This document shows, in pieces, positions 1-64,000 of a stretch of 64,000 nt of DNA; the stretch's first letter is position 1, and the number at the start of each line of letters is the position of its first letter. Position numbers and translations under genes: made by a program. The stretch lies in the sequence record PQ303785.1. One strand, 5' to 3'. Source of the DNA: Escherichia phage LYE-01. The notes under the pieces were generated by a model. The model made no database searches, was not told where the DNA came from, and saw only the letters and a program-made list of their open reading frames with translations.

Positions 1-453
1 ATGGCATATTCTGGAAAATGGGTTCCTAAAAATATATCAAAATATAGAGGTGACCCTAAAAAAATTACGTATAGATCAAATTGGGAAAAATTCTTTTTTG
101 AATGGTTAGATAAAAATCCAGAAATTATTGCATGGGGTAGTGAAACAGCAGTAATTCCTTATTTTTGTAATGCAGAAGGGAAAAAACGTAGATACTTCAT
201 GGATATTTGGATGAAAGATTCTTCTGGACAAGAATTTTTTATTGAAATAAAGCCTAAAAAAGAAACACAACCACCAGTTAAACCAGCACATCTAACAACC
301 GCAGCGAAGAAAAGATTTATGAATGAAATTTATACATATTCAGTTAATACTGACAAATGGAAAGCAGCTCAAGCTTTAGCTGAAAAGCGTGGAATAAAAT
401 TTAGAATTTTAACAGAAGATGGATTACGAGCTCTTGGCTTTAAGGGGGCATAA
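1..453 (+). CDS. 4: head completion protein gp4
   Basis: 150-aa ORF beginning at window position 1 ([21 protein letters not shown]...); size and sequence match my recollection of T4 gp4; synteny 4-2-3-1-57A-57B. Confidence 0.85.
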
Positions 454-1277
454 TGGCTATTTTTCAAATAATTAATGAAAGCACTCCCCAAGTTCCAAAG
501 GTTAAGCAATCATTAAACGAAAAGAAATGGATTCAAATAGGTCTTGAATACAAAAAGGCCAAAGCAAAAGGAATGACAGGAAAGCAATTTGCTGAAGAAA
601 GAGGAATTAAATATTCTACGTTTACTTCGGCAATGTCAAAATATGCTTCAGGAATTAAAACGGCTGAAAAGATTCAAAAGCTTGAATCAAAACCAATGAA
701 TAAACTCAATAAGCAAGAAAGACAACTGCTTATGATAAATTCATTCAGGCAAACATTACGTGATAAAATTCGTAATGAAGGTGCAGCAATTAATAATAAA
801 ACCAGAAAGTGGTTTGCTGAAACTATTAAGCAAGTAAAAGGACATAAAGTTGTTCGCCCGCAGCCGGGACGAATATATGCTTTTGCTTATGATGCTAAAC
901 ACAAGGAAACTCTTCCTTATTGGGATAAATTTCCTTTGATAATTTACCTCGGTTTAGGTAAACACAATTTAATGTACGGATTGAACTTGCACTATATTCC
1001 ACCTAAAGCTCGTCAGCAATTTCTAGAAGAGCTTTTAAAGCAATATTCAAATACACCTACTATTACTAATAAAACGAAATTAAAAATTGATTGGAGTCAA
1101 GTGAAAGGATTTAGAGGTGCAGACCAAATGATTAAGGCATATATACCTGGTAATATTATGGGTAGCCTAGTTGAAATCGCCCCGAAAGACTGGGCGAACG
1201 TTGTGTTAATGCCACTTCAGCAGTTCGTTTCAAAAGGAAAACGTTTCTCTGCAAACAAAGTCTGGTCAAATATCTAA
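453..1277 (+). CDS. 2: DNA end protector protein gp2
   Basis: 274-aa ORF, start overlaps gene 4 stop; size and position match T4 gp2. Confidence 0.85.
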
Positions 1278-1383
1278 TTCTATTATCTTCCATTCTTTTC
1301 TATTGTTTGTTCTAATTGGAATTGAATGGAAGGGACTTAGACCCATTATACCACCAACATTTATGAAGCATTATGAGGAATAT

Positions 1384-1914
1384 ATGTCGCAAGCACTACA
1401 ACAAATTTTTAACCAAGCAAATACAACTAACTTTGTAGTATCAATACCGCATAGTAATACTACATCTGCTTTTACTTTAAATGCTCAGTCAGTTCCTATT
1501 CCGGGAATTAGGATACCTGTTACTGATACCGTGACTGGGCCGTTTGGACTAGGCCGAGCACAACGTCCAGGTGTTACATTTGAGTACGACCCACTCATCG
1601 TGAGATTTATAGTTGATGAAGAGCTTAAGTCGTGGATAGGAATGTATGAATGGATGCTAGGAACTAGCAACTATCTCACAGGCGAAAATACTGCCCAAAA
1701 AACAGGTCCTGAATACATCACGCTTTACATTTTAGATAACAGTAAAACTGAAATCGTGATGTCAATAAATTTTTATAAGCCTTGGGTTTCTGACCTGTCT
1801 GAAGTAGAATTTAGCTACACGGAAGATTCAGACCCAGCTTTAGTATGTACAGCAACGATTCCTTATACGTATTTTCAGGTAGAAAAAGATGGTAAAATTA
1901 TAGCAGAAGTTTAA
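1384..1914 (+). CDS. 3: tail completion and sheath stabiliser gp3
   Basis: ORF track starts at 1303; internal ATG at 1384 (MSQALQQIF...) preceded by GAGGAA gives 176 aa, the T4 gp3 length. Confidence 0.8.
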   Translation: MSQALQQIFNQANTTNFVVSIPHSNTTSAFTLNAQSVPIPGIRIPVTDTVTGPFGLGRAQRPGVTFEYDPLIVRFIVDEELKSWIGMYEWMLGTSNYLTGENTAQKTGPEYITLYILDNSKTEIVMSINFYKPWVSDLSEVEFSYTEDSDPALVCTATIPYTYFQVEKDGKIIAEV

Positions 1915-1963
1915 TGCTTCAGTTTCATGTGTTATAATCTTAACTAAATTTGAGGAGAAACAT

Positions 1964-2688
1964 ATGAAACTAATCTTTTTAAGTGGCGTAAAGCGTAGTG
2001 GAAAAGATACTACTGCAGATTTTATCATGAATAATTATTCTGCAGTTAAATATCAACTTGCTGGTCCTATTAAAGATGCACTGGCTTATGCATGGGGTGT
2101 GTTTGCAGCAAACACTGACTATCCTTGCTTAACTCGTAAAGAGTTTGAAGGAATTGACTATGATCGTGAGACTAATTTAAATCTGACTAAATCAGAAGTA
2201 ATCACGATTATGGAACAAGCATTTTGCTATCTTAATAGTAAAAGCCCAATTAAAGGTGTGTGTGTTTTTGAGGACGAAGGACAAGAATCAGTTGATTCCG
2301 TAGCATGTAACAAGATTATTGACGTTATAAATAATATTGAAGATCAATGGTCAGTCCGTCGTCTGATGCAAGCCCTAGGTACGGATTTGATTGTTAATAA
2401 CTTCGACCGCATGTATTGGGTAAAATTATTTGCTTTAGATTATCTTGATAAATTTAACTCAGGTTATGATTATTATATCGTTCCTGATACTCGTCAAGAT
2501 CATGAAATGGATGCGGCTAGGGCGATGGGTGCTACAGTAATTCATGTAGTTCGTCCTGGTCAAAAATCCAATGATACTCATATTACAGAAGCTGGATTGC
2601 CAATTTGTGATGGCGATTTAGTAATTACAAACGATGGTTCTCTTGAAGAACTTTTTTCTAAAATTAAAAATACACTAAAGGTACTATA

Positions 2689-2689
<1 letters not shown>
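1964..2689 (+). CDS. 1: deoxynucleoside monophosphate kinase gp1
   Basis: 241 aa; N-terminal P-loop-like GVKRSGKDT; AGGAGA SD upstream; size and position match T4 gene 1. Confidence 0.9.
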
Positions 2690-3386
<697 letters not shown>

Positions 3387-3398
3387 TTTCACAAAGTT

Positions 3399-3428
3399 AT
3401 TTACACGGGGTTTTAGTTGTGATACTAT
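3399..3428 (+). promoter_or_regulatory. T4-type early promoter (TTTACA ... GATACTAT)
   Basis: -35-like TTTACA and -10 TACTAT separated by 17 nt, upstream of ORF at 3465. Confidence 0.55.
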
Positions 3429-3464
3429 TACCCTATCAAAACAAATGAGTGATTGGAGAATAAA

Positions 3465-3737
3465 ATGAAAACATTTAAAGAATTTATCAATGAAGCTACT
3501 TTTAACGAAAAAGTAAAAATTAGCAAAGCTGTCAAGACTTTGATTGCTGACATCAATTACCTATATGATATTGATTTAACTGACTATGTAACAGTTGGTA
3601 ACAAACGTAACTTTTTCGTGTTTGACATCTCTGAACTTGACCAGAATCAAATTAACAACATTGAGCGTTTTGCTAATGATAAGGGTCTTCGTCATGAGTC
3701 AGCGGGTTATAAAAAATACGCAATTTATTTAAAATGA
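3465..3737 (+). CDS. internal protein with capsid-targeting leader (IPI locus)
   Basis: ATG at 3465 preceded by GGAGAATAAA; N-terminus MKTFKEFINEA matches the T4 capsid-targeting sequence; sits next to 57B like T4 ipI. Confidence 0.7.
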   Translation: MKTFKEFINEATFNEKVKISKAVKTLIADINYLYDIDLTDYVTVGNKRNFFVFDISELDQNQINNIERFANDKGLRHESAGYKKYAIYLK

Positions 3738-3767
3738 GTTTACTTTTAAATAGGGTTGTGGTACTAT
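3738..3767 (+). promoter_or_regulatory. T4-type early promoter
   Basis: GTTTAC, 18 nt, TACTAT upstream of ORF 3798. Confidence 0.55.
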
Positions 3768-3797
3768 TATCTCATCAAAATTAATTAGGAAAATAAA

Positions 3798-4106
3798 ATG
3801 AAAACATTTAAAGAATTTATCAATGAAGCGGCTGCACCAAAGACATTCGTTATTAATACTCAAGCGAGTCTTGATGATGAGTACGCGGAGGCAATTCTGA
3901 GGTCACTTGCTAAGAACGGCGTTGAAGTAATCGCCTCGGACTTTAAGAAAGGGGCTTCCGAGATGTTTATTTCTATAACTAAAGGATCTAAAGCTAAAAT
4001 CAAATCATCATTCGGTGTTGCTCGTACCGATCAAATCGACAATCATGACTTTAAACAAACTGGTGTTAAACGGCAGAACACAATTGCATCACGCGGAATA
4101 AAATAG
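3798..4106 (+). CDS. IPII-like internal protein paralog with capsid-targeting leader
   Basis: 102 aa, MKTFKEFINEAAAPK...; clearly alignable along its length with the 100-aa ipII product at 11530..11832. Confidence 0.7.
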   Translation: MKTFKEFINEAAAPKTFVINTQASLDDEYAEAILRSLAKNGVEVIASDFKKGASEMFISITKGSKAKIKSSFGVARTDQIDNHDFKQTGVKRQNTIASRGIK

Positions 4107-4116
4107 TTTATAAACC

Positions 4117-4146
4117 GTTTACTTTTAGATGGGGTAGTGATATTAT
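4117..4146 (+). promoter_or_regulatory. T4-type early promoter
   Basis: GTTTAC, 18 nt, TATTAT upstream of ORF 4175. Confidence 0.5.
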
Positions 4147-4174
4147 TACCCTATCAACTACTGAGGAGAATAAA

Positions 4175-4357
4175 ATGAAACGTTGTGAATTAATTCGAAA
4201 TGTTGCTATTGCAATTTCTGCTTCCGCTTTTAGTTTTTCAATGTTTGTTGGATTTATATGCGGATTATTAACTACAGCAGAAAATGTGTTTTCACTTGTA
4301 GTAGCATTTTTAATTGGTTTAATTGCTATCGTTATGGATAAAATTTCTAAAGGTTAA
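4175..4357 (+). CDS. small membrane protein (two predicted TM helices)
   Basis: 60 aa, hydrophobic; GAGGAGAATAAA SD. Confidence 0.55.
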   Translation: MKRCELIRNVAIAISASAFSFSMFVGFICGLLTTAENVFSLVVAFLIGLIAIVMDKISKG

Positions 4358-4359
4358 TA

Positions 4360-4647
4360 ATGATTCTTTATGCGAAAGTATCGTCTATTGAAAATGGATA
4401 TAAATATGATCAAGAAGCAGCTAAAGCCTTGATTGATGATTATGGCATTTTAACATGTTTTGAAGTTGAAAAGGTTTACATTGACCGTTCATCTTCTCAA
4501 GTTAAATTAGTGAAGGAAGACCGTAAATTTAATACAGTAAATTTTGATTTCTTTATTGAAACAGAAAAAGGTCCTCTTGAATACGATATTTTCAAGAATC
4601 CTTTGGGTCTTGAATGCATCGTAAATATGTATCATCATAAATGGTAA
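4360..4647 (+). CDS. hypothetical protein
   Basis: 95-aa ORF immediately after 4175..4357. Confidence 0.5.
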   Translation: MILYAKVSSIENGYKYDQEAAKALIDDYGILTCFEVEKVYIDRSSSQVKLVKEDRKFNTVNFDFFIETEKGPLEYDIFKNPLGLECIVNMYHHKW

Positions 4648-4744
4648 ATATGCTTTAAGAATTATTTGTTATTATTAACTCATATCGCACTGATTAATAC
4701 CCTCTATCATCAAGGGTTCTTATTTGAGAGCCTTTGTTAATAAT

Positions 4745-4817
4745 TGGGAATTAGCCAAGTTGGTAAGGCATAGCACTTTGACTGCTAGATGCAAAGGTTC
4801 GAGTCCTTTATTCCCAG
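4745..4817 (+). tRNA. tRNA-Gln (anticodon UUG)
   Basis: cloverleaf folded by hand: 7-bp acceptor tgggaat/attccca, anticodon loop CT-TTG-AC, GGTTCGAGTCC T-arm. Confidence 0.85.
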
Positions 4818-4818
4818 C

Positions 4819-4905
4819 GCGAGAATGGTCAAATTGGTAAAGGCACAGCACTTAAAATGCTGCGGAATGATTTCCTTGTGGGTTCGAGTCCCACTTCTCG
4901 CACCA
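4819..4905 (+). tRNA. tRNA-Leu (anticodon UAA)
   Basis: acceptor gcgagaa/ttctcgc, anticodon loop CT-TAA-AA, long variable arm, encoded CCA. Confidence 0.85.
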
Positions 4906-4910
4906 AATTT

Positions 4911-4984
<74 letters not shown>

Positions 4985-4994
4985 ATTTAATTTA

Positions 4995-5068
4995 CTCCGT
5001 GTAGCTCAGTTTGGTAGAGCGCCTGATTTGGGATCAGGAGGTCCAAGGTTCAAATCCTTGTATGGAGA
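4995..5068 (+). tRNA. tRNA-Pro (anticodon UGG)
   Basis: anticodon stem cctga/tcagg with loop TT-TGG-GA; GGTTCAAATCC T-arm. Confidence 0.8.
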
Positions 5069-5070
5069 CT

Positions 5071-5160
5071 GGAGGCGTGGCAGAGTGGTTTAATGCACCG
5101 GTCTTGAAAACCGGCAGTCGCTCCGGCGACTCATAGGTTCAAATCCTATCGCCTCCGCCA
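5071..5160 (+). tRNA. tRNA-Ser (anticodon UGA)
   Basis: acceptor ggaggcg/cgcctcc, anticodon loop CT-TGA-AA, long variable arm, encoded CCA. Confidence 0.85.
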
Positions 5161-5165
5161 GTTTT

Positions 5166-5241
5166 GCTGATTTAGCTCAGTAGGTAGAGCAACTCACTTG
5201 TAATGAGAAGGTCGGCGGTTCGATTCCGTCAATCAGCACCA
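5166..5241 (+). tRNA. tRNA-Thr (anticodon UGU)
   Basis: acceptor gctgatt/aatcagc, anticodon loop CT-TGT-AA, encoded CCA. Confidence 0.85.
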
Positions 5242-5242
5242 A

Positions 5243-5317
5243 GGCCCTGTAGCTGGAAGGTTCAAGCAAGCGACTCATAATCGCCAGATGGTGGTTCAAT
5301 TCCACCCAGGGCCACCA
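5243..5317 (+). tRNA. tRNA-Ile (anticodon CAU, presumably lysidine-modified)
   Basis: acceptor ggccctg/cagggcc, anticodon loop CT-CAT-AA; T4 tRNA-Ile carries CAU. Confidence 0.75.
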
Positions 5318-5326
5318 AATTAATTT

Positions 5327-5413
5327 GGGGAGTTATCCCGTAGAGGTAGCGGTGTGGACTGTAAATCCATTGTCATTGCGACTCGGGTGGTTCGACTCCA
5401 TCACTCCCCACCA
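5327..5413 (+). tRNA. tRNA-Tyr-like (anticodon GUA), class II with long variable arm
   Basis: acceptor ggggagt/actcccc, anticodon stem gtgga/tccat with loop CT-GTA-AA, variable-arm hairpin gtc-attgc-gac resembling bacterial tRNA-Tyr, TTCGACT T-loop, CCA; D-stem imperfect. Confidence 0.6.
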
Positions 5414-5417
5414 ATTT

Positions 5418-5492
5418 GGATGTGTAGCTCAATGGCAGAGCGATCGCCTGTTAAGCGATTGGTTATAGGTTCGAATCCTATCACGTCCGCCA
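5418..5492 (+). tRNA. tRNA-Asn (anticodon GUU)
   Basis: acceptor ggatgtg/cacgtcc, D-stem gctc/gagc, anticodon stem atcgc/gcgat with loop CT-GTT-AA, T-arm atagg-ttcgaat-cctat, CCA. Confidence 0.8.
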
Positions 5493-5496
5493 AATC

Positions 5497-5572
5497 CGAG
5501 GCATAGCTCAGAAGGAAGAGCAAGGACCTTCTAAGTCCTAGGTCGTAGGTTCGATCCCTACTGCCTCGACCA
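5497..5572 (+). tRNA. tRNA-Arg (anticodon UCU)
   Basis: acceptor cgaggca/tgcctcg, anticodon stem aggac/gtcct with loop CT-TCT-AA, CCA. Confidence 0.85.
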
Positions 5573-5588
5573 ATTAAGTGAGGAAAAT

Positions 5589-5939
5589 ATGAAAGGTAAT
5601 GTTTATTTAGTAGTTCATGATTTAACATTCTATTTTAATCACAATGACACTGTTATTTCTGAACGTGTAATTAATTTGCTTTATCAGCATGCAGATTATG
5701 TTTATGTCGAAAACGAATATGGACATTGGCAATTTCTCAAAAATCGTTCATTTGGCTTAGATGATTACGAATATTTTGAACGTAAAGACCTTTTAGATAA
5801 AATTCCGTTATCTACACAATATCAAAATCATAAGTCTTTATATAAATGCCGGTTAATTCGAAATGCTGAATCCGCATATGAAGCAATTGATTTATGGCGT
5901 AAACGTCGTGAACAGGTTGATGCTTTAAAAGAATACTAA
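5589..5939 (+). CDS. hypothetical protein
   Basis: 116-aa ORF with GTGAGGAAAAT SD directly after the tRNA array; no GIY-YIG motif, so not segB-like. Confidence 0.55.
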   Translation: MKGNVYLVVHDLTFYFNHNDTVISERVINLLYQHADYVYVENEYGHWQFLKNRSFGLDDYEYFERKDLLDKIPLSTQYQNHKSLYKCRLIRNAESAYEAIDLWRKRREQVDALKEY

Positions 5940-5944
5940 GAAAC

Positions 5945-6245
5945 CGGGTCGCTACCGGTAAGTCGTCGGACTGATGTTCCCTGGAGTATAGTTTCTCCCA
6001 CAGTTTTACTGTGTTCTGATTCTTTACTATCACAGCAGAAACGGCGCACCGAATTATCGATTCGAGGAAATATCTTTGCCATAAGCCGAGTAGCGTTTTT
6101 GACGGAACGTTCGGATATGGTCGAGATATGGCCTTTTAAAAATATTGAGTAGCGTCAACTACTTAATAACCGGGTTCGAATCCCGGCGTTTCGTACAAAC
6201 ACTTGCCTTAGCAGGTGGAACCCCGACAAGGTTGCCGCAAGGCTT
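5945..6245 (+). ncRNA. putative structured stable RNA region (positional analogue of T4 rnaC/rnaD)
   Basis: about 300 nt with no credible ORF between the tRNA array and a terminator; contains a tRNA T-arm-like hairpin ccggg-TTCGAAT-cccgg near 6171-6190. Confidence 0.4.
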
Positions 6246-6247
6246 AG

Positions 6248-6278
6248 CCCCGACCGAAAGGTTGGGGCTTTTTGGTAT
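6248..6278 (+). terminator. intrinsic terminator hairpin
   Basis: ccccgacc-GAAA-ggttgggg followed by CTTTTT. Confidence 0.6.
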
Positions 6279-6322
6279 AAATATAGTAGTATATTAAATC
6301 ACGAATTAAAACAGGAAATAAG

Positions 6323-6796
6323 ATGAAATCATATGCTCAATTTTTAAATGAAGTGGTGTTAAATGAAGCATCCGCTTCAGATGTTCGCGCTGTAGCAACT
6401 GCTGCTATTAAAGCTGGTAAATATTCTTATAAAGATGCTTCTGACGAATCTCGGTACAAGTTCTACGACGATATGAGAGCTGAAGGCTTTGTGGGTAACT
6501 ATGTTACCACCGCCTGGAAAAGCCTGGTTGCTACTGGTGCGGCTTTCGAAAAACCTTCCGGTAAACCTGCTCCTAAGGCTGACCCTAAAGCAGCACAAGA
6601 AAAAAATATTGCTAAAGGAATTATCTCTAGGTATGAAGCAATTCTTAAAGAACTTTTGGTAATTAAGACCGAAGGCCAGAAACTTGCGCGAGCTCATAGT
6701 TTTAAAGATAATCCACATGCTCATGACCTAGAGTATGTGGAAGACCTCCAAAAAATCATCAAAGACCGCATTTGGTCTGCTAAACAAATCAAATAA
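6323..6796 (+). CDS. hypothetical protein with capsid-targeting-like N-terminus
   Basis: 157 aa; MKSYAQFLNEV resembles the MKT(F/Y)KEFIxE leader of internal proteins; AGGAAATAAG SD. Confidence 0.55.
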   Translation: MKSYAQFLNEVVLNEASASDVRAVATAAIKAGKYSYKDASDESRYKFYDDMRAEGFVGNYVTTAWKSLVATGAAFEKPSGKPAPKADPKAAQEKNIAKGIISRYEAILKELLVIKTEGQKLARAHSFKDNPHAHDLEYVEDLQKIIKDRIWSAKQIK

Positions 6797-6805
6797 CATT
6801 CTTAT

Positions 6806-6835
6806 CCCCAGCTGAAAGGTTGGGGCTTTTGGTAT
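6806..6835 (+). terminator. intrinsic terminator hairpin (near-copy of the one at 6248)
   Basis: ccccagc-TGAAA-ggttgggg followed by CTTTTGG; the GAAAGGTTGGGGCTTTT core is shared with 6258-6275. Confidence 0.55.
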
Positions 6836-6934
6836 CTAGGCCTTTCTGGACCTCTCTAGGCATCATTTAGTTTCTACCCTTTATAATATATTATCCTATC
6901 CTTTAATTGCCCCTCCCTGCCCTAGAATTCCCTA

Positions 6935-7036
6935 AAACTTTTCAAAAATTTTTTCACAAAACTGTTTACATCTCTGTTCTTCCGTGGTACTATATCAATA
7001 TTAACTACTGATACAGAAAACAACTTGGAGAATAAA
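6935..7036 (+). repeat. promoter-leader cassette, copy 1 of a dispersed family
   Basis: ATTCCCTAAAAC...TTTTTCACAAAACTGTTTACA...GGTACTATA...ACTGATAC...GGAGAATAAAATG; near-copies at about 21645, 23100, 32680 and 47936. Confidence 0.6.
6964..6993 (+). promoter_or_regulatory. T4-type early promoter
   Basis: GTTTAC, 18 nt, TACTAT. Confidence 0.55.
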
Positions 7037-7300
7037 ATGGATAATTACGGCGAACTGTTTAATTTCTTTATGAAATGCGTTTCAGAAGATTTCGGTCGTA
7101 CAGTGAATGATATTAAAGTCATCGGTCCTGACCATCCGATGTTTGAAACTTACGCAGTAATGGGTAATGAAGACGGTCAGTGGTATACTGTAAAGGTTGT
7201 GATTAACATGTTCACTGCTGAAGGTTATGTTAAACTGTCTTCTAAAGTTTACCATGATAACGACGAAATCGCAGAAGAATATTTCAATAATATGAAATAA
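7037..7300 (+). CDS. hypothetical protein
   Basis: ORF track from 7025; ATG at 7037 follows GGAGAATAAA; 87 aa. Confidence 0.5.
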   Translation: MDNYGELFNFFMKCVSEDFGRTVNDIKVIGPDHPMFETYAVMGNEDGQWYTVKVVINMFTAEGYVKLSSKVYHDNDEIAEEYFNNMK

Positions 7301-7368
7301 GTGTGTACAAACACCAAGGACGGTGTTATTATAGATTTATCAAAACAAATACAGAAACGGAGAAATAA

Positions 7369-7545
7369 ATGACTACTTTAACTATTTGGTTTGACGAAAA
7401 TGAAGAAACATACTGTGTGAACATTGATGAAAGTCCAATGCCTGACTTTGAATCTTCAGATAAGAAGTCGGTTATATCTTGGGCTGAAGGTTATAAAGCA
7501 GCAAAAGGCGATGTTAAAATAGTTTATAAACTCTTTGAAATATAA
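7369..7545 (+). CDS. hypothetical small protein
   Basis: 58-aa ORF (MTTLTIWFDENEETYCV...) with GGAGAAATAA SD; below the ORF-track size cutoff. Confidence 0.4.
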   Translation: MTTLTIWFDENEETYCVNIDESPMPDFESSDKKSVISWAEGYKAAKGDVKIVYKLFEI

Positions 7546-7588
7546 TACTTCCATGGATTTTAAATTTCAATCAACCTAAGGAAATACT

Positions 7589-8182
7589 ATGAACACACTG
7601 AAGAAAATTGTTGAGTTTATTCGCACTAAACTTGGTTCTGCTATGGCTAAAAATCTATCTGTTGAAGAACAGTATACTGCTGCAGCAGCAAAATTACTTG
7701 ATAAAATTAAAGACCTAAAAACTGCTTCTGTTAAATCTATTAATGAAGAAAAACGTATTCGTGAACTTGTTATCGAAAAGAATCGACAAGCCGAATCAAA
7801 AGAGCGTGAAATTCGCAAGCTTCTTTCCGAAGGTCAAGATGTAACAATGCATGCTAAACTCGGTTTGCTATATCGTCGAACAGCTGAGCAGTTGACTACT
7901 AAGGCTGACGGTTATGCTGAAATGCGAATTGAAATCGCCAAGAAAGTAGTTGAGTTAGATGATGCTCGCCAAGAACTTGCAGTTAAATTGGAATATATCC
8001 GTGAAACTCGTGCAGCAAATGCCCTTGGAATTAGTACTGCCGATGATGTAGTTGAAATTGCAGCACTGACCAAGGTTGATATTGAAGATACTCTTGCTCG
8101 AGTTGAAACCTTTAATGGTAATATTTCTGGGGTTGAAACCACCTCTGCCGATGTCCAGGAATATATTAATTCTCTGAAATAA
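7589..8182 (+). CDS. hypothetical coiled-coil protein
   Basis: 197 aa, heptad-rich and charged throughout (possibly PspA-like; not verified). Confidence 0.5.
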
Positions 8183-8187
8183 TGATA

Positions 8188-8203
8188 AGGGGCTTCGGCC
8201 CCT
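8188..8203 (+). terminator. UUCG-tetraloop hairpin
   Basis: aggggc-TTCG-gcccct right after the stop; weak U tract. Confidence 0.45.
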
Positions 8204-8223
8204 ATTACTTGGAGTAAATAGGA

Positions 8224-8832
8224 ATGAGAATGCAAAATGATTTCAATTCAATGTTTGAAGAGTTCCAAAGACAAGTTGATGTTCCAGACCAATTACTAAA
8301 TGCTCTTAAACGTATGGCAGAAGGACGTAATTACTATTGGGGCTCTTCGTATGAAACTGATGAAAGTCTTTCTGGAAGACTTTATAGAGGTAAAAAGTCT
8401 TTAATACGTCCTGGAATACTTATTAACAGTATTGAATCAATTCATTCATTGACATGTGATTTTGATGTTGAATTTACTGATTTCGTTTCTCCTGAATGGA
8501 CAGTTTGTTATTTAAACGACGATTATGATTATCTTGGCATTTATAGTTTAAGTGACGCGTGTTTTAGACGTAATTTACAAAAGTCAAATTTATTTTATAT
8601 TGATACTACGGTAAAATTTCAGGGAAAGAAATATTTCTTTACTCTTATAGTTGACTCTGAAACAAAATATGAAAATAAGCGTATTCTTAGTAAAAAGAAT
8701 ATCTTGACTATTATTGATGATCTTTTTGATAAATTCGTGGAAAATCCTAATTTTGAAAGCGATTTATTACTAGAAAAATTTGTGAAGGAATGCAGAGAAT
8801 ATGTCAAAGCCATCACTATACCTTCCAAGTAA
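8224..8832 (+). CDS. hypothetical protein
   Basis: 202-aa ORF. Confidence 0.5.
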   Translation: MRMQNDFNSMFEEFQRQVDVPDQLLNALKRMAEGRNYYWGSSYETDESLSGRLYRGKKSLIRPGILINSIESIHSLTCDFDVEFTDFVSPEWTVCYLNDDYDYLGIYSLSDACFRRNLQKSNLFYIDTTVKFQGKKYFFTLIVDSETKYENKRILSKKNILTIIDDLFDKFVENPNFESDLLLEKFVKECREYVKAITIPSK

Positions 8833-9193
8833 ACCTGTGAAGTATGAACTAAAGCACCAGATAATTTCTACCGATGTATTAATGGGTCCTGTGGTAGCTG
8901 TATCATTTGTGATTCTGCTGATTGCTGGAATGGTTATAGACGTTATGACTGATATTGAATCTGGTGTAATATTTGGAGCAACACTAATTCTTCCATTAAT
9001 AATTCCACTTTTATTAGTACCTGTAAATTGGGTAGGATACTGGTATCAAGGAAGGCATTATCGTAAACGCGTACGTGATTGGAAAGCTCAGTGTAAAAAG
9101 ATTAAAAAGGAACACCAGCTTAAACTAGATATGTATGAATTTAACGAAATTATGAAATTTGTTAAGGAATCACGATGCAAAAGCCAAAACTAA
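8801..9193 (+). CDS. small membrane protein (tandem paralog 1)
   Basis: 130 aa, two hydrophobic helices; C-terminal EFNEIMKFVKESRCK resembles the C-terminus of the next ORF. Confidence 0.5.
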   Translation: MSKPSLYLPSKPVKYELKHQIISTDVLMGPVVAVSFVILLIAGMVIDVMTDIESGVIFGATLILPLIIPLLLVPVNWVGYWYQGRHYRKRVRDWKAQCKKIKKEHQLKLDMYEFNEIMKFVKESRCKSQN

Positions 9194-9537
9194 ATAAAGT
9201 CAAATATTCGCTTCCTGAGTCATTTTTAATTTTTGCTGTGGCGTTGGCTGCAGCTCTTGCGGGTAGTCTTTTTGGATTGTTAATTGACTGTCTTATTTTA
9301 AACATCGACGGCACAGTAAATATAACAGAAGTTTGGAGTGAACTTCACTATACTAAAATTATTTCATTATTTTCATTCTTTGGTACCATGTTATATTTTC
9401 ATTATGATAATTTTAAAATAAATTGGCAAAGAAAAAAGGATTACAAAATACAATTAAAAGAATATAATAGCTACATGTCTTATATTGAAAATGAATCAAT
9501 GAAAGAGTTTGTGAGTGATTGCAGGAAATTAAAATGA
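9175..9537 (+). CDS. small membrane protein (tandem paralog 2)
   Basis: 120 aa, two hydrophobic helices; C-terminal ENESMKEFVSDCRK. Confidence 0.5.
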   Translation: MQKPKLNKVKYSLPESFLIFAVALAAALAGSLFGLLIDCLILNIDGTVNITEVWSELHYTKIISLFSFFGTMLYFHYDNFKINWQRKKDYKIQLKEYNSYMSYIENESMKEFVSDCRKLK

Positions 9538-9974
9538 AAACATTATCAGCTGGTATTATCTTCATGACAGAAGATAAAGATTTATTTATGGGTCGGGTTA
9601 CTGGTTCTCGTAAGCCTGGAATGATGGCACATCGTTGGGATATTCCAAAGGGCCGTGTAGAAAATTCTGATTTAATCGCACTAGATGCAGCACGAAGAGA
9701 ATGCTTAGAAGAGACTGGTTTTAGCAATTATAATCCAGACCTTCTAGAAGACCTAGGTGTATTTAAATATTCTAGTAATAAAGACTTACAGTTATTTTAT
9801 TATACGATTCCAGTAGAGCATGAGATGTTTAGAAATTGCCATTGCGAGTCTTATTTTGAAAATAAAGATGGCGTTATGATTCCAGAGATGGATGCTTTTG
9901 CTCTTATTCCTCGCACTCAGTGGCAATATGTGATGGGTCCTTCACTTTACCGAATAATGAACAACCTCTTTTAA
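9534..9974 (+). CDS. nudE: Nudix hydrolase NudE (e.1)
   Basis: Nudix box GRVENSDLIALDAARRECLEETGF; ATG at 9534 within track ORF 9519..9974; sits beside lysozyme as in T4. Confidence 0.8.
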   Translation: MKTLSAGIIFMTEDKDLFMGRVTGSRKPGMMAHRWDIPKGRVENSDLIALDAARRECLEETGFSNYNPDLLEDLGVFKYSSNKDLQLFYYTIPVEHEMFRNCHCESYFENKDGVMIPEMDAFALIPRTQWQYVMGPSLYRIMNNLF

Positions 9975-10505
<531 letters not shown>

Positions 10506-10509
10506 AGTT

Positions 10510-10539
10510 GTTTACTTTCTCCTAGAACTGTGATAGTAT
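10510..10539 (+). promoter_or_regulatory. T4-type early promoter
   Basis: GTTTAC, 18 nt, TAGTAT upstream of ORF 10577. Confidence 0.5.
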
Positions 10540-10576
10540 ATTCATAGTTACTAATTAAAATATTTAAAGGAACCAT

Positions 10577-10894
10577 ATGAAAACGTTTAAAGAATTTATT
10601 GCAGAATCTGCCCAAGGACAACGTGTAGAAGGCGGTTATATCTGGATTGAACAAGTTGAGCCGCCAAGTCGCACTTCTACAGGTAAATGGAAAATCACTG
10701 TTGATGGTCCTGGTGGTAAACGTAGGACTCTTAAAGAAATTAACGGGTACTATGAAGAAGCTCTTTCTGACGCGGGTACTTATATGATGCAAATCATGAT
10801 TAAAAACCCAGAAAATCGTTTTGCGGCTAGAGTTTTCCGCCGTATTGGAAATAAGCTTTATGATGCATATTCTAAAAACTTCCCTAAAGAATAA
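10577..10894 (+). CDS. internal-protein-like protein with capsid-targeting leader
   Basis: 105 aa, MKTFKEFIAESAQ...; extra capsid-targeted ORF between e and ipIII. Confidence 0.6.
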   Translation: MKTFKEFIAESAQGQRVEGGYIWIEQVEPPSRTSTGKWKITVDGPGGKRRTLKEINGYYEEALSDAGTYMMQIMIKNPENRFAARVFRRIGNKLYDAYSKNFPKE

Positions 10895-10909
10895 AAATAA
10901 AGGAAACAC

Positions 10910-11488
10910 ATGAAAACCTATAAAGAATTTATCGCTGAAGCTTCTGTGGAAAAGGCCAAAGGCATTAATAAGGACGAGTGGAACTATCGTGGTGGAAACG
11001 GCTTTGACCCTAAAACAGCCCCTATTGAACGATACTTAGCTACAAAAGCTTCCGATTTTAAAGCTTTCGCTTGGGAAGGACTTCGCTGGCGTACCGATTT
11101 AAATATTGAAGTTGACGGACTTAAATTTGCTCATATTGAAGATGTTGTTGCTAGTAACTTAGACGCAGCTTTTGTTAAAGCCGACAGTGATCTTCGTCGC
11201 TGGAATTTAAAACTGTTCTCTAAACAAAAAGGCCCGAAGTTTGTGCCTAAAGCCGGTAAATGGGTCATTGATAATAAATTAGCTAAGGCTGTCAACTACG
11301 CTGGTCTTGAATTCGCCAAGCACAAATCATCATGGAAAGGTCTTGATGCAATGGCTTTCCGTAAAGAATTTGCTGATGTTATGGCTAAAGGCGGCTTTAA
11401 GGCAGAAATAGATACCTCTAAAGGTACGTTTAAGGACGCTAATGTTCAGTACGCTTATGCCGTTGCTAATGCAGCCCGTGGTAATTAA
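10910..11488 (+). CDS. ipIII: internal protein III
   Basis: 192 aa (T4 IPIII is 193 aa), MKTYKEFIAEA leader; position next to e. Confidence 0.75.
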   Translation: MKTYKEFIAEASVEKAKGINKDEWNYRGGNGFDPKTAPIERYLATKASDFKAFAWEGLRWRTDLNIEVDGLKFAHIEDVVASNLDAAFVKADSDLRRWNLKLFSKQKGPKFVPKAGKWVIDNKLAKAVNYAGLEFAKHKSSWKGLDAMAFRKEFADVMAKGGFKAEIDTSKGTFKDANVQYAYAVANAARGN

Positions 11489-11529
11489 TAAGGCCTATAC
11501 TTAGGCCTATTTACATTTAAAGGAAACAT

Positions 11530-11832
11530 ATGAAAACATTTAAAGAATTTATCACTGAAGCAAAAGCCCCGAAGGTTTTTCAAATTTGTTCACAAGGAAA
11601 TTTAGACAAAGAATACGTTGACGCCATCGTAGCAAGCATTGTCAACCAAGGCGTGCAAGTAGATGCAGTTGAATTTACCAAAGGCCCTACCTTTAATATC
11701 GTTGTATCTAAGGGTTCTTTGGCTAAAATTAAAAAGGCCTGGGGTGTTATGAGAGCTTACCAAGTAGATGATTCTGCTCCCGGGCCGAAAGTACGAATGA
11801 ATACCCTTAAGGGAGGCCGTGAATACGTTTAG
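11530..11832 (+). CDS. ipII: internal protein II
   Basis: 100 aa (T4 IPII is 100 aa), MKTFKEFITEA leader. Confidence 0.75.
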   Translation: MKTFKEFITEAKAPKVFQICSQGNLDKEYVDAIVASIVNQGVQVDAVEFTKGPTFNIVVSKGSLAKIKKAWGVMRAYQVDDSAPGPKVRMNTLKGGREYV

Positions 11833-11910
11833 GCCTATTGTCTATACTTATTAGAATATTATACGGACTACCATGTGCCACGGAATGGCCCAACCTAAAA
11901 GAGAAACTAA

Positions 11911-12450
11911 ATGAGAACATTTTTAACTGGTCCTTATCTATCCCTGATGAATGCTTTTACACACCATTCTGATGCTAGAGTAGAAGAAATTTGTAAAAAC
12001 GATTATATCCCACCATTTGAAGACTTACTCAAGCAGTATTGCACACTTCGATTAGATGGTGGCAGACAATCCGGTAAATCAACTGCTGTGACTAACTTTG
12101 CTGCTAATTGGCTGTATGATGGTGGAACAGTTATTGTTCTTTCTAATACTTCAGCTTACGCTAAAATTTCTGCAGGCCACATTAAAAAAGAATTTTCTCG
12201 TTATTCTGGCGATGATATTCGATTCCGCTTATTTACCGATTCTGTCCGTAGTTTTATTGGTAATAAAGGAAGCAAGTTCAGAGGTTTATCGCTTTCGCGG
12301 ATTTTGTATATAATCGATGAGCCTGTTAAATCTCCTGATATGGATAAAATTTACGATATTCATATTGAAACTGTGCGCCACTGTTGCAATAGTAAATGCT
12401 GCATTGGTGGTATTACTCGTCCACAGTTTTTCATAATCGGAATGCAATGA
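11911..12450 (+). CDS. P-loop NTPase-like protein
   Basis: 179 aa; Walker A-like GGRQSGKST, Walker B-like ILYIIDEP, C-terminal CCNSKCC cluster; occupies the position of T4 denV, but no DenV-like sequence is present. Confidence 0.5.
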   Translation: MRTFLTGPYLSLMNAFTHHSDARVEEICKNDYIPPFEDLLKQYCTLRLDGGRQSGKSTAVTNFAANWLYDGGTVIVLSNTSAYAKISAGHIKKEFSRYSGDDIRFRLFTDSVRSFIGNKGSKFRGLSLSRILYIIDEPVKSPDMDKIYDIHIETVRHCCNSKCCIGGITRPQFFIIGMQ

Positions 12451-12776
12451 TGACAGACACGCAACTTTTCGAATATCTTTATTTTTCGCCAAAAACTATT
12501 AAAAATAAATTGGTGAATCATTTTGAAATTTTGGCAAATAACAACGTCTTGAGCGAATTTTATCCTAAGCAATACAAATTACAAAAAGGCGTATTCAAAG
12601 GATGCAGAGTTTTGTGCACTGCTCCTAATGCAAGATTAATGAATAAAATTCCATATTTTACCATGGAATTTATTGATGGACCTTTTAAAGGACTAATCAC
12701 CCAAAGTTTAATGGCATATGATTCTGAGCCATTTTTAATTAAAGAGCAATCTTGGATAAATTTATTTTCTAATTGA
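12447..12776 (+). CDS. hypothetical protein
   Basis: ATG at 12447 overlaps the preceding stop; about 109 aa. Confidence 0.45.
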
Positions 12777-12784
12777 GAGGTTAT

Positions 12785-13147
12785 ATGAAAGCATATCAAA
12801 TTCTTGAAGGCACGCATAAAGGTACTATTTATTTTGAAGACGGTATTCAAGCACGAATTATTGTCTCTAAAACTTTTAAAGAGGACTCTTTTGTAGACCC
12901 AGAAATTTTCTATGGTTTGCATGCCCGTGAAATTGAAATTGAAACACAGCCTACAGTTAAAATTGAGGGTGGTCAACACCTGAACGTAAACGTTCTGCGT
13001 CGTGAAACTCTGGAAGATGCAGTTAAGCATCCGGAAAAATATCCGCAGCTGACCATCCGTGTATCCGGTTATGCAGTTCGCTTTAACTCTCTGACTCCGG
13101 AACAGCAGCGCGACGTTATCGCTCGTACCTTTACTGAGAGTCTGTAA
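12785..13147 (+). CDS. autonomous glycyl radical cofactor (GrcA/YfiD-like)
   Basis: C-terminal [59 protein letters not shown] carries the glycyl-radical RVSGY motif and matches my memory of E. coli GrcA; T4 is known to encode a YfiD homologue. Confidence 0.8.
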
Positions 13148-13368
13148 TGGCAAAGATAATTATTGAAGGTTCTAAAGATGTGCTAAATGCTTTCGCCGAG
13201 TGGTTTAGTAATTCAGGCGAACAGCAATTTAATGAAGCATGGAACATGGGTGATATTAGTGGAATTTATCCTACGACAGAAATTTCTGTTCAGGGATATG
13301 GCATTCATGAGCCTATTCGTTTAGTTGAATATGATTTGGGAACAGGTGAGGAAGTAAAATATGATTGA
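13147..13368 (+). CDS. hypothetical protein
   Basis: 73-aa ORF, start overlaps preceding stop. Confidence 0.45.
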   Translation: MAKIIIEGSKDVLNAFAEWFSNSGEQQFNEAWNMGDISGIYPTTEISVQGYGIHEPIRLVEYDLGTGEEVKYD

Positions 13369-13627
13369 AGACATTAAAGGTTATAAGCCACATACTGACG
13401 ATAAAATCAGTAAAGTGAATGCTATTAAAGATGCTGAAGTTCGTTTAGGACTTATCTTTGATGCTTTATATGATGAATTCTGGGAAGCACTAGATAATTG
13501 TGAAGACTGTGAATTCGCGAAGAATTATGCTGAAAGTCTCGATCAGTTAACTATTGCTAAAACGAAACTCAAAGAAGCCAGTATGTGGGCTTGTCGTGCT
13601 GTGTTCCAACCAGAGGAAAAATATTAA
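13361..13627 (+). CDS. hypothetical protein (by position possibly vs.4/Acb2-like; unverified)
   Basis: 88-aa helical acidic protein, second gene upstream of regB; identity inferred from gene order only. Confidence 0.4.
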
Positions 13628-13905
13628 TGGCTCAATTAAGCGCAGGGTTTGGTTATGAGTATTATACTGCCCCTCGTCGTGTATCTGTTGCTCCTAAGAA
13701 AATTCAAAGTCTTGATGACTTCCAGGAAGTAGTTCGTAAAGCTTTCCAGGACTATGCGAGTTATCTTAAAGAAGATTCACAGGACTGTCTCGAAGAAGAT
13801 GAAATTGCTTACTATGAGCAGCGTCTTGAACAGCTTAAAAACCTACATGAGGTTCGTGCAGAAGTTTCAAAGTCTATGAATAAATTGATTAGATTTAAAG
13901 AATAA
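13627..13905 (+). CDS. hypothetical protein
   Basis: ATG at 13627 within track ORF 13585..13905; 92 aa. Confidence 0.45.
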
Positions 13906-13907
13906 CT

Positions 13908-13937
13908 GTTTACTTTTCCTCTTGACTGTGGTATAAT
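13908..13937 (+). promoter_or_regulatory. T4-type early promoter
   Basis: GTTTAC, 18 nt, TGTGGTATAAT (extended -10) upstream of regB. Confidence 0.6.
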
Positions 13938-13964
13938 TTTTCTATCAGTTAAGAGGAGAATAAC

Positions 13965-14426
13965 ATGACTATCAATACAGAAGTTTTTATCCGTCGAAAT
14001 AAGCTCCGTCGTCACTTTGAGTCGGAGTTTCGTCAAATTAACAATGAGATTCGTGAGGCATCAAAAGCAGCAGGGGTCTCATCGTTTCATCTAAAATATT
14101 CTCAACATCTTCTTGATCGTGCAATTCAACGGGAGATTGATGAGACATATGTTTTTGAATTATTCCACAAAATAAAAGACCATGTTTTAGAAGTTAATGA
14201 ATTCCTGAGTATGCCTCCGCGTCCTGACATTGACGAGGATTTTATTGATGGGGTTGAATATCGTCCTGGGCGTTTAGAAATCACAGATGGAAATCTTTGG
14301 CTTGGATTTACAGTTTGTAAACCTAATGCGAAGTTCAAAGACCCGTCGCTTCAGTGCAGGATGGCAATTATTAACAGTCGTCGTTTACCAGGAAAGGCTT
14401 CTAAAGCAGTAATTAAAACTCAATGA
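13965..14426 (+). CDS. regB: RegB endoribonuclease
   Basis: 153 aa (MTINTEVFIRRNKLRRHF...); size and position between the vs region and tk match T4 regB. Confidence 0.8.
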   Translation: MTINTEVFIRRNKLRRHFESEFRQINNEIREASKAAGVSSFHLKYSQHLLDRAIQREIDETYVFELFHKIKDHVLEVNEFLSMPPRPDIDEDFIDGVEYRPGRLEITDGNLWLGFTVCKPNAKFKDPSLQCRMAIINSRRLPGKASKAVIKTQ

Positions 14427-14433
14427 GGTAAGC

Positions 14434-14979
14434 ATGAGAAAAGCACTACTCGCTGGTCTATTGGCCATTTCAATGATGGCACATAGCTCCGAGCATACTT
14501 TCAGTAATGTCCAACTCGATAACATGCGTTACGCATATCAATTCGGGGAACAATTTTCTAAGGATGGAAAATATAAAACACACAAAAATATCCACAAGAG
14601 TGGATTAGGTCATATAATGGCTGCTATTTTATGGCAAGAAAGCTCTGCCGGAGTTAATTTAAAATCTAAACCAAAGCATCATGCCTATGGAATGTTCCAA
14701 AATTATTTGCCGACCATGCGAGCAAGAGTTAAGGAACTTGGTTATAATATGACCGATGCTGAAATAAAAAGAATGTTGAATAAACGGTCCAATTCAGCTT
14801 CCTGGGCGTACATTGAACTTTCTTATTGGTTAAATATACATAAGGGTGATATAAGAAAGGCAATATCCTCTTATAATTCGGGATGGAATGTTAAAGCAGG
14901 TTCTAAATATGCTTCTGAAGTCCTAGAAAAGGCTAACTACCTTAAAAATAATAAACTACTGGAAATAGTAAATGACTAA
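14434..14979 (+). CDS. secreted lytic-transglycosylase-like protein (vs.1 position)
   Basis: N-terminal signal peptide; SLT-family motifs WQESS, GMFQ and SYNSG. Confidence 0.6.
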   Translation: MRKALLAGLLAISMMAHSSEHTFSNVQLDNMRYAYQFGEQFSKDGKYKTHKNIHKSGLGHIMAAILWQESSAGVNLKSKPKHHAYGMFQNYLPTMRARVKELGYNMTDAEIKRMLNKRSNSASWAYIELSYWLNIHKGDIRKAISSYNSGWNVKAGSKYASEVLEKANYLKNNKLLEIVND

Positions 14980-15313
14980 AATTTTGGTTTTATGTATAGG
15001 ATTAATTTCATTTTCTGCGTTAGCAGATATATCATATTCTGAAGTTAGAGAGTATGTAAACCGTACTGCCGCGGATTATTGTGGGAAAAATAAAGCATGC
15101 CAAGCTGAATTTGCGCAGAAATTAATATATGCATATAAAGACGGAGAAAGAGATAAATCAAGCAGATACAAAAATGATACTTTATTAAAACGATATGCTA
15201 AAAAGTGGAATACCTTAGAATGTTCAGTTGCGGAGGAGAAAGATAAAGCCGCTTGTCATTCAATGGTTGACCGTTTGGTAGATTCTTATAATCGAGGATT
15301 GAGTACTAGATGA
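14972..15313 (+). CDS. hypothetical secreted protein (positional candidate for vs)
   Basis: 113 aa with hydrophobic signal-like N-terminus; name from position only. Confidence 0.4.
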   Translation: MTKILVLCIGLISFSALADISYSEVREYVNRTAADYCGKNKACQAEFAQKLIYAYKDGERDKSSRYKNDTLLKRYAKKWNTLECSVAEEKDKAACHSMVDRLVDSYNRGLSTR

Positions 15314-15789
15314 TTGTAAAATATATCAAGGGCGATATTGTCGCCCTATTTCTTCAAGGTAATATTATTGCGCACGGGTGCAACTGTTTTCATACTATGG
15401 GTTCAGGTGTAGCGGGTCAATTAGCAAGGGCCTATCCTAAAATTTTAGAAATAGATAAAACCACTACCGAGTACGGTTCTCGTGATAAATTAGGCGATAT
15501 GTCTATTGTTTTTAAACATAATCCTACAGGATTTGGTATATGCTATAACCTGTATACACAATACGAACCGGGTCCTAATCTTGATTATGGTGCTTTAGTA
15601 AACTGCATGATAGAATTAAATCTACAGGCAGAGACCCTTTTGTTTAAACCAGTAATTTACATTCCACGCATAGGTTGTGGTATTGCTGGCGGTGATTGGG
15701 ATAAGGTTTCTAAATTAATCGACATGTTTACTCCTGATATTGATTTGATAGTGGTGGATTATGAAAGTACATTACCCGCATCCGTTTGA
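15310..15789 (+). CDS. macro-domain (ADP-ribose binding/hydrolase) protein
   Basis: 159 aa; N-terminal KGDIV, glycine-rich loop MGSGVAGQLARAYP and distal IPRIGCGIAGG match the macro-domain pattern (GDIT ... GGGVxGAI ... ISTGxYG). Confidence 0.6.
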   Translation: MIVKYIKGDIVALFLQGNIIAHGCNCFHTMGSGVAGQLARAYPKILEIDKTTTEYGSRDKLGDMSIVFKHNPTGFGICYNLYTQYEPGPNLDYGALVNCMIELNLQAETLLFKPVIYIPRIGCGIAGGDWDKVSKLIDMFTPDIDLIVVDYESTLPASV

Positions 15790-15973
15790 TCCTAAAAACA
15801 AAGCAGAAATTATTCGTCAATGGGAACGCATTTGCCGTACTAAATGCCCAATTAATAGTCCTCATGATGTAGATAAAGACTATATTGGAACATTCGTTGA
15901 ATATACCTTTATTGATAGGAAAGGTCGTAAACAACATGTAGAAGAATATTGCTTAAAGGTTACATGGTTATGA
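15761..15973 (+). CDS. hypothetical small protein
   Basis: 70-aa ORF. Confidence 0.4.
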   Translation: MKVHYPHPFDPKNKAEIIRQWERICRTKCPINSPHDVDKDYIGTFVEYTFIDRKGRKQHVEEYCLKVTWL

Positions 15974-16176
15974 GCCAAACTAGTATTCTTAAAAATTCCC
16001 ATTGTGAAAAGTGTAAATGGCCTGTTGTTTTTGCTTTATGTAATGATGAAATGGCCTGTGATTTTGACTATTGGTGCTATTGTTCTAATAAAGGATGCAT
16101 CAATCATAAAGGTGAAGGATTTTATTCAGGATTTTATCCTTATCCTGATTTCGTTAAAGAAGGTAAACCAAAATGA
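15949..16176 (+). CDS. cysteine-rich small protein (possible zinc binding)
   Basis: 75 aa with CEKC and several further Cys residues. Confidence 0.45.
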   Translation: MLKGYMVMSQTSILKNSHCEKCKWPVVFALCNDEMACDFDYWCYCSNKGCINHKGEGFYSGFYPYPDFVKEGKPK

Positions 16177-16346
16177 ATAATTTTGAGTTACAATATGAAG
16201 TGTTACGTGAGCTTGATAATTTAATTGAACTCGCTGTTAATAAAGGTTTTGCCATCGGAATTGGTCAAAAAGATACTGATCATTTAACTATGGAAATATT
16301 TAAGCAAAAGCGAATTATTTTAAAACTTCTGGAAATTAATATATGA
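16173..16346 (+). CDS. hypothetical small protein
   Basis: 57-aa ORF; start and stop each overlap neighbours by 4 nt. Confidence 0.35.
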   Translation: MNNFELQYEVLRELDNLIELAVNKGFAIGIGQKDTDHLTMEIFKQKRIILKLLEINI

Positions 16347-16528
16347 GTCTGAGTAAAGAACAAAAAGATAAATTGTTTGAGCTTATCCATGAACTTCTAG
16401 ATGAGCATACAGAAGCAAACACCTTTTATGATGAATACGGCCCGCTATCTCCCGAACACCAGGAAGAATTTGCTGATCGGTTTGATAAGAAAGAAAACGA
16501 ATTAATAGCTTATGTGAATACGCTTTAA
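16343..16528 (+). CDS. hypothetical small acidic protein
   Basis: 61-aa ORF directly upstream of tk. Confidence 0.45.
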   Translation: MSLSKEQKDKLFELIHELLDEHTEANTFYDEYGPLSPEHQEEFADRFDKKENELIAYVNTL

Positions 16529-16537
16529 GAAGGTGAT

Positions 16538-17119
16538 ATGGCGAGTTTAATTTTTACTTATGCAGCAATGAATGCTGGAAAATCTGCTTCTCTTTTGACT
16601 GCTGCGCATAATTATAAAGAACGTGGAATGAGTGTATTAGTTCTTAAGCCTGCTATTGATACTCGCGATTCTGTCTGTGAAGTCGTTTCTCGCATTGGAA
16701 TTAAGCAGGAAGCGAATATTATTACGGATGATATGGATATTTTTGAGTTCTATAAATGGGCTGAAGCACAAAAAGATATTCATTGTGTATTTGTAGATGA
16801 AGCTCAGTTTTTAAAAACTGAACAGGTGCATCAATTAAGCCGAATTGTCGATACATATAATGTTCCTGTTATGGCTTATGGACTAAGGACTGATTTCGCT
16901 GGAAAATTATTTGAAGGTTCTAAAGAACTTTTGGCGATTGCAGATAAACTTATTGAACTAAAGGCAGTTTGTCATTGTGGTAAAAAAGCGATTATGACAG
17001 CTCGATTAATGGAAGATGGAACACCAGTTAAAGAAGGTAATCAAATCTGTATTGGTGATGAAATTTATGTTTCTTTGTGTAGAAAACATTGGAATGAATT
17101 AACTAAAAAGCTCGGTTAG
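16538..17119 (+). CDS. tk: thymidine kinase
   Basis: 193 aa, P-loop NAGKSAS and zinc-ribbon cysteines, typical thymidine kinase. Confidence 0.95.
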   Translation: MASLIFTYAAMNAGKSASLLTAAHNYKERGMSVLVLKPAIDTRDSVCEVVSRIGIKQEANIITDDMDIFEFYKWAEAQKDIHCVFVDEAQFLKTEQVHQLSRIVDTYNVPVMAYGLRTDFAGKLFEGSKELLAIADKLIELKAVCHCGKKAIMTARLMEDGTPVKEGNQICIGDEIYVSLCRKHWNELTKKLG

Positions 17120-17161
17120 TGCAAAAGTTATAAATAGGTTTATCTAACTAAAGGGGTATAT

Positions 17162-17374
17162 ATGCTACAATTAACTGAAAAGCAACTTCGCAATCTTACT
17201 GTTCTTCAATTAGATGAAATTCGTAGGGAAGTTGGAAATATCATTTCAGCTTTGCGTCGAGAAGTATCACTCAACCAATCTCCGGCAGACTATACTAGAT
17301 TGCGAAATTTTGAAAAATACCTTGATAAAGTTAAGGCCGTGCATCGGCATAAAGTAAATACAGGACAAAAATGA
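17162..17374 (+). CDS. hypothetical protein
   Basis: 70-aa ORF. Confidence 0.45.
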
Positions 17375-17386
17375 TAGGAGGCCTTT

Positions 17387-17680
17387 ATGGCCTTAAAAGC
17401 AGCGGCATTATTCGCCATGCTAGGATTAGCGTTTGTTTTATCTCCGCCGATTGAAGCGAATGTTGATCCTCATTTTGATAAATTTATGGAATCTGGTATT
17501 AGACATGTTTATATGCTTTTTGAAAATAAAAGCGTAGAATCATCTGAACAGTTCTATAGTTTTATGCGAACGACCTATAAAAATGACCCGTGCTCTTCCG
17601 ATTTTGAATGTATAGAACGAGGCGCGGAGATGGCACAATCATACGCTAGAATTATGAACATTAAATTGGAGACTGAATGA
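17387..17680 (+). CDS. rI: lysis inhibition regulator RI (antiholin)
   Basis: 97 aa with N-terminal signal-anchor (MALKAAALFAMLGLAFVLSPPIEA...); matches my recollection of T4 RI. Confidence 0.8.
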   Translation: MALKAAALFAMLGLAFVLSPPIEANVDPHFDKFMESGIRHVYMLFENKSVESSEQFYSFMRTTYKNDPCSSDFECIERGAEMAQSYARIMNIKLETE

Positions 17681-18063
17681 AATTCAGCGACTTTTCACAA
17701 AGTGGAAAACCTTCAAAGGCAGATGAATACTTAGGTTTATTAATGGCTGCGCAAGCTTATTTTCATTCTGCACATTTTGAAACTAAAAGTTATGCTAGAC
17801 ACAAGGCATACGATTTTATTTTCTCTGAGTTGCCAGATTTGATTGACAAATTTGGTGAGCAGTATTTGGGGTATTCTGGTAGAAAATACATACCTTCAAT
17901 TCCAGATGCTAGTAAACTTCCTACCGACACAATTAAAATGATTGATCGTATACTAGACCAATCTAACAGCATTTACAAAGAAATGCCTCCAGCCATTCAA
18001 AGCACGATAGATGATATTACTGGAATGTTTTATCAAAGTAAATATCTTCTTTCCCTCGAATAA
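17677..18063 (+). CDS. hypothetical protein
   Basis: 128-aa ORF. Confidence 0.5.
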
Positions 18064-18068
18064 CATTA

Positions 18069-18090
18069 GTCTCCTTCGGGAGACTTTTTT
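18069..18090 (+). terminator. intrinsic terminator (UUCG tetraloop plus U-run)
   Basis: gtctcc-TTCG-ggagac followed by TTTTTT. Confidence 0.7.
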
Positions 18091-18100
18091 CATTTTACCG

Positions 18101-18130
18101 GTTTACTTTCCATTTGAGCTGTGATACTAT
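18101..18130 (+). promoter_or_regulatory. T4-type early promoter
   Basis: GTTTAC, 18 nt, TACTAT immediately after the terminator. Confidence 0.55.
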
Positions 18131-18158
18131 ACAACCATCGGATAAAGAGGAGAACATC

Positions 18159-18347
18159 ATGAAAATTGAAGCACTTAATCAAGAAGGAAATATCTACGTC
18201 ATCATTAATGGTGATTTTTTCGTCGACATGGATGAAGTTACTAGTGAAGAACTTGTAGAACTTCTTAAGAAACGTTATGATATGTGTGATGAAGCTGCAA
18301 CTCATATGGCGTGTGCAATATTCTCTCTTTCATATGTGGTGGAATAA
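18159..18347 (+). CDS. hypothetical small acidic protein
   Basis: ATG at 18159 after AGAGGAGAA SD; 62 aa. Confidence 0.5.
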
Positions 18348-18529
18348 TGATTAGTATCGAACAAGCAGATAAAATTAAAGAATTGGTAGCTTTAATTCGC
18401 AAAGCAGATGAGGAACGCATTAACTTTGCCTTATCAGGTATTGAAGAATTTGAAGCTAAAGTTGATAATGCTTTAGAAGCTTTAGATATGTTTCTTGATG
18501 AAATTATCGATCACAATACGAGAGTTTAG
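18347..18529 (+). CDS. hypothetical small acidic protein
   Basis: 60 aa. Confidence 0.45.
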   Translation: MISIEQADKIKELVALIRKADEERINFALSGIEEFEAKVDNALEALDMFLDEIIDHNTRV

Positions 18530-18530
18530 T

Positions 18531-18725
18531 ATGCTGACAGGCGAACAGTTTGAAAAAATCATTAAATTAGCACGTGATATTGAAATAGATTCATATCAAT
18601 TAGCAGTTGAGCATTGTGAAGGATATTCATACGACGGTATAGAAGCAGCTAAAAAGGATTTAGATAAATCCAAAGCTAAGTTAGTTCAATATCTTGAAAT
18701 GATTAGGTGGAATAATGAAAACTGA
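18531..18725 (+). CDS. hypothetical small protein
   Basis: 64 aa. Confidence 0.45.
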   Translation: MLTGEQFEKIIKLARDIEIDSYQLAVEHCEGYSYDGIEAAKKDLDKSKAKLVQYLEMIRWNNEN

Positions 18726-18888
18726 AAAGCAGATGTTTTTAATGAAGCTAATTGAAGAATATGCTAATGCAGTTTCTGACTATGAGTGTTCTTCTCGGGA
18801 AAGAGGTATAGCTTTCGCAAAGGAAGAAATGAAAATCATGGTTGATGCTCACACAAAACTCCAGAATTTTATTGAAAACGTCATTTAA
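18715..18888 (+). CDS. hypothetical small protein
   Basis: 57-aa ORF, below track cutoff. Confidence 0.35.
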   Translation: MKTEKQMFLMKLIEEYANAVSDYECSSRERGIAFAKEEMKIMVDAHTKLQNFIENVI

Positions 18889-18890
18889 CA

Positions 18891-18920
18891 GTTTACAAGT
18901 TGGCAAGGTTATGGTATAGT
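18891..18920 (+). promoter_or_regulatory. early promoter with stem-loop (PeSL-like)
   Basis: GTTTACAAG ... TGGTATAGT; imperfect inverted repeat AAGGTTA/TAATCTT spans the -10 region. Confidence 0.5.
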
Positions 18921-19055
18921 AATCTTGTCAACTGCCAAGGAGAAGAGAATGAAAGTTTTGTTTGTTGTGTATGTGATGATTCAATATAATCACCCGATGT
19001 TTACTTATAATCTGGTGAACAATATTATTGATATTATTCAAAGGAGTATGTAATT

Positions 19056-19613
19056 GTGATTGAGTCGAAGAGAATCAATATGAAACGATTAGTATTAGAA
19101 GTTAGTTCACTTTTTGGTGAATTGGCTATAGAAAAAGTAAATAATATGTATCGTTTGACGCAAGAAGACGATATGCTATATTTTACGCCTAGTGAAATCA
19201 TTCATTTAACCCAAATTGAAAATCCTTATACTGATAAAATTGTAAGCATTAATGATGAGCATAAAATTCATTTTTATTCTTCATGCCCAGGATTTAATAT
19301 TGAAAGCGAGTCAATATGCTTATCAGTTATCCATTGGGATAGTTTTATAGATAAGATTAAATATTTTTATTATTCTAATGAAAGAAAACATAGTTTAAAA
19401 TGGTTTAAAAATTGCAATGCTATTATTACTAACGCTTGCAATCAGAATGATGAAACTGTTTTAAATGTATCAAAATGTTATGAAGAGGGAGATGTCTTAA
19501 CTATTCGTCAAATTGACGATTTTCGAGCGCATATTGTCACATTTACCAAAGACGAAGCTATTGCGCTAAAGACTTATCTTGATTCTGTCATTCCAACTAT
19601 GATTTCAAAGTGA
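19056..19613 (+). CDS. hypothetical protein (tandem paralog A)
   Basis: GTG start at 19056 or ATG at 19080; C-terminus EAIALKTYLDSVIPTMISK resembles that of the next ORF. Confidence 0.5.
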   Translation: MIESKRINMKRLVLEVSSLFGELAIEKVNNMYRLTQEDDMLYFTPSEIIHLTQIENPYTDKIVSINDEHKIHFYSSCPGFNIESESICLSVIHWDSFIDKIKYFYYSNERKHSLKWFKNCNAIITNACNQNDETVLNVSKCYEEGDVLTIRQIDDFRAHIVTFTKDEAIALKTYLDSVIPTMISK

Positions 19614-19619
19614 GGAAAT

Positions 19620-20141
19620 ATGTTTATTTCAAGTGGAAGTGGTTTAATTCGTGTTGAATTTAAAAATGACATCTTCCTTATTCAAGGAGATGATATTATT
19701 AAAATGAGTTATGATGAAATCAAGAAAATTTGTCATGCTCTTGAAAGTCATGGAAAGGAAAATGCTACTATCGATATAGGTGATTTATGGGTAACGCTTT
19801 ATGAAGTATCCGAAGGATTTAACATTGAAGATGAAAACAACATCTTAGCTATTGATAAAAGAAGTGATTTGTTTGATGTGTTAAAAGTTTATGAACAGTC
19901 AAACGGTGGAAGAAAAGCTGTATTGATTTATCAAAAACCACATTCATGTGGAACTGCTTCAATCATTTCAAATATTGAAGATGAAACTGATACTTATATG
20001 TGTGTTTTGAAAGCTGGTGGTGACCGTCATCCGGATTTTATTTCTATTCGTCAAAACAATGGAGAAATTTCATTATCAAAATTAGAAGCTGAAGCTATGA
20101 TTAAGTATTTAACAACTGTTACACCTTCAATGAAAGGATAA
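19620..20141 (+). CDS. hypothetical protein (tandem paralog B)
   Basis: 173 aa; C-terminus EAEAMIKYLTTVTPSMKG. Confidence 0.5.
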   Translation: MFISSGSGLIRVEFKNDIFLIQGDDIIKMSYDEIKKICHALESHGKENATIDIGDLWVTLYEVSEGFNIEDENNILAIDKRSDLFDVLKVYEQSNGGRKAVLIYQKPHSCGTASIISNIEDETDTYMCVLKAGGDRHPDFISIRQNNGEISLSKLEAEAMIKYLTTVTPSMKG

Positions 20142-20143
20142 TT

Positions 20144-20608
20144 ATGATTATTAATGAAAACTCTTGGCATTATAAATTATTCAAAATGTTTAATGATGAA
20201 TGGAAACGACCTAAGACACTATGCGCGTATTTTTGGTCTATTGTTATCCCTACATTTTTCGTTTCTTTTTTCGGATGTACTATACTCGCAGGTCTAACTA
20301 TTATCTGCGCAGAAATCATGCAGAAATGGCTTATTTTTGGTAGTTTATGGACTCTTATTCCATCAGCATTTATACTTGCCATTTTGCTCGTTTTACTTAT
20401 TATCGGTTCATTTGTTATTCCTGCACAACTGCATGAAAAATATAAAGATTATAAATGGAAAAAGGATTATGCTTTACATGTAGAAAATATTGATAGGGCG
20501 TATAAAGGTTTACCACCTCCTATTCAGCCCAAGAAATCTATTATCGTCGAATTTTTAAAAGCCCGTAAAGCTAAAGTATGTCCTGTTATTGAATATAAGG
20601 CTGAATGA
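20144..20608 (+). CDS. membrane protein
   Basis: 154 aa with two to three hydrophobic helices. Confidence 0.5.
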   Translation: MIINENSWHYKLFKMFNDEWKRPKTLCAYFWSIVIPTFFVSFFGCTILAGLTIICAEIMQKWLIFGSLWTLIPSAFILAILLVLLIIGSFVIPAQLHEKYKDYKWKKDYALHVENIDRAYKGLPPPIQPKKSIIVEFLKARKAKVCPVIEYKAE

Positions 20609-21618
20609 TGAAAACAGTAATGAAAAGCTATTTTGGTAGTCATCTTTATGGAACTTCTACTCCAGAATCTGATGTAGATTTTAAAGAAATCTTTGTTCCT
20701 CTTGCTCGTGATATTCTTATCGGAAATGTTAAAGAGCATATGAGTAAAAACACTAACAACACATCATCTAAAAACACTAAAGATGATATTGACCATGAAC
20801 TATACAGTCTTAAATATTTCTTTAAATTAGCGGCAGATGGTGAAACTGTAGCATTGGATATGCTTCACACTCCACCTGAGCTAGTGGTTAAATCTGATTT
20901 GCCTGATGTATGGAAGTTTATTCAAGACAATCGTTCTCGTTTTTATACGACTAACATGAAATCCTATTTAGGATATGTCCGCAAGCAAGCTTCTAAATAT
21001 GGTGTTAAGGGTTCTCGTTTGGCTGCATTGCGTGATGTATTGAAAGTAGTTAATCAAATCCCTGAGCAATGGGTTGATTATCAAGAAGATGGTTCTATTA
21101 AGCAACGTCGCACTAAAGTTGAAGATATTAAGCATCGTCTTCCAGAGAACGAATTCTGCGAATGGGTATTCCATAATCATGAGAAAACAGGCCCGCAAAC
21201 GTTCTACACTGTGTTGGGTCGTAAATATCAGACAACACTTTCTCTTATTGAGCTTAAGCAGTCTTTGAATAAACTTGATGCCGAATACGGTGAACGCGCT
21301 CGTAAAGCTGAAGCGAATGAAGGCATTGATTGGAAAGCTCTAAGTCATGCTTGCCGTGGCGGGCTCCAACTATTGGAAATTTACAAAACTGGTGACTTGG
21401 TTTATCCACTCCAAGATGCTCCATTTATTCTCGACGTGAAGTTGGGTAAACATCCATTTAAAACTGTTCAAGAGTTTTTGGAAGATGTGGTCGATCAAGT
21501 AGAAGCAGCATCCATTGAAGCTTCTAAGAACGGTATGCAGCAAAAAGTAGACATGAGTTTCTGGGATGACTTCCTTGAGAGGGTTTATCTTGAAAACCAC
21601 CGAAGTTATTATAAATGA
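20605..21618 (+). CDS. Pol-beta-superfamily nucleotidyltransferase-like protein
   Basis: 337 aa; N-terminal YFGSHLYGTSTPESDVDF fits the GS-x(9-13)-DxD NTase signature, with a downstream DDIDHE acidic cluster. Confidence 0.55.
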   Translation: MMKTVMKSYFGSHLYGTSTPESDVDFKEIFVPLARDILIGNVKEHMSKNTNNTSSKNTKDDIDHELYSLKYFFKLAADGETVALDMLHTPPELVVKSDLPDVWKFIQDNRSRFYTTNMKSYLGYVRKQASKYGVKGSRLAALRDVLKVVNQIPEQWVDYQEDGSIKQRRTKVEDIKHRLPENEFCEWVFHNHEKTGPQTFYTVLGRKYQTTLSLIELKQSLNKLDAEYGERARKAEANEGIDWKALSHACRGGLQLLEIYKTGDLVYPLQDAPFILDVKLGKHPFKTVQEFLEDVVDQVEAASIEASKNGMQQKVDMSFWDDFLERVYLENHRSYYK

Positions 21619-21621
21619 TAA

Positions 21622-21646
21622 GGGAGCCTTCGGGCTCCCTTTTTTA
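21622..21646 (+). terminator. intrinsic terminator (UUCG tetraloop plus U-run)
   Basis: gggagcc-TTCG-ggctccc followed by TTTTTTA. Confidence 0.75.
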
Positions 21647-21733
21647 TTTCAAAAATTTTTCACAAAACTGTTTACAAGCATAAAGCTTTATGGTACTATA
21701 CAACTATCAACTGATACGGATTTGGAGAATAAA
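21645..21733 (+). repeat. promoter-leader cassette, copy 2
   Basis: TTTTTCACAAAACTGTTTACA ... GGTACTATACAACTATCAACTGATACGGATTTGGAGAATAAAATG. Confidence 0.6.
21670..21699 (+). promoter_or_regulatory. T4-type early promoter
   Basis: GTTTAC, 18 nt, TACTAT. Confidence 0.55.
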
Positions 21734-22702
21734 ATGAAAACTGTAACTATCAATAAGGGTATCTACTTCGGTAAAGAAATCTCTGGAACTTTTGAGCTCT
21801 TAGGCGAATGGTTCCCAGATAATGCTCCGGTAGATGCACAAGGAGATGGTAAAGTTTTTGTTGAAATTGACGGTAAACGTCGTGGTGTTTGGGTTTACAA
21901 ATCAGATATTTCATATGATGGTGTAAAAGTTGAAGAAGTTAAAGAATCATATGAAGATATGAAAACCCGCATTAATAAAAGATTTAATGTTATGGGAATG
22001 ATGACGAATGGTATTATTAATGGAAATATTCGTTCATTAATTATCTCTGGCGCAGCAGGTATTGGTAAAACGTATTCTTTAGATAAAGCTTTAAATAAAG
22101 CAAATGATAATGGATACATTGAATATAAAAGCATTAATGGTAAAATCTCTGGTATTGGTCTTTATGAGCAGCTTTGGAATAATCGTGAAGAGAATTCTGT
22201 CCTTTTGATTGATGATGTGGATGTTTTCTCTGATATGGACATTCTTAATCTTCTGAAAGCTGCTCTGGACACTGGAGAGACCCGTAAAGTCTGCTGGAGC
22301 ACTGCATCTTCTTACTTAGAAGAAAAAGGCATTGACCGTGAGTTTGAATTTAAAGGAACGATTGTTTTTATCACAAACGTTGACATTGACCGCGAATTAG
22401 ACCGCGGTACTAAACTTGCTCCACATTTACAAGCATTAGTGTCCCGCTCAGTTTATTTAGATTTGGGTGTTCACACCAATGAAGAAATTATGGTCAGGGT
22501 TGAAGATGTTATTCTTTCAACTGACATGATGCAAAAGCGCGGTCTTTCTGATGAAGAAACTTATAAAGCATTATCATGGATGAAAGTTAATGTTAATCGT
22601 TTACGCAATGTTTCACTGCGTACTGCTCTTTATCTTGCTGACTTTATTATGACCGACAAAAACGGTTGGGAAGAAATTGCTGAGGTTACTCTTCTGAAAT
22701 AA
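21734..22702 (+). CDS. AAA+/P-loop ATPase
   Basis: ATG at 21734 after GGAGAATAAA; Walker A ISGAAGIGKTYS, Walker B VLLIDDVD, with a roughly 90-aa beta-rich N-terminal domain. Confidence 0.6.
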   Translation: MKTVTINKGIYFGKEISGTFELLGEWFPDNAPVDAQGDGKVFVEIDGKRRGVWVYKSDISYDGVKVEEVKESYEDMKTRINKRFNVMGMMTNGIINGNIRSLIISGAAGIGKTYSLDKALNKANDNGYIEYKSINGKISGIGLYEQLWNNREENSVLLIDDVDVFSDMDILNLLKAALDTGETRKVCWSTASSYLEEKGIDREFEFKGTIVFITNVDIDRELDRGTKLAPHLQALVSRSVYLDLGVHTNEEIMVRVEDVILSTDMMQKRGLSDEETYKALSWMKVNVNRLRNVSLRTALYLADFIMTDKNGWEEIAEVTLLK

Positions 22703-22803
22703 TTCATAAGAGGACTTCTATGACAAAAAGGCAGTTCAGAAATAGATTATATGGACTGCCATTAAAAAGATGACTAGAATTAAACTGGTAAATGGAGGTA
22801 GTG

Positions 22804-23106
22804 ATGTTATACTCAAAGGCTCGTGAAATTTACGAAACTAAGATTAAAGAAGCTGTATTTCAATTTGCAACGACAATGCGATGGACAAATGACTGGGAGT
22901 ATTCAAAAAATCATAAGAAGCCCATGGTGACAAGAAAGGCTCATATGTTAGTGTTAATAGACCGTGAGCAGATTAAAGCCCGAGAAGCCCTCCAGAATCA
23001 TAAAAAGGCTGCCTTTGAATGGTTTATGGATAACACTGCTCCTGAGACTAAGAAAGCAGTGAGCGCATGGTTCAGTGGAAAAAATTGTGAAAGAAGTTTC
23101 TTTTAG
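22804..23106 (+). CDS. hypothetical protein
   Basis: ATG at 22804 after GGAGG; about 100 aa. Confidence 0.45.
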   Translation: MLYSKAREIYETKIKEAVFQFATTMRWTNDWEYSKNHKKPMVTRKAHMLVLIDREQIKAREALQNHKKAAFEWFMDNTAPETKKAVSAWFSGKNCERSFF

Positions 23107-23165
23107 TGGTTTACAAGACTGCTCCTCTGTGGTACTATACAACTATCAACTACGGAGGAACAAAA
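23100..23165 (+). repeat. promoter-leader cassette, copy 3
   Basis: GTTTACAAG ... GTGGTACTATACAACTATCAACTACGGAGGAACAAAAATG. Confidence 0.55.
23109..23138 (+). promoter_or_regulatory. T4-type early promoter
   Basis: GTTTAC, 18 nt, TACTAT. Confidence 0.55.
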
Positions 23166-23693
23166 ATGAACGCTAAAGATATTTTCAACTTGGTAAATTA
23201 CAACGATGGTAAATTTAAATCTGAAGCACAGAGTAAGTTCTTTAACGACATCTCAATCGGAGGTGAAATCACAGTTGATGGAGGACAAATTTACAAATCC
23301 CGCTGGAATTGGATCGTTATTATCGATGAGATTGGTATTGTAGAAATTTACAAGAATACGAATAAAAATCGTACATTACACTGGTCTCGTGATACTAACG
23401 AACAGTACAAAAAGGATAAAGCATCTAAAATGTCTCGTGTAACTCAAGAAGATATTGAGTTCATCAAGAAAGATATTTTAATGTATGATAACTTAATTGC
23501 TGAAGAGCAAGCTGTTATTGATAAATTTGACGAAATTAAAGCTTCTCGTGAAATTCCTGATTTTATGAAAGAATCAGTAAATGAACGATACTCTCTCATT
23601 TCAGAGCGTATTGAAACTTACAAAAAGCAAAGAGCTGAACGCCAAAATACTCTTCGGAAGTTTGAAGAACGGTTAAAGACGGTACTCGCATAA
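23166..23693 (+). CDS. hypothetical protein
   Basis: 175 aa with charged helical C-terminal half. Confidence 0.5.
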   Translation: MNAKDIFNLVNYNDGKFKSEAQSKFFNDISIGGEITVDGGQIYKSRWNWIVIIDEIGIVEIYKNTNKNRTLHWSRDTNEQYKKDKASKMSRVTQEDIEFIKKDILMYDNLIAEEQAVIDKFDEIKASREIPDFMKESVNERYSLISERIETYKKQRAERQNTLRKFEERLKTVLA

Positions 23694-23747
23694 CCGCTTT
23701 ATACCAAGGATGGTATAATGGTTCTAAGCCCTTTAATTGAGATTATT

Positions 23748-24155
23748 ATGAAACAGTTGATAATTAAAAGATTGAATTTATTGATATGTTGTTTATGTAT
23801 AGTAGTTGCATATGGTTATTACGCAATTAATGATTATATGCACTATAAAGATTATGATGTTACTGTAGTTAATACCATTACAGGAACACAAGGAAAAGGG
23901 TCTAGTTTATCGTTTATTGCCGTATATGAGCTCAAAGACGGTTATAGATTTAGTGAATATATTTCCCCAGAGATGTATTCTTCAATAGAAAAAGGTGATA
24001 ATATTACTGTAAGTTTACGTCCTTTCGACGTAAAACAGACACTGTTTGATAATATTGTTTGGTTCTTTGGAATGGTATTAGTTCAATCTGTGTGCGGTGC
24101 TTATGTAGTCTGTTCAATCATATTCTGTGTATTTAGTAAAATTGAAATTGAGTGA
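23748..24155 (+). CDS. membrane protein
   Basis: ATG at 23748 (track ORF from 23718); hydrophobic segments at both ends; TGGTATAAT -10-like element upstream. Confidence 0.5.
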   Translation: MKQLIIKRLNLLICCLCIVVAYGYYAINDYMHYKDYDVTVVNTITGTQGKGSSLSFIAVYELKDGYRFSEYISPEMYSSIEKGDNITVSLRPFDVKQTLFDNIVWFFGMVLVQSVCGAYVVCSIIFCVFSKIEIE

Positions 24156-24162
24156 GGAAAAT

Positions 24163-25053
24163 ATGTCAGTCGTAATTAATAATGTCAATGCAGTAATTAA
24201 ATCTTTAGTTAATAAAAAAATGATGAATGAATGGACTGTATTTCGTCGTGGAGAGCCAGATAAATTTTTTCATAGATTTAACCCAACTTTGGATTTGAAT
24301 GTTATTGACAGAGATGTTCATGCCGAAATTTTAGATAAGTTTAAAGTTGATATTGGCTTTGGATTAGAAAAACATTTACAGCGAACAAATGGGTCTGGAA
24401 TGAGTTTATCTAATCGCATTATGAAAGCCCTTAATAAAATTGGAGCGTTGTCTCGTATTAATGCGAGTGAAATCCTTCGTAATTATAATAAAGGATATGA
24501 CCTTTATGGTCGACTAATGCCGAAATTATCATTCGATCAAATGATTGCGGATTTGTGGGAAAATCAACGACGATTATTAGCATTAGGCGCTCGATTAGCT
24601 AAAGGTCTAGATAAACAAATGATTTTTAAGACCAATAATACAGAAGACCTTAAATGCTTTAAATTTAGTATTCGCAGAGATGATTATTACATCAGAGCTC
24701 GCTCTACAGATTATGTTAATATGGGGCATCATCTCTGTTTAGCTTTTGAAGTTTTAAAAGAAGCTGGAACATTAGAATATTCATCTGGTGCAAAATGCCC
24801 TATCGGTTCAAGTTGTATTTTAATTTATCGCCCGAATGAATCCAGTTCAACTACATTGCCTACGAAACCTGTGCCAGTTCGTAGTAACGAAAAACATTCT
24901 GAACAAATTGATTATTTTAATAAGCAGATTGAAGAGCTGAATATTTCTATTCAACAATATGACGATGAAATTTTCAGACTATCTGGATTGAGTAGTAAAG
25001 CTAAATCTGAGCGTGAAAAGTTAATTAAAATTGTCGATTTACTTAAATCTTAA
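24163..25053 (+). CDS. hypothetical protein with C-terminal coiled coil (tandem set 1 of 3)
   Basis: 296 aa; Pro-rich linker LPTKPVPV then heptad-rich tail. Confidence 0.5.
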   Translation: MSVVINNVNAVIKSLVNKKMMNEWTVFRRGEPDKFFHRFNPTLDLNVIDRDVHAEILDKFKVDIGFGLEKHLQRTNGSGMSLSNRIMKALNKIGALSRINASEILRNYNKGYDLYGRLMPKLSFDQMIADLWENQRRLLALGARLAKGLDKQMIFKTNNTEDLKCFKFSIRRDDYYIRARSTDYVNMGHHLCLAFEVLKEAGTLEYSSGAKCPIGSSCILIYRPNESSSTTLPTKPVPVRSNEKHSEQIDYFNKQIEELNISIQQYDDEIFRLSGLSSKAKSEREKLIKIVDLLKS

Positions 25054-25061
25054 GGAACACT

Positions 25062-26090
25062 ATGAAAACTCGTTCTCAAATTGAAGATATGGTTCGTAAT
25101 GCCAGCTATACCCGTGATGTTATGACATTTTTGTGTGAAAATAATTTAGACCCTGATAAAGTTAATCGTGTTATTCATCACTTTAAGTATACGAATAGCA
25201 GTGAATGGGTGCGTAATTTTAGTAAAGCAGGGTATATTACACAAATGACGGCTCGTGAGCAGCTCACCGATTTCTGTAAAACTATTGATTATAAAAATCC
25301 TCTATTTGTTCAAGGCGTCGGTCAAAGTAAGGTCGATTTATCATCTGGATTTTTCAATCCAAATCATTATCGTATTGAATGGAGATTTATTGCTCTGTTC
25401 CGTAGACAATTAAAGCAAATTTTATCAACTGCGAGTCGATTAAAAGGTTCTGATATTAACTTAAAGAATCTGAAATTTGATGGTTATACTCTTCAGATGG
25501 AAGTAAGACCATTAAAAGAAAATAATAGAACTGCACGAATTAGCTTTAAACCTAATACAAAAAATTCTCTTTCAATTTGCGAATGCCTTAAATCGCAGTT
25601 AACAGAAGCATTTAAGTATATGGATGTTGTTGCCGCTGTTCAGTCTAAGATTTTACCTCATTTTGAGCGAAATTGGGAACATACAACAACATATGAACTT
25701 GATATGATCGTTTCATTTAAATACGATTTTTTAAGAAAGGACGAAGTCACGCAAGAGAAAAAGCAGGAAGTGCAAGATAACTTAAATTTAAATTTATCCA
25801 ATTACTCATCAAACGATCCTAAATTTTGGATGTATAGTTCAGGTAATAAGGATGCATGGAAATTCAATAAAGTGAATTTTCTTCCTATTGAAAATCCGAG
25901 TCTTAAACCTGTTGAAAAATGGCATGCAGATGCGATTGAGAAGTCTATCAAGGCAGTAGATGATGAACTCGTTAAAGCAACTAATGAAGTGTTAGAAGCT
26001 GAAAAGATGTTAGAAAAAGCTCAAGAAAAAGTCAAAAATCTCACGAAGCAACGTTCTAAACTGAACAGTGCACTAAATGCACTGAACTAG
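25062..26090 (+). CDS. hypothetical protein with C-terminal coiled coil (tandem set 2 of 3)
   Basis: 342 aa; linker LPIENPSLKPVEK then heptad-rich tail. Confidence 0.5.
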   Translation: MKTRSQIEDMVRNASYTRDVMTFLCENNLDPDKVNRVIHHFKYTNSSEWVRNFSKAGYITQMTAREQLTDFCKTIDYKNPLFVQGVGQSKVDLSSGFFNPNHYRIEWRFIALFRRQLKQILSTASRLKGSDINLKNLKFDGYTLQMEVRPLKENNRTARISFKPNTKNSLSICECLKSQLTEAFKYMDVVAAVQSKILPHFERNWEHTTTYELDMIVSFKYDFLRKDEVTQEKKQEVQDNLNLNLSNYSSNDPKFWMYSSGNKDAWKFNKVNFLPIENPSLKPVEKWHADAIEKSIKAVDDELVKATNEVLEAEKMLEKAQEKVKNLTKQRSKLNSALNALN

Positions 26091-26120
26091 TTTACTTTAC
26101 CACAAGGATGTGGTATAATG
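26091..26120 (+). promoter_or_regulatory. T4-type early promoter
   Basis: GTTTAC, 18 nt, TATAAT. Confidence 0.55.
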
Positions 26121-26147
26121 TTCTTACTTTCTACTGAGGAGATTAAT

Positions 26148-27074
26148 ATGACTCGTAAACATTATATTGATTATTTTGACAGTCTTATTACTAAACATCG
26201 TAATTATCAGATCGGGCACAGAGCAATAATCAATAATATTCTTCGTGATTTCCTTCAATATGTTGGCCAGGAAAATCATATCTGTAAAGATACTCAAAAC
26301 GCTTATTCTCATTCGTTAGGCAATTTGCTTGAATGGTTTAAACGTTCTCGTATGTTATCTTCTACTGTAGCTCGCGATAACATTGAAAACTTTATGAAGC
26401 CGAGCTTCATTAAATCTGCGACATCTATAACCGATTTGGTTGAATTTACTATTATTAACGATGTTAAAAAGACCCATTTAGCTGATTGGTTATCTACCAT
26501 TCCTGAAACTAAATTTGCTGATAAATTTGCTTGTCAATTCAATGACCAAGTGAATATGCTTTTTAAGCATGCTCGTAAACTATTTACCGCGGGCGATGAC
26601 CGTACAAATACAGTTCATGTTAAGGACTGGGTTATTGCTGATGAAGTAACACACAAGCCAGGTGGTTCATCAGTATTAATTAATATCCAGGTTCCTTATT
26701 ATTACTCACGTAATCTCGGCACCATGAACGCTAGAGAAATTAATAAGCACAACAAAACTATTCGTTCGTTGTCTTATAAACTCCGCATGATGTTAAAAAT
26801 TATGGACGTAGTAGAAATGTATGACGAAACCGAAGATAATGGTTCAATGTTATACAGTTCACGCATTCTAATTAAACTGAAGAACCCTAATACATATAAG
26901 CCAGTTGTAAAAGAACCTAAAGTAGAAAAGGTTGATAACCTGAGCGAAGAACGCGAATATCTCAATGCTCGTTTGATTGAAGTTGAAGCCCAGATTGCCG
27001 AACACACTAAATTGTTAAAAGCTCTTAATGCAAAAGCAAATGGTTTACGTAATGCTATTGAGGTACTGAAATGA
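26148..27074 (+). CDS. hypothetical protein with C-terminal coiled coil (tandem set 3 of 3)
   Basis: 308 aa from the internal Met of track ORF 26118..27074; linker KPVVKEPKVEK then heptad-rich tail. Confidence 0.5.
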   Translation: MTRKHYIDYFDSLITKHRNYQIGHRAIINNILRDFLQYVGQENHICKDTQNAYSHSLGNLLEWFKRSRMLSSTVARDNIENFMKPSFIKSATSITDLVEFTIINDVKKTHLADWLSTIPETKFADKFACQFNDQVNMLFKHARKLFTAGDDRTNTVHVKDWVIADEVTHKPGGSSVLINIQVPYYYSRNLGTMNAREINKHNKTIRSLSYKLRMMLKIMDVVEMYDETEDNGSMLYSSRILIKLKNPNTYKPVVKEPKVEKVDNLSEEREYLNARLIEVEAQIAEHTKLLKALNAKANGLRNAIEVLK

Positions 27075-27388
27075 AAAAGCGCTTATTAGAAGATATTGCA
27101 GCTTCAAGTAATTCCAGTCTAATTAAAATTATTATGGCTGGTGAAGAAGACGATCTGGAAATGCGTGGAAAGATTCATGGCTGTGACGATCTAGACTTTA
27201 AACCTCCTGCTTGGGATGCCATTATGGTTATGGTTGAACGCCGCGAAAGGGCTTCTAAGAATGTTCCGAACTGCCCAAAATGCGGTACTGAACAGGTCCA
27301 ATTGATTAACTGGCGTAAACCGGAACTTGAATATAAATGCCGTCATTGCAAACACCGATTTGAGAGAGAAGAAAATGACCAAGCGTAA
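27071..27388 (+). CDS. zinc-ribbon protein
   Basis: 105 aa with CPKCG ... CRHCKH. Confidence 0.5.
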
Positions 27389-27617
27389 AGAATATATGGA
27401 GATTGCTGAAAAAGCAGTCCGTGAATTAGCAATAGCTTATTATAATGAACACGGTAAATTTCCTGATAGATATAGCGTTCTTAAATCTGCTTTAACTCGT
27501 TCATATAAAAATATGCTATCAGAAGTAAGTGATATTATATACAAACATAAAGAACAAACGGGCCAAAGTCTTGATTACGACGAGACTTTTAAACAAGTAC
27601 TAGGAATTAAGGAATAA
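27375..27617 (+). CDS. hypothetical protein
   Basis: 80 aa from ATG at 27375. Confidence 0.45.
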
Positions 27618-27618
27618 T

Positions 27619-27882
27619 ATGTTTAAAGTATATGGTTATGATAGCAACATCCATAAATGTGTATATTGTGATAATGCAAAACGTCTTTTGACTGTGAAGA
27701 AACAGCCGTTTGAATTTATCAACATTATGCCGGAAAAAGGTGTTTTTGATGATGAGAAAATCGCTGAGCTTCTGACTAAACTTGGTCGTGATACTCAAAT
27801 TGGACTGACGATGCCACAAGTATTTGCTCCTGACGGAAGTCATATTGGTGGATTTGACCAATTGCGGGAATACTTTAAATGA
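27619..27882 (+). CDS. nrdC: thioredoxin/glutaredoxin NrdC
   Basis: 87 aa with CVYC redox motif; size matches T4 NrdC. Confidence 0.9.
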   Translation: MFKVYGYDSNIHKCVYCDNAKRLLTVKKQPFEFINIMPEKGVFDDEKIAELLTKLGRDTQIGLTMPQVFAPDGSHIGGFDQLREYFK

Positions 27883-28094
27883 TGCTCGAAGGAACTGATT
27901 ATATCCATGACTACCGCGGAAGCGCGGTATATGTGGGTGATGAGGTTGCAGTTTACTATGGGTATGGAACTTTGATGACAGCAAAGGTTATTCAAATTAA
28001 AAATAGCCGCGCTAAACTCGAAGTTTATTATTCTAATGGTGAAAAGTCTATTTCTAAATGGAAATACGGCGATTGTATGGTCAAATTGGGGTAA
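27879..28094 (+). CDS. hypothetical protein
   Basis: 71-aa ORF. Confidence 0.45.
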   Translation: MMLEGTDYIHDYRGSAVYVGDEVAVYYGYGTLMTAKVIQIKNSRAKLEVYYSNGEKSISKWKYGDCMVKLG

Positions 28095-28096
28095 AT

Positions 28097-28267
28097 ATGA
28101 TTTATGATATTAGTGCATCAAGAACTCCGTCAATGGTTACTATTCCTGCTGAAGAACTAGATCGTCTTCAGAAAATTGAAGAACTTCTTTGGGAAATTGA
28201 ATCTGATTTGCCATCAGGATTAGAATCCTGGATTGATTATGAAGAACTTAATAAATTGCGAAATTAA
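28097..28267 (+). CDS. hypothetical small acidic protein
   Basis: 56 aa from ATG at 28097. Confidence 0.4.
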   Translation: MIYDISASRTPSMVTIPAEELDRLQKIEELLWEIESDLPSGLESWIDYEELNKLRN

Positions 28268-28277
28268 GTGGTGACAA

Positions 28278-28598
28278 ATGAATACTGAAAATAAATTAGA
28301 TGTTGATGCAGTTCTGAGCGAAATAATCGAAGACCATGATGCATTTTCTGAAAATTATGATTTCGATTTTTCGGATTATCTTAAACCTATCGAAATAGAA
28401 GACTGGGTGCAAGACGGTAAATGTCAATATCGTCAGTGTGTTTATTTTAGTCCAAAACATAATGTACATGTTTCCGTAAATGAATGCCGTTCAGGTTCTT
28501 ATCATTCTGACTGGTATTATGCAGTTCCTACTGTTGAACTAGTCGAACCTCGAGAACGTGTAGTAACTCAGACAATACGAGAATGGATTACGCTATAA
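28278..28598 (+). CDS. hypothetical protein
   Basis: 106-aa ORF. Confidence 0.5.
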   Translation: MNTENKLDVDAVLSEIIEDHDAFSENYDFDFSDYLKPIEIEDWVQDGKCQYRQCVYFSPKHNVHVSVNECRSGSYHSDWYYAVPTVELVEPRERVVTQTIREWITL

Positions 28599-28721
28599 AA
28601 CCCTGGTGGGCGGCTAGATGGGAAACTGTAGAGCCAGAGCCGGAAGAACCGGTTTACACTGATGAAGAAACAGTATATAATGAACCAACGATAAACGACT
28701 TAATTGATATGGAGATGGGAT

Positions 28722-29168
28722 ATGATTGCAGTAGATAAGTGGTTTAGAATTAATCGTGCTGATAAAGAATTATGTAATTACTGGCCGGAACTTAGTGCAG
28801 GTACTGTCTTTAAAGTTCGTGAACTTGTAAAAGAATGTGAAGATGACATAGAACCTGATACTGGAATTATTGAAATTGAACTTTCTGATGGAAAGATTAT
28901 TAACATCTATGATAAGCCAATTACATATTGGTGCTTGTGGAATACTGAATCAGCAGAAAATGGTGAAATTGAAGAAGTTGTAGAACGAACTAGTCAAGTT
29001 GTTCGGAAGCCTGAATCTGCTTTTCAAGGTGAACGCATTTCATATGCATTAGCTAAATTAGCTGCACAAGAAAATAATGATGGTTATGAAGGTAACCTGA
29101 TGCAAGCTGCGGCAGAATATATTGAATGGCTTGAAACTCAAAATTCTTTTTCTGACCGAGCGTTTTAA
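28722..29168 (+). CDS. hypothetical protein (pin/49.x region)
   Basis: 148 aa from ATG at 28722 after GGAG; identity with T4 pin not verifiable. Confidence 0.45.
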   Translation: MIAVDKWFRINRADKELCNYWPELSAGTVFKVRELVKECEDDIEPDTGIIEIELSDGKIINIYDKPITYWCLWNTESAENGEIEEVVERTSQVVRKPESAFQGERISYALAKLAAQENNDGYEGNLMQAAAEYIEWLETQNSFSDRAF

Positions 29169-29217
29169 TACTTGAAAATAATAAATACCCTTATCTATTT
29201 AAGGTAAGGGTTTTATT

Positions 29218-29691
29218 ATGTTATTGACTGGCAAATTGTATAAAGAAGAAAAACAGAAATTTTATGATGCACAAAACGGTAAATGCTTAATTTGCCAACG
29301 AGAATTAAATCCTGATGTTCAAGCTAATCACCTTGACCATGACCATGAATTAAATGGACCAAAAGCAGGAAAGGTACGTGGGTTGCTGTGTAATCTCTGT
29401 AATGCTGCAGAAGGTCAAATGAAGCATAAATTCAATCGTTCTGGCTTAAAGGGACAAGGTGTTGATTATCTTGAATGGCTAGAAAATTTACTTACTTATT
29501 TAAAATCCGATTACACCCAAAATAATATTCACCCTAACTTCGTTGGAGATAAATCAAAGGAATTTTCTCGTTTAGGAAAAGAGGAAATGATGGCTGAGAT
29601 GCTTCAAAGAGGATTTGAATATAATGAATCTGACACTAAAACACAATTAATAGCTTCATTTAAGAAGCAGCTTAGAAAGAGTTTAAAATGA
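29218..29691 (+). CDS. 49: endonuclease VII (Holliday junction resolvase)
   Basis: 157 aa with zinc-binding CLIC ... HLDHDH ... CNLCN; matches T4 gp49. Confidence 0.9.
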   Translation: MLLTGKLYKEEKQKFYDAQNGKCLICQRELNPDVQANHLDHDHELNGPKAGKVRGLLCNLCNAAEGQMKHKFNRSGLKGQGVDYLEWLENLLTYLKSDYTQNNIHPNFVGDKSKEFSRLGKEEMMAEMLQRGFEYNESDTKTQLIASFKKQLRKSLK

Positions 29692-31505
29692 CGATTGAAA
29701 AAGAAATTGAAGGATTAATTCATAAAACTAATAAAGACCTTTTAAACGAGAATGCTAATAAAGATTCTCGTGTTTTTCCAACTCAACGGGACCTTATGGC
29801 TGGTATTGTGTCTAAACACATTGCCAAAAATATGGTCCCGTCTTTTATTATGAAAGCGCATGAAAGCGGAATTATCCATTTCCATGATATTGATTATTCC
29901 CCTGCTCTTCCATTTACTAATTGCTGTTTAGTAGATTTAAAAGGAATGCTTGAGAATGGATTTAAGCTCGGTAATGCACAGATTGAAACTCCTAAATCAA
30001 TCGGTGTTGCTACTGCAATTATGGCGCAAATTACTGCACAGGTTGCTTCCCATCAATATGGTGGAACGACTTTTGCGAATGTAGACAAAGTACTTTCTCC
30101 TTATGTTAAACGCACCTACGCAAAACATATTGAGGATGCAGAAAAATGGCAAATCGCAGATGCATTGAATTATGCCCAATCTAAAACAGAAAAAGACGTA
30201 TACGATGCGTTCCAAGCTTATGAATATGAAGTAAATACTCTCTTTAGTTCAAACGGACAAACGCCTTTTGTAACAATTACATTTGGTACGGGAACTGACT
30301 GGACTGAACGAATGATTCAGAAAGCAATTCTGAAAAATCGTATTAAAGGTCTTGGTCGTGATGGGATAACTCCTATTTTCCCTAAACTTGTTATGTTCGT
30401 TGAAGAAGGTGTTAATCTTTATAAAGACGATCCGAACTATGATATTAAGCAGCTTGCTCTAGAGTGTGCAAGTAAAAGAATGTATCCTGACATCATTTCG
30501 GCTAAGAACAATAAAGCTATCACCGGTTCATCTGTTCCTGTTTCTCCAATGGGTTGCCGTAGTTTCTTGAGCGTATGGAAAGATTCGACCGGTAATGAAA
30601 TTCTTGATGGACGTAATAATCTTGGCGTTGTAACACTGAATCTTCCTCGTATTGCATTAGATTCTTATATTGGAACACAGTTCAATGAACAGAAATTTGC
30701 CGAATTGTTCAATGAACGAATGGATTTGTGTTTTGAAGCTTTGATGTGTAGAATTAGTTCCTTAAAAGGAGTTAAAGCGACTGTTGCTCCTATTCTTTAT
30801 CAAGAAGGTGCATTCGGGGTTCGTCTTAAACCTGATGACGACATAATTGAGTTATTTAAAAACGGTAGAAGTTCAGTGTCTTTGGGATACATTGGTATTC
30901 ACGAATTGAATATTCTTGTCGGTCGTGATATTGGACAGGAAATTTTGACTAAAATGAATGCTCGTCTTAAGCAGTGGACTGAAAGAACCGGTTTTGCTTT
31001 TAGCTTGTATTCTACTCCTGCTGAAAATCTGTGCTATCGCTTCTGTAAACTTGATACCGAAAAATATGGAAGTGTAAAAGATGTTACCGATAAAGGCTGG
31101 TATACTAACAGTTTCCACGTTTCAGTAGAAGAAAATATTACTCCGTTTGAAAAGATTTCTCGCGAAGCCCCGTATCATTTCATTGCGACAGGTGGTCACA
31201 TTTCTTATGTTGAACTTCCTGATATGAAAAATAACCTAAAAGGTCTTGAGGCTGTATGGGATTATGCTGCACAACATTTAGATTATTTTGGTGTTAATAT
31301 GCCAGTAGATAAATGTTTTACATGCGGAAGTACCCATGAAATGACTCCTACTGAAAACGGATTTGTTTGTTCTATTTGTGGAGAAACTGATCCTAAAAAG
31401 ATGAACACAATAAGAAGAACATGTGGCTATTTGGGAAATCCGAACGAACGCGGATTTAATCTTGGCAAAAATAAAGAAATCATGCATAGGGTTAAACACC
31501 AATGA
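29688..31505 (+). CDS. nrdD: anaerobic ribonucleoside-triphosphate reductase NrdD
   Basis: 605 aa, C-terminal glycyl-radical motif RRTCGYLG, zinc ribbon CFTCG ... CSICG; ORF is uninterrupted. Confidence 0.95.
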   Translation: MTIEKEIEGLIHKTNKDLLNENANKDSRVFPTQRDLMAGIVSKHIAKNMVPSFIMKAHESGIIHFHDIDYSPALPFTNCCLVDLKGMLENGFKLGNAQIETPKSIGVATAIMAQITAQVASHQYGGTTFANVDKVLSPYVKRTYAKHIEDAEKWQIADALNYAQSKTEKDVYDAFQAYEYEVNTLFSSNGQTPFVTITFGTGTDWTERMIQKAILKNRIKGLGRDGITPIFPKLVMFVEEGVNLYKDDPNYDIKQLALECASKRMYPDIISAKNNKAITGSSVPVSPMGCRSFLSVWKDSTGNEILDGRNNLGVVTLNLPRIALDSYIGTQFNEQKFAELFNERMDLCFEALMCRISSLKGVKATVAPILYQEGAFGVRLKPDDDIIELFKNGRSSVSLGYIGIHELNILVGRDIGQEILTKMNARLKQWTERTGFAFSLYSTPAENLCYRFCKLDTEKYGSVKDVTDKGWYTNSFHVSVEENITPFEKISREAPYHFIATGGHISYVELPDMKNNLKGLEAVWDYAAQHLDYFGVNMPVDKCFTCGSTHEMTPTENGFVCSICGETDPKKMNTIRRTCGYLGNPNERGFNLGKNKEIMHRVKHQ

Positions 31506-31972
31506 ATTACGATAGATTTTATCCCTGCGATTTTGTGAATGGCCCTGGATGCAGGGTCGTTCTTTTCGTTACGGGGTGTTTGCATAAATGTGAAGGGTGT
31601 TATAATAAATCAACATGGAATGCTAGAAATGGCGTTCCATTCACTGGTGAAACACTAGAACAATTAATTGAATGTTTGAATAATGATTATATAGAAGGAT
31701 TAACTATAACTGGAGGAGACCCTCTTTATCCTGATAACCGAGATGATGTTCATTGCATTGTTCAAACAGTAAAAAATCTTTATCCGAATAAAAGCATTTG
31801 GTTGTGGACAGGATACAAGTTTGAAGATATTAAACAACTAGAAATGCTTAAATATGTTGATGTTATTATTGATGGGAAGTATGAGAAAAATCTTCCGACC
31901 AAAAAGCTGTGGCGAGGATCAGATAATCAGCGACTTTGGTCAAATACCGATGGGGTGTGGAAACATGATTAA
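31502..31972 (+). CDS. nrdG: anaerobic RNR activating enzyme NrdG (radical SAM)
   Basis: 156 aa; cysteine cluster GCLHKCEGCYN. Confidence 0.9.
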   Translation: MNYDRFYPCDFVNGPGCRVVLFVTGCLHKCEGCYNKSTWNARNGVPFTGETLEQLIECLNNDYIEGLTITGGDPLYPDNRDDVHCIVQTVKNLYPNKSIWLWTGYKFEDIKQLEMLKYVDVIIDGKYEKNLPTKKLWRGSDNQRLWSNTDGVWKHD

Positions 31973-32086
31973 ATTGAATTATATTATGGACACTATAAAT
32001 GATATGATTTTTCATTTTGGTCCAGAATTTTATTCGCAATACAGTTTAGTGCTTATCAATGCTTGGTTAATCAATTAAGGGTAAAT

Positions 32087-32299
32087 ATGTATAAATTTCG
32101 TAAAGGTTTAGCTGATTTTCTTACAACCGTAACGTTCTTTTTGTTTATGGCAGTTGGAGCTATTTTCCTTATTCCTTTTATTGCTATATTTTTCGTGATT
32201 AGTTTGATTTCTCCAGAAAAAGGCTTATCTTCTAGTGAATTTAATGAGCGTCTGGATAAAATTACTAACAAGCTGAATGCTGCTCTTAGTAAGGAATAG
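32087..32299 (+). CDS. small membrane protein
   Basis: ATG at 32087 within track ORF 32063..32299; one long hydrophobic helix. Confidence 0.45.
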   Translation: MYKFRKGLADFLTTVTFFLFMAVGAIFLIPFIAIFFVISLISPEKGLSSSEFNERLDKITNKLNAALSKE

Positions 32300-32301
32300 T
32301 T

Positions 32302-32610
32302 GTGAAACAAAACAAGATTGAAGTCTATGGAATTCCAGATGAAGTAGGTCGTTGTCCTGGATGTCAATCAGTTACAAAACTTCTAAAGGAGCTCAATGCT
32401 CCTTTTACTTTCTATAAAGTTCTTACAAATAATGGTAAGATTGAGTATGATCGTCCACTGATTGTATCTCTTGCTAAACGCGCTGGATTCACATCTCTTA
32501 ACATTCGTTATCCAGTCATTTTCATCAATGATTCTAGACAAAAGAACATTAAACACTTCAAAGAAACTCTCATTTCACTTGGATATGATAGAGATATCAT
32601 AGAAGACTAA
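32302..32610 (+). CDS. nrdH: glutaredoxin-like NrdH
   Basis: 102 aa, GTG start, CPGC redox motif. Confidence 0.8.
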   Translation: MKQNKIEVYGIPDEVGRCPGCQSVTKLLKELNAPFTFYKVLTNNGKIEYDRPLIVSLAKRAGFTSLNIRYPVIFINDSRQKNIKHFKETLISLGYDRDIIED

Positions 32611-32611
32611 G

Positions 32612-32640
32612 ACGGGCCCTCTGGGCCTTTCTTTCTCACA
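32612..32640 (+). terminator. hairpin plus T-rich tract
   Basis: ggccc-TCT-gggcc followed by TTTCTTTCTC. Confidence 0.5.
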
Positions 32641-32707
32641 TTCTGTATATTACCATTCTAACTATCATTCACTTCTTATCATTCCCTAAAATAATTTTCA
32701 CAAAGTT

Positions 32708-32737
32708 GTTTACAACAAGTTCAAACTGTGGTATTAT
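32708..32737 (+). promoter_or_regulatory. T4-type early promoter
   Basis: GTTTAC, 18 nt, TATTAT; upstream CCCTAAAATAATTTTCACAAAGTTG belongs to the repeat family. Confidence 0.55.
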
Positions 32738-32767
32738 TAACATATGAATTGCCTTTGAGGAATTGAT

Positions 32768-32950
32768 ATGGTTGTGGTTGATAAAGAAATTAAAAAGGGA
32801 CAGTATTATTTTATTAATGGTAATGTTGTTCGTGTTACTTATGTAAACGGTTTTGAAGTTTATTATCTTATACTCAAGTTACATAAACAGATGATTTGTG
32901 ATCGTGCTGTATTTAGTTCAGTTGCTAAGGAAATTAAACTCCATGGGTAA
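32768..32950 (+). CDS. hypothetical small protein
   Basis: 60-aa ORF. Confidence 0.4.
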   Translation: MVVVDKEIKKGQYYFINGNVVRVTYVNGFEVYYLILKLHKQMICDRAVFSSVAKEIKLHG

Positions 32951-33236
32951 AACGTATCGTCGTAAAGATTTAAAAGTACGTGATTATGACTATTTCGGAA
33001 AGCGTAAAGCTCCTGATGGTGTAAGTCATAAAGATATGGTTGAAAACATTTTTCGCTCAGATAAATGGCGTAGAATGAAAGGCATTGATTCAGAAGTTAA
33101 AGATGAGTTAAATCGTCAATTACGTGGTGAAGTAAGAAAGTTGAAAAAATCAGTTTACATTGATGGCGATTTTGATTATAATACTTCTCAACGAGTTGCT
33201 AAGCGTAAATCAAACGAGTGTTATCGTTATAGCTGA
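32943..33236 (+). CDS. hypothetical basic protein
   Basis: 97 aa from ATG at 32943; Lys/Arg-rich. Confidence 0.45.
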   Translation: MGKTYRRKDLKVRDYDYFGKRKAPDGVSHKDMVENIFRSDKWRRMKGIDSEVKDELNRQLRGEVRKLKKSVYIDGDFDYNTSQRVAKRKSNECYRYS

Positions 33237-33243
33237 GGAAAAT

Positions 33244-33378
33244 ATGAATATCAAACGCATGCTTTTTAAACAAGGATTATACACTTTAAATGTTGCTCCA
33301 AAAGGCGATACGACCAAGTGGTCAGTAAATGACTGGATTAAATTCATTGATGAAAACGGTAACTGGTGGAAAATTTAA
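33244..33378 (+). CDS. hypothetical small protein
   Basis: 44 aa from ATG at 33244 after GAGGAAAAT. Confidence 0.35.
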   Translation: MNIKRMLFKQGLYTLNVAPKGDTTKWSVNDWIKFIDENGNWWKI

Positions 33379-33579
33379 ATGAATCCTGAATCTAAATTAT
33401 CACAACGAATTGCTGAAGCTCGTCGTCAGTTCTTTGAAAATATGATAGCCCAAGGTATTGATGACGAAGTTTTTCTGAACTGGTTTTGGAATCACAAATA
33501 TTCAAGCTGTTCAGGGGCAATATTAATATCAGCCGCAATGATGTACGAAGGCTGGAAGGGCGCCAAACAGTTTAGCTAA
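33379..33579 (+). CDS. hypothetical small protein
   Basis: 66 aa. Confidence 0.45.
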   Translation: MNPESKLSQRIAEARRQFFENMIAQGIDDEVFLNWFWNHKYSSCSGAILISAAMMYEGWKGAKQFS

Positions 33580-33597
33580 GGGCTTCGGCCCTTTTTG
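33579..33597 (+). terminator. intrinsic terminator (UUCG tetraloop plus U-run)
   Basis: aagggc-TTCG-gccctt followed by TTTT. Confidence 0.7.
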
Positions 33598-33631
33598 GAT
33601 AATAAAATTTTAACGTAATTGAGGATAATGT

Positions 33632-33958
33632 ATGACTATTCAAATTAAAAACGCCATCAATTCTTACGCATATGATAAAGTAGTTTCTCTGCTAGAAAAA
33701 GGCGATATTGTAACTCCTCAAATTTTGGATAAATGGGAAAAAGAGCTTCATCAGACGATGAAACAGAATGATCAGAAAATTGGGCGCAATACTGTCCGTG
33801 AATTGTTGGTTCAATATATCTTGTCAGAATTTGATGTTAAAGCTTTTGGTGTAGAATCTAAAGCTTATCAGAAGCATGAAATTTCTGATAAAACTATTCG
33901 TCGTATGAAAAATCAACGCAAGAAAAAATTTGCTGACCTGAAAATTACTAAGGCATAA
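33632..33958 (+). CDS. hypothetical protein
   Basis: 108 aa. Confidence 0.5.
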   Translation: MTIQIKNAINSYAYDKVVSLLEKGDIVTPQILDKWEKELHQTMKQNDQKIGRNTVRELLVQYILSEFDVKAFGVESKAYQKHEISDKTIRRMKNQRKKKFADLKITKA

Positions 33959-33960
33959 TT

Positions 33961-34176
33961 ATGAATGAAGCTCTTATTAACGATTTACGTCTTGCCGGAT
34001 ATGAAGTAAATACAAACGGCATTGGTTTAACTCAAATTGAAGGAAACGGATTCATCCTTGAGTATGAATTTAGCCAATGGTGGTTATATGCTAATTATGG
34101 CGAATTAATTGAATATGTCGATCAATTTGATTCACTAGATGCAGCTCTCGAAGCTGCTAACTTAATGAATGCGTGA
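33961..34176 (+). CDS. hypothetical small acidic protein
   Basis: 71 aa. Confidence 0.45.
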   Translation: MNEALINDLRLAGYEVNTNGIGLTQIEGNGFILEYEFSQWWLYANYGELIEYVDQFDSLDAALEAANLMNA

Positions 34177-34258
34177 AATTGATTCATCCTCTATGCTTTA
34201 AGATAGATCTTCAAATATTATGATATAATAGATCTATGAATTGAGCTAAGAGGTGAAA

Positions 34259-34816
34259 ATGTCAGAAACTAAGCCTAAATATAATTACGTAAACAATAAA
34301 GAGCTTTTACAAGCTATTATTGATTGGAAAACAGAATTAGCAAATAATAAAGACCCAAATAAAGTAGTTCGTCAGAATGATACTATCGGATTAGCCATTA
34401 TGCTTATTGCAGAAGGCTTATCTAAACGTTTCAACTTTTCAGGATACACCCAGTCTTGGAAACAAGAAATGATTGCAGATGGTATAGAAGCTTCTATTAA
34501 GGGGCTTCATAATTTTGATGAAACGAAATATAAAAACCCACATGCATATATAACTCAAGCTTGTTTTAATGCATTCGTCCAACGTATTAAAAAAGAACGT
34601 AAGGAAGTTGCAAAGAAATATAGTTACTTCGTTCACAATGTCTATGACAGTCGTGACGACGATATGGTTGCGTTAGTAGATGAAACTTTTATTCAAGACA
34701 TCTACGATAAAATGACGCATTACGAAGAATCAACCTATAGAACACCGGGGGCTGAAAAGAAAAGTGTTGTAGACGATTCTCCTAGTTTGGATTTTTTATA
34801 TGAGGCTAACGATTAA
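34259..34816 (+). CDS. 55: late-transcription sigma factor gp55
   Basis: 185 aa from ATG at 34259 ([17 protein letters not shown]...); size and position match T4 gp55. Confidence 0.9.
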
Positions 34817-35018
34817 CCTCTCCGGATTCTTGGAAGAAATACCTGAAGTTGAAGCTATTCCCTATTTACTTAAAATGTATCTCAGGGAAGTTTTAGCTCT
34901 TGACATTGATATTGATCCAGAAAATCCGTATGATACCGCTTTTAAATCTAATGGTGTAGAATTAAACTATCGGTATCATTTAACAGATGATGATTTTTAT
35001 TTTATATTAGAGAAATAA
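34800..35018 (+). CDS. hypothetical protein
   Basis: 72-aa ORF overlapping the end of gene 55. Confidence 0.4.
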
Positions 35019-35019
35019 T

Positions 35020-35337
35020 ATGACTGATAAACCCGAAATTAATGATGAAGTGGAAAAGCTTATTTCTTCTATTGAAGAAAAGAACCGTCTTGAAGCAGAA
35101 AGAAAAGCAAATAAGTTATTGTCTAAAAATAAACGCGAACTGAACCGTCTTTATAAACACGCTCAAATTGCAGCTGAAAACAATAATTTTGCTCAATACG
35201 AATATGCTATCAAGAAAAGTCGGGATATTCTAAAACAGCCATATAACGATGAACTCATTAGTATTCTTTGGAAGACTACTAGATCACAGATTGAGGATAT
35301 GATTGATGCTTACACACGTAAAATTCAAGCGTCTTAA
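35020..35337 (+). CDS. hypothetical helical protein
   Basis: 105 aa. Confidence 0.5.
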   Translation: MTDKPEINDEVEKLISSIEEKNRLEAERKANKLLSKNKRELNRLYKHAQIAAENNNFAQYEYAIKKSRDILKQPYNDELISILWKTTRSQIEDMIDAYTRKIQAS

Positions 35338-35509
35338 AATTAATGCAGGATTTACTGAATCTTTGAACGGCCATCTTTGTGTGAAAATTTCTGAAAAAGA
35401 ATACCATGATAGTTCAATTAAAGAAGTTAATCCTCCTATTGTAAGAGCAGACCCTAATATGAAAGTGTGGGTTGATTCTTATCAAGTCAAAAAATGGTGG
35501 CAACTGTGA
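35303..35509 (+). CDS. hypothetical small protein
   Basis: 68 aa. Confidence 0.4.
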   Translation: MMLTHVKFKRLKINAGFTESLNGHLCVKISEKEYHDSSIKEVNPPIVRADPNMKVWVDSYQVKKWWQL

Positions 35510-35512
35510 AAG

Positions 35513-35686
35513 ATGAACACCCAGACTTCTGAAATAGATTATAATAAAATTCGTTCCTCTAAAGTAGAAATGATGAGACGCTTTAAAGAGTCTCATGATA
35601 AAGCTAAAGCAGAAGGAACTATAACATATAAGCGCATAAAATTTAGAAGCTCTAACGAGCCTTTGTATGGCGTATTATGCGGATAG
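35513..35686 (+). CDS. hypothetical small protein
   Basis: 57-aa ORF ending just before a UUCG hairpin. Confidence 0.35.
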   Translation: MNTQTSEIDYNKIRSSKVEMMRRFKESHDKAKAEGTITYKRIKFRSSNEPLYGVLCG

Positions 35687-35702
35687 GAGCTTCGGCTCCT
35701 AT
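35687..35702 (+). terminator. UUCG-tetraloop hairpin
   Basis: ggagc-TTCG-gctcc upstream of agt. Confidence 0.5.
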
Positions 35703-35752
35703 ATTGCTTTATAAATTTTTGGTAAAATAAACCAAAACAATGAGGATATTAA

Positions 35753-36955
35753 ATGAAAGTATGTATTTTTATGGCTCGAGGTCTTGAAGGTTGCGGTGTA
35801 ACTAAATTTTCTCTTGAGCAGCGTGATTGGTTTATTAAAAATGGTCATGAAGTAACTTTGGTTTATGCTAAAGATAAATCATTTACTCGTAATTGCGCGC
35901 ATGATTATAAATCATTTTCAATTCCGGTTTTATTGGCAAAAGAATACGATAAAACACTTAAGCTGGTAAATGATTGTGATATTCTAATTATCAATTCAGT
36001 TCCTGCTACTTCAGTCGAAGAAGACACGATTAATAACTATAAAAAAATTATTGATAACATTAAACCTTCGGTTCGTGTTGTAGTTTATCAGCATGACCAT
36101 TCTTCTCTTTCTTTGCGTCGAAATTTGGGATTAGAAGAAACTGTTCGTCGAGCTGATGTTATTTTTAGCCATTCTGATAATGGCGATTTTAATAAAGTTT
36201 TAATGAAAGAATGGTATCCAGAAACTGTTTCACTGTTTGATGATATTGAAGAAGCACCGACCGTATATAACTTTCAGCCTCCTATGGATATTGCGAAGGT
36301 TCGATCAACCTACTGGAAAGATGTTTCTGAAATTAACATGAATATCAATCGTTGGATTGGTCGTACTACTACATGGAAAGGCTTTTATCAGATGTTTGAT
36401 TTTCACGAAAAACATCTTAAACCTGCAGGACTAAGTACTATTATGGAAGGCCTGGAACGTTCTCCAGCGTTCATTCCTATTAAAGAAAAAGGAATTCCAT
36501 ACGAGTATTATCGTCTTCATCAAGTAGACCAAATTAAAATTGCTCCTAATTTGCCAACGCAAATTCTCGACCGTTATGTAAATAGCGAAATGCTTGAACG
36601 CATGAGTAAATCCGGATTTGGTTATCAGCTGAGTAAGTTGGACAAAAAATATCTACAGCGTTCTTTAGAATACACTCATCTCGAGCTTGGTGCATGTGGA
36701 ACAATTCCGGTATTTTGGAAATCTACGGGCGAAAATTTAAAATTCCGTGTTGATAATACTCCATTAATTTCTCATGATAGCGGTATCGTTTGGTTTGATG
36801 AAAATGACATGGAATCAACATTTGAACGTATTAAAGAACTGTCATCTGACCGAGCTCTTTATGACCGTGAACGTGAAAAAGCTTATGAATTTTTGTATCA
36901 GCATCAAGATTCAAGCTTCTGCTTTAAAGAACAGTTTGACATTATTACAAAATAA
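35753..36955 (+). CDS. agt: DNA alpha-glucosyltransferase
   Basis: 400 aa (MKVCIFMARGLEGCGVTKFSLEQRDWFIKNGHEV...); matches my recollection of T4 alpha-gt. Confidence 0.9.
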   Translation: MKVCIFMARGLEGCGVTKFSLEQRDWFIKNGHEVTLVYAKDKSFTRNCAHDYKSFSIPVLLAKEYDKTLKLVNDCDILIINSVPATSVEEDTINNYKKIIDNIKPSVRVVVYQHDHSSLSLRRNLGLEETVRRADVIFSHSDNGDFNKVLMKEWYPETVSLFDDIEEAPTVYNFQPPMDIAKVRSTYWKDVSEINMNINRWIGRTTTWKGFYQMFDFHEKHLKPAGLSTIMEGLERSPAFIPIKEKGIPYEYYRLHQVDQIKIAPNLPTQILDRYVNSEMLERMSKSGFGYQLSKLDKKYLQRSLEYTHLELGACGTIPVFWKSTGENLKFRVDNTPLISHDSGIVWFDENDMESTFERIKELSSDRALYDREREKAYEFLYQHQDSSFCFKEQFDIITK

Positions 36956-36972
36956 AGGGCTTCGGCCCTTTA
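36955..36972 (+). terminator. intrinsic terminator (UUCG tetraloop)
   Basis: aagggc-TTCG-gccctt plus T. Confidence 0.6.
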
Positions 36973-36994
36973 GCTTTATACGGAGTTTGATATA

Positions 36995-37135
36995 ATGATA
37001 TTTCTTGGATATGTGATACTTTTTCTGGCGTTTTATTTGTTCACCAGAGCGTGTTGGATTGGGTTCTTTAGTACTCCAGATGGATTTATTTCAATAATTT
37101 TATTTTGCATTTCAATGACGGTTCTTGATATATGA
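36995..37135 (+). CDS. hypothetical small membrane peptide
   Basis: 46-aa hydrophobic ORF, below track cutoff. Confidence 0.3.
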   Translation: MIFLGYVILFLAFYLFTRACWIGFFSTPDGFISIILFCISMTVLDI

Positions 37136-37755
37136 AAAAATATATAACTTATTTAACAATATATAGTGGAGATAAACTTCCTCCTTTTTATATTGGATCT
37201 ACATCTTTAGACAGGCATTTAGCCGGATATCATGGATCAGTTTTATCTAAAAAGTATAAGAAAATTTATAATGAAGAACTTTCAAATAACCCACATTTAT
37301 TTGATTCATGCATTTTAGATGAATTTGATACACGCGAAGAAGCTATTAAATGCGAGCTATATTATCAACGTTTGCATGATGCGGTTAAAAATCCATTATT
37401 CTTTAATATGTCATATGCTGCTCCAAAAGGTTCATTTGGAAGAGATATTAAAGGACAAAATCATCCATTATATGGTTCTCATAATTGTAAAGGAAACATA
37501 CATTCACATGACCCATTAACAGGAAAATCTGCCTTTTTACCGTATATTCCAGAAGGTTATGTAAAAGGAAGGTCAAATAAATTTAAAGCTTCATCACATA
37601 ATAAAGGTAAAAAATGGTATAATAACGGAGTTAAGCAAATGTTATGTCATGAACCTCCTGGTCCTGAATGGACAAAAGGAAAAATTAAAGAACTAGTTTC
37701 AAAAGCAGCTAAATTAGGATGGAAAAGACACCATGAAAATACTAAACTTGGGTGA
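37132..37755 (+). CDS. GIY-YIG homing endonuclease (Seg-like)
   Basis: 207 aa; N-terminal YITYLTIYSGDKLPPFYIGST matches the GIY-x(10)-YIG motif; basic C-terminal half. Confidence 0.75.
   Translation: MKKYITYLTIYSGDKLPPFYIGSTSLDRHLAGYHGSVLSKKYKKIYNEELSNNPHLFDSCILDEFDTREEAIKCELYYQRLHDAVKNPLFFNMSYAAPKGSFGRDIKGQNHPLYGSHNCKGNIHSHDPLTGKSAFLPYIPEGYVKGRSNKFKASSHNKGKKWYNNGVKQMLCHEPPGPEWTKGKIKELVSKAAKLGWKRHHENTKLG
37132..37755 (+). mobile_element. free-standing homing endonuclease gene between agt and 47
   Basis: GIY-YIG ORF lodged between two conserved core genes; its stop overlaps the start of gene 47 by 23 nt. Confidence 0.6.
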
Positions 37756-38752
37756 TTGGCATTTAGGCGTTAAAGCTGATGATGAATGGATTCGCGGTAT
37801 TCAAATTGATGGAATTAAACAAGCGATAGAATATTCTAAGAAAAATGGAATTACTGTATGGATTCAATACGGTGATATTTTTGATGTACGAAAAGCGATC
37901 ACGCATAAAACTATGGAGTTTGCTCGTGAAATAGTTCAAATGCTTGATGACGTTGGAATCACATTACATACTATTGTAGGAAATCACGATCTCCACTATA
38001 AAAATGTAATGCATCCAAATGCTTCTACTGAGCTTTTGGCTAAATATCCTAATGTTAAAGTATATGATAAGCCTACTACAGTAGATTTTGACGGATGCTT
38101 GATTGATTTAATTCCTTGGATGTGTGAAGAAAATACTGGTGAAATTCTTGAACACATCAAAACTTCATCTGCTTCTTTTTGTGTCGGTCACTGGGAGCTG
38201 AATGGATTTTATTTTTATAAAGGAATGAAATCTCACGGTCTTGAACCTGATTTCCTTAAGACTTATAAAGAAGTGTGGTCTGGTCACTTCCATACTATCT
38301 CTGAGGCTGCTAACGTCAGATATATTGGGACACCATGGACACTAACTGCAGGTGACGAGAATGACCCTCGCGGGTTCTGGATGTTTGATACAGAAACAGA
38401 ACGAATGGAATTTATTCCAAACAACACTACCTGGCATCGTCGAATTCAATATCCATTTAAGGGAAAAATTGACTATAAAGATTTTACAAATCTATCAGTA
38501 CGTGTTATAGTAACTGAGGTAGACAAAAATCTGACGAAGTTCGAATCTGAACTAGAAAAAGTTGTGCATTCATTACGAGTTGTGTCAAAGATTGATAACT
38601 CTGTCGAGTCAGATGATAGCGAAGAGGTTGAAGTTCAATCTCTTCAGACGTTGATGGAAGAATACATTAATGCAATTCCAGACATCACTGATTCTGACCG
38701 CGAAGCACTTATTCAATATGCAAATCAGTTATATGTAGAGGCAACACAATGA
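37733..38752 (+). CDS. 47: recombination nuclease subunit gp47 (Mre11-like)
   Basis: 339 aa with phosphoesterase motifs GDWHLG, GDIFD, GNHD. Confidence 0.95.
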   Translation: MKILNLGDWHLGVKADDEWIRGIQIDGIKQAIEYSKKNGITVWIQYGDIFDVRKAITHKTMEFAREIVQMLDDVGITLHTIVGNHDLHYKNVMHPNASTELLAKYPNVKVYDKPTTVDFDGCLIDLIPWMCEENTGEILEHIKTSSASFCVGHWELNGFYFYKGMKSHGLEPDFLKTYKEVWSGHFHTISEAANVRYIGTPWTLTAGDENDPRGFWMFDTETERMEFIPNNTTWHRRIQYPFKGKIDYKDFTNLSVRVIVTEVDKNLTKFESELEKVVHSLRVVSKIDNSVESDDSEEVEVQSLQTLMEEYINAIPDITDSDREALIQYANQLYVEATQ

Positions 38753-39012
38753 CTTTTGATGAATTTAAAAATGTTATGATGAGTCAGCATTTTGAATGCG
38801 AAGTAAAAGATGATATTGGGCATAAAGAAATTATTGAATACTGGTTTGAACCACTAGAGGTTGAAGATAATTGTATTAAAAAGGTTACGGTCTGCACTGA
38901 CTGGGCTGTATCTTTTAACTTCAACATTTTAGATAATGACACACCTAAATCAGTACAAGATATGGCTGTATCTTGTATTAAGGATGCATACTGTGAAGTT
39001 TTCGACATTTGA
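38749..39012 (+). CDS. hypothetical protein
   Basis: 87-aa ORF after gene 47. Confidence 0.5.
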   Translation: MTFDEFKNVMMSQHFECEVKDDIGHKEIIEYWFEPLEVEDNCIKKVTVCTDWAVSFNFNILDNDTPKSVQDMAVSCIKDAYCEVFDI

Positions 39013-39199
39013 CATTAACGATGAATTCATAGCAAATATTGATTACACCGAAGAAGATTCTAGATATGTTGGAATAATTTATATCACATCAAAAGCAGCA
39101 CAAGGTGTTGTTTGCATGGCTGAATTTGATGAATACTTTTTAGATTATGATGATATGATAGAATGGTCTAAAAGATACATTAAAAGGAATCTTTTGTGA
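38984..39199 (+). CDS. hypothetical protein whose 5' end is duplicated at the HNH gene
   Basis: ATG at 38984 or GTG at 38993; N-terminus VKFSTFDINDEF parallels MKNFKLDINDEF of ORF 39196, with about 85 percent identity over roughly 40 nt. Confidence 0.4.
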   Translation: MHTVKFSTFDINDEFIANIDYTEEDSRYVGIIYITSKAAQGVVCMAEFDEYFLDYDDMIEWSKRYIKRNLL

Positions 39200-40050
39200 A
39201 GAATTTTAAACTTGACATTAATGATGAATTTTTAATAAAGGAATTAGTTGAAAAATTAGCGTTGAGTGAAGAAGACGCCAAGTCTTACATTAATTTTATT
39301 TCTATGAATTCAACTGTTAAAACTCCAGGTAAAACGGAAGCACACCACGTGCTTCCTAAATCAATATTTCCTGAATATTTAAAATCTACATGGAATTTAG
39401 TTAATTTAAGTCATTTTAATCATTTTAAAGCACACTTCTTATTAGCAAAAGGTAAAAATGGAAAAATGCTAAATGCTTTAAATAGAATGATGTCAGGAAA
39501 AACATATAAAAATTTATCTTTAGCCGAAGTTGATTTAATAGCTGCTGAATATAGTTTTATAAAACAAGATGTAAGTGACACAATATCAAAAAGGCTTCAA
39601 CAGTATTATTCAAATCCGCAAAATAGAAATGCTGCTAGAGAAAGGGCATTAAAATATTTTTCAGTAGCAAAAAATAGGAAAGATAACAAAGAAAGATTAA
39701 ATAATTTTAAAACAAAACAAAAAATTTCAATGGCTTCAAGGGAATGGTTTAATAACGAAGAAAATAAAATTAAACACCAAAAGGCTGTTCGTGCTGCTTT
39801 ATCAAAACCTGAATATAAAATAGCTATATCAAATTCAGTAGCTGCTAGTTGGAAAAATCCGGAGATTAGAAAAGCTCATATAGCATCTAGACGAAAAGGC
39901 TATCATTGGGATAATAAAGATAAATTGTATGAATTGTGGATATCATATAATCGTCCTAAACATGTGATGTTTAGGAAAATGTTAGTTAAGAATGGATATC
40001 CAATAGAGGCTTCATTACAGGCTTTAGTTAAAGAATTTTCTTCATTGTGA
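39196..40050 (+). CDS. HNH homing endonuclease-like protein (Mob-like)
   Basis: 284 aa; HNH core EAHHVLPKSIFPEYLKSTWNLVNLSHFNHFKAH; GTG start. Confidence 0.65.
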   Translation: MKNFKLDINDEFLIKELVEKLALSEEDAKSYINFISMNSTVKTPGKTEAHHVLPKSIFPEYLKSTWNLVNLSHFNHFKAHFLLAKGKNGKMLNALNRMMSGKTYKNLSLAEVDLIAAEYSFIKQDVSDTISKRLQQYYSNPQNRNAARERALKYFSVAKNRKDNKERLNNFKTKQKISMASREWFNNEENKIKHQKAVRAALSKPEYKIAISNSVAASWKNPEIRKAHIASRRKGYHWDNKDKLYELWISYNRPKHVMFRKMLVKNGYPIEASLQALVKEFSSL

Positions 40051-40065
40051 ACAATTGGATACAAA

Positions 40066-41748
40066 ATGAAATCATTTAAACTTAATAGAGTAAAATATAA
40101 AAATATAATGTCAGTTGGTCAAAATGGAGTTGACATTCAATTAGATAAGGTTCAAAAAACTCTTATTACTGGACGAAATGGCGGTGGTAAGTCTACTATG
40201 TTAGAAGCCATCACATTTGGGCTTTTTGGCAAGCCATTTCGTGATGTAAAGAAAGGTCAATTAATAAACAGCACAAATAAGAAAGAACTTTTAGTTGAAC
40301 TGTGGATGGAATATGATGAGAAAAAGTACTATATCAAAAGAGGACAAAAACCAAACGTTTTCGAAATCACCGTTAACGGTACACGTCTTAATGAATCTGC
40401 CAGCAGTAAAGATTTCCAAGCAGAATTTGAACAGCTTATCGGAATGTCATATGCCAGTTTCAAGCAGATTGTTGTCCTTGGTACAGCAGGGTATACCCCT
40501 TTCATGGGTTTGTCGACCCCTGCGCGAAGAAAGCTTGTGGAAGACCTGCTTGAGGTAGGAACATTAGCTGAAATGGATAAGCTTAATAAAGCACTAATAC
40601 GTGAATTAAATTCACAAAACCAAGTGCTTGATGTTAAAAAAGATAGTATTATCCAGCAAATTAAAATATATAATGATAACGTTGAACGTCAGAAAAAATT
40701 AACTGGTGATAACCTTACTCGTCTGCAGAATATGTATGATGATTTGGCGAAAGAAGCTAGAACGTTAAAATCGGAAATAGAAGAAGCTAATGAAAGATTA
40801 GTTAATATTGTTTTGGATGAAGACCCGACTGATGCATTTAATAAAATCGGTCAAGAAGCATTTTTAATTAAATCAAAAATTGACTCGTATAATAAAGTCA
40901 TTAATATGTATCACGAAGGTGGATTATGTCCAACCTGTTTGTCACAATTAAGTTCCGGTGATAAAGTTGTTTCTAAAATTAAAGATAAAGTTTCTGAATG
41001 CACGCATTCGTTTGAACAGCTTTCAACACATCGTGATAATTTAAAAGTTCTCGTTGATGAATACCGAGATAATATTAAAACCCAGCAGACGTTGGCGAAT
41101 GATATTCGCAATAAAAAGCAATCCTTAATCACGACGATAGATAAAGCTAAAAAGGTTAAAGCGGCTATAGAAAAAGCATCATCCGAGTTTATTGACCATG
41201 CTGATGAAATAGCACTGCTTCAAGAAGAACTTGATAAAATTGTTAAGACAAAAACTAATTTAGTAATGGAAAAATACCACAGAGGAATTTTGACTGACAT
41301 GCTCAAAGATTCTGGTATTAAAGGTGCTATTATTAAAAAGTACATTCCATTATTTAATAAGCAGATTAACCATTATCTTAAAATAATGGAAGCGGATTAT
41401 GTGTTTACATTAGATGAAGAATTTAATGAGACAATTAAATCCCGTGGTCGCGAAGATTTTAGTTATGCTTCATTCAGTGAAGGTGAAAAAGCACGAATTG
41501 ATATTGCTCTTTTATTTACTTGGCGTGATATTGCTTCTATCGTATCTGGTGTTAGTATTAGTACATTAATTCTTGATGAAGTGTTTGATGGGTCATTTGA
41601 TGCCGAAGGTATTAAAGGTGTAGCGAATATTATAAATTCAATGAAAAATACTAATGTTTTTATAATTTCGCATAAAGACCACGACCCGCAAGAATATGGT
41701 CAGCATCTTCAAATGAAGAAAGTTGGTCGGTTTACTGTAATGGTTTAA
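40066..41748 (+). CDS. 46: recombination ATPase subunit gp46 (Rad50-like)
   Basis: 560 aa; Walker A GRNGGGKST, long coiled coil with CPTC zinc hook, C-terminal signature and D-loop. Confidence 0.95.
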   Translation: MKSFKLNRVKYKNIMSVGQNGVDIQLDKVQKTLITGRNGGGKSTMLEAITFGLFGKPFRDVKKGQLINSTNKKELLVELWMEYDEKKYYIKRGQKPNVFEITVNGTRLNESASSKDFQAEFEQLIGMSYASFKQIVVLGTAGYTPFMGLSTPARRKLVEDLLEVGTLAEMDKLNKALIRELNSQNQVLDVKKDSIIQQIKIYNDNVERQKKLTGDNLTRLQNMYDDLAKEARTLKSEIEEANERLVNIVLDEDPTDAFNKIGQEAFLIKSKIDSYNKVINMYHEGGLCPTCLSQLSSGDKVVSKIKDKVSECTHSFEQLSTHRDNLKVLVDEYRDNIKTQQTLANDIRNKKQSLITTIDKAKKVKAAIEKASSEFIDHADEIALLQEELDKIVKTKTNLVMEKYHRGILTDMLKDSGIKGAIIKKYIPLFNKQINHYLKIMEADYVFTLDEEFNETIKSRGREDFSYASFSEGEKARIDIALLFTWRDIASIVSGVSISTLILDEVFDGSFDAEGIKGVANIINSMKNTNVFIISHKDHDPQEYGQHLQMKKVGRFTVMV

Positions 41749-41802
41749 TTTATAAGAGATTATGCTTTAATTTATTAGAGTATAATCTCTATGGAGGAAA
41801 AC

Positions 41803-41991
41803 ATGGAATATTCAACTGGACAGCATCTATTAACTATTCCTGAAATAAAACGATATATTCTGAGAAATAATTTTTCTAATGAAGAGCATATAGTTACTGA
41901 ATCTATGCTTAAGAATGCATTTAAAGCAGAATATACGAAAATAATGTCCAACAGAAATGAAGCTTGGACTGTTACTGATTATTATGACTAA
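41803..41991 (+). CDS. hypothetical protein (45.2 position)
   Basis: 62 aa from ATG at 41803 after GGAGGAAAAC. Confidence 0.5.
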   Translation: MEYSTGQHLLTIPEIKRYILRNNFSNEEHIVTESMLKNAFKAEYTKIMSNRNEAWTVTDYYD

Positions 41992-42000
41992 AGGTGTATT

Positions 42001-42390
42001 ATGACTAAAATTACTGTGAATTATACTGTTGATGTAAAAGATATTCAGCCAAAACACGTGCGTTCTGAATCAAATCCACAAAACCAAAATAAAATTCGTC
42101 GAGCATGGGTTTTGTCTCTTTCTAATAACGCAATGGAAGTTATTCAAAACAAAATTAAATCTGCACCTGCTCGTCATGCGTATTATGAAGCTATCGATAG
42201 TGAAGTGAGTGATAAATGGATCGAACTGATGCGCAAACATACGACAGAATCTCTAAACGCTGGTGCCAAATTTATTATGACTTCATGTGGTGAACGCCTT
42301 GAAGATGATTATTGTGGTAATGCAGATGAACGTCTAATTGTTGCTGCTCAAATTGTTGCGGAAACAATTGCTGCTGATTTTAATCGTTAA
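42001..42390 (+). CDS. rpbA: RNA polymerase binding protein RpbA
   Basis: 129 aa located between 46 and 45 as in T4 (T4 RpbA is 129 aa). Confidence 0.7.
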
Positions 42391-42445
42391 TTGCTTTATT
42401 AAATTAGTTATAAAATTAAATCTCATTTGAATTGAAGGAAATTAC

Positions 42446-43132
42446 ATGAAACTGTCTAAAGATACTACTGCTCTGCTCAAAAATTTCGCTACTATTAACT
42501 CCGGTATTATGCTTAAATCCGGCCAATTTATTATGACTCGCGCAGTTAATGGTACCACTTATGCGGAAGCAAATATTTCTGACACTATTGATTTTGATGT
42601 AGCGATTTACGATTTGAACGGTTTTCTCGGTATTCTGTCTCTAGTTAATGATGATGCAGAAATTTCCCAGTCAGAAGATGGTAATATTAAAATTGCTGAT
42701 GCTCGTTCAACAATTTTTTGGCCAGCAGCCGATCCGAGTACAGTAGTTGCTCCTAATAAACCAATTCCATTCCCGGTAGCATCTGTTGTTACTGAAATTA
42801 AAGCTGAAGACCTTCAACAGCTGTTGCGTGTATCTCGTGGTCTGCAGATTGATACAATTGCTATCACAGTAAAAGAAGGTAAAATCGTAATTAACGGTTT
42901 TAATAAAGTAGAAGATTCTGCTTTGACACGTGTTAAATATTCTTTGACTCTTGGTGATTATGATGGTGAAAATACATTTAATTTCATTATCAATATGGCA
43001 AATATGAAAATGCAACCAGGAAATTATAAACTTCTGCTCTGGGCAAAAGGTAAACAAGGCGCTGCTAAATTTGAAGGTGAACATGCGAATTATGTAGTAG
43101 CTCTTGAAGCTGATTCTACCCACGATTTTTAA
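42446..43132 (+). CDS. 45: sliding clamp gp45
   Basis: 228 aa; first gene of the 45-44-62-regA operon. Confidence 0.95.
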   Translation: MKLSKDTTALLKNFATINSGIMLKSGQFIMTRAVNGTTYAEANISDTIDFDVAIYDLNGFLGILSLVNDDAEISQSEDGNIKIADARSTIFWPAADPSTVVAPNKPIPFPVASVVTEIKAEDLQQLLRVSRGLQIDTIAITVKEGKIVINGFNKVEDSALTRVKYSLTLGDYDGENTFNFIINMANMKMQPGNYKLLLWAKGKQGAAKFEGEHANYVVALEADSTHDF

Positions 43133-43133
43133 T

Positions 43134-43153
43134 AGAGGGCTTCGGCCCTTTAT
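43134..43153 (+). terminator. UUCG-tetraloop hairpin (attenuator between 45 and 44)
   Basis: agagggc-TTCG-gccctt. Confidence 0.55.
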
Positions 43154-43183
43154 AATTTACACTAAAACTTGAATGAGGAAATT

Positions 43184-44143
43184 ATGATTACTGTAAATGA
43201 AAAAGAACACATTCTTGAACAGAAATATCGTCCATCTACTATCGATGAATGTATTCTTCCCGCCTTTGATAAAGAAACCTTTAAATCTATTACAAGTAAA
43301 GGTAAGATTCCACATATTATTCTTCATTCTCCTTCTCCAGGAACAGGTAAAACAACCGTAGCAAAAGCATTGTGTCATGACGTAAATGCTGATATGATGT
43401 TTGTGAATGGGTCAGATTGTAAAATTGATTTCGTTCGCGGTCCTTTGACCAATTTTGCTAGTGCAGCTTCATTTGATGGTCGTCAAAAAGTAATTGTTAT
43501 TGATGAATTTGACCGTTCAGGATTAGCAGAATCTCAGCGACATCTTCGTTCCTTTATGGAAGCTTATAGTTCAAACTGTAGTATTATTATTACTGCTAAC
43601 AATATTGATGGTATTATTAAACCGCTTCAGTCACGCTGCCGAGTTATTACATTCGGTCAACCGACCGATGAAGATAAAATTGAAATGATGAAGCAGATGA
43701 TTCGTCGATTGACTGAAATCTGCAAGCGTGAAGGAATTGCTATAGCTGATATGAAAGTTGTAGCAGCTTTGGTTAAAAAGAATTTTCCTGATTTTCGTAA
43801 AACTATTGGCGAGCTCGATAGTTATTCATCTAAAGGTGTTTTGGATGCTGGTATTTTATCACTGGTTACTAACGATCGTGGTGCTATTGATGATGTTCTT
43901 GAATCTCTCAAAAATAAAGATGTTAAACAGCTCAGAGCTTTAGCACCAAAATATGCAGCTGATTATTCGTGGTTCGTAGGTAAACTTGCCGAAGAAATTT
44001 ATTCACGTGTAACTCCACAGAGTATTATTCGTATGTATGAAATTGTTGGTGAAAATAACCAGTATCATGGAATTGCGGCTAATACGGAATTACATTTAGC
44101 ATATCTTTTCATTCAATTGGCATGTGAAATGCAGTGGAAGTGA
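43184..44143 (+). CDS. 44: clamp loader large subunit gp44
   Basis: 319 aa from ATG at 43184; Walker [11 protein letters not shown], Walker B VIVIDEFD. Confidence 0.95.
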
Positions 44144-44144
44144 T

Positions 44145-44708
44145 ATGAGCTTATTTGAAGATGATATTCAATTAAACGAGCATCAAGTTGCTTGGTATTC
44201 AAAAGATTGGACAGCTGTCCAATCTGCTGCTGATTCTTTTAAAGAAAAAGCTGAAAATGAATTTTTTGAAATAATTGGGGCTATTAATAATAAAACTAAA
44301 TGCTCTATTGCTCAAAAAGATTATTCAAAATACATGGTTGAGAATGCATTATCACAATTTCCTGAGTGCATGCCAGCTGTATATGCTATGAATTTAATTG
44401 GATCAGGTTTAAGCGATGAAGCCCATTTTAATTATCTGATGGCTGCTGTTCCTCGGGGTAAAAGATATGGTAAATGGGCAAAACTGGTTGAAGATTCTAC
44501 TGAAGTATTGGTTATTAAGTTACTTGCTAAGCGGTATCAAGTTAATACAAATGATGCAATTAACTATAAATCAATTCTTACTAAAAATGGAAAACTTCCT
44601 TTAGTATTAAAGGAACTAAAAGGTTTAGTCACGGATGATTTTTTGAAAGAAGTGACTAAGAACGTAAAAGAACAGAAACAACTCAAAAAACTAGCATTGG
44701 AATGGTAA
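44145..44708 (+). CDS. 62: clamp loader small subunit gp62
   Basis: 187 aa from ATG at 44145. Confidence 0.9.
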
Positions 44709-44709
44709 A

Positions 44710-45078
44710 ATGATTGAAATTACTCTTAAAAAACCTGAAGATTTTCTGAAAGTAAAAGAAACCTTGACTCGTATGGGAATTGCTAATAATAAAGATAAAG
44801 TTCTGTATCAGTCCTGCCACATTCTTCAGAAAAAAGGACTATACTATATCGTTCATTTTAAAGAAATGCTTCGTATGGATGGTCGCCAGGTTGAAATGAC
44901 AGAAGAAGATGAAGTTCGTCGTGATTCGATTGCATGGCTGTTAGAAGATTGGGGACTGATTGAAATCGCTCCCGGTCAAAGAACTTTTATGAAAGATTTA
45001 ACTAATAACTTCCGAGTTATTTCTTTTAAACAAAAACATGAATGGAAGCTCGTTCCCAAATATACGATTGGTAATTAA
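44710..45078 (+). CDS. regA: translational repressor RegA
   Basis: 122 aa following gene 62. Confidence 0.9.
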   Translation: MIEITLKKPEDFLKVKETLTRMGIANNKDKVLYQSCHILQKKGLYYIVHFKEMLRMDGRQVEMTEEDEVRRDSIAWLLEDWGLIEIAPGQRTFMKDLTNNFRVISFKQKHEWKLVPKYTIGN

Positions 45079-45080
45079 GC

Positions 45081-45103
45081 AAGGGGCTTCGGCCCCTTAT
45101 TTG
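45081..45103 (+). terminator. intrinsic terminator (UUCG tetraloop)
   Basis: aaggggc-TTCG-gcccctt followed by ATTT. Confidence 0.65.
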
Positions 45104-45156
45104 GAGTATAATATATCAAGAGCCTAATAACTCGGGCTATAAACTAAGGAATATCT

Positions 45157-47853
45157 ATGAAAGAATTTTATATCTCTATCGAAACAGTCGGAAATAACAT
45201 TGTTGAGCGTTACATTGATGAAAACGGAAAGGAACGTACTCGTGAAGTAGAATATCTTCCGACTATGTTTAGGCATTGTAAGGAAGAGTCAAAATACAAA
45301 GACATTTATGGTAAAAATTGCGCTCCTCAAAAATTTCCATCAATGAAAGATGCCCGAGATTGGATGAAACGAATGGAAGACATCGGTCTCGAAGCTCTCG
45401 GTATGAACGATTTTAAACTCGCTTATATCAGTGATACATATGGTTCAGAAATTGTTTATGACCGAAAATTTGTTCGTGTAGCTAACTGTGACATTGAGGT
45501 TACTGGTGATAAATTTCCTGACCCAATGAAAGCAGAATATGAAATTGATGCTATCACTCATTATGATTCAATTGACGACCGTTTTTACGTCTTTGATTTG
45601 TTGAATTCAATGTACGGTTCAGTATCAAAATGGGATGCAAAGTTAGCTGCTAAGCTTGACTGTGAAGGTGGTGATGAAGTTCCTCAAGAAATTCTTGACC
45701 GAGTAATTTATATGCCATTTGATAATGAGCGTGATATGCTCATGGAATATATTAATCTCTGGGAACAGAAACGACCTGCTATTTTTACCGGTTGGAATAT
45801 TGAGGGATTTGACGTTCCGTATATCATGAATCGTGTTAAAATGGTTCTCGGTGAACGCAGTATGAAACGTTTCTCTCCAATCGGTCGAGTAAAATCTAAA
45901 TTAATTCAAAATATGTACGGTAGCAAAGAAATTTATTCTATTGATGGCGTATCTATTCTTGATTATTTAGATTTGTACAAGAAATTCGCATTTACTAATT
46001 TGCCATCGTTCTCTTTGGAATCAGTTGCTCAACATGAAACCAAAAAAGGTAAATTACCGTACGATGGTCCTATTAATAAACTTCGTGAGACTAATCATCA
46101 ACGATACATTAGTTATAACATTATTGACGTAGAATCAGTTCAAGCAATTGATAAAATTCGTGGGTTTATCGATCTAGTTTTAAGTATGTCTTATTATGCT
46201 AAAATGCCTTTTTCTGGTGTAATGAGTCCTATTAAAACTTGGGATGCTATTATTTTTAACTCATTGAAAGGTGAACATAAGGTTATTCCTCAACAAGGTT
46301 CGCACGTTAAACAAAGTTTTCCAGGTGCATTTGTGTTTGAACCTAAACCGATTGCTCGTCGATACATTATGAGTTTTGACTTGACGTCTCTGTATCCTAG
46401 CATTATTCGTCAGGTTAACATTAGTCCTGAAACTATTCGTGGACAGTTTAAAGTTCATCCAATTCATGAATATATCGCAGGAACAGCTCCTAAGCCAAGT
46501 GATGAATATTCTTGTTCTCCGAATGGATGGATGTACGATAAGCATCAAGAAGGTATCATTCCAAAGGAAATCGCTAAAGTATTTTTCCAGCGTAAAGATT
46601 GGAAAAAGAAAATGTTCGCTGAAGAAATGAATGCCGAAGCTATTAAAAAGATTATTATGAAAGGCGCAGGGTCTTGTTCAACTAAACCAGAAGTTGAACG
46701 ATATGTTAAGTTCAGTGATGATTTCTTAAATGAACTATCAAATTACACCGAATCTGTTCTTAATAGTCTGATCGAAGAATGTGAAAAAGCAGCTACACTT
46801 GCTAACACAAATCAGCTGAACCGTAAAATTCTTATCAACAGTCTTTACGGCGCTCTTGGTAATATTCATTTCCGTTACTATGATTTGCGAAATGCTACTG
46901 CTATCACAATTTTTGGTCAAGTCGGTATTCAGTGGATTGCTCGTAAAATTAATGAATACCTGAATAAGGTGTGTGGAACTGATGGTGAAGATTTCATCGC
47001 AGCAGGTGATACTGATTCGGTATATGTTTGTGTAGATAAAGTTATTGAAAAAGTAGGTCTTGACCGCTTTAAAGAACAAAATGATTTAGTTGAATTCATG
47101 AATCAGTTTGGTAAGAAAAAGATGGAACCTATGATTGATGTTGCATATCGTGAGTTATGTGATTATATGAATAACCGCGAGCATCTGATGCATATGGACC
47201 GTGAAGCTATTTCTTGTCCTCCACTTGGTTCAAAGGGTGTTGGTGGATTTTGGAAAGCGAAAAAGCGTTATGCTCTGAACGTTTATGATATGGAAGATAA
47301 ACGATTTGCTGAACCACATCTAAAAATCATGGGTATGGAAACTCAGCAGAGTTCAACACCAAAAGCAGTACAAGAAGCTCTCGAAGAAAGTATTCGTCGT
47401 ATTCTTCAGGAAGGCGAAGAGTCTGTCCAAGAATACTACAAGAACTTTGAGAAAGAATATCGTCAACTTGATTATAAAGTTATTGCTGAAGTAAAAACCG
47501 CGAACGATATAGCGAAATATGACGATAAAGGTTGGCCAGGATTTAAATGCCCGTTCCACATTCGTGGGGTGCTAACTTATCGTCGAGCTGTTAATGGTTT
47601 AGGTGTAGCTCCAATTTTGGATGGAAATAAGGTAATGGTTCTTCCATTACGTGAGGGAAATCCATTTGGTGACAAGTGCATTGCTTGGCCATCGGGTACG
47701 GAACTTCCAAAAGAAATTCGTTCTGATGTACTGTCTTGGATTGACTACTCAACTTTGTTCCAAAAATCGTTTGTTAAACCGCTTGCGGGTATGTGTGAAT
47801 CGGCAGGTATGGACTATGAAGAAAAAGCTTCGTTAGACTTCCTGTTTGGCTGA
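45157..47853 (+). CDS. 43: DNA polymerase gp43 (family B)
   Basis: 898 aa; exonuclease and polymerase motifs including YGDTDS. Confidence 0.97.
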   Translation: MKEFYISIETVGNNIVERYIDENGKERTREVEYLPTMFRHCKEESKYKDIYGKNCAPQKFPSMKDARDWMKRMEDIGLEALGMNDFKLAYISDTYGSEIVYDRKFVRVANCDIEVTGDKFPDPMKAEYEIDAITHYDSIDDRFYVFDLLNSMYGSVSKWDAKLAAKLDCEGGDEVPQEILDRVIYMPFDNERDMLMEYINLWEQKRPAIFTGWNIEGFDVPYIMNRVKMVLGERSMKRFSPIGRVKSKLIQNMYGSKEIYSIDGVSILDYLDLYKKFAFTNLPSFSLESVAQHETKKGKLPYDGPINKLRETNHQRYISYNIIDVESVQAIDKIRGFIDLVLSMSYYAKMPFSGVMSPIKTWDAIIFNSLKGEHKVIPQQGSHVKQSFPGAFVFEPKPIARRYIMSFDLTSLYPSIIRQVNISPETIRGQFKVHPIHEYIAGTAPKPSDEYSCSPNGWMYDKHQEGIIPKEIAKVFFQRKDWKKKMFAEEMNAEAIKKIIMKGAGSCSTKPEVERYVKFSDDFLNELSNYTESVLNSLIEECEKAATLANTNQLNRKILINSLYGALGNIHFRYYDLRNATAITIFGQVGIQWIARKINEYLNKVCGTDGEDFIAAGDTDSVYVCVDKVIEKVGLDRFKEQNDLVEFMNQFGKKKMEPMIDVAYRELCDYMNNREHLMHMDREAISCPPLGSKGVGGFWKAKKRYALNVYDMEDKRFAEPHLKIMGMETQQSSTPKAVQEALEESIRRILQEGEESVQEYYKNFEKEYRQLDYKVIAEVKTANDIAKYDDKGWPGFKCPFHIRGVLTYRRAVNGLGVAPILDGNKVMVLPLREGNPFGDKCIAWPSGTELPKEIRSDVLSWIDYSTLFQKSFVKPLAGMCESAGMDYEEKASLDFLFG

Positions 47854-47865
47854 TAGAATAAATCT

Positions 47866-47889
47866 AGGGACCTCCAGGTCCCTTTTTCA
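47866..47889 (+). terminator. intrinsic terminator
   Basis: gggacct-CC-aggtccc followed by TTTTT. Confidence 0.7.
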
Positions 47890-47935
47890 TACAAGTAATA
47901 TAAATCTATACTTATGAAAAAGAGATGATTCTGGA

Positions 47936-48034
47936 CCCTTTGGATTCCCTAAAATTTTTTTCACAAAACTGTTTACATCCCGGTTCCTTTATGGTACTAT
48001 ATAACTATCAACTGATACGGATTTGGAGAATGAA
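47936..48034 (+). repeat. promoter-leader cassette, copy 5
   Basis: ATTCCCTAAAATTTTTTTCACAAAACTGTTTACA ... GGTACTATATAACTATCAACTGATACGGATTTGGAGAATGAAATG. Confidence 0.6.
47971..48000 (+). promoter_or_regulatory. T4-type early promoter
   Basis: GTTTAC, 18 nt, TACTAT. Confidence 0.55.
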
Positions 48035-48415
48035 ATGAAAATCGCTATTTTGGTTATTGCATTGGGTCTTACTGGTTGTGTAGCTCAAGGACCGGTAGTA
48101 AATCAGTCTGATGTAGGAAAAATTGTAAACTGTTCAAGCAAATTTTATAATCCTAATGTTAAGTGTTATAAAGAGGCTCCAAAACAGACAGTAGAACAAA
48201 TGCAGGCGAATTTTGACGAAGCTATTCGTCCAGATGAATCTGCACAAGCATATCGTAATTCAGATGTGATTACACGCGAAGAAAAAATTGAAAACTACTG
48301 TGCTGAACTTTGGGCAAATTGGGCTAATAATTACCAATGGCGTACTGGTAAAAATGCTCCGATGGAGTATGTAGTAAATTCTTATAATTCATGTGTAAAA
48401 AATTTGACTAAGTGA
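48035..48415 (+). CDS. predicted lipoprotein
   Basis: 126 aa from ATG at 48035; lipobox LGLTGC after a hydrophobic signal; several further Cys. Confidence 0.55.
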   Translation: MKIAILVIALGLTGCVAQGPVVNQSDVGKIVNCSSKFYNPNVKCYKEAPKQTVEQMQANFDEAIRPDESAQAYRNSDVITREEKIENYCAELWANWANNYQWRTGKNAPMEYVVNSYNSCVKNLTK

Positions 48416-48422
48416 GGAAAAC

Positions 48423-48674
48423 ATGGAAACTTTAGTAGCAGGTTCAATTTTTATGGTTTTAGTTTCAGGCGTGTTGGCTATTATTATATACATGCTTCCA
48501 TGGTTTATCGCCTTGATGCGTGGGTCAAAATCGACAGTAGGAATCTTTTTCACATCTTTACTGTTTAATTGGTCAATTATTGGTTGGTTTATTACATTTA
48601 TTTGGTCAATTGCGGGTGAAACTAAAAAATCTGCACAGCAAAACCAAGTAATTATCATCAGAGAGAAGGAATGA
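48423..48674 (+). CDS. imm: superinfection immunity protein Imm
   Basis: 83-aa two-TM membrane protein (T4 Imm is 83 aa) between 43 and 42. Confidence 0.8.
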   Translation: METLVAGSIFMVLVSGVLAIIIYMLPWFIALMRGSKSTVGIFFTSLLFNWSIIGWFITFIWSIAGETKKSAQQNQVIIIREKE

Positions 48675-48820
48675 AAAGCAAAATTATAGCAGTGTTGCTT
48701 TTAATCTTGATGATTATAATAAGTATATACTATAGTGTAACGGTTCCTCTTATGATTCCAACGCTTATTATAGGGTGGAGTTTATTACTGTTACAAGTTA
48801 AATATGAATGTATCAATTGA
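48671..48820 (+). CDS. hypothetical small membrane peptide
   Basis: 49-aa hydrophobic ORF; start overlaps imm stop (ATGA). Confidence 0.3.
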   Translation: MKSKIIAVLLLILMIIISIYYSVTVPLMIPTLIIGWSLLLLQVKYECIN

Positions 48821-48827
48821 GGTTTAA

Positions 48828-49568
48828 ATGATTAATGATTCTATGACAGTTGAAGAAATCCGTCTTCATTTGGGAATTGCATTAAAGGAAAAAGATTTCG
48901 TAGTTGATAAAACCGGTGTTAAAACTATTGAAATTATTGGTGCATCATTTGTAGCAGATGAACCTTTTATTTTTGGCGCTCTTAATGATGAATACATTCA
49001 GCGTGAACTTGAATGGTATAAGTCTCAAAGTTTGTTTGTTAAAGATATTCCAGGTGAAACACCAAAGATTTGGCAGCAGGTAGCATCTTCTAAAGGCGAA
49101 ATTAACTCGAATTATGGTTGGGCCATCTGGTCAGAAGATAACTATGCCCAGTATGATATGTGTTTAGCTGAACTTGGTCAAAATCCTGATTCTCGACGTG
49201 GTATCATGATTTATACTCGTCCATCTATGCAGTTTGACTACAATAAAGATGGTATGTCAGATTTCATGTGTACGAATACAGTACAGTACCTGATTCGTGA
49301 TAAGAAAGTCAATGCAGTAGTTAACATGCGCTCAAATGACGTGGTCTTCGGATTCCGTAATGATTATGCATGGCAAAAATACGTACTAGATAAACTAGTA
49401 TCTGATTTGAATGCAGGTGATTCAACTCGCCAGTATAAAGCAGGTTCCATTATATGGAATGTTGGAAGCCTTCATGTGTATTCCCGTCATTTTTATTTGG
49501 TTGACCATTGGTGGAAAACTGGCGAAACTCATATTGCGAAAAAAGATTATAATGGTGAGTGGAAATGA
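48828..49568 (+). CDS. 42: dCMP hydroxymethylase gp42
   Basis: 246 aa, thymidylate-synthase-like, at the T4 gene 42 position. Confidence 0.9.
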   Translation: MINDSMTVEEIRLHLGIALKEKDFVVDKTGVKTIEIIGASFVADEPFIFGALNDEYIQRELEWYKSQSLFVKDIPGETPKIWQQVASSKGEINSNYGWAIWSEDNYAQYDMCLAELGQNPDSRRGIMIYTRPSMQFDYNKDGMSDFMCTNTVQYLIRDKKVNAVVNMRSNDVVFGFRNDYAWQKYVLDKLVSDLNAGDSTRQYKAGSIIWNVGSLHVYSRHFYLVDHWWKTGETHIAKKDYNGEWK

Positions 49569-50407
49569 TTCAATTTGTAATTCCAAGTTATCAACGCGTA
49601 GGGGCAGTTTCTGCCCTTGATATGTTTCCGACTGATTATGAACCTCATATTGTAGTACGTGAACATGAAGAAAAAGCTTATTATGACGCTTACGGGTCTA
49701 GAGCTAAAATTATAACTATTCCTGATGATGTTAATGGAATTGCTGGTACTCGTAAAGCAATTACTGATATGTATGCAGGTCAACGAATCTGGATGATTGA
49801 TGATGATACTACTATTCGTATGAGTTCAATGCGAAAGAAAGATGATCGTCGCTGCGTAGATAAAATTAATCAGTTAACCCGTGAGCAGTTCTATGAATTG
49901 ATTCAATACGTTGAAGATGCCATGGATTGCGGGTATTATCATGGTCATGCTCGTCTACCAATTTTTAAAATTACTTCATCTTGGGGTAATTATCGTGAAA
50001 ATTCATATGGATTCACGAATACATGGTATGATTTAGGAAAACTTACAACAGAACAAATTGGGTATGGAAAAATTGATTTATGCGAAGATATGTATGCATT
50101 TCTCAATTTAATTAATCAAGGTTATCCACATTTAGCCTTGTTCAAATATCTGGTTGTATCCGGAAAAGCACAGGCTCCCGGTGGATGCAGCTCAATTCGT
50201 AGTAATTCTAAACATAATAGAGCGCTTGAGCAAATCAATAGAGAGTTTCCAGAGCAAGCTCGTTGGAAAACTTCTAATATTGAAAAACGAAAATCATTAG
50301 GTGAAGAAGACGAGCCATTAAAGGTTCTTCGCATGTGTGTTTCACGCAAAGAAAAATCAGAAGCGTTTCATAAGTTTAATGCTATTCATCCAATAGCGGT
50401 TGATTAA
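49565..50407 (+). CDS. GT-A-fold glycosyltransferase (candidate T2/T6-type beta-glucosyl-HMC alpha-glucosyltransferase)
   Basis: 280 aa with DxD-like WMIDDDT; occupies the T4 bgt position but is not T4 Bgt-like. Confidence 0.55.
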   Translation: MIQFVIPSYQRVGAVSALDMFPTDYEPHIVVREHEEKAYYDAYGSRAKIITIPDDVNGIAGTRKAITDMYAGQRIWMIDDDTTIRMSSMRKKDDRRCVDKINQLTREQFYELIQYVEDAMDCGYYHGHARLPIFKITSSWGNYRENSYGFTNTWYDLGKLTTEQIGYGKIDLCEDMYAFLNLINQGYPHLALFKYLVVSGKAQAPGGCSSIRSNSKHNRALEQINREFPEQARWKTSNIEKRKSLGEEDEPLKVLRMCVSRKEKSEAFHKFNAIHPIAVD

Positions 50408-50485
50408 TGCCTAAATTTATTGTGTTATAATTACTCTATCTTTAACCAGTGAGGAAAATATAATGATGCCTATGGAAAAAAATGA

Positions 50486-51667
50486 ATGTCTATTGCAGAT
50501 TTAAAATCCCGTTTGATTAAAGCTTCCACTTCTAAAATGACTGCTGAACTGACTACATCTAAATTCTTTAATGAAAAGGATGTAATCCGTACAAAAATCC
50601 CAATGCTTAATATCGCTATTTCAGGTGCGATTGACGGTGGTATGCAGTCTGGTTTAACCATTTTTGCAGGTCCTTCTAAACACTTTAAATCAAATATGTC
50701 TTTGACTATGGTTGCGGCGTATTTGAACAAATATCCTGACGCGGTATGTCTATTTTATGATAGCGAATTTGGTATTACTCCAGCTTATTTGCGATCCATG
50801 GGAGTTGACCCGGAACGAGTAATTCATACACCAATCCAGTCAGTTGAACAGCTGAAAATTGATATGGTGAATCAGCTTGAAGCTATTGAGCGCGGTGAAA
50901 AGGTTATTGTATTCATTGACTCAATCGGTAATATGGCTTCTAAGAAAGAAACGGAAGATGCCTTGAATGAAAAATCTGTGGCAGATATGACTCGTGCTAA
51001 ATCACTGAAGTCATTATTCCGTATTGTTACTCCTTATTTTAGTATTAAAAACATTCCGTGTGTTGCGGTTAACCATACAATTGAAACAATTGAAATGTTT
51101 AGTAAAACCGTGATGACAGGTGGTACAGGCGTAATGTATTCGGCTGATACTGTATTCATTATCGGTAAGCGCCAGATTAAAGATGGTTCTGATCTTCAGG
51201 GGTATCAATTTGTTCTAAATGTAGAAAAATCTCGTACCGTTAAAGAAAAAAGTAAATTCTTTATTGATGTTAAATTTGACGGTGGCATCGATCCTTATTC
51301 TGGATTGTTAGATATGGCTCTTGAATTAGGATTTGTGGTAAAACCTAAAAATGGCTGGTATGCTCGTGAATTTCTTGACGAAGAAACTGGCGAGATGATT
51401 CGCGAAGAAAAATCTTGGCGTGCAAAAGATACCAATTGCACTACATTCTGGGGTCCTTTATTTAAGCATCAACCATTCCGAGATGCTATTAAACGTGCTT
51501 ATCAATTAGGTGCTATTGATAGTAATGAAATTGTTGAAGCTGAAGTTGATGAATTAATTAACTCAAAGGTTGAAAAATTTAAATCTCCAGAAAGTAAAAG
51601 TAAATCAGCAGCTGATTTAGAAACTGACCTAGATCAGTTAAGTGATATGGAAGAATTTAATGAATAA
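50486..51667 (+). CDS. uvsX: recombinase UvsX (RecA-like)
   Basis: 393 aa, RecA-type Walker A GPSKHFKS. Confidence 0.95.
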   Translation: MSIADLKSRLIKASTSKMTAELTTSKFFNEKDVIRTKIPMLNIAISGAIDGGMQSGLTIFAGPSKHFKSNMSLTMVAAYLNKYPDAVCLFYDSEFGITPAYLRSMGVDPERVIHTPIQSVEQLKIDMVNQLEAIERGEKVIVFIDSIGNMASKKETEDALNEKSVADMTRAKSLKSLFRIVTPYFSIKNIPCVAVNHTIETIEMFSKTVMTGGTGVMYSADTVFIIGKRQIKDGSDLQGYQFVLNVEKSRTVKEKSKFFIDVKFDGGIDPYSGLLDMALELGFVVKPKNGWYAREFLDEETGEMIREEKSWRAKDTNCTTFWGPLFKHQPFRDAIKRAYQLGAIDSNEIVEAEVDELINSKVEKFKSPESKSKSAADLETDLDQLSDMEEFNE

Positions 51668-51998
51668 AGATGATTTAGATCTAGAAATTATCGACGAATC
51701 CCCCTCTTCGGAGGGGGAAGAAGAAAGAAAAGAACGTCTTTTTAATGAATCTCTTAAGATAATTAAATCTGCCATGGAAAATGTTATCCAGGAGATTGTC
51801 ATTAAACTAGAAGACGGTTCTACACACATTGTGTATGTGACAAAATTAGATTGGGTTGATGGAAAAGTCGTAATGGACTTTGCTGTTCTTGACCAAGAAA
51901 GAAAAGCTGAGTTAGCTCCTCATGTAGAAAAATGTATTACAATGCAACTACAAGATGCATTTAATAAAAGGTCAAAGAAAAAATTTAAATTCTTTTAA
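51660..51998 (+). CDS. 40: head vertex assembly chaperone gp40
   Basis: ATG at 51660 within track ORF 51642..51998; position between uvsX and 41. Confidence 0.75.
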   Translation: MNKDDLDLEIIDESPSSEGEEERKERLFNESLKIIKSAMENVIQEIVIKLEDGSTHIVYVTKLDWVDGKVVMDFAVLDQERKAELAPHVEKCITMQLQDAFNKRSKKKFKFF

Positions 51999-52007
51999 GG
52001 AGTAAGT

Positions 52008-53435
52008 GTGGTAGAAATTATTCTTTCTCATCTCATATTTGATCAAGCTTATTTTTCAAAAGTTTGGCCATATATGGATTCAGAATATTTTGAAAGTGGT
52101 CCAGCTAAAAATACATTCAAATTAATTAAATCTCATGTTAATGAGTACCATAGCGTTCCATCTATTAATGCGTTAAATGTTGCGTTAGAAAATAGTTCAT
52201 TTACTGAAACAGAATATTCTGGTGTAAAAACACTTATTTCAAAACTGGCCGATTCTCCGGAAGACCATAGCTGGTTAGTAAAAGAAACAGAAAAATATGT
52301 TCAGCAAAGGGCGATGTTTAACGCTACATCTAAAATAATTGAAATTCAAACTAATGCTGAGCTTCCTCCGGAAAAACGAAATAAGAAAATGCCAGATGTA
52401 GGTGCTATTCCTGACATCATGCGCCAAGCATTATCAATTTCATTTGATAGTTACGTTGGTCATGATTGGATGGATGACTACGAAGCACGTTGGCTATCTT
52501 ATATGAATAAAGCTCGTAAGGTTCCATTTAAACTCAAAATTCTAAATAAAATTACTAAAGGCGGAGCTGAAACTGGAACACTGAACGTTTTAATGGCTGG
52601 TGTTAACGTTGGTAAGTCATTAGGTCTGTGTTCATTGGCAGCAGATTATTTACAGCTTGGACATAATGTTCTTTACATTTCCATGGAAATGGCAGAAGAA
52701 GTCTGTGCTAAACGTATTGATGCTAATATGCTTGACGTTTCTCTTGATGACATTGATGATGGGCATATTTCTTACGCTGAATATAAAGGAAAAATGGAAA
52801 AATGGCGTGAGAAATCTACTCTTGGACGTTTAATCGTTAAACAGTATCCTACTGGTGGAGCAGACGCTAATACATTTCGTTCTCTTTTGAACGAATTGAA
52901 GCTCAAGAAGAATTTTGTTCCAACAATCATTATTGTCGACTATCTGGGCATTTGTAAATCTTGCCGCATCAGAGTTTATTCGGAAAATAGTTACACAACT
53001 GTTAAAGCCATCGCAGAAGAATTGCGTGCTCTGGCTGTTGAAACTGAAACTGTTCTTTGGACTGCAGCACAGGTTGGTAAGCAAGCTTGGGATTCTTCTG
53101 ATGTTAACATGAGCGATATTGCGGAATCTGCCGGTCTTCCAGCAACAGCCGATTTTATGCTTGCGGTCATTGAAACCGAGGAGTTAGCAGCTGCTGAACA
53201 ACAACTCATTAAGCAAATCAAATCACGATATGGTGATAAGAATAAATGGAATAAGTTTTTGATGGGTGTTCAAAAAGGAAATCAGAAATGGGTAGAAATT
53301 GAACAAGATTCTACTCCAACTGAAGTGAACGAAGTAGCAGGTTCACAACAGATACAAGCTGAACAGAACCGCTATCAAAGAAACGAATCCACTCGAGCTC
53401 AGTTAGATGCTTTGGCGAATGAATTAAAATTTTAG
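52008..53435 (+). CDS. 41: replicative DNA helicase gp41
   Basis: 475 aa, DnaB-like, Walker A GVNVGKS; GTG start. Confidence 0.95.
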   Translation: MVEIILSHLIFDQAYFSKVWPYMDSEYFESGPAKNTFKLIKSHVNEYHSVPSINALNVALENSSFTETEYSGVKTLISKLADSPEDHSWLVKETEKYVQQRAMFNATSKIIEIQTNAELPPEKRNKKMPDVGAIPDIMRQALSISFDSYVGHDWMDDYEARWLSYMNKARKVPFKLKILNKITKGGAETGTLNVLMAGVNVGKSLGLCSLAADYLQLGHNVLYISMEMAEEVCAKRIDANMLDVSLDDIDDGHISYAEYKGKMEKWREKSTLGRLIVKQYPTGGADANTFRSLLNELKLKKNFVPTIIIVDYLGICKSCRIRVYSENSYTTVKAIAEELRALAVETETVLWTAAQVGKQAWDSSDVNMSDIAESAGLPATADFMLAVIETEELAAAEQQLIKQIKSRYGDKNKWNKFLMGVQKGNQKWVEIEQDSTPTEVNEVAGSQQIQAEQNRYQRNESTRAQLDALANELKF

Positions 53436-53463
53436 TTTACAAGCTGACAAGACTATGGTATAG
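53434..53463 (+). promoter_or_regulatory. early promoter with stem-loop (PeSL)
   Basis: GTTTACAAGCTGA, then inverted repeat CAAGACTA ... TAGTCTTG enclosing the -10 TGGTATAGT. Confidence 0.6.
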
Positions 53464-53493
53464 TAGTCTTGTTGGTTAAATGAGGAGATTGTT

Positions 53494-53676
53494 ATGGAAT
53501 TGGTAAAGGTAGTTTTTATGGGGTGGTTTAAGAATGAAAGCATGTTTACTAAAGAAATCACAATGATGAAAGATGACGTTCAATGGGCTACTACTCAATA
53601 TGCTGAAGTTAATAAAGCATTAGTTAAAGCTTTCATTGATGACAAGAAAGTATGCGAAGTGGATTGCCGAGGATAA
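53494..53676 (+). CDS. dmd: Dmd-like antitoxin (61.5)
   Basis: 60 aa, the size of T4 Dmd, first ORF downstream of 41. Confidence 0.6.
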   Translation: MELVKVVFMGWFKNESMFTKEITMMKDDVQWATTQYAEVNKALVKAFIDDKKVCEVDCRG

Positions 53677-53677
53677 T

Positions 53678-53920
53678 ATGCACATTGTTTTATTTAAACC
53701 TACTCCGTATAATGTCAGGAAAAATACTCAATTCAAGGCACTTATTGCGGATACGTGGGAATTGGTGTTAGATATTCCAGCAGAAGAAAGCCCTCCATTT
53801 GGTCGAGTGGAATTTATTAAGTTTGCTGTGCGCCCTACGAAGCGACAGATTCGCCAATGCAAAAGATACTTTCGTAAAATCGTCAAGTTAGAGAAACAGT
53901 TATTGATGCTAGTAAAATAG
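53678..53920 (+). CDS. hypothetical protein
   Basis: about 80 aa from ATG at 53678. Confidence 0.45.
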   Translation: MHIVLFKPTPYNVRKNTQFKALIADTWELVLDIPAEESPPFGRVEFIKFAVRPTKRQIRQCKRYFRKIVKLEKQLLMLVK

Positions 53921-53923
53921 TAG

Positions 53924-53952
53924 TTTACAAGCTGATAGAGTTGTGTTATAGT
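53924..53952 (+). promoter_or_regulatory. early promoter with stem-loop (PeSL)
   Basis: GTTTACAAGCTGATAGAG ... TTCTATCAGCT inverted repeat enclosing the -10 TGTTATAGT. Confidence 0.6.
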
Positions 53953-53986
53953 AATTCTATCAGCTAATCGCGGAGAAAAGAAAATG

Positions 53987-54238
53987 ATGCTAGTTAATAG
54001 AGAATATCAGTTTAAATCAGAAGAAGATTTGGAAAAATTCGCGAGTGGTTGTGAACTGAATAGACGCACAGCTAAAGTCATAGGATTAAAACCCTTTACA
54101 GTTCTAGATTGTGAAGTTTCTAAATTCCGCAGAGGGTGTTCTATTAGCGGTCATGCTCTGGTTGATGGAAACACATTTTTCTTTGTTTTTAGCGTCAGAG
54201 AACTTTTATTGATTAACGAACTTGAGGAAATAAAATAG
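53987..54238 (+). CDS. hypothetical protein
   Basis: 83-84 aa. Confidence 0.45.
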   Translation: MLVNREYQFKSEEDLEKFASGCELNRRTAKVIGLKPFTVLDCEVSKFRRGCSISGHALVDGNTFFFVFSVRELLLINELEEIK

Positions 54239-54296
54239 TTTACTTTTGTTGGAAATTGAGATACTATTATAAACATAAACTACTGAGGAGATTATC

Positions 54297-54590
54297 ATGA
54301 AAAAATTTGTTTTTGCTGCAATTTTTGCTTTAGCTTCTTGCGCTGCTCAGCCTGCTATGGCAGGTTATGATAAAGATTTGTGCGAATGGTCTATGACTGC
54401 AGATCAGACTGAGGTTGAAACTCAGATTGAAGCAGATATTATGAATATCGTTGAGCGTGATCGCCCTGAAATGAAAGCTGAAGTACAAAAACAGCTTAAG
54501 TCTGGTGGTGTAATGCAGTATAATTACGTTCTGTATTGTGATAAAAACTTCAATAATAAAAATATCATCGCTGAAGTGGTAGGTGAATAA
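54297..54590 (+). CDS. sp: Spackle-like periplasmic protein
   Basis: 97 aa with cleavable signal peptide ending AMA; size and 41-61 location match T4 Sp. Confidence 0.6.
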   Translation: MKKFVFAAIFALASCAAQPAMAGYDKDLCEWSMTADQTEVETQIEADIMNIVERDRPEMKAEVQKQLKSGGVMQYNYVLYCDKNFNNKNIIAEVVGE

Positions 54591-55216
54591 TGCTTTATCA
54601 AATGCACAAGTGCAAAGACACGTACAAATATAAAGGTGCCCAGTGTTATATCATTAATCGTGAAAACGCAGGTCCAGGTCATTCGCATCAATCGCGGTTT
54701 GTATTCGTTAAAAACAACGAAATTATAGCAGTTGCTAATTACGTGCTTGTGACTAGTGATGTTAATCCGGTGCCTTTTACATATTATAATCTAATGGACT
54801 TGGCGTACGATTATAATTGGTTTAATCATGACACTTTGGCTCATATCGAAGGCGTAGGATTTGACATCTCTTACTCTAGTTACTCGTTGTGTCCTATGAG
54901 CCGAGCTCATAAAGAGCCTGAATATTTTTCATTTCGGCGGCGCGTAGACTTTAAACGCAGCACAGAGTATATTGGTGGAATCTTTGTTAAAGATAATCGA
55001 ATTACTCGCATTATTTATCCTTTGGGTTGTGGTCAAAAAGATATTGAGGTTGATTTAGACTTTACTGAAAACATCATTAATCATATTGCTTCTGTGTATT
55101 TTGATATTGATCACAAAATTGTAATATGCGGATATGAATTACCATCGGAAAAACAGTTTAAAGTAAAAGTTTCTATTGATGACCAAATTTTTAATGCTTT
55201 TATGAATAGAGGTTAA
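54590..55216 (+). CDS. hypothetical protein (61.1 position)
   Basis: 208-aa ORF. Confidence 0.5.
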   Translation: MLYQMHKCKDTYKYKGAQCYIINRENAGPGHSHQSRFVFVKNNEIIAVANYVLVTSDVNPVPFTYYNLMDLAYDYNWFNHDTLAHIEGVGFDISYSSYSLCPMSRAHKEPEYFSFRRRVDFKRSTEYIGGIFVKDNRITRIIYPLGCGQKDIEVDLDFTENIINHIASVYFDIDHKIVICGYELPSEKQFKVKVSIDDQIFNAFMNRG

Positions 55217-55217
55217 T

Positions 55218-55382
55218 ATGAAAACATATAAAGAATTTATCAAAGAAGATATGGTAGCTGGAGATTCAGGTGGTAATCCTGAAAATATCTCTACTGGAAC
55301 AACGTCAGGCGCTGTAGTAAATAAAGGTCCTGAACAGATTCCTAAAAAGAAAAAAGAGGAATCTAAAGAAAAAGAAGAGTAA
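55218..55382 (+). CDS. mini protein with capsid-targeting leader
   Basis: 54-aa ORF MKTYKEFIKEDMVAGDSGG ... KKKKEESKEKEE with GAGG SD; below track cutoff. Confidence 0.45.
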   Translation: MKTYKEFIKEDMVAGDSGGNPENISTGTTSGAVVNKGPEQIPKKKKEESKEKEE

Positions 55383-55384
55383 AA

Positions 55385-56413
55385 ATGTCATCAATACCTT
55401 GGATTGATAATGAGTTTGCATACCGTGCGCTAGCTCATTTACCTAAATTCACACAAGTAAATAATAGTTCAACTTTTAAATTACGGTTTAGATGCCCTGT
55501 TTGTGGAGATTCAAAAACCGACCAAAATAAAGCCCGTGGATGGTATTATGGCGATAATAATGAAGGAAATATTCATTGTTATAATTGCAACTATCATGCA
55601 CCAATCGGAATATATTTAAAGGAGTTTGAACCCGATTTATATCGTGAGTATATCTTTGAAATAAGAAAAGAAAAAGGTAAAAGTCGTCCAGTAGAAAAAC
55701 CTAAAGAACTTCCTAAACAACCTGAGAAGAAAATAATTAAATCTCTTCCGTCATGTATTAGATTAGATAAACTGGCGGAAGACCATCCAATTATAAAATA
55801 CGTAAAAGCTCGCTGTATTCCAAAGGACAAATGGAAATATCTTTGGTTTACAACCGAATGGCCTAAATTAGTTAATAGCATAGTACCAGGAACATACAAA
55901 AAGGAAATACCTGAGCCTCGTCTTGTTATTCCAATTTATAATGCTAATGGAAAAGCTGAGTCTTTTCAAGGACGTGCATTAAAGAAAGATGCTCCTCAAA
56001 AATATATCACCATCAAAGCTTATCCTGAGGCAACAAAAATCTATGGTGTTGAACGGATTAAAGACGGTGATGTATATGTTCTAGAAGGACCTATAGATTC
56101 GCTTTTTATTGAAAATGGTATAGCTATTACGGGCGGTCAATTAGACCTAGAAATTGTTCCATTTAAAGATAGACGTGTATGGGTTTTAGATAATGAACCT
56201 CGTCACCCTGACACTATTAAACGAATGACTAAATTAGTTGATGCAGGAGAAAGGGTTATGTTTTGGGATAAATCTCCCTGGAAATCAAAAGATGTTAATG
56301 ATATGATTAGAAAGGAAGGTGCAACCCCTGAACAAATTATGGAATATATGAAAAATAATATTGCCCAAGGGCTGATGGCTAAAATGCGGCTATCTAAATA
56401 TGCTAAGATTTAA
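55385..56413 (+). CDS. 61: DNA primase gp61
   Basis: 342 aa; N-terminal zinc ribbon CPVCGDS ... CYNC and TOPRIM-type core. Confidence 0.95.
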   Translation: MSSIPWIDNEFAYRALAHLPKFTQVNNSSTFKLRFRCPVCGDSKTDQNKARGWYYGDNNEGNIHCYNCNYHAPIGIYLKEFEPDLYREYIFEIRKEKGKSRPVEKPKELPKQPEKKIIKSLPSCIRLDKLAEDHPIIKYVKARCIPKDKWKYLWFTTEWPKLVNSIVPGTYKKEIPEPRLVIPIYNANGKAESFQGRALKKDAPQKYITIKAYPEATKIYGVERIKDGDVYVLEGPIDSLFIENGIAITGGQLDLEIVPFKDRRVWVLDNEPRHPDTIKRMTKLVDAGERVMFWDKSPWKSKDVNDMIRKEGATPEQIMEYMKNNIAQGLMAKMRLSKYAKI

Positions 56414-56610
56414 ATTAACCCAACCAAAGCAAATGCTAAATCTACGAATGTATCAAGAGTAATTACTGGAATACTAACGCCATGAGCAATAGCAACTGGC
56501 GATAAAACAAAATTCCAAAGTAAAATTCCTATCATAGCAGAAATAGTAAAAGCTATACGTTTTTTATTACCTTTGATGGCATTAACAAGTGCCATTAATT
56601 TTTGTACCAT
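56410..56610 (-). CDS. small membrane protein encoded on the minus strand
   Basis: 66 aa with two hydrophobic helices; strong SD AAGGAGG 7 nt upstream of ATG on the minus strand; stop overlaps the gene 61 stop; only convincing minus-strand gene in the window. Confidence 0.55.
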   Translation of the reverse strand: MVQKLMALVNAIKGNKKRIAFTISAMIGILLWNFVLSPVAIAHGVSIPVITLDTFVDLAFALVGLI

Positions 56611-56642
56611 GCGTCGTCCTCCTTTAAATTAAATATTTATCG

Positions 56643-56660
56643 CAAATTTTACAAAATTTG
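56643..56660. promoter_or_regulatory. perfect palindrome CAAATTTT-AC-AAAATTTG in divergent promoter region
   Basis: 8-2-8 inverted repeat abutting the -35 of the plus-strand promoter and lying upstream of the minus-strand gene. Confidence 0.4.
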
Positions 56661-56689
56661 TTTACTTTCTCAGCTTGCTGTGGTATTAT
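56660..56689 (+). promoter_or_regulatory. T4-type early promoter
   Basis: GTTTAC, 18 nt, TGGTATTAT upstream of ORF 56715. Confidence 0.55.
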
Positions 56690-56714
56690 AAAATAAACTG
56701 CTGAGGATAATATA

Positions 56715-58054
<1,340 letters not shown>

Positions 58055-58114
58055 CTGCTTATATATTCAAATGATATAATTATTTAACTTATTAATGAAT
58101 TGAAAGGAAAAATA

Positions 58115-58633
58115 ATGGCATACTTTAATGAATGTTCACAACTGATTGAAGGCGCTGATAAAGCTCAAAATGAATACTGGGATATTCTCGGTGATGAAAA
58201 AGACCCGCTGCAAGTTATGCTTGATATGCAGAAATCTTTGCAGGTTCGTTTAGCTAAAGATAAACCTGAATATAACCGTCATCCTGATGATTTGGCTACT
58301 GCAGGTGAAGTTGTCGATTGGCTGCGTAATCAGAAAGATTATATTGACGATGAATTCCGTGAACTTCTGACATCTCTTGGCGGTATGAGCAATGGCGAAA
58401 AAGATGCATCTGCTGTATGGAAGCCTTGGAAAGCTCAACATGGTGAACGTCGTGAAACTCTAATTACTGATTTGTCTCCACAAGACCAGTTGGAAATTAA
58501 ATTCGAAATGATTGATATTCTTCATTTCGTTCTGAATATGTTCCAAGGTCTCGGCCTTACTGCTGAAGAAATCTTTAAACTTTATTATCTGAAGAATGCT
58601 GAAAACTTCGCTCGTCAAGACCGAGGTTATTAA
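58115..58633 (+). CDS. 56: dCTP pyrophosphatase gp56 (MazG-like)
   Basis: 172 aa from ATG at 58115; position after dam. Confidence 0.8.
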   Translation: MAYFNECSQLIEGADKAQNEYWDILGDEKDPLQVMLDMQKSLQVRLAKDKPEYNRHPDDLATAGEVVDWLRNQKDYIDDEFRELLTSLGGMSNGEKDASAVWKPWKAQHGERRETLITDLSPQDQLEIKFEMIDILHFVLNMFQGLGLTAEEIFKLYYLKNAENFARQDRGY

Positions 58634-58715
58634 TAGCTCGTTTATTTAAACGACGACTTAAAAGCCGCGAGAATTATTATAAATAATCATGTAATTTAAA
58701 TAAAAGGAGAATTAC

Positions 58716-58961
58716 ATGGCTAGTACTCGCGGTTATGTTAATATCAAAACGTTTGAGCAGAAATTAGATGGAAATAAGAAAATTGAAGGAAAGGAAATTT
58801 CTGTAGCTTTCCCTCTTTATTCTGACGTTCACAAAATTTCTGGCGCTCATTACCAGACATTCCCTTCAGAAAAAGCAGCATATACTACTGTATATGAAGA
58901 AAATCAACGTACTGAATGGATTGCCGCAAACGAAGATTTGTGGAAAGTAACTGGTGGTTAA
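58716..58961 (+). CDS. soc: small outer capsid protein Soc
   Basis: 81 aa (MASTRGYVNIKTFEQKLDGNKKIEGKEISVAFPLYSDV...); matches my recollection of T4 Soc. Confidence 0.9.
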   Translation: MASTRGYVNIKTFEQKLDGNKKIEGKEISVAFPLYSDVHKISGAHYQTFPSEKAAYTTVYEENQRTEWIAANEDLWKVTGG

Positions 58962-58969
58962 TAATTCAA

Positions 58970-58993
58970 GGACTCCTTCGGGAGTCCTTTTTT
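58970..58993 (+). terminator. intrinsic terminator (UUCG tetraloop plus U-run)
   Basis: ggactcc-TTCG-ggagtcc followed by TTTTTT. Confidence 0.75.
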
Positions 58994-59003
58994 CATTTTA
59001 CTG

Positions 59004-59033
59004 GTTTACTTTCCAAAATGAGTATGGTATAAT
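59004..59033 (+). promoter_or_regulatory. T4-type early promoter
   Basis: GTTTAC, 18 nt, TATAAT. Confidence 0.6.
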
Positions 59034-59059
59034 AAAATTATCTTATAGAGGAGAGCACT

Positions 59060-59266
59060 ATGTTAAATCGCTGGATTAAACCAAATGAAGATTTAGATAT
59101 TATCATTTCACGACATGTAATGAAGAAATATGAACTACAGCCATGGTCTACAGAAGTTGTTGTGCATTCATTTATGATGTACGCAGATGGTTCTGTCGAA
59201 TTTAATGCAGAGATTCGATATGATTATGGTGAGAAGCAAGTTGAATTCAAGAGAGGCTTTTTGTAA
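59060..59266 (+). CDS. hypothetical protein
   Basis: 68 aa. Confidence 0.45.
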   Translation: MLNRWIKPNEDLDIIISRHVMKKYELQPWSTEVVVHSFMMYADGSVEFNAEIRYDYGEKQVEFKRGFL

Positions 59267-59607
59267 TGTTTATCTTTAACTGGTTTAAAAATTTCTTTAC
59301 GGATTTTTTCTCTACAGCTCCTGGAGAAGGTGTAGTTCCTATTTCAAATGACTACCTTCCTTTAACTGTAGTTGAATATGTTTATATGGGAGATGGAACA
59401 GTAGAAGCGGTTACTATGACTTATGAAGAAGCCCAGGAATATTATAAAAATCCTTGGCGCTGGTCAACACCTGCTGCATCATCTAATACACAGAATACAC
59501 AGTCTAGTTCTGATTCATATGACACTAATGTTCCTGTTCATGTATGGGCGGGCGATTCGTGTGGAAGTTCTTGTGATTCTAGTTGTTCATCTACATTTTG
59601 CGATTGA
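59266..59607 (+). CDS. hypothetical protein with Ser/Cys-rich C-terminus
   Basis: 113 aa; tail rich in Ser and Cys ([14 protein letters not shown]). Confidence 0.45.
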
Positions 59608-59615
59608 GGAAAATT

Positions 59616-60101
59616 ATGGAAGCGATTTTGTTTGAAATGTATATTAGCAGTGATAGCATGTCGTTTGCTAAAGATGTTCCAATTACAGTAGCAGTAATGA
59701 TTGATAAGGGTTATTGTGACCCAATGTATCTAGTAGAAAATTTCGTTTCAATGCCAGTTCCAGAAGATGCTGAAATAAAGCTTAAAAAGATCGGAATTAT
59801 TGAAACTGTACCAAATATTCCGTTTAGAGCAATTGAAGCATTTACTAAATCCGAATACATTAATGTTAGCGCAGAACAATATAATGATAAGCCTTTATCT
59901 TTTTATTCGTACGATTCACTATATAGTTGGAAAATAGATAAAGGAAATAAATTTATAATTGCAAGTGAAGATGCTTTATCATACTTTATTTCTTCTGTAT
60001 GGAATAGTTTACATCCAAATTTGCTAAAAATTCATGAATTTGATGATGCTCCTACTGTTGTTTTAGGTAAAACAAATGAAAGTTCTGAAGAAAATGTTTG
60101 A
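59616..60101 (+). CDS. hypothetical protein (possibly mrh-like by position)
   Basis: 161 aa from ATG at 59616. Confidence 0.45.
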
Positions 60102-60279
60102 ATGGTTCAATAGACCAAACTCAATGTATATTGACGATGGTTGGGTTGAACAAGCAAATAAAGAAATGCAGAACGAATCAGAAGAATGGATGAAATCAAT
60201 GATTAGTGCCGAGAAAGAAAAGAAATTAGAACGCTCAGCGCTTAAATTGATGAGAGACATCTATGGGGATAAATCATGA
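60076..60279 (+). CDS. hypothetical protein
   Basis: 67 aa. Confidence 0.4.
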
Positions 60280-60432
60280 ACAAAGATATGACGCTAGAAG
60301 AGGCCAAGGCTAAAGCAAATGAAGCATTGGATTTGCTTCTTAAAATTGGCAGTAAAATGATGGAAGAAAATGAGAAATATATCCAGGAAAACAAAATTCC
60401 TGACGGCCCGTTAGTAGGCAAGAGGAAATCAC

Positions 60433-60903
60433 ATGATTGAAGTAGCAAAACATTATTCAATAGAATTTATGTCTAAAGAAGGTAAATCAGTAAATACACT
60501 TGATAAAAAGTGCTCATTAATTATTCCTTTAGCAGAAAATCCGGATATTTTAATTAAAGATATAAAAGAAAGAAAATATCCAGAAAATGTTATTCTAATT
60601 ATAAAGCATACTGAAGATATTTTGCAGAATACTGATTCACCGTTTTCTTCTTCTGAAGCTTTAACTATCAAAGGCTATAAAAGAGCTCATGAATATGGTC
60701 TTTTTGACCTGTTTGAAGATGATAAAGTTAAATTAGCGAGTCAACCTTCTAAAAGTAAAACATTCATTATTGAAGATATTAAAGACATAAATGCATTTGT
60801 TAAGATGGTCTGGGCTCATTTTGATGTTGGACTACGCTGGAGAATGTCCGAAGAAGAAAGAAAAATTATTGAAGCTAATCGTTATTTTGGTTTTTATCGC
60901 TAG
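60433..60903 (+). CDS. hypothetical protein
   Basis: 156 aa. Confidence 0.5.
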
Positions 60904-60911
60904 GAATTAAT

Positions 60912-61094
60912 ATGGATTTATTTGAGATGTTAGAAGATAATCATTCTACGAATATCCAGAATGATTCTAGTGATTATAAGAAAGAGTACCGTATAGTATT
61001 ACAGAATTATGGAATTGAAGCCCCAGATGCTCTTCTAGAAGAACTAGCTTCATACCATCTTGACCCTCCGCCCTGGGCTCCCTGGGCAAAATAA
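60912..61094 (+). CDS. hypothetical small acidic protein
   Basis: 60 aa. Confidence 0.4.
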   Translation: MDLFEMLEDNHSTNIQNDSSDYKKEYRIVLQNYGIEAPDALLEELASYHLDPPPWAPWAK

Positions 61095-61105
61095 TTCAAA
61101 AAGTT

Positions 61106-61135
61106 GTTTACTTTCCTTCCTAACAATGATATGAT
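61106..61135 (+). promoter_or_regulatory. T4-type early promoter
   Basis: GTTTAC, 18 nt, TATGAT upstream of modB. Confidence 0.5.
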
Positions 61136-61161
61136 AGCTTCTGAAGTATATGGAGGCTATC

Positions 61162-61785
61162 ATGATTATTAATCTTGCAGATGTTGAACAGTTATCTATA
61201 AAAGCTGAAAGCGTTGATTTTCAATATGATATGTATAAAAAGGTCTGTGAAAAATTTACTGACTTTGAGCAGTCAGTTCTTTGGCAATGTATGGAAGCCA
61301 AAAAGAATGAAGCTCTTCATCGGCAGTTGAATAAAATCGTTAAAAAGCATTTAACTGAATCACCTTATCAGTTATATCGTGGTATATCAAAATCGACAAA
61401 AGAACTCATTAAAGATTTACAAGTTGGAGAAGTGTTTTCAACGAACAGAGTAGATTCATTTACTACTAGTTTGCATACAGCGTGTTCTTTTTCTTATGCT
61501 GAATATTTCACTGAAATAGTACTTCGCTTAAAAACTGATAAAGCTTTTAATTACTCTGACCATATCAGCGATATTATACTTTCTTCTCCTAATACTGAGT
61601 TTAAGTATACATATGAAGATACTGATGGATTAGATTCAGAACGTACTGATAACTTAATGATGATTGTGCGTGAACAAGAATGGATGATTCCAATTGGAAA
61701 GTATAAAATAACTTCTATTTCAAAAGAAAAATTACACGATTCATTTGGAACATTTAAAGTGTATGATATTGAGGTAGTTGAATGA
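61162..61785 (+). CDS. modB: ADP-ribosyltransferase ModB
   Basis: 207 aa from ATG at 61162; modB-modA-srd-dda synteny; T4 ModB is 207 aa. Confidence 0.75.
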   Translation: MIINLADVEQLSIKAESVDFQYDMYKKVCEKFTDFEQSVLWQCMEAKKNEALHRQLNKIVKKHLTESPYQLYRGISKSTKELIKDLQVGEVFSTNRVDSFTTSLHTACSFSYAEYFTEIVLRLKTDKAFNYSDHISDIILSSPNTEFKYTYEDTDGLDSERTDNLMMIVREQEWMIPIGKYKITSISKEKLHDSFGTFKVYDIEVVE

Positions 61786-62384
61786 AATATTCAGCAATGC
61801 AATTAAAAGATTTTAAAATCAAATCAATGAATGCATCGGTGCGTGCTTCTATTCGTGAAGAATTACTTTCTGAAGGATTTAATTTATCTGAAATTGAACT
61901 TTTAATTCATTGTATTACTAATAAGCCAGACGATCATTCTTGGTTAAATGAAATAATCAAATCTCGTTTGGTTCCAAACGATAAACCTCTTTGGAGAGGT
62001 GTTCCAGTTGAGACTAAACAGGTGTTAAATCAAGGAATTGATATTATTACATTTGATAAAGTAGTATCAGCTTCATATGATAAAAATATAGCTCTGCATT
62101 TTGCTTCTGGATTAGAATACAACACACAAGTTATTTTTGAATTCAAAGCTCCTATGGTATTTAATTTTCAGGAGTATGCTATAAAAGCTCTACGTTGTAA
62201 AGAATATAGTCCGAGTTTTAAGTTTCCGGATAGCCATCGCTATCGTAATATGGAATTAGTTTCAGATGAACAAGAAGTAATGATACCAGCTGGAAGTGTA
62301 TTTAGAATTGCAGATAGATATGAGTATAAAAAGCATTCAACATACACTATCTATACTCTTGACTTTGAAGGATTTAATCTATAA
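61782..62384 (+). CDS. modA: ADP-ribosyltransferase ModA
   Basis: 200 aa, the T4 ModA length; paralogous to the preceding ORF. Confidence 0.75.
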   Translation: MKYSAMQLKDFKIKSMNASVRASIREELLSEGFNLSEIELLIHCITNKPDDHSWLNEIIKSRLVPNDKPLWRGVPVETKQVLNQGIDIITFDKVVSASYDKNIALHFASGLEYNTQVIFEFKAPMVFNFQEYAIKALRCKEYSPSFKFPDSHRYRNMELVSDEQEVMIPAGSVFRIADRYEYKKHSTYTIYTLDFEGFNL

Positions 62385-62440
62385 TGGAAGGACTTAGATT
62401 CATTATACCATGAAAGTTTTAAAGCATTTTTCATAAAGTT

Positions 62441-62470
62441 GTTTACAAGCTGAAGTAAAAATGATATAGT
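62441..62470 (+). promoter_or_regulatory. T4-type early promoter
   Basis: GTTTAC, 18 nt, TATAGT. Confidence 0.55.
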
Positions 62471-62499
62471 ATAAGTAGTTAACCGTCCGTGAGAAAAAT

Positions 62500-63246
62500 A
62501 TGAAACTGTCTAAAAATCAAATTCGTAAAATTACACGTCGTTTAGAGCATACTCAGGCATCAGCTAAAAGACGTTCTAAAGATTTTAACTTAGACTTCAA
62601 TTACATTAAGAATATTTTAGATCAAAAAGTTTGTGCCTATTCAGGAGAACCTTTTGATAATCGTATTGAAGGAGAGAAATTATCATTAGAACGTTTTGAT
62701 AATAACATTGGATACATTAAAGGGAATGTTATTGCAGTAAAGAAAAAGTATAATACATTTCGTTCTGATTATACTTTAGAAGAGTTGATTGAAAAGCGTG
62801 ATTTATTTGCTTTGCGAATTGGTCGTTCATCTGCGAAAAAAGTTCATAAACTAAATTTAGATGAAAAGAAATGGGCTAAAATCAAAAAGACTTATAATCA
62901 AATTAAAGCTATACAGAAGAAACGTGAAAACCGAATTGAGCACATTTCTCAGCTTTCTAAATCAAAACAAACTTCTGACGTTAAGCTAACGATTATAGCA
63001 CTTAAAGCTCGTATTGATGGTTCTCGTATAGCAGAAGGCGCTGAAGTTGTTAAATTAAACGTTCTTCTTAAAGGCTCAGATTGGAAAACCGTGAAAAAGT
63101 TGTCAGAAGCAGAAATGCAATATGATATGTGTGATAAAATTATTCAAGGTGTAGAGCGGTATCAAAACTTGTCTTTTATTGATAAACTTAAACTGAAAAG
63201 AGGATACCCGCTAAATTGTTCAATTTTTAAACTTATCCGAGGATAA
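62500..63246 (+). CDS. srd: Srd-like protein (anti-sigma / RNase E modulator)
   Basis: 248-aa basic protein between modA and dda. Confidence 0.6.
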   Translation: MKLSKNQIRKITRRLEHTQASAKRRSKDFNLDFNYIKNILDQKVCAYSGEPFDNRIEGEKLSLERFDNNIGYIKGNVIAVKKKYNTFRSDYTLEELIEKRDLFALRIGRSSAKKVHKLNLDEKKWAKIKKTYNQIKAIQKKRENRIEHISQLSKSKQTSDVKLTIIALKARIDGSRIAEGAEVVKLNVLLKGSDWKTVKKLSEAEMQYDMCDKIIQGVERYQNLSFIDKLKLKRGYPLNCSIFKLIRG

Positions 63247-63247
63247 T

Positions 63248-63559
63248 ATGTTTTATGTATATGCGATAGTGTATAGAGATAAAGATGGATTTGCGGTGCC
63301 TGTTCCTCTTGATGAACATCGCCCTGCTGTATTTTTTGAAAGGGAGATTGCTGATAAAGTATTTACAACTCTTAAAGATCAGTATCAACTAGCTTTAGGT
63401 ATGGGAATTCCGAGATTAGTTGAGACTCCACGCAAGTTTTGGTTTAATAAAATAGAAGTTAAACATGTTAAGCCTGATGTAGACACGCAAAGATTATATA
63501 GGCGAATTTTAGATACTGGGCGTATTGTTAGTATACCAATTGCAGGGAATTTACGATGA
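63248..63559 (+). CDS. hypothetical protein (dda.1 position)
   Basis: 103 aa; stop overlaps the dda start. Confidence 0.5.
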   Translation: MFYVYAIVYRDKDGFAVPVPLDEHRPAVFFEREIADKVFTTLKDQYQLALGMGIPRLVETPRKFWFNKIEVKHVKPDVDTQRLYRRILDTGRIVSIPIAGNLR

Positions 63560-64000
63560 CATTTGATGATTTGACAGAAGGCCAGAAAAATGCCTTTAAC
63601 ATCGTTATGAGGGCTATTAAAGAAAAGAAACATCATGTAACTATTAATGGACCTGCTGGTACTGGTAAGACTACTCTTACTAAGTTCATCATTGAAGCTT
63701 TAATATCTACAGGCGAAACTGGAATTATTTTAGCAGCTCCTACACATGCAGCTAAAAAGATTCTTTCAAAACTATCAGGGAAAGAAGCGAGTACTATTCA
63801 CAGTATTCTTAAAATTAACCCAGTAACATACGAAGAAAACGTTCTTTTTGAACAAAAAGAAGTACCGGATTTAGCTAAATGCAGAGTATTAATCTGCGAC
63901 GAAGTATCAATGTATGATAGAAAGCTATTTAAAATTCTGCTTTCAACTATTCCACCTTGGTGTACTATAATTGGAATAGGCGATAATAAGCAAATTAGAC
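63556..64000 (+). CDS. dda: Dda DNA helicase, N-terminal part (truncated by window end)
   Basis: MTFDDLTEGQKNAFNIVMRAIKEKKHHVTINGPAGTGKTTL... with Walker A and Walker B (LICDEVSM); no stop before position 64000. Confidence 0.9.
   Translation, partial: MTFDDLTEGQKNAFNIVMRAIKEKKHHVTINGPAGTGKTTLTKFIIEALISTGETGIILAAPTHAAKKILSKLSGKEASTIHSILKINPVTYEENVLFEQKEVPDLAKCRVLICDEVSMYDRKLFKILLSTIPPWCTIIGIGDNKQIR

Follow-up and report, generated by a model that had tools for sequence, protein, structure and literature searches.

The nrdC.3 to nrdC.6 genes of T4-like phages: a proposed superfamily of candidate anti-defence paralogues with a conserved, probably oligomerising tail

Introduction

The closest described system is NrdC.5 of phage T4. 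Supplied alone from a plasmid, it rescues infection on a host that bears the Dsr1 sirtuin defence (Srikant et al. 2022, PMC9391042). NrdC.5 is among the few phage factors known to act against SIR2-type NAD-depleting defence. Its nearest functional analogue is DSAD1 of phage SPbeta, which inhibits DSR2 (Garb et al. 2022; structures PMC10973363, PMC11087589). Both proteins are made by phages and neutralise defence-associated sirtuins, but DSAD1 acts on a different system, DSR2, the trigger of which is the tail tube protein. No sequence kinship between DSAD1 and NrdC.5 was detected, and our profile search of 1.84 billion (1.84e9) representative proteins gave nothing outside the T4-like family.

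A broader parallel is provided by the anti-defence islands of T-even phages (dmd-tifA-adfA; pin to nrdC.8), where small, early accessory genes that are non-essential likewise cluster in a hyperplastic region. Neighbours of the genes considered here that have published roles are nrdC.8, an orthologue of which counters Druantia III, nrdC.1, the product of which counters Septu (both bioRxiv 10.1101/2025.11.20.689424), gp49.2, directed against OLD (PMC13096335), and pin (Lon). These islands are mostly made up of unrelated singletons, whereas here one gene has been expanded to three or four tandem paralogues. Transposon data class none of nrdC.3 to nrdC.6 as essential in T4. Of these neighbouring genes, nrdC.1 is listed among the new anti-defence factors in the main text of the HIDEN-SEQ study, and nrdC.3-6 are not listed among them. 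For DUF7235, PF23882, PF26897 and PF26899, a literature search found no papers.

Three nrdC orthologues in the window

The stretch analysed, 64,000 nucleotides of Escherichia phage LYE-01 (PQ303785.1; hereafter the window), comes from a T4-like phage (Tequatrovirus). An earlier note, made from the sequence alone, had pointed to three adjacent ORFs in it, each with a globular domain, a linker and a heptad-rich tail, and had proposed a comparison with the T4 nrdC.x ORFs. All three ORFs were confirmed at the coordinates first read (Table 1), and the comparison proved apt, for they are the orthologues of nrdC.6, nrdC.5 and nrdC.3. Their products are denoted C6, C5 and C3 below, and C4 stands for the nrdC.4 type. 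The starts at 24163, 25062 and 26148 match the N-termini of all orthologues and are preceded by GAGG/GGAG sites; the longer mechanical ORFs starting at 24127 and 26118 are not supported.

C6 is 87.5% identical to the annotated NrdC.6 of T4. In the T4 reference sequence this annotation is frameshifted in the tail and tail-less, whereas nrdC.6 of the window is full length. Judging from its 94.4% identity and conserved gene position, C5 is the orthologue of the anti-Dsr1 protein T4 NrdC.5, and it matches DUF7235 over its full length with 430 bits (E=7e-129; gathering cut-off 30 bits). The DUF7235 search of C6 and C3 gave no match at E<=1, and these two were therefore placed in the wider superfamily rather than in DUF7235. 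They are direct orthologues of T4 nrdC.6 and nrdC.3, but only remote paralogues of NrdC.5 with the same architecture. The published anti-Dsr1 role belongs to NrdC.5; C6 and C3 are less than 21% identical to it and may have targets other than Dsr1. C3 represents a window-type allele with 60.7% identity to T4 NrdC.3 and 96-97% to the proteins of phage 132 and P0058. The T4 set thus differs in having nrdC.4, the other nrdC.3 allele (61%) and the frameshifted nrdC.6.

Table 1. Genes, conserved motifs, linkers, predicted tails and promoter of the nrdC.6 to nrdC.3 region (window positions; aa, residues of the product)
Feature	Position	Strand	Description
nrdC.6 orthologue (C6)	24163..25053	+	296 aa; PHROG 2257; homologues carry Pfam PF26899
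Motif 1, C6	24421..24501	+	aa 87-113, MKALNKIGALSRINASEILRNYNKGYD; aligns with C5, C3, C4 and all distant members
Motif 2, C6	24541..24636	+	aa 127-158, ..NQRRLLALGARLAKGLDKQMIFKTN; from alignments
Linker, C6	24829..24891	+	aa 223-243; predicted disordered, pLDDT <50 at 227-243; many indels among orthologues
Predicted coiled-coil tail, C6	24892..25050	+	aa 244-296; two helices, break at LSGLS
nrdC.5 orthologue (C5)	25062..26090	+	342 aa; Pfam DUF7235/PF23882; PHROG 2351
Motif 1, C5	25209..25289	+	aa 50-76; from alignments
Motif 2, C5	25383..25478	+	aa 108-139; from alignments
Linker, C5	25728..25904	+	aa 223-281; long, low-complexity, predicted disordered (pLDDT 27-42); indels among orthologues
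Predicted coiled-coil tail, C5	25905..26087	+	aa 282-342; single predicted 59-aa helix
Early-type promoter	26091..26119	+	TTTACT, 17-nt spacer, TATAAT; stem-loop 26098-26115 inside
nrdC.3 orthologue (C3)	26148..27074	+	308 aa; PHROG 1435; homologues carry Pfam PF26897
Motif 1, C3	26328..26408	+	aa 61-87; from alignments
Motif 2, C3	26523..26624	+	aa 126-159; from alignments
Linker, C3	26883..26933	+	aa 246-262; from orthologue comparison
Predicted coiled-coil tail, C3	26934..27071	+	aa 263-308; from periodicity and orthologue comparison

Relationship between the globular parts

The earlier note had read the three proteins as variable effector domains carried by a common module. Several observations are compatible with such domain shuffling, in which unrelated N-terminal effector domains would each have acquired, by recombination, the same C-terminal module for oligomerisation or anchoring. 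Identity between the globular parts of paralogues is just 18-24%, and the proteins are assigned to three separate Pfam families. BLASTP links C3 with C4 at E about 1e-7, the other direct pairings being weak. HMMs built from single families left C6 unconnected with the other paralogues, and pairwise hhalign comparison of the shallow family alignments yielded E-values of only 0.009-0.14. Moreover, natural chimeras (C6::C4 in Manna and C5::C3 in P0056) indicate that the tails can be swapped by deletion. However, these chimeras are in-frame deletions that join neighbouring paralogues, and no foreign domain has been gained in them.

Against shuffling, motifs 1 and 2 are collinear in the globular parts in two superfamily alignments, and in AlphaFold2 models C6 and C5 display the same order of secondary structure elements, namely a helical domain followed by β-β-α-β-β. 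The model of C6 has a pLDDT of 79 and a pTM of 0.65. That of C5 is poor (pLDDT 50), because C5 homologues are 85-97% identical, and its BFVD matches (Melville, Cronus; TM about 0.2) are unusable; hence, the argument for a shared fold is based on secondary structure order and sequence and not on superposition. With the C6 model as a query, BFVD returned ten proteins of 304-378 aa at E<=1e-3, seven of which share only 10-16% identity with C6; all ten come from T4-like phages of Escherichia/Shigella, Enterobacter, Pectobacterium, Acinetobacter, Klebsiella and Citrobacter.

Pairwise profile comparison of the N-terminal domains, which had been suggested as a check, was thus weak when made directly, but the domains could be linked through intermediates and iterative profiles. 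A merged profile run against the 1.84 billion proteins produced only 31 matches, so that the superfamily is very small. Eleven of the matches are new full-length members (284-354 aa) with both motifs and the tail, and the link of C6 emerged only after this search had supplied intermediates. Using phmmer, C6 is connected to P0208 (5e-9), P0208 to P0218 (6e-12) and P0218 to C5 (5e-4), while C3 is connected to C4 (3e-5); among 533 decoys, a single match was obtained (E=9e-3). The direct link between P0218 and C3 is weaker (7e-3), and C3/C4 are tied strongly to the others only through profiles. Iterative profile search starting from C6 reached C5 at 3e-39, C4 at 9e-12 and C3 at 6e-9, with none of the 533 decoys below E=10. 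The phmmer network and the iterative search take in all 19 members. When C4 was held out, the C3 and C5 profiles each found it, and the combined C3+C5 profile did so at 2.8e-13 (43 bits versus 27 and 10 bits for the individual profiles). In addition, the N-domain of DUF7235 matches P0209, a relative of C6 (1e-4), and its tail part matches the tails of P0218 (1.3e-12), P0208 (4e-7, at the cut-off), P0216 and P0220.

Domain shuffling is largely refuted by these results, and we regard it as very improbable. The three ORFs do form one family, as the earlier note had it, with the paralogues joined by profile search; its variable effector domains, by contrast, gave way to globular parts that are homologous by motifs, secondary structure order, intermediates and iterative search. 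The sequence comparisons indicate that the whole protein was duplicated and that no tail module was shuffled onto different heads. We propose that nrdC.3, nrdC.4, nrdC.5 and nrdC.6, which databases keep as separate families, constitute one superfamily. By the alignments and, for C6 and C5, the predicted secondary structure, its members are built alike, with a basic globular part that comprises the helical domain, the β-β-α-β-β unit and both motifs, then a variable linker and finally the heptad-patterned C-terminal helix. This paralogy brings together three or four database 'DUF' families, and all identifiable full-length members belong to T4-like phages.

Linker and C-terminal tail

The linker strings quoted in the earlier note are present, but with three to four prolines in each the linkers are better described as Pro-containing than as Pro-rich. 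Within orthologue groups the linker is the least conserved segment and has many indels.

The heptad-rich nature of the tails was substantiated. In the last 49 residues of C6, C5 and C3 the best hydrophobic period is 3.45, and the power at period 3.5 was matched by 9, 0 and 27 of 2000 shuffles, respectively; a cruder score of a/d occupancy was matched in 2, 1 and 13 of 300. The best period lies at 3.45-3.50 in 15 of the 19 superfamily tails. A coiled coil was defined by a 3.5-residue hydrophobic periodicity, at least four heptads and a Pro-free helix, and the periodicity relative to shuffles, the AlphaFold2 helices and weak profile matches assign the tails to this class. AlphaFold2 predicts two helices in C6 (246-272 and 278-295, pLDDT about 74-90) separated by a Gly break, and one long helix in C5 (283-341, pLDDT 75-89). 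Comparison of the tail profile with solved coiled coils gave weak matches, the best of them to Smc (E=3e-4), followed at still lower significance by APC, GCN4 fusions and IF1.

Conservation of the tails among orthologues was also borne out. In all three orthologue groups the tail, which is nearly gap-free, shows at least the same conservation as the globular part, the mean pairwise identities of tail versus N-domain in the three groups being 74 vs 74%, 93 vs 92% and 84 vs 74%. Superfamily-wide, the tail is the best-conserved segment: in the alignment, a C-terminal helix of 46-61 aa is flush with the C-terminus in all members and has a near-invariant end, ..A(I/L)..L(K/N). Tails of different paralogues agree only at core (a/d) positions and in QR.KL, their surface positions being different. 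The shared module proposed earlier therefore stands as a conserved heptad-patterned tail; its reading as an anchor is not supported, since the tails are amphipathic and charged and not hydrophobic.

The a and d positions of coiled coils follow established residue rules. The tail probably forms a homo-oligomeric coiled coil, and by these rules its most likely form would be a parallel dimer, because position d is Leu, position a is mostly β-branched or mixed and one a position has a conserved Arg. Alternatively, and in that sense as an anchor, the tail might dock all paralogues onto one common host or phage partner or structure instead of pairing with itself. The strong conservation of the tail and of its end would suit such docking, and the conserved Arg together with a small residue beside a core position is compatible with packing on another helix. 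Yet the conservation is centred on the heptad core, as expected of self-association, and the gene neighbourhood points to no partner: nrdC.7, which encodes a small membrane protein and adjoins in some phages, is not always adjacent, being absent between nrdC.8 and nrdC.6 in JS98. We consider docking quite unlikely.

Copy number, synteny and selection

Members of the superfamily are present in one to four copies, always directly upstream of nrdC.2-nrdC.1-nrdC. Of the four types, nrdC.4 is absent from the window phage, nrdC.5 from Manna and nrdC.3 from JS98. The window phage has lost nrdC.4, and at the site of the missing gene stands the promoter between nrdC.5 and nrdC.3, the first element of the nrdC.3-nrdC transcription unit.

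This variation bears on whether the related tails might pair with each other, making the three or four paralogues subunits of one complex. Homologous tails of similar length, flush with the C-terminus, would allow for it, as would genes that are adjacent and co-expressed early, with C6 and C5 only 8 nt apart. It is, nonetheless, unlikely in view of the variable copy number and the loss of individual types in related phages, the tail-less nrdC.6 of the T4 reference sequence and the divergent surfaces of paralogue tails. The plasmid experiment with NrdC.5 alone likewise argues against a mixed complex, although other copies were possibly present in the phage used (PMC9391042).

Close orthologues evolve under purifying selection, with dN/dS of 0.04-0.3 in the globular part, and their pairwise dN/dS gave no signal of positive selection. 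The description of the family as diversifying applies to the ancient tandem duplication of the whole gene and to allelic replacement at nrdC.3.

Possible functions

The nrdC.3-6 genes sit in a region of gene gain and loss, among genes for published inhibitors of defence; NrdC.1 and Gp49.2 of the window are 98.8% and 95.3% identical to those of T4. NrdC.5 is known to counteract a bacterial immune protein, and the other copies are therefore good candidates for doing the same. We estimate at roughly 0.6 the probability that these genes are early, non-essential, tandem anti-defence paralogues, oligomerised through their tails and belonging to one superfamily of T4-like phages, with nrdC.4 lost here. 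Each paralogue would then be a stoichiometric inhibitor or decoy of a different host immune protein, with target specificity presumably residing in the diverged globular part. The conserved tail would self-assemble as a homo-oligomeric coiled coil, and the flexible linker might allow an oligomeric target to be contacted by two or more recognition domains.

The globular part carries a net charge of +6 to +16 in every one of the 19 members examined, and this basic character may suggest another role. A dimerising coiled coil at the C-terminus is frequent in DNA-binding proteins, and residues 33-84 of C3 produced sub-threshold matches to integrase SAM-like and XerD N-terminal DNA-binding domains (E 0.0016-0.056). 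The paralogues could thus bind nucleic acids as dimers, for instance as early regulators or as proteins masking DNA or RNA, and the effect on Dsr1 would be indirect. However, the SAM-like match occurs in only one of the 19 members, and the charge is not rare in itself, as it is equalled by about a fifth of the remaining window ORFs with 150 aa or more. Furthermore, rapid divergence of the paralogues, dispensability and variable copy number suit host-specific accessory roles better than core regulation. On balance, nucleic-acid binding appears unlikely. As a domain assignment, the N-terminal SAM-like domain of tyrosine recombinases was rejected, because C3 was the only member to match, with 14-18 bits for PF02899 and XerD models having cut-offs of 22 to 330.

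Two further lines of comparison added no relatives. PADLOC and NCBIfam searches gave nothing meaningful, and the Druantia III inhibitor bas37_0203, considered as a possible family member, turned out to be a 528-nt orthologue of nrdC.8, that is, a neighbour.

Returning to the anti-defence reading, a more far-reaching version of it is tentative. The family may provide phages with a repertoire of immune antagonists that share one scaffold, a conserved oligomerising tail and linker bearing a fast-diverging basic recognition domain, and paralogues and alleles would each be tuned to a different host immune sensor. Copy number would change by recombination between paralogues, and gain and loss of copies would set host range. 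Such a repertoire takes in the nrdC.3 types, nrdC.4-6 and the single-copy forms in T4-like phages of Klebsiella, Enterobacter, Citrobacter and Acinetobacter.

The analysis nominates nrdC.3, nrdC.4 and nrdC.6, with domain boundaries defined, as candidate anti-defence genes, and the single-copy relatives in Klebsiella, Enterobacter, Citrobacter and Acinetobacter phages are likewise candidates. Natural experiments are at hand in the tail-less nrdC.6 of the T4 reference, the tail-swap chimeras and the phages without individual copies. Although dispensable in the laboratory, nrdC.3-6 may decide which clinical strains can be infected by a therapeutic T4-like phage.

Identity and genomic context of the three ORFs

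Several hundred Tequatrovirus (T4-like) genomes match this region of the window, the closest being Escherichia phage 132 (97% identity). Annotations in the T4 and phage 132 records identify the three ORFs as nrdC.6, nrdC.5 and nrdC.3, flanked by nrdC.7 on one side and by nrdC.2-nrdC.1-nrdC on the other; NrdC.5 of the window and that of T4 are 94% identical. The ORFs, their starts and the linker strings quoted in the earlier note are all real, and the genes are already known T4 ORFs, one of them with a published role. In databases they fall into separate families (DUF7235, PF26897 and PF26899; PHROGs 2351, 1435 and 2257), and our literature search found no paper treating the nrdC.3, nrdC.4, nrdC.5 and nrdC.6 proteins as a single family.

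Features of the nrdC region in the window and of the encoded proteins
Feature	Position	Pattern	Basis
nrdC.8 orthologue (corresponds to bas37_0203)	23166-23693		Position and 528-nt length
nrdC.6	24163-25053		Comparison with T4 and phage 132
nrdC.5	25062-26090		Comparison with T4 and phage 132
nrdC.3	26148-27074		Comparison with T4 and phage 132
nrdC.1 orthologue	27375-27617		98.8% identity to T4
gp49.2 orthologue	28278-28598		95.3% identity to T4
nrdC.6 tail helices	aa 246-272 and 278-295		AlphaFold2 prediction
nrdC.5 tail helix (single)	aa 283-341		AlphaFold2 prediction
Motif 1		..K.G/R.(L/I)(S/T)...A(R/S)..(L/I)..(F/Y)	hhalign alignments
Motif 2		F...F......(L/I)L...(A/S)(R/K)L..G.D	hhalign alignments
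Superfamily tail form		P-x-x-V-E-x-H-(Y/F)...IE.SI...D.EI..LS...QR.KL..AI..LK	11 new members

A single superfamily including the tail

The earlier note suggested variable effector domains on a common module. This view is unsupported: motifs, intermediates and iterative profiles indicate that the globular parts are homologous, and one superfamily spans the whole protein including the tail. Direct comparisons among paralogues are weak, except for nrdC.3 and nrdC.4 (25% identity over 227 aa; HMM E = 1e−8). With hhalign, nrdC.5 aligned with nrdC.6 and with nrdC.3 weakly, yet collinearly across the globular part, while the weak alignment of nrdC.6 with nrdC.3 was limited to the C-terminal third; these alignments revealed two shared motifs. 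Held-out nrdC.4 scored 43 bits against a combined nrdC.3 and nrdC.5 profile, compared to 27 and 10 bits against the single profiles, and its detection by the combined profile shows a real signal common to the families. In leave-family-out tests, nrdC.6 was the top-ranked non-member every time.

Searching 1.84 billion representative proteins with the merged profile of the paralogues yielded just 31 matches at E ≤ 1e−3. Eleven are new full-length proteins (284-354 aa), every one of which has both motifs and a tail that follows one common pattern. Distant members also connect the paralogues pairwise (nrdC.6 to P0208, 5e−9; P0208 to P0218, 6e−12; P0218 to nrdC.5, 5e−4), with further links between nrdC.5 and P0217 (7e−7) and between nrdC.3 and nrdC.4 (3e−5); in the control for this network, 533 decoys gave one match, at 9e−3. 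Iterative profile searching that started from nrdC.6 converged on all 19 members in three rounds, retrieving nrdC.5, nrdC.4 and nrdC.3 with E-values of 3e−39, 9e−12 and 6e−9, respectively, and no decoy with E < 10. Independently, P0218 (48 bits), P0208 (30 bits), P0216 and P0220 match the curated Pfam family DUF7235 in their tails, and P0209 matches it in its N-domain. The AlphaFold2 models of nrdC.6 and nrdC.5 have a common order of helical N-domain, beta-beta-alpha-beta-beta, linker and tail. The nrdC.6 model, which is good, retrieved ten matches of 304-378 aa from BFVD at E ≤ 1e−3, all from T4-like phages (Escherichia/Shigella, Enterobacter, Pectobacterium, Acinetobacter, Klebsiella, Citrobacter), seven of them sharing just 10-16% identity with the query.

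Linker and C-terminal tail

The linkers, with three to four prolines each, are not truly Pro-rich, contrary to the earlier note. In orthologues the linker is the least conserved of all parts and carries indels, while the tail, almost without gaps, is conserved at least as well as the globular part; it is nearly intact even in P0057, the sole distant NrdC.5 relative in the first searches (38% identity). The last 49 residues of nrdC.6, nrdC.5 and nrdC.3 display a hydrophobic period of 3.45, the observed power being reached by 9, 0 and 27 of 2000 shuffles, respectively; on a cruder a/d-occupancy score the corresponding counts were 2, 1 and 13 of 300. In the AlphaFold2 models of nrdC.6 and nrdC.5, helices come after a linker predicted to be disordered. 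Against PDB, the tail profile gave weak matches to solved coiled coils (Smc, APC, GCN4 fusions, IF1) and to nothing else. The alignment of all 19 members has no gaps in its final 32 columns, which end flush with the C-terminus, and the conserved positions are heptad a/d plus QR.KL. Periodicity, predicted helices and conservation in orthologues thus confirm the heptad-type tails described in the earlier note, and the outcomes that it named as refuting them did not occur. The tail-plus-linker architecture is a useful feature, open to test.

Distribution, gene loss and selection

The full-length members that could be identified come from T4-like phages. Gene fragments are also among the 31 matches of the merged profile, as are a protein of 2706 aa and two secreted proteins of repetitive sequence; these three matched over short stretches only, probably by chance. 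P0214 and P0219 from this search, repetitive and apparently secreted, have at least four repeats of the form ..Q(F/L)..(M/I)V(A/T).(G/S)(S/T)RLV(S/T)G..; they matched motif 2 alone and are probably unrelated. Klebsiella phage Marfa and Enterobacter phage CIP9 have a single copy, JS98 and the window three, and T4 and phage 132 four; in each genome of the Citrobacter Moon-like phages and of other Klebsiella phages, one place could be detected. In every case the gene set adjoins nrdC.2 on the upstream side.

A fourth gene of equal size, nrdC.4 (333 aa), separates nrdC.5 from nrdC.3 in T4, phage 132 and most relatives but is missing from the window. Here, the nrdC.5-nrdC.3 spacer is that found between nrdC.5 and nrdC.4 in phage 132; it contains an early promoter and, at 26098-26115, a stem-loop. 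The codons that open the following gene, ATGACTCGTAA, are those of phage 132 nrdC.4, joined to the nrdC.3 body (26091-26160). The nrdC.4-type spacer and start therefore point to a deletion of nrdC.4 in which this gene and nrdC.3 recombined through their similar 5′ ends. Natural in-frame fusions occur elsewhere: in Salmonella phage Manna (XDJ03583; 3215-4252), which has lost nrdC.5, residues 1-270 of nrdC.6 run into the linker and tail of nrdC.4, and P0056 is an nrdC.5::nrdC.3 chimera with its junction at a common 'VN'.

Relative to 24892-25053 of the window, nrdC.6 of the T4 reference (NC_000866, 10067-10894) has a 1-nt deletion (GAGCTG-ATA versus GAGCTGAATA); with this frameshift the last 37 tail residues are gone, the remaining tail being intact in another frame. 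In a T4 stock used for HIDEN-SEQ, nrdC.6 is complete at 891 nt. The deletion reflects either an error in sequencing or a natural mutant, particular to that strain, without the tail.

For nrdC.3 there are two deep alleles, 61% identical and with dS above 1, in which the tail is much better kept than the remainder. The allele in the window shares 96-97% identity with those of phage 132 and P0058, but only 61% with that of T4. The nrdC.3 of some relatives appears to be a mosaic of the two types. Comparison of close orthologues yields dN/dS values of 0.04-0.3 for the globular part and of about 0-0.4 for the tail. The genes are functional and under purifying selection, and their diversification is old.

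Candidate anti-defence function

This analysis established the architecture, homology, synteny, dispensability and purifying selection; that the nrdC.5 type acts against Dsr1 is taken from published work, for one tested member only. The sirtuin defence Dsr1 stops a T4 deletion mutant from infecting ECOR17, and plasmid-borne nrdC.5 restores infection (Srikant, Guegler and Laub, eLife 2022, PMC9391042); phage major capsid proteins are recognised by a sensor within Dsr1 (PMC13581612). On K-12, nrdC.3, nrdC.4, nrdC.5 and nrdC.6 of T4 are all non-essential by transposon mapping. Several neighbours have published roles of this kind: bas37_0203, the nrdC.8 orthologue, acts against Druantia III and NrdC.1 against Septu (both bioRxiv 10.1101/2025.11.20.689424), Gp49.2 acts against OLD (PMC13096335), and Pin inhibits Lon. 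These published roles place the cluster within an anti-defence island, which the whole nrdC.8-to-pin stretch looks like.

Domain and family searches detected no enzyme or known domain, and the PDB fold search matched nothing except helical hairpins. Residues 33-84 of nrdC.3 (26244-26399), overlapping motif 1, display a sub-threshold likeness to the core-binding, SAM-like domain at the N-terminus of tyrosine recombinases and XerD (E 0.0016-0.056). Just one of 19 members has this match, which is therefore probably due to chance. We also retain nucleic-acid binding by the globular part as an alternative, since this part (24163-24828, 25062-25727 and 26148-26882 in the window) is basic in all 19 members (net +6 to +16) despite <20% identity; however, such charge is found in about one-fifth of the remaining ORFs of the window that reach 150 aa.

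The paralogues are best placed among phage anti-defence accessory proteins, turning three 'hypothetical' T4 genes into specific anti-defence candidates. Each is probably a stoichiometric antagonist of its own, different host immune protein, with specificity residing in the diverged globular part. The tail would form a homo-oligomeric coiled coil, most likely a parallel dimer; this guess is based on Leu at d positions and on a positions that hold beta-branched or mixed residues, with a conserved Arg at one of them. The flexible linker would allow the heads to reach an oligomeric target.

Between nrdC and gp49.2 (27879-28267), a 71-aa ORF in the window and phage 132 takes the place of the 102-aa gp49.3 of T4. 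With 18.6% identity to gp49.3 it is unrelated to that gene, and this gap is another replaceable slot of the island.

Follow-up and report, generated by a model that had tools for sequence, protein, structure and literature searches.

The window analysed here, 64,000 nt of Escherichia phage LYE-01 (PQ303785.1), is a T-even (Tequatrovirus) segment with the gene order a-gt, 47.1, GIY-YIG ORF, 47, 46.2, 46.1, HNH ORF, 46. All features given with coordinates below are on the plus strand. Gene 47.1 (46 aa; 36995-37135; PHROG 6693, E 1.5e-31) ends in a TGA stop codon that overlaps the ATG now serving the GIY-YIG ORF (ATATGA). Gene 47 (37733-38752) encodes an Mre11/SbcD-like nuclease subunit, by a Pfam Metallophos match (E 2.7e-8) and the annotation of relatives, and is followed by 46.2 (38749-39012; Pfam T4_Y03C, E 1.7e-43), 46.1 (68 aa, GTG start; 38993-39199; Pfam DUF5487, E 2e-48), and, beyond the HNH ORF, gene 46 (40066-41748), encoding a Rad50/SbcC-like subunit by the ORF list and the annotation of relatives. 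Both 47 and 46 are complete, uninterrupted ORFs. The positions given for the two endonuclease ORFs in the earlier note, an initial reading of the sequence without database searches, were reproduced, including a 23-nt overlap of the first (37132-37755) with gene 47, and both lie inside a single transcription unit, 47.1-47-46.2-46.1-46, as had been proposed. The second was said to sit between 47 and 46; this is true in the broad sense, but its immediate neighbors are 46.1 and 46, and it does not follow straight after 47. A search of Rfam over positions 36500-40500, with E up to 1, gave no family matches; neither ORF appears to be hosted by a group I intron, and the endonucleases are apparently not intron-encoded.

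The ORF at 37132-37755 (207 aa) is identified as a free-standing GIY-YIG homing endonuclease gene by alignment motifs, an AlphaFold model, and its absence from T4 and T2. In a 40-sequence alignment (A1), conservation is 90% or higher at Y11 (of T-I-Y) and throughout Y20-I21-G22, and E75 and N92 do not vary; in the window sequence, residues 28-29, after the YIG motif, are Arg-His. The GIY-YIG motifs and the catalytic Arg, Glu, and Asn residues are thus all present. The model (mean pLDDT 81; 89-98 over residues 1-90) has the GIY-YIG fold: its top three PDB matches are all to the I-TevI catalytic domain, with probabilities of 0.95-1.0 (0.99-1.0 for 1LN0/1MK0), and every other PDB match has E > 3. 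The protein misses the Pfam threshold for PF01541 (19.9 bits vs. a gathering score of 22.6, E 9e-4), and is a divergent family member; a precomputed PF01541 match exists for one homologue (P0065), and many homologues carry NUMOD3 (PF07460). Over the corresponding C-terminal region the window protein has no Pfam match. Small beta-hairpins are predicted at residues 123-136 and 161-172. The gene is labelled “HNH endonuclease” in RefSeq.

The spacing between flanking anchors at this site is 20 nt in T4, T2, and the IMG/VR loci having both anchors, vs. 621 nt in the window, corresponding to a 601-nt insertion relative to T4 and T2 (37139-37739) whose edges can slide within a bounding 7-nt repeat, ATGAAAA. 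The left copy (37132-37138; T4 has GATATATGAAAATTTTAAAT here) is the native start of gene 47, and now provides codons 1-2 of the GIY-YIG ORF (MK + KYITY); orthologues in other genera, starting with MKYITY or MKYATY, lack one Lys of the window's MKKYITY. Gene 47 now has a rebuilt start within the last 23 nt of the endonuclease gene (37733-37755; ATGAAAATACTAAACTTGGGT vs. T4 ATGAAAATTTTAAATTTAGGT), with four synonymous changes in codons 3-6 relative to T4. Similar endonuclease/47 overlaps, of 14-23 nt, are found in SEA1, SmallBear, QL01, and L9-6.

The second ORF (39196-40050; 284 aa, GTG start) is identified as a free-standing HNH (Mob-like) homing endonuclease gene by Mob homology, PHROG matches (655, E 7.8e-45, and 12434), and its structural model. 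Alignment A2 shows no variation at the HNH motif residues H50, H51, N67, H76, and H80, whose counterparts are found in the T4 MobB motif, and the model (pLDDT ~85-90 here) has a beta-beta-alpha arrangement (strand 47-51, strand 68-72, helix 73-84). The HNH domain is not recognised by Pfam in the window protein, and fold searches with the predicted model were uninformative. Homology to named Mob proteins includes T4 MobD (30% identical over residues 47-281, or 83% of the query; tblastn E 2e-11), T4 MobB (32% over the HH...NLV.L...H..AH motif; BLASTP E 1e-8), and RB43 mobE (E 2e-6), with a further match to the T4 mobC region (E 1e-5); the MobD and MobB matches bear out the designation “Mob-like” proposed beforehand. 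By BLASTP, a C-terminal module of about 50-60 aa (39868-40047; W..LYELWI..KP...F......GYP) matches the gene-47-linked GIY-YIG protein of Aeromonas phage L9-6 (E 8e-9); it is unannotated, and was found in 29 representative proteins, among them canonical HNH proteins and a single protein with GIY-YIG and NUMOD3.

At this second site the anchor spacing is 912 nt, vs. 42 nt in T4, corresponding to an 870-nt insertion after gene 46 codon 6 (39214-40083). Codons 1-6 of the HNH ORF (GTGAAGAATTTTAAACTT; 39196-39213) are the native gene 46 start, 18/18 identical to T4 and with a collinear left flank; the T4 46.1/46 junction also has the identical Shine-Dalgarno sequence, AAGGA, and the same GTGA overlap of the 46.1 stop with the start codon. 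The insert begins with codons 7-12 (GACATTAATGATGAATTT, DINDEF; 39214-39231), a copy of codons 7-12 of 46.1 (39011-39028). At the other end, codons 1-6 of gene 46 have been rebuilt (40066-40083; ATGAAATCATTTAAACTT, MKSFKL vs. T4 MKNFKL) as the right copy of an 18-nt imperfect repeat (14/18, with a 9-nt perfect stretch, TTTAAACTT), the new ATG being 870 nt downstream of the native start, after a 15-nt spacer following the HNH ORF. Both junctions are common to all ~70 cassette-bearing records. Adjoining the insertion point, gene 46 codons 6-22 (40083-40131) form a polymorphic patch, T4-type in every cassette-bearing record. The rebuilt gene 46 start at 40066 and the use of the native 47 start by the GIY-YIG ORF had been overlooked in the first reading.

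Comparison with T4, then, shows that each endonuclease ORF has captured the start codon of the gene it displaced, and the predicted proteins are consequently N-terminal fusions, of MK from gp47 with KYITY... and of MKNFKL from gp46 with the rest. With the small ORF before it, each captured codon forms a stop/start overlap (ATGA or GTGA), an arrangement that in T4 has been taken to suggest translational coupling; the displaced gene is in turn given a replacement start and a recoded N-terminal stretch by the 3′ end of the cassette. Most probably, genes 47 and 46 have each received, at the 5′ end, a free-standing homing endonuclease cassette independently of the other: the GIY-YIG cassette, of 601 nt, would have entered at the 47.1/47 junction, and the HNH (Mob-like) cassette, of 870 nt, after codon 6 of gene 46. 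That both ORFs are free-standing homing endonuclease genes, as first proposed, is supported by the motifs, the fold model, the Mob homology, and the pattern of presence and absence. Both genes are uncharacterised new members of an already catalogued kind of element, with insertion scars that are unusually easy to read; no paper was found characterising either protein, its cleavage, or its inheritance.

The comparison with T4 and T2 suggested in the earlier note does reveal empty-site alleles. T4 is empty at both sites, which read ...CTTTTGTGAAGAATTTTAAACTTAATAGAG... and ...GATATATGAAAATTTTAAAT... with no insert; T2 is empty at the first (GIY-YIG) site and has only the HNH cassette, frameshifted by a 2-nt deletion. 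The HNH gene is also frameshifted in RB51, and intact in T6. In the “phages” collection, the GIY-YIG gene is present in 68 of 503 records (435 empty) and the HNH gene in ~70 of 517 (446 empty), so that both show presence/absence polymorphism at the same site, with junctions identical in all carriers. The two cassettes assort independently, occurring together in eight records vs. 9.5 expected under independence.

During mixed infection, the enzyme would cut a cassette-free allele near the start of 47 or 46, and in the recombinational repair that follows the cut genome would acquire the cassette along with short stretches of flank. Such spread by homing is inferred from the behavior of these families and from one natural footprint. 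An F2-like contig (L022) is 97-100% identical to phage F2 outside ~3141-4180; inside this interval it is instead 97.5-100% identical to the window, over 96 nt of 46.1, the HNH cassette, and ~75 nt of gene 46. This mosaic has the appearance of a homing footprint, an HNH cassette with short T-even flanks in otherwise diverged DNA, and it is for the HNH cassette only, in this contig, that lateral copying with short co-conversion tracts was found. Alternatively, both ORFs might no longer be mobile, but resident, vertically inherited or domesticated, possibly as inactive nucleases or regulators of 47 and 46, with loss accounting for the patchiness. The GIY-YIG gene offers some encouragement for this: its position is always the same, and in four other genera its divergence roughly parallels that of gp47 (GIY-YIG/gp47 identities of 80/73, 70/70, 60/72, and 51/52%), a pattern which long vertical residence would seem to fit as well as homing does. 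In T2, RB51, Ac3, and G2133, moreover, the alignment of the HNH copy to the protein is broken into two pieces, and there is the T2 deletion, but decay of some copies is an expected part of the homing endonuclease gene life cycle. Loss of mobility is improbable given the transplantation of a T-even HNH cassette into an F2-like genome, the 95-100% identity among carriers of cassettes that assort independently, and the intact catalytic motifs of both proteins.

The region around the HNH start also contains a direct repeat, which the earlier note described as about 85% identical and took for the copied or captured translation start of a small resident ORF. The repeat is still present on re-alignment, with copies 203 nt apart, and is the top repeat family found (D1; 38992-39036 and 39195-39239, 45 nt, 76% identical); the identity was overestimated, at 29/36 (81%) over the 36 nt quoted. 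The small ORF, with VKFSTFDINDEF, is gene 46.1, and starts at 38993 rather than 38984. A resident start was indeed captured, but it belonged to gene 46 and not to 46.1, codons 1-6 being as in T4. The core 18-mer, GACATTAATGATGAATTT (39214-39231), recurs only at 39011-39028, with two mismatches (16/18). This is very hard to ascribe to a chance match in AT-rich DNA, even though many short two-copy repeats are found in the same 3.4 kb: shuffles give 0.04 matches with two or fewer mismatches per 64-kb window (both strands), with two in 0/100 shuffles, and the 18-mer is in register, forming codons 7-12 of both ORFs, and matches the T4 copy of 46.1 at 17/18.

Could a single duplication of the 46.1 start have covered all 36-45 nt in the neighborhood of the HNH start, as originally supposed? 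The extent of repeat family D1 would fit this, as would the parallel of MKNFKLDINDEF with VKFSTFDINDEF, and RB69-like 46.1 alleles start with MKTFEFNLDDEF, nearer to MKNFKL. However, the initial 18 nt of the HNH ORF, and all the sequence to their left, are identical to the T4 46.1/46 junction, where they are the start of gene 46; codons 1-6 match the 46.1 start at only 12/18 positions; and identity along the repeat runs 7/7, then 6/12, then 16/18, which indicates two pieces of different origin. Of the 35 homologues of 46.1 found, the sequences of 14 were inspected, and not one starts with MKNFKL. A single duplication is thus largely refuted, and must be considered very unlikely, although a T-even 46.1 allele starting GTGAAGAATTTTAAACTTGACATT would revive it. 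Only codons 7-12 (DINDEF) of the HNH ORF come from 46.1. The TGTGAAG part of the repeat is, with scattered matches, also present in T4, which has no endonuclease gene here, and represents an older resemblance of the 46.1 and 46 start regions.

How codons 7-12 came to be there is a separate question. In the best reading, for which the odds are about even, they are a remnant of a previous layout, with the 46.1 start serving the HNH ORF. The ORF would once have been directly after 46.2, as its 41%-identical relative in phage F2 is now, and an illegitimate join of the similar 46.1 and 46 start regions (...ACATTT|GAC vs. ...AAACTT|AAT) would have brought it to the 46.1/46 junction. Phage F2 is without 46.1, and the start of its HNH ORF, ATGACGAAGACTGATTATGAAA, is identical over 22 nt to the start of the native 46.1 of L022; only 8 of these 22 nt lie past the 46.2 stop codon, however, so the analogy is suggestive and not strong. 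The N-termini of orthologous HNH proteins diverge before residue ~13-24, and in the model residues 1-10 average a pLDDT of 58 (1-4 below 50), compared with 92 for residues 11-30.

DINDEF could instead have been written in place, by ectopic gene conversion from the 46.1 start 203 nt upstream after the cassette had inserted, and so be no relic at all. In all T-evens the two start regions have sequence in common and lie a short distance apart; those of RB69-like 46.1 and 46 are 16/21 identical, suggesting repeated exchange. An intermediate 46.2 -> 46.1(1-12)::HNH -> 46 was also not found in IMG/VR or the metagenome collection, and in the “phages” collection every HNH-positive record has the present junction. 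A conversion tract seeded at TGTGAAG would nevertheless be expected to convert the intervening 12 nt, which stay gene-46-type, while the edge of the copied piece coincides exactly with the insert boundary and with the 46.2 stop codon (39010-39012), as a junction would, and F2 demonstrates that use of the 46.1 start is possible for HNH genes in this slot. Conversion in place is on this evidence a rather unlikely origin. It can be speculated, quite tentatively, that the HNH cassette made a rare ectopic hop from the slot after 46.2 to the next one downstream, with similar initiation regions serving as landing pads on which such genes could enter new sites and still be expressed. Another possibility is that the C-terminal module shared by 46- and 47-linked HNH and GIY-YIG proteins is a portable DNA-binding unit directing nuclease domains to this operon.

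Free-standing homing endonucleases influence which parts of T-even genomes can be exchanged, and gp47 and gp46, as Mre11/Rad50-like proteins, are suggested participants in the repair on which homing depends. Each cassette swaps out the native translation signals of an essential gene, and could change the dosage of gp47 or gp46. The scars (captured start, rebuilt start, and chimeric N-terminus) are a base-by-base record of entry into coding sequence without inactivation, and probably of a move between adjacent slots as well. T6 (intact HNH copy), T2 (frameshifted), and T4 (empty site) are ready material for crosses.

Among known systems, MobB and MobD are, like the window HNH gene, free-standing between conserved phage genes. 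T4 mobB, however, separates a-gt from a-gt.2, where the window has no insert, and the window protein differs from both in having its N-terminal 12 residues from neighboring genes and another C-terminal module. T2, T6, and RB51 are each listed with one “other HNH” gene, in a table without coordinates (Petrov et al., 2010, PMC2993671, Table 5); this is probably the window HNH gene. The start of T4 MobE (nrdA/nrdB) overlaps the upstream stop codon (UAAUGA), which has been read as translational coupling limiting endonuclease expression (PMC2988022). The window ORFs share this start/stop overlap and are likewise embedded in an essential-gene operon, but they start on the downstream essential gene's own T4 start codon, the HNH ORF having also taken six codons and the Shine-Dalgarno sequence, and the cassette supplies the displaced gene's new start.

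The GIY-YIG gene resembles those for SegF (gene 56) and SegG (gene 32), known for intronless homing in T4 x T2 crosses, in its position beside a conserved gene and its presence/absence polymorphism among T-evens; co-conversion of flanking markers would also be expected, and for the HNH cassette there is the tract in L022. By BLAST the protein has no significant similarity to T4 SegA, SegF, or I-TevII (best E 0.03, elsewhere), so that “Seg-like,” the label used in the first reading, holds for architecture only and not for sequence. Its predicted N-terminal domain superposes on I-TevI (1LN0/1MK0, TM 0.60 on target), and the conserved Tyr, Tyr-Ile-Gly, Glu75, and Asn92 and the NUMOD3 of homologues are further points of likeness; unlike I-TevI, the window gene is not intron-encoded, sequence identity is only 17-18%, and the Pfam score is below the gathering threshold.

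Insertions within coding sequence are said to have been described by Bonocora et al. in 2011 and Friedrich et al. in 2007, for MobA with genes 39/60 and for Aeh1 mobE inside nrdA, and in these the essential gene reportedly still works via newly created translation signals. The window HNH cassette is similarly inside the coding region of an essential gene, but gene 46 is not split in two: six codons are duplicated, and a full-length gp46 remains.

All genes from a-gt to gene 46 lie on the forward strand, in the order a-gt (35753-36955), 47.1 (36995-37135), a 207-aa GIY-YIG ORF (37132-37755), gene 47 (37733-38752), 46.2 (38749-39012), 46.1 (38993-39199), a 284-aa HNH ORF (39196-40050), and gene 46 (40066-41748). 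ORF calls on the window agree with the coordinates that an earlier note, made from the sequence alone, gave for the endonuclease ORFs, including a 23-nt overlap between the GIY-YIG ORF and gene 47; the small ORF it placed at 38984 exists and is gene 46.1, but its start is the GTG at 38993. A total of 621 phage records match the 3.4 kb around the locus, most of them Tequatroviruses of Escherichia and Shigella, and PhiZZ23 and Lutter match best (97.7-97.9%). By sequence and predicted fold, the two endonuclease ORFs are members of well-known T-even classes of free-standing homing endonucleases.

Empty-site alleles, on which the earlier note's suggestion of homing insertion turned, do occur. Both genes are missing from T4, in which 47.1 ends and gene 47 starts in the overlap ATATGAAAATTTTAAAT, and 46.1 ends and gene 46 starts in the overlap CTTTTGTGAAGAATTTTAAACTTAATAGAG. 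T2 and T6 are empty at the GIY-YIG site; the HNH gene is intact in T6 and broken into two ORFs by a 2-nt deletion in T2. In RB51 the corresponding stretch is unannotated and aligns to the HNH protein only in two pieces. Petrov et al. 2010 (PMC2993671) count one “other HNH” gene in each of T2, T6, and RB51, which is probably this HNH gene; no paper on its activity was found in the literature.

Presence and absence were counted by junction-specific searches of the phage collection, the counts being of records, including duplicate entries of some phages. At the 46.1/46 site, the HNH cassette is present in 70-71 of 517 records and the site is empty in 446; at the 47.1/47 site, 68 of 503 records carry the GIY-YIG cassette and 435 are empty. 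All HNH-cassette records share one left and one right junction, at 99% identity or higher. Both cassettes occur together in eight records (five phages), against about 9.5 expected under independence, and linkage between them was rejected on this ground. IMG/VR, with only seven relevant loci, yielded no allele emptied by cassette loss, whether the sign sought was 47.1 running straight into a recoded gene 47 start or the cassette-linked GGAGTT variant at the start of gene 46.

The HNH cassette adds 870 nt to the T4 arrangement, inserted after codon 6 of gene 46. Its left flank is native T4 sequence through GTGAAGAATTTTAAACTT; the HNH ORF therefore begins on the gene 46 start codon, and it uses the gene 46 AAGGA Shine-Dalgarno sequence and the GTGA overlap with 46.1. 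At the right end of the insert, a 15-nt spacer is followed by ATGAAATCATTTAAACTT, a 14/18 copy of gene 46 codons 1-6 that restores full-length gene 46 (MKSFKL vs. MKNFKL), with ATG replacing GTG. Endonuclease starts overlapping an upstream stop, taken as translational coupling, are known for T4 mobE and others (PMC2988022), but here the start signal that was captured is that of the essential gene pushed downstream. The GIY-YIG cassette, a 601-nt insert flanked by a 7-nt ATGAAAA repeat, is built on the same plan. Sequence comparison identifies the start of its ORF as the native gene 47 ATG, overlapping the 47.1 stop, and gene 47 restarts within the final 23 nt of the GIY-YIG gene and differs from T4 by four synonymous substitutions in codons 3-6. 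The N-terminus is MKKYITY in the window protein and MKYITY or MKYATY in orthologues from other genera.

Several other features of the interval were considered. Masking of start sites by RNA structure was rejected, the folds of four initiation regions being no stabler than shuffles (z -0.19 to +0.49). The late-promoter motif TATAAATA was not found in 36900-40200 and sigma-70-like matches are at shuffle level (31 vs. 31.6), and cassette-specific promoters were rejected. Rfam gave no family match in the interval; introns and other structured RNAs were thus rejected, and neither endonuclease gene is intron-borne.

The direct repeat on which the earlier note based a copied or captured HNH start is present, and is the strongest repeat family of the region, but over the 36 nt quoted the identity is 29/36 (81%), lower than the roughly 85% claimed. 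At its full 45 nt (38992-39036 and 39195-39239, 203 nt apart) the copies are 76% identical; its core, GACATTAATGATGAATTT, has one further match in the window at two or fewer mismatches, at 39011-39028, where shuffles give 0.04. On alignment, the repeat resolves into three layers. The first, TGTGAAG plus scattered matches between the 46.1 and 46 start regions, is also seen in endonuclease-free T4, and is an older resemblance of these two regions. The likeness is greater in an RB69-like contig: 46.1 there starts ATGAAGACTTTTGAATTTAAT and gene 46 GTGAAGACTTTTAAGCTTAAG, which suggests a past capture by 46.1 of sequence from the start region of gene 46, or an exchange with it. Within this contig (L015:2501-2730), the 46.1 start (MKTFEF) and the gene 46 start (VKTFKL) are identical at 16 of 21 positions. 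The second layer is HNH codons 1-6, which are 18/18 identical to T4 gene 46 and only 12/18 to 46.1. The third, codons 7-12, encoding DINDEF, matches codons 7-12 of 46.1 at 16/18 positions in the window and 17/18 in the T4 copy; it begins at the insert boundary, and the equivalent position in 46.1 is the 46.2 stop codon.

A possible source for the third layer is seen in phage F2, which has no 46.1 and in which the HNH ORF directly follows 46.2, starting ATGACGAAGACTGATTATGAAA. A 46.1 homologue (P0161, MTKTDYE) on L022, an F2-like metagenomic contig, has the same 22-nt start, so the F2-lineage HNH gene took the 46.1 start embedded in the 3′ end of 46.2. If the T-even HNH gene was once placed as in F2, it would have begun with 46.1 codons 1-12, and an illegitimate join of the similar start regions (...ACATTT|GACATT vs. 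...AAACTT|AATAGA) on its later move to the 46.1/46 junction would yield exactly the present sequence. The junction expected under this model is GTGAAGTTTTCGACATTTGACATTAATGATGAATTTTTAATAAAGG; an exact search for the intermediate, in which 46.1 codons 4-12 would run into the HNH gene at codon 13, gave no match in IMG/VR or the metagenome collection, and because of this we give the DINDEF codons only an even chance of being such a relic. The main rival is that they arose by short gene conversion in place. At this locus, F2 and Gelderlandvirus SEA1 have HNH orthologues of 41-44% identity with unrelated N-termini, and mean pLDDT in the HNH model is 58 for residues 1-10 vs. 92 for residues 11-30; residues 1-12 are therefore baggage from the locus and no part of the enzyme.

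Contig L022 (Logan ERR10686928_1885) provides direct evidence of HNH-cassette mobility. On either side of ~3141-4180 it matches F2 at 97-100%, and within that tract it matches the window at 97.5-100%; the tract runs from 96 nt of the 3′ end of 46.1 through the complete HNH cassette to ~75 nt of gene 46, and beyond it identity to the window, measured in 40-nt steps, is ~60-85%. This mosaic is a natural homing and co-conversion footprint, as expected if double-strand-break repair copied the cassette into a diverged genome, and the HNH cut site is likely to lie within ~100 nt of the 46.1/46 junction.

A polymorphic patch with sharp limits, gene 46 codons 6-22 (40083-40131), directly adjoins the HNH insertion point on its 3′ side. 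Cassette-free records have two haplotypes here, with nearly identical flanks: a T4-type patch in ~74, and a variant that differs by 13 substitutions over 66 nt (CTAAACCGAGTTAGGTATCAA...GGTGGAAATCCT) in 371 of the 517 records, wV7 and Ozark being examples of phages that have it. Every HNH-cassette record (~70) has the T4-type patch, which may hold endonuclease recognition or target sequence, or immunity determinants. The same association could be simple linkage, and similar substitution patches are also found within gene 47. In some cassette-free relatives (L010, L012, L013) these are short and dense, at 37790-37820 (nine changes in 30 nt, codons 20-30) and ~37970-38030 (14 in 60 nt, around codon 85); a patchwork of this sort is therefore widespread in the operon, not specific to endonuclease sites. 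In SEA1, where an HNH gene likewise precedes gene 46, the gene 46 start (L006:3318-3350) matches the rebuilt start of the window at 30/33 positions, although gp46 as a whole is only 76% identical.

For the GIY-YIG cassette, the argument for mobility comes solely from the presence/absence pattern. The gene is directly upstream of gene 47 in four other genera (L006:872-1492, L019:1498-2106, L020:1498-2115, and L021:1504-2253), overlapping it by 14-23 nt. Identities to the window GIY-YIG protein and gp47 are, respectively, 80 and 73% in SEA1 (Gelderlandvirus), 70 and 70% in Klebsiella phage SmallBear, 60 and 72% in QL01 (Dhakavirus), and 51 and 52% in Aeromonas phage L9-6 (Biquartavirus). Divergence of the endonuclease thus roughly parallels that of gp47, and the gene's tie to this site is therefore old. 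Six or seven synonymous changes cluster in 47.1 at 60-120 nt ahead of the GIY-YIG gene; they were rejected as a candidate immunity patch because 47.1 is generally polymorphic and cassette-free HY01 is 99.3% identical to the window there.

Alignment and structure prediction both identify the 207-aa protein as a GIY-YIG enzyme. Across 40 aligned homologues E75 and N92 never vary, and conservation reaches 90% or more at Y11 and Y20-I21-G22; NUMOD3 is present in many homologues. Residues 1-90 are confident in the AlphaFold model, whose only meaningful PDB match is the I-TevI catalytic domain (probability 0.99-1.0); the Pfam GIY-YIG score is slightly below threshold. The label “HNH endonuclease” in RefSeq and PHROG 10820 is a misnomer. 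BLAST gave no significant match to T4 SegA, SegF, or I-TevII, and likeness to these was rejected.

The 284-aa protein is, by homology and predicted fold, a Mob-type HNH enzyme. Its tblastn matches include T4 mobD (30% identity across 83% of the query, E 2e-11) and RB43 mobE; by BLASTP, TEAHHVLPKS...WNLVNLSHFNHFKAH aligns to the T4 MobB motif HH...NLV.L...H..AH (E 1e-8), and the confident portion of the model has the strand-strand-helix expected of an HNH fold. Neither Pfam nor fold searches with the model gave independent confirmation of HNH. Useful details that can be tested are the starts captured from the displaced genes and their rebuilt replacements, an N-terminus of chimeric origin, and the footprint on L022, but the system is not of a new kind.

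A perfect 8-bp inverted repeat inside the HNH ORF (GGAAGCAC ... GTGCTTCC, 39336-39356) exactly covers the codons of the catalytic TEAHHVLP, and is terminator-like by scan on the minus strand only. HNH residues 225-284 (39868-40047), which match nothing in Pfam, form a C-terminal module, W..LYELWI..KP...F......GYP.... The GIY-YIG protein linked to gene 47 in L9-6 has it too (E 8e-9), and the C-terminus of T4 SegA resembles it weakly. The module is found in 29 representative proteins, often as two or three tandem copies, joined to HNH, GIY-YIG plus NUMOD3, or other N-terminal domains. Between a-gt.2 and a-gt, where T4 has the HNH gene mobB, the window is empty (35686-35753), with just 66 nt containing a hairpin.
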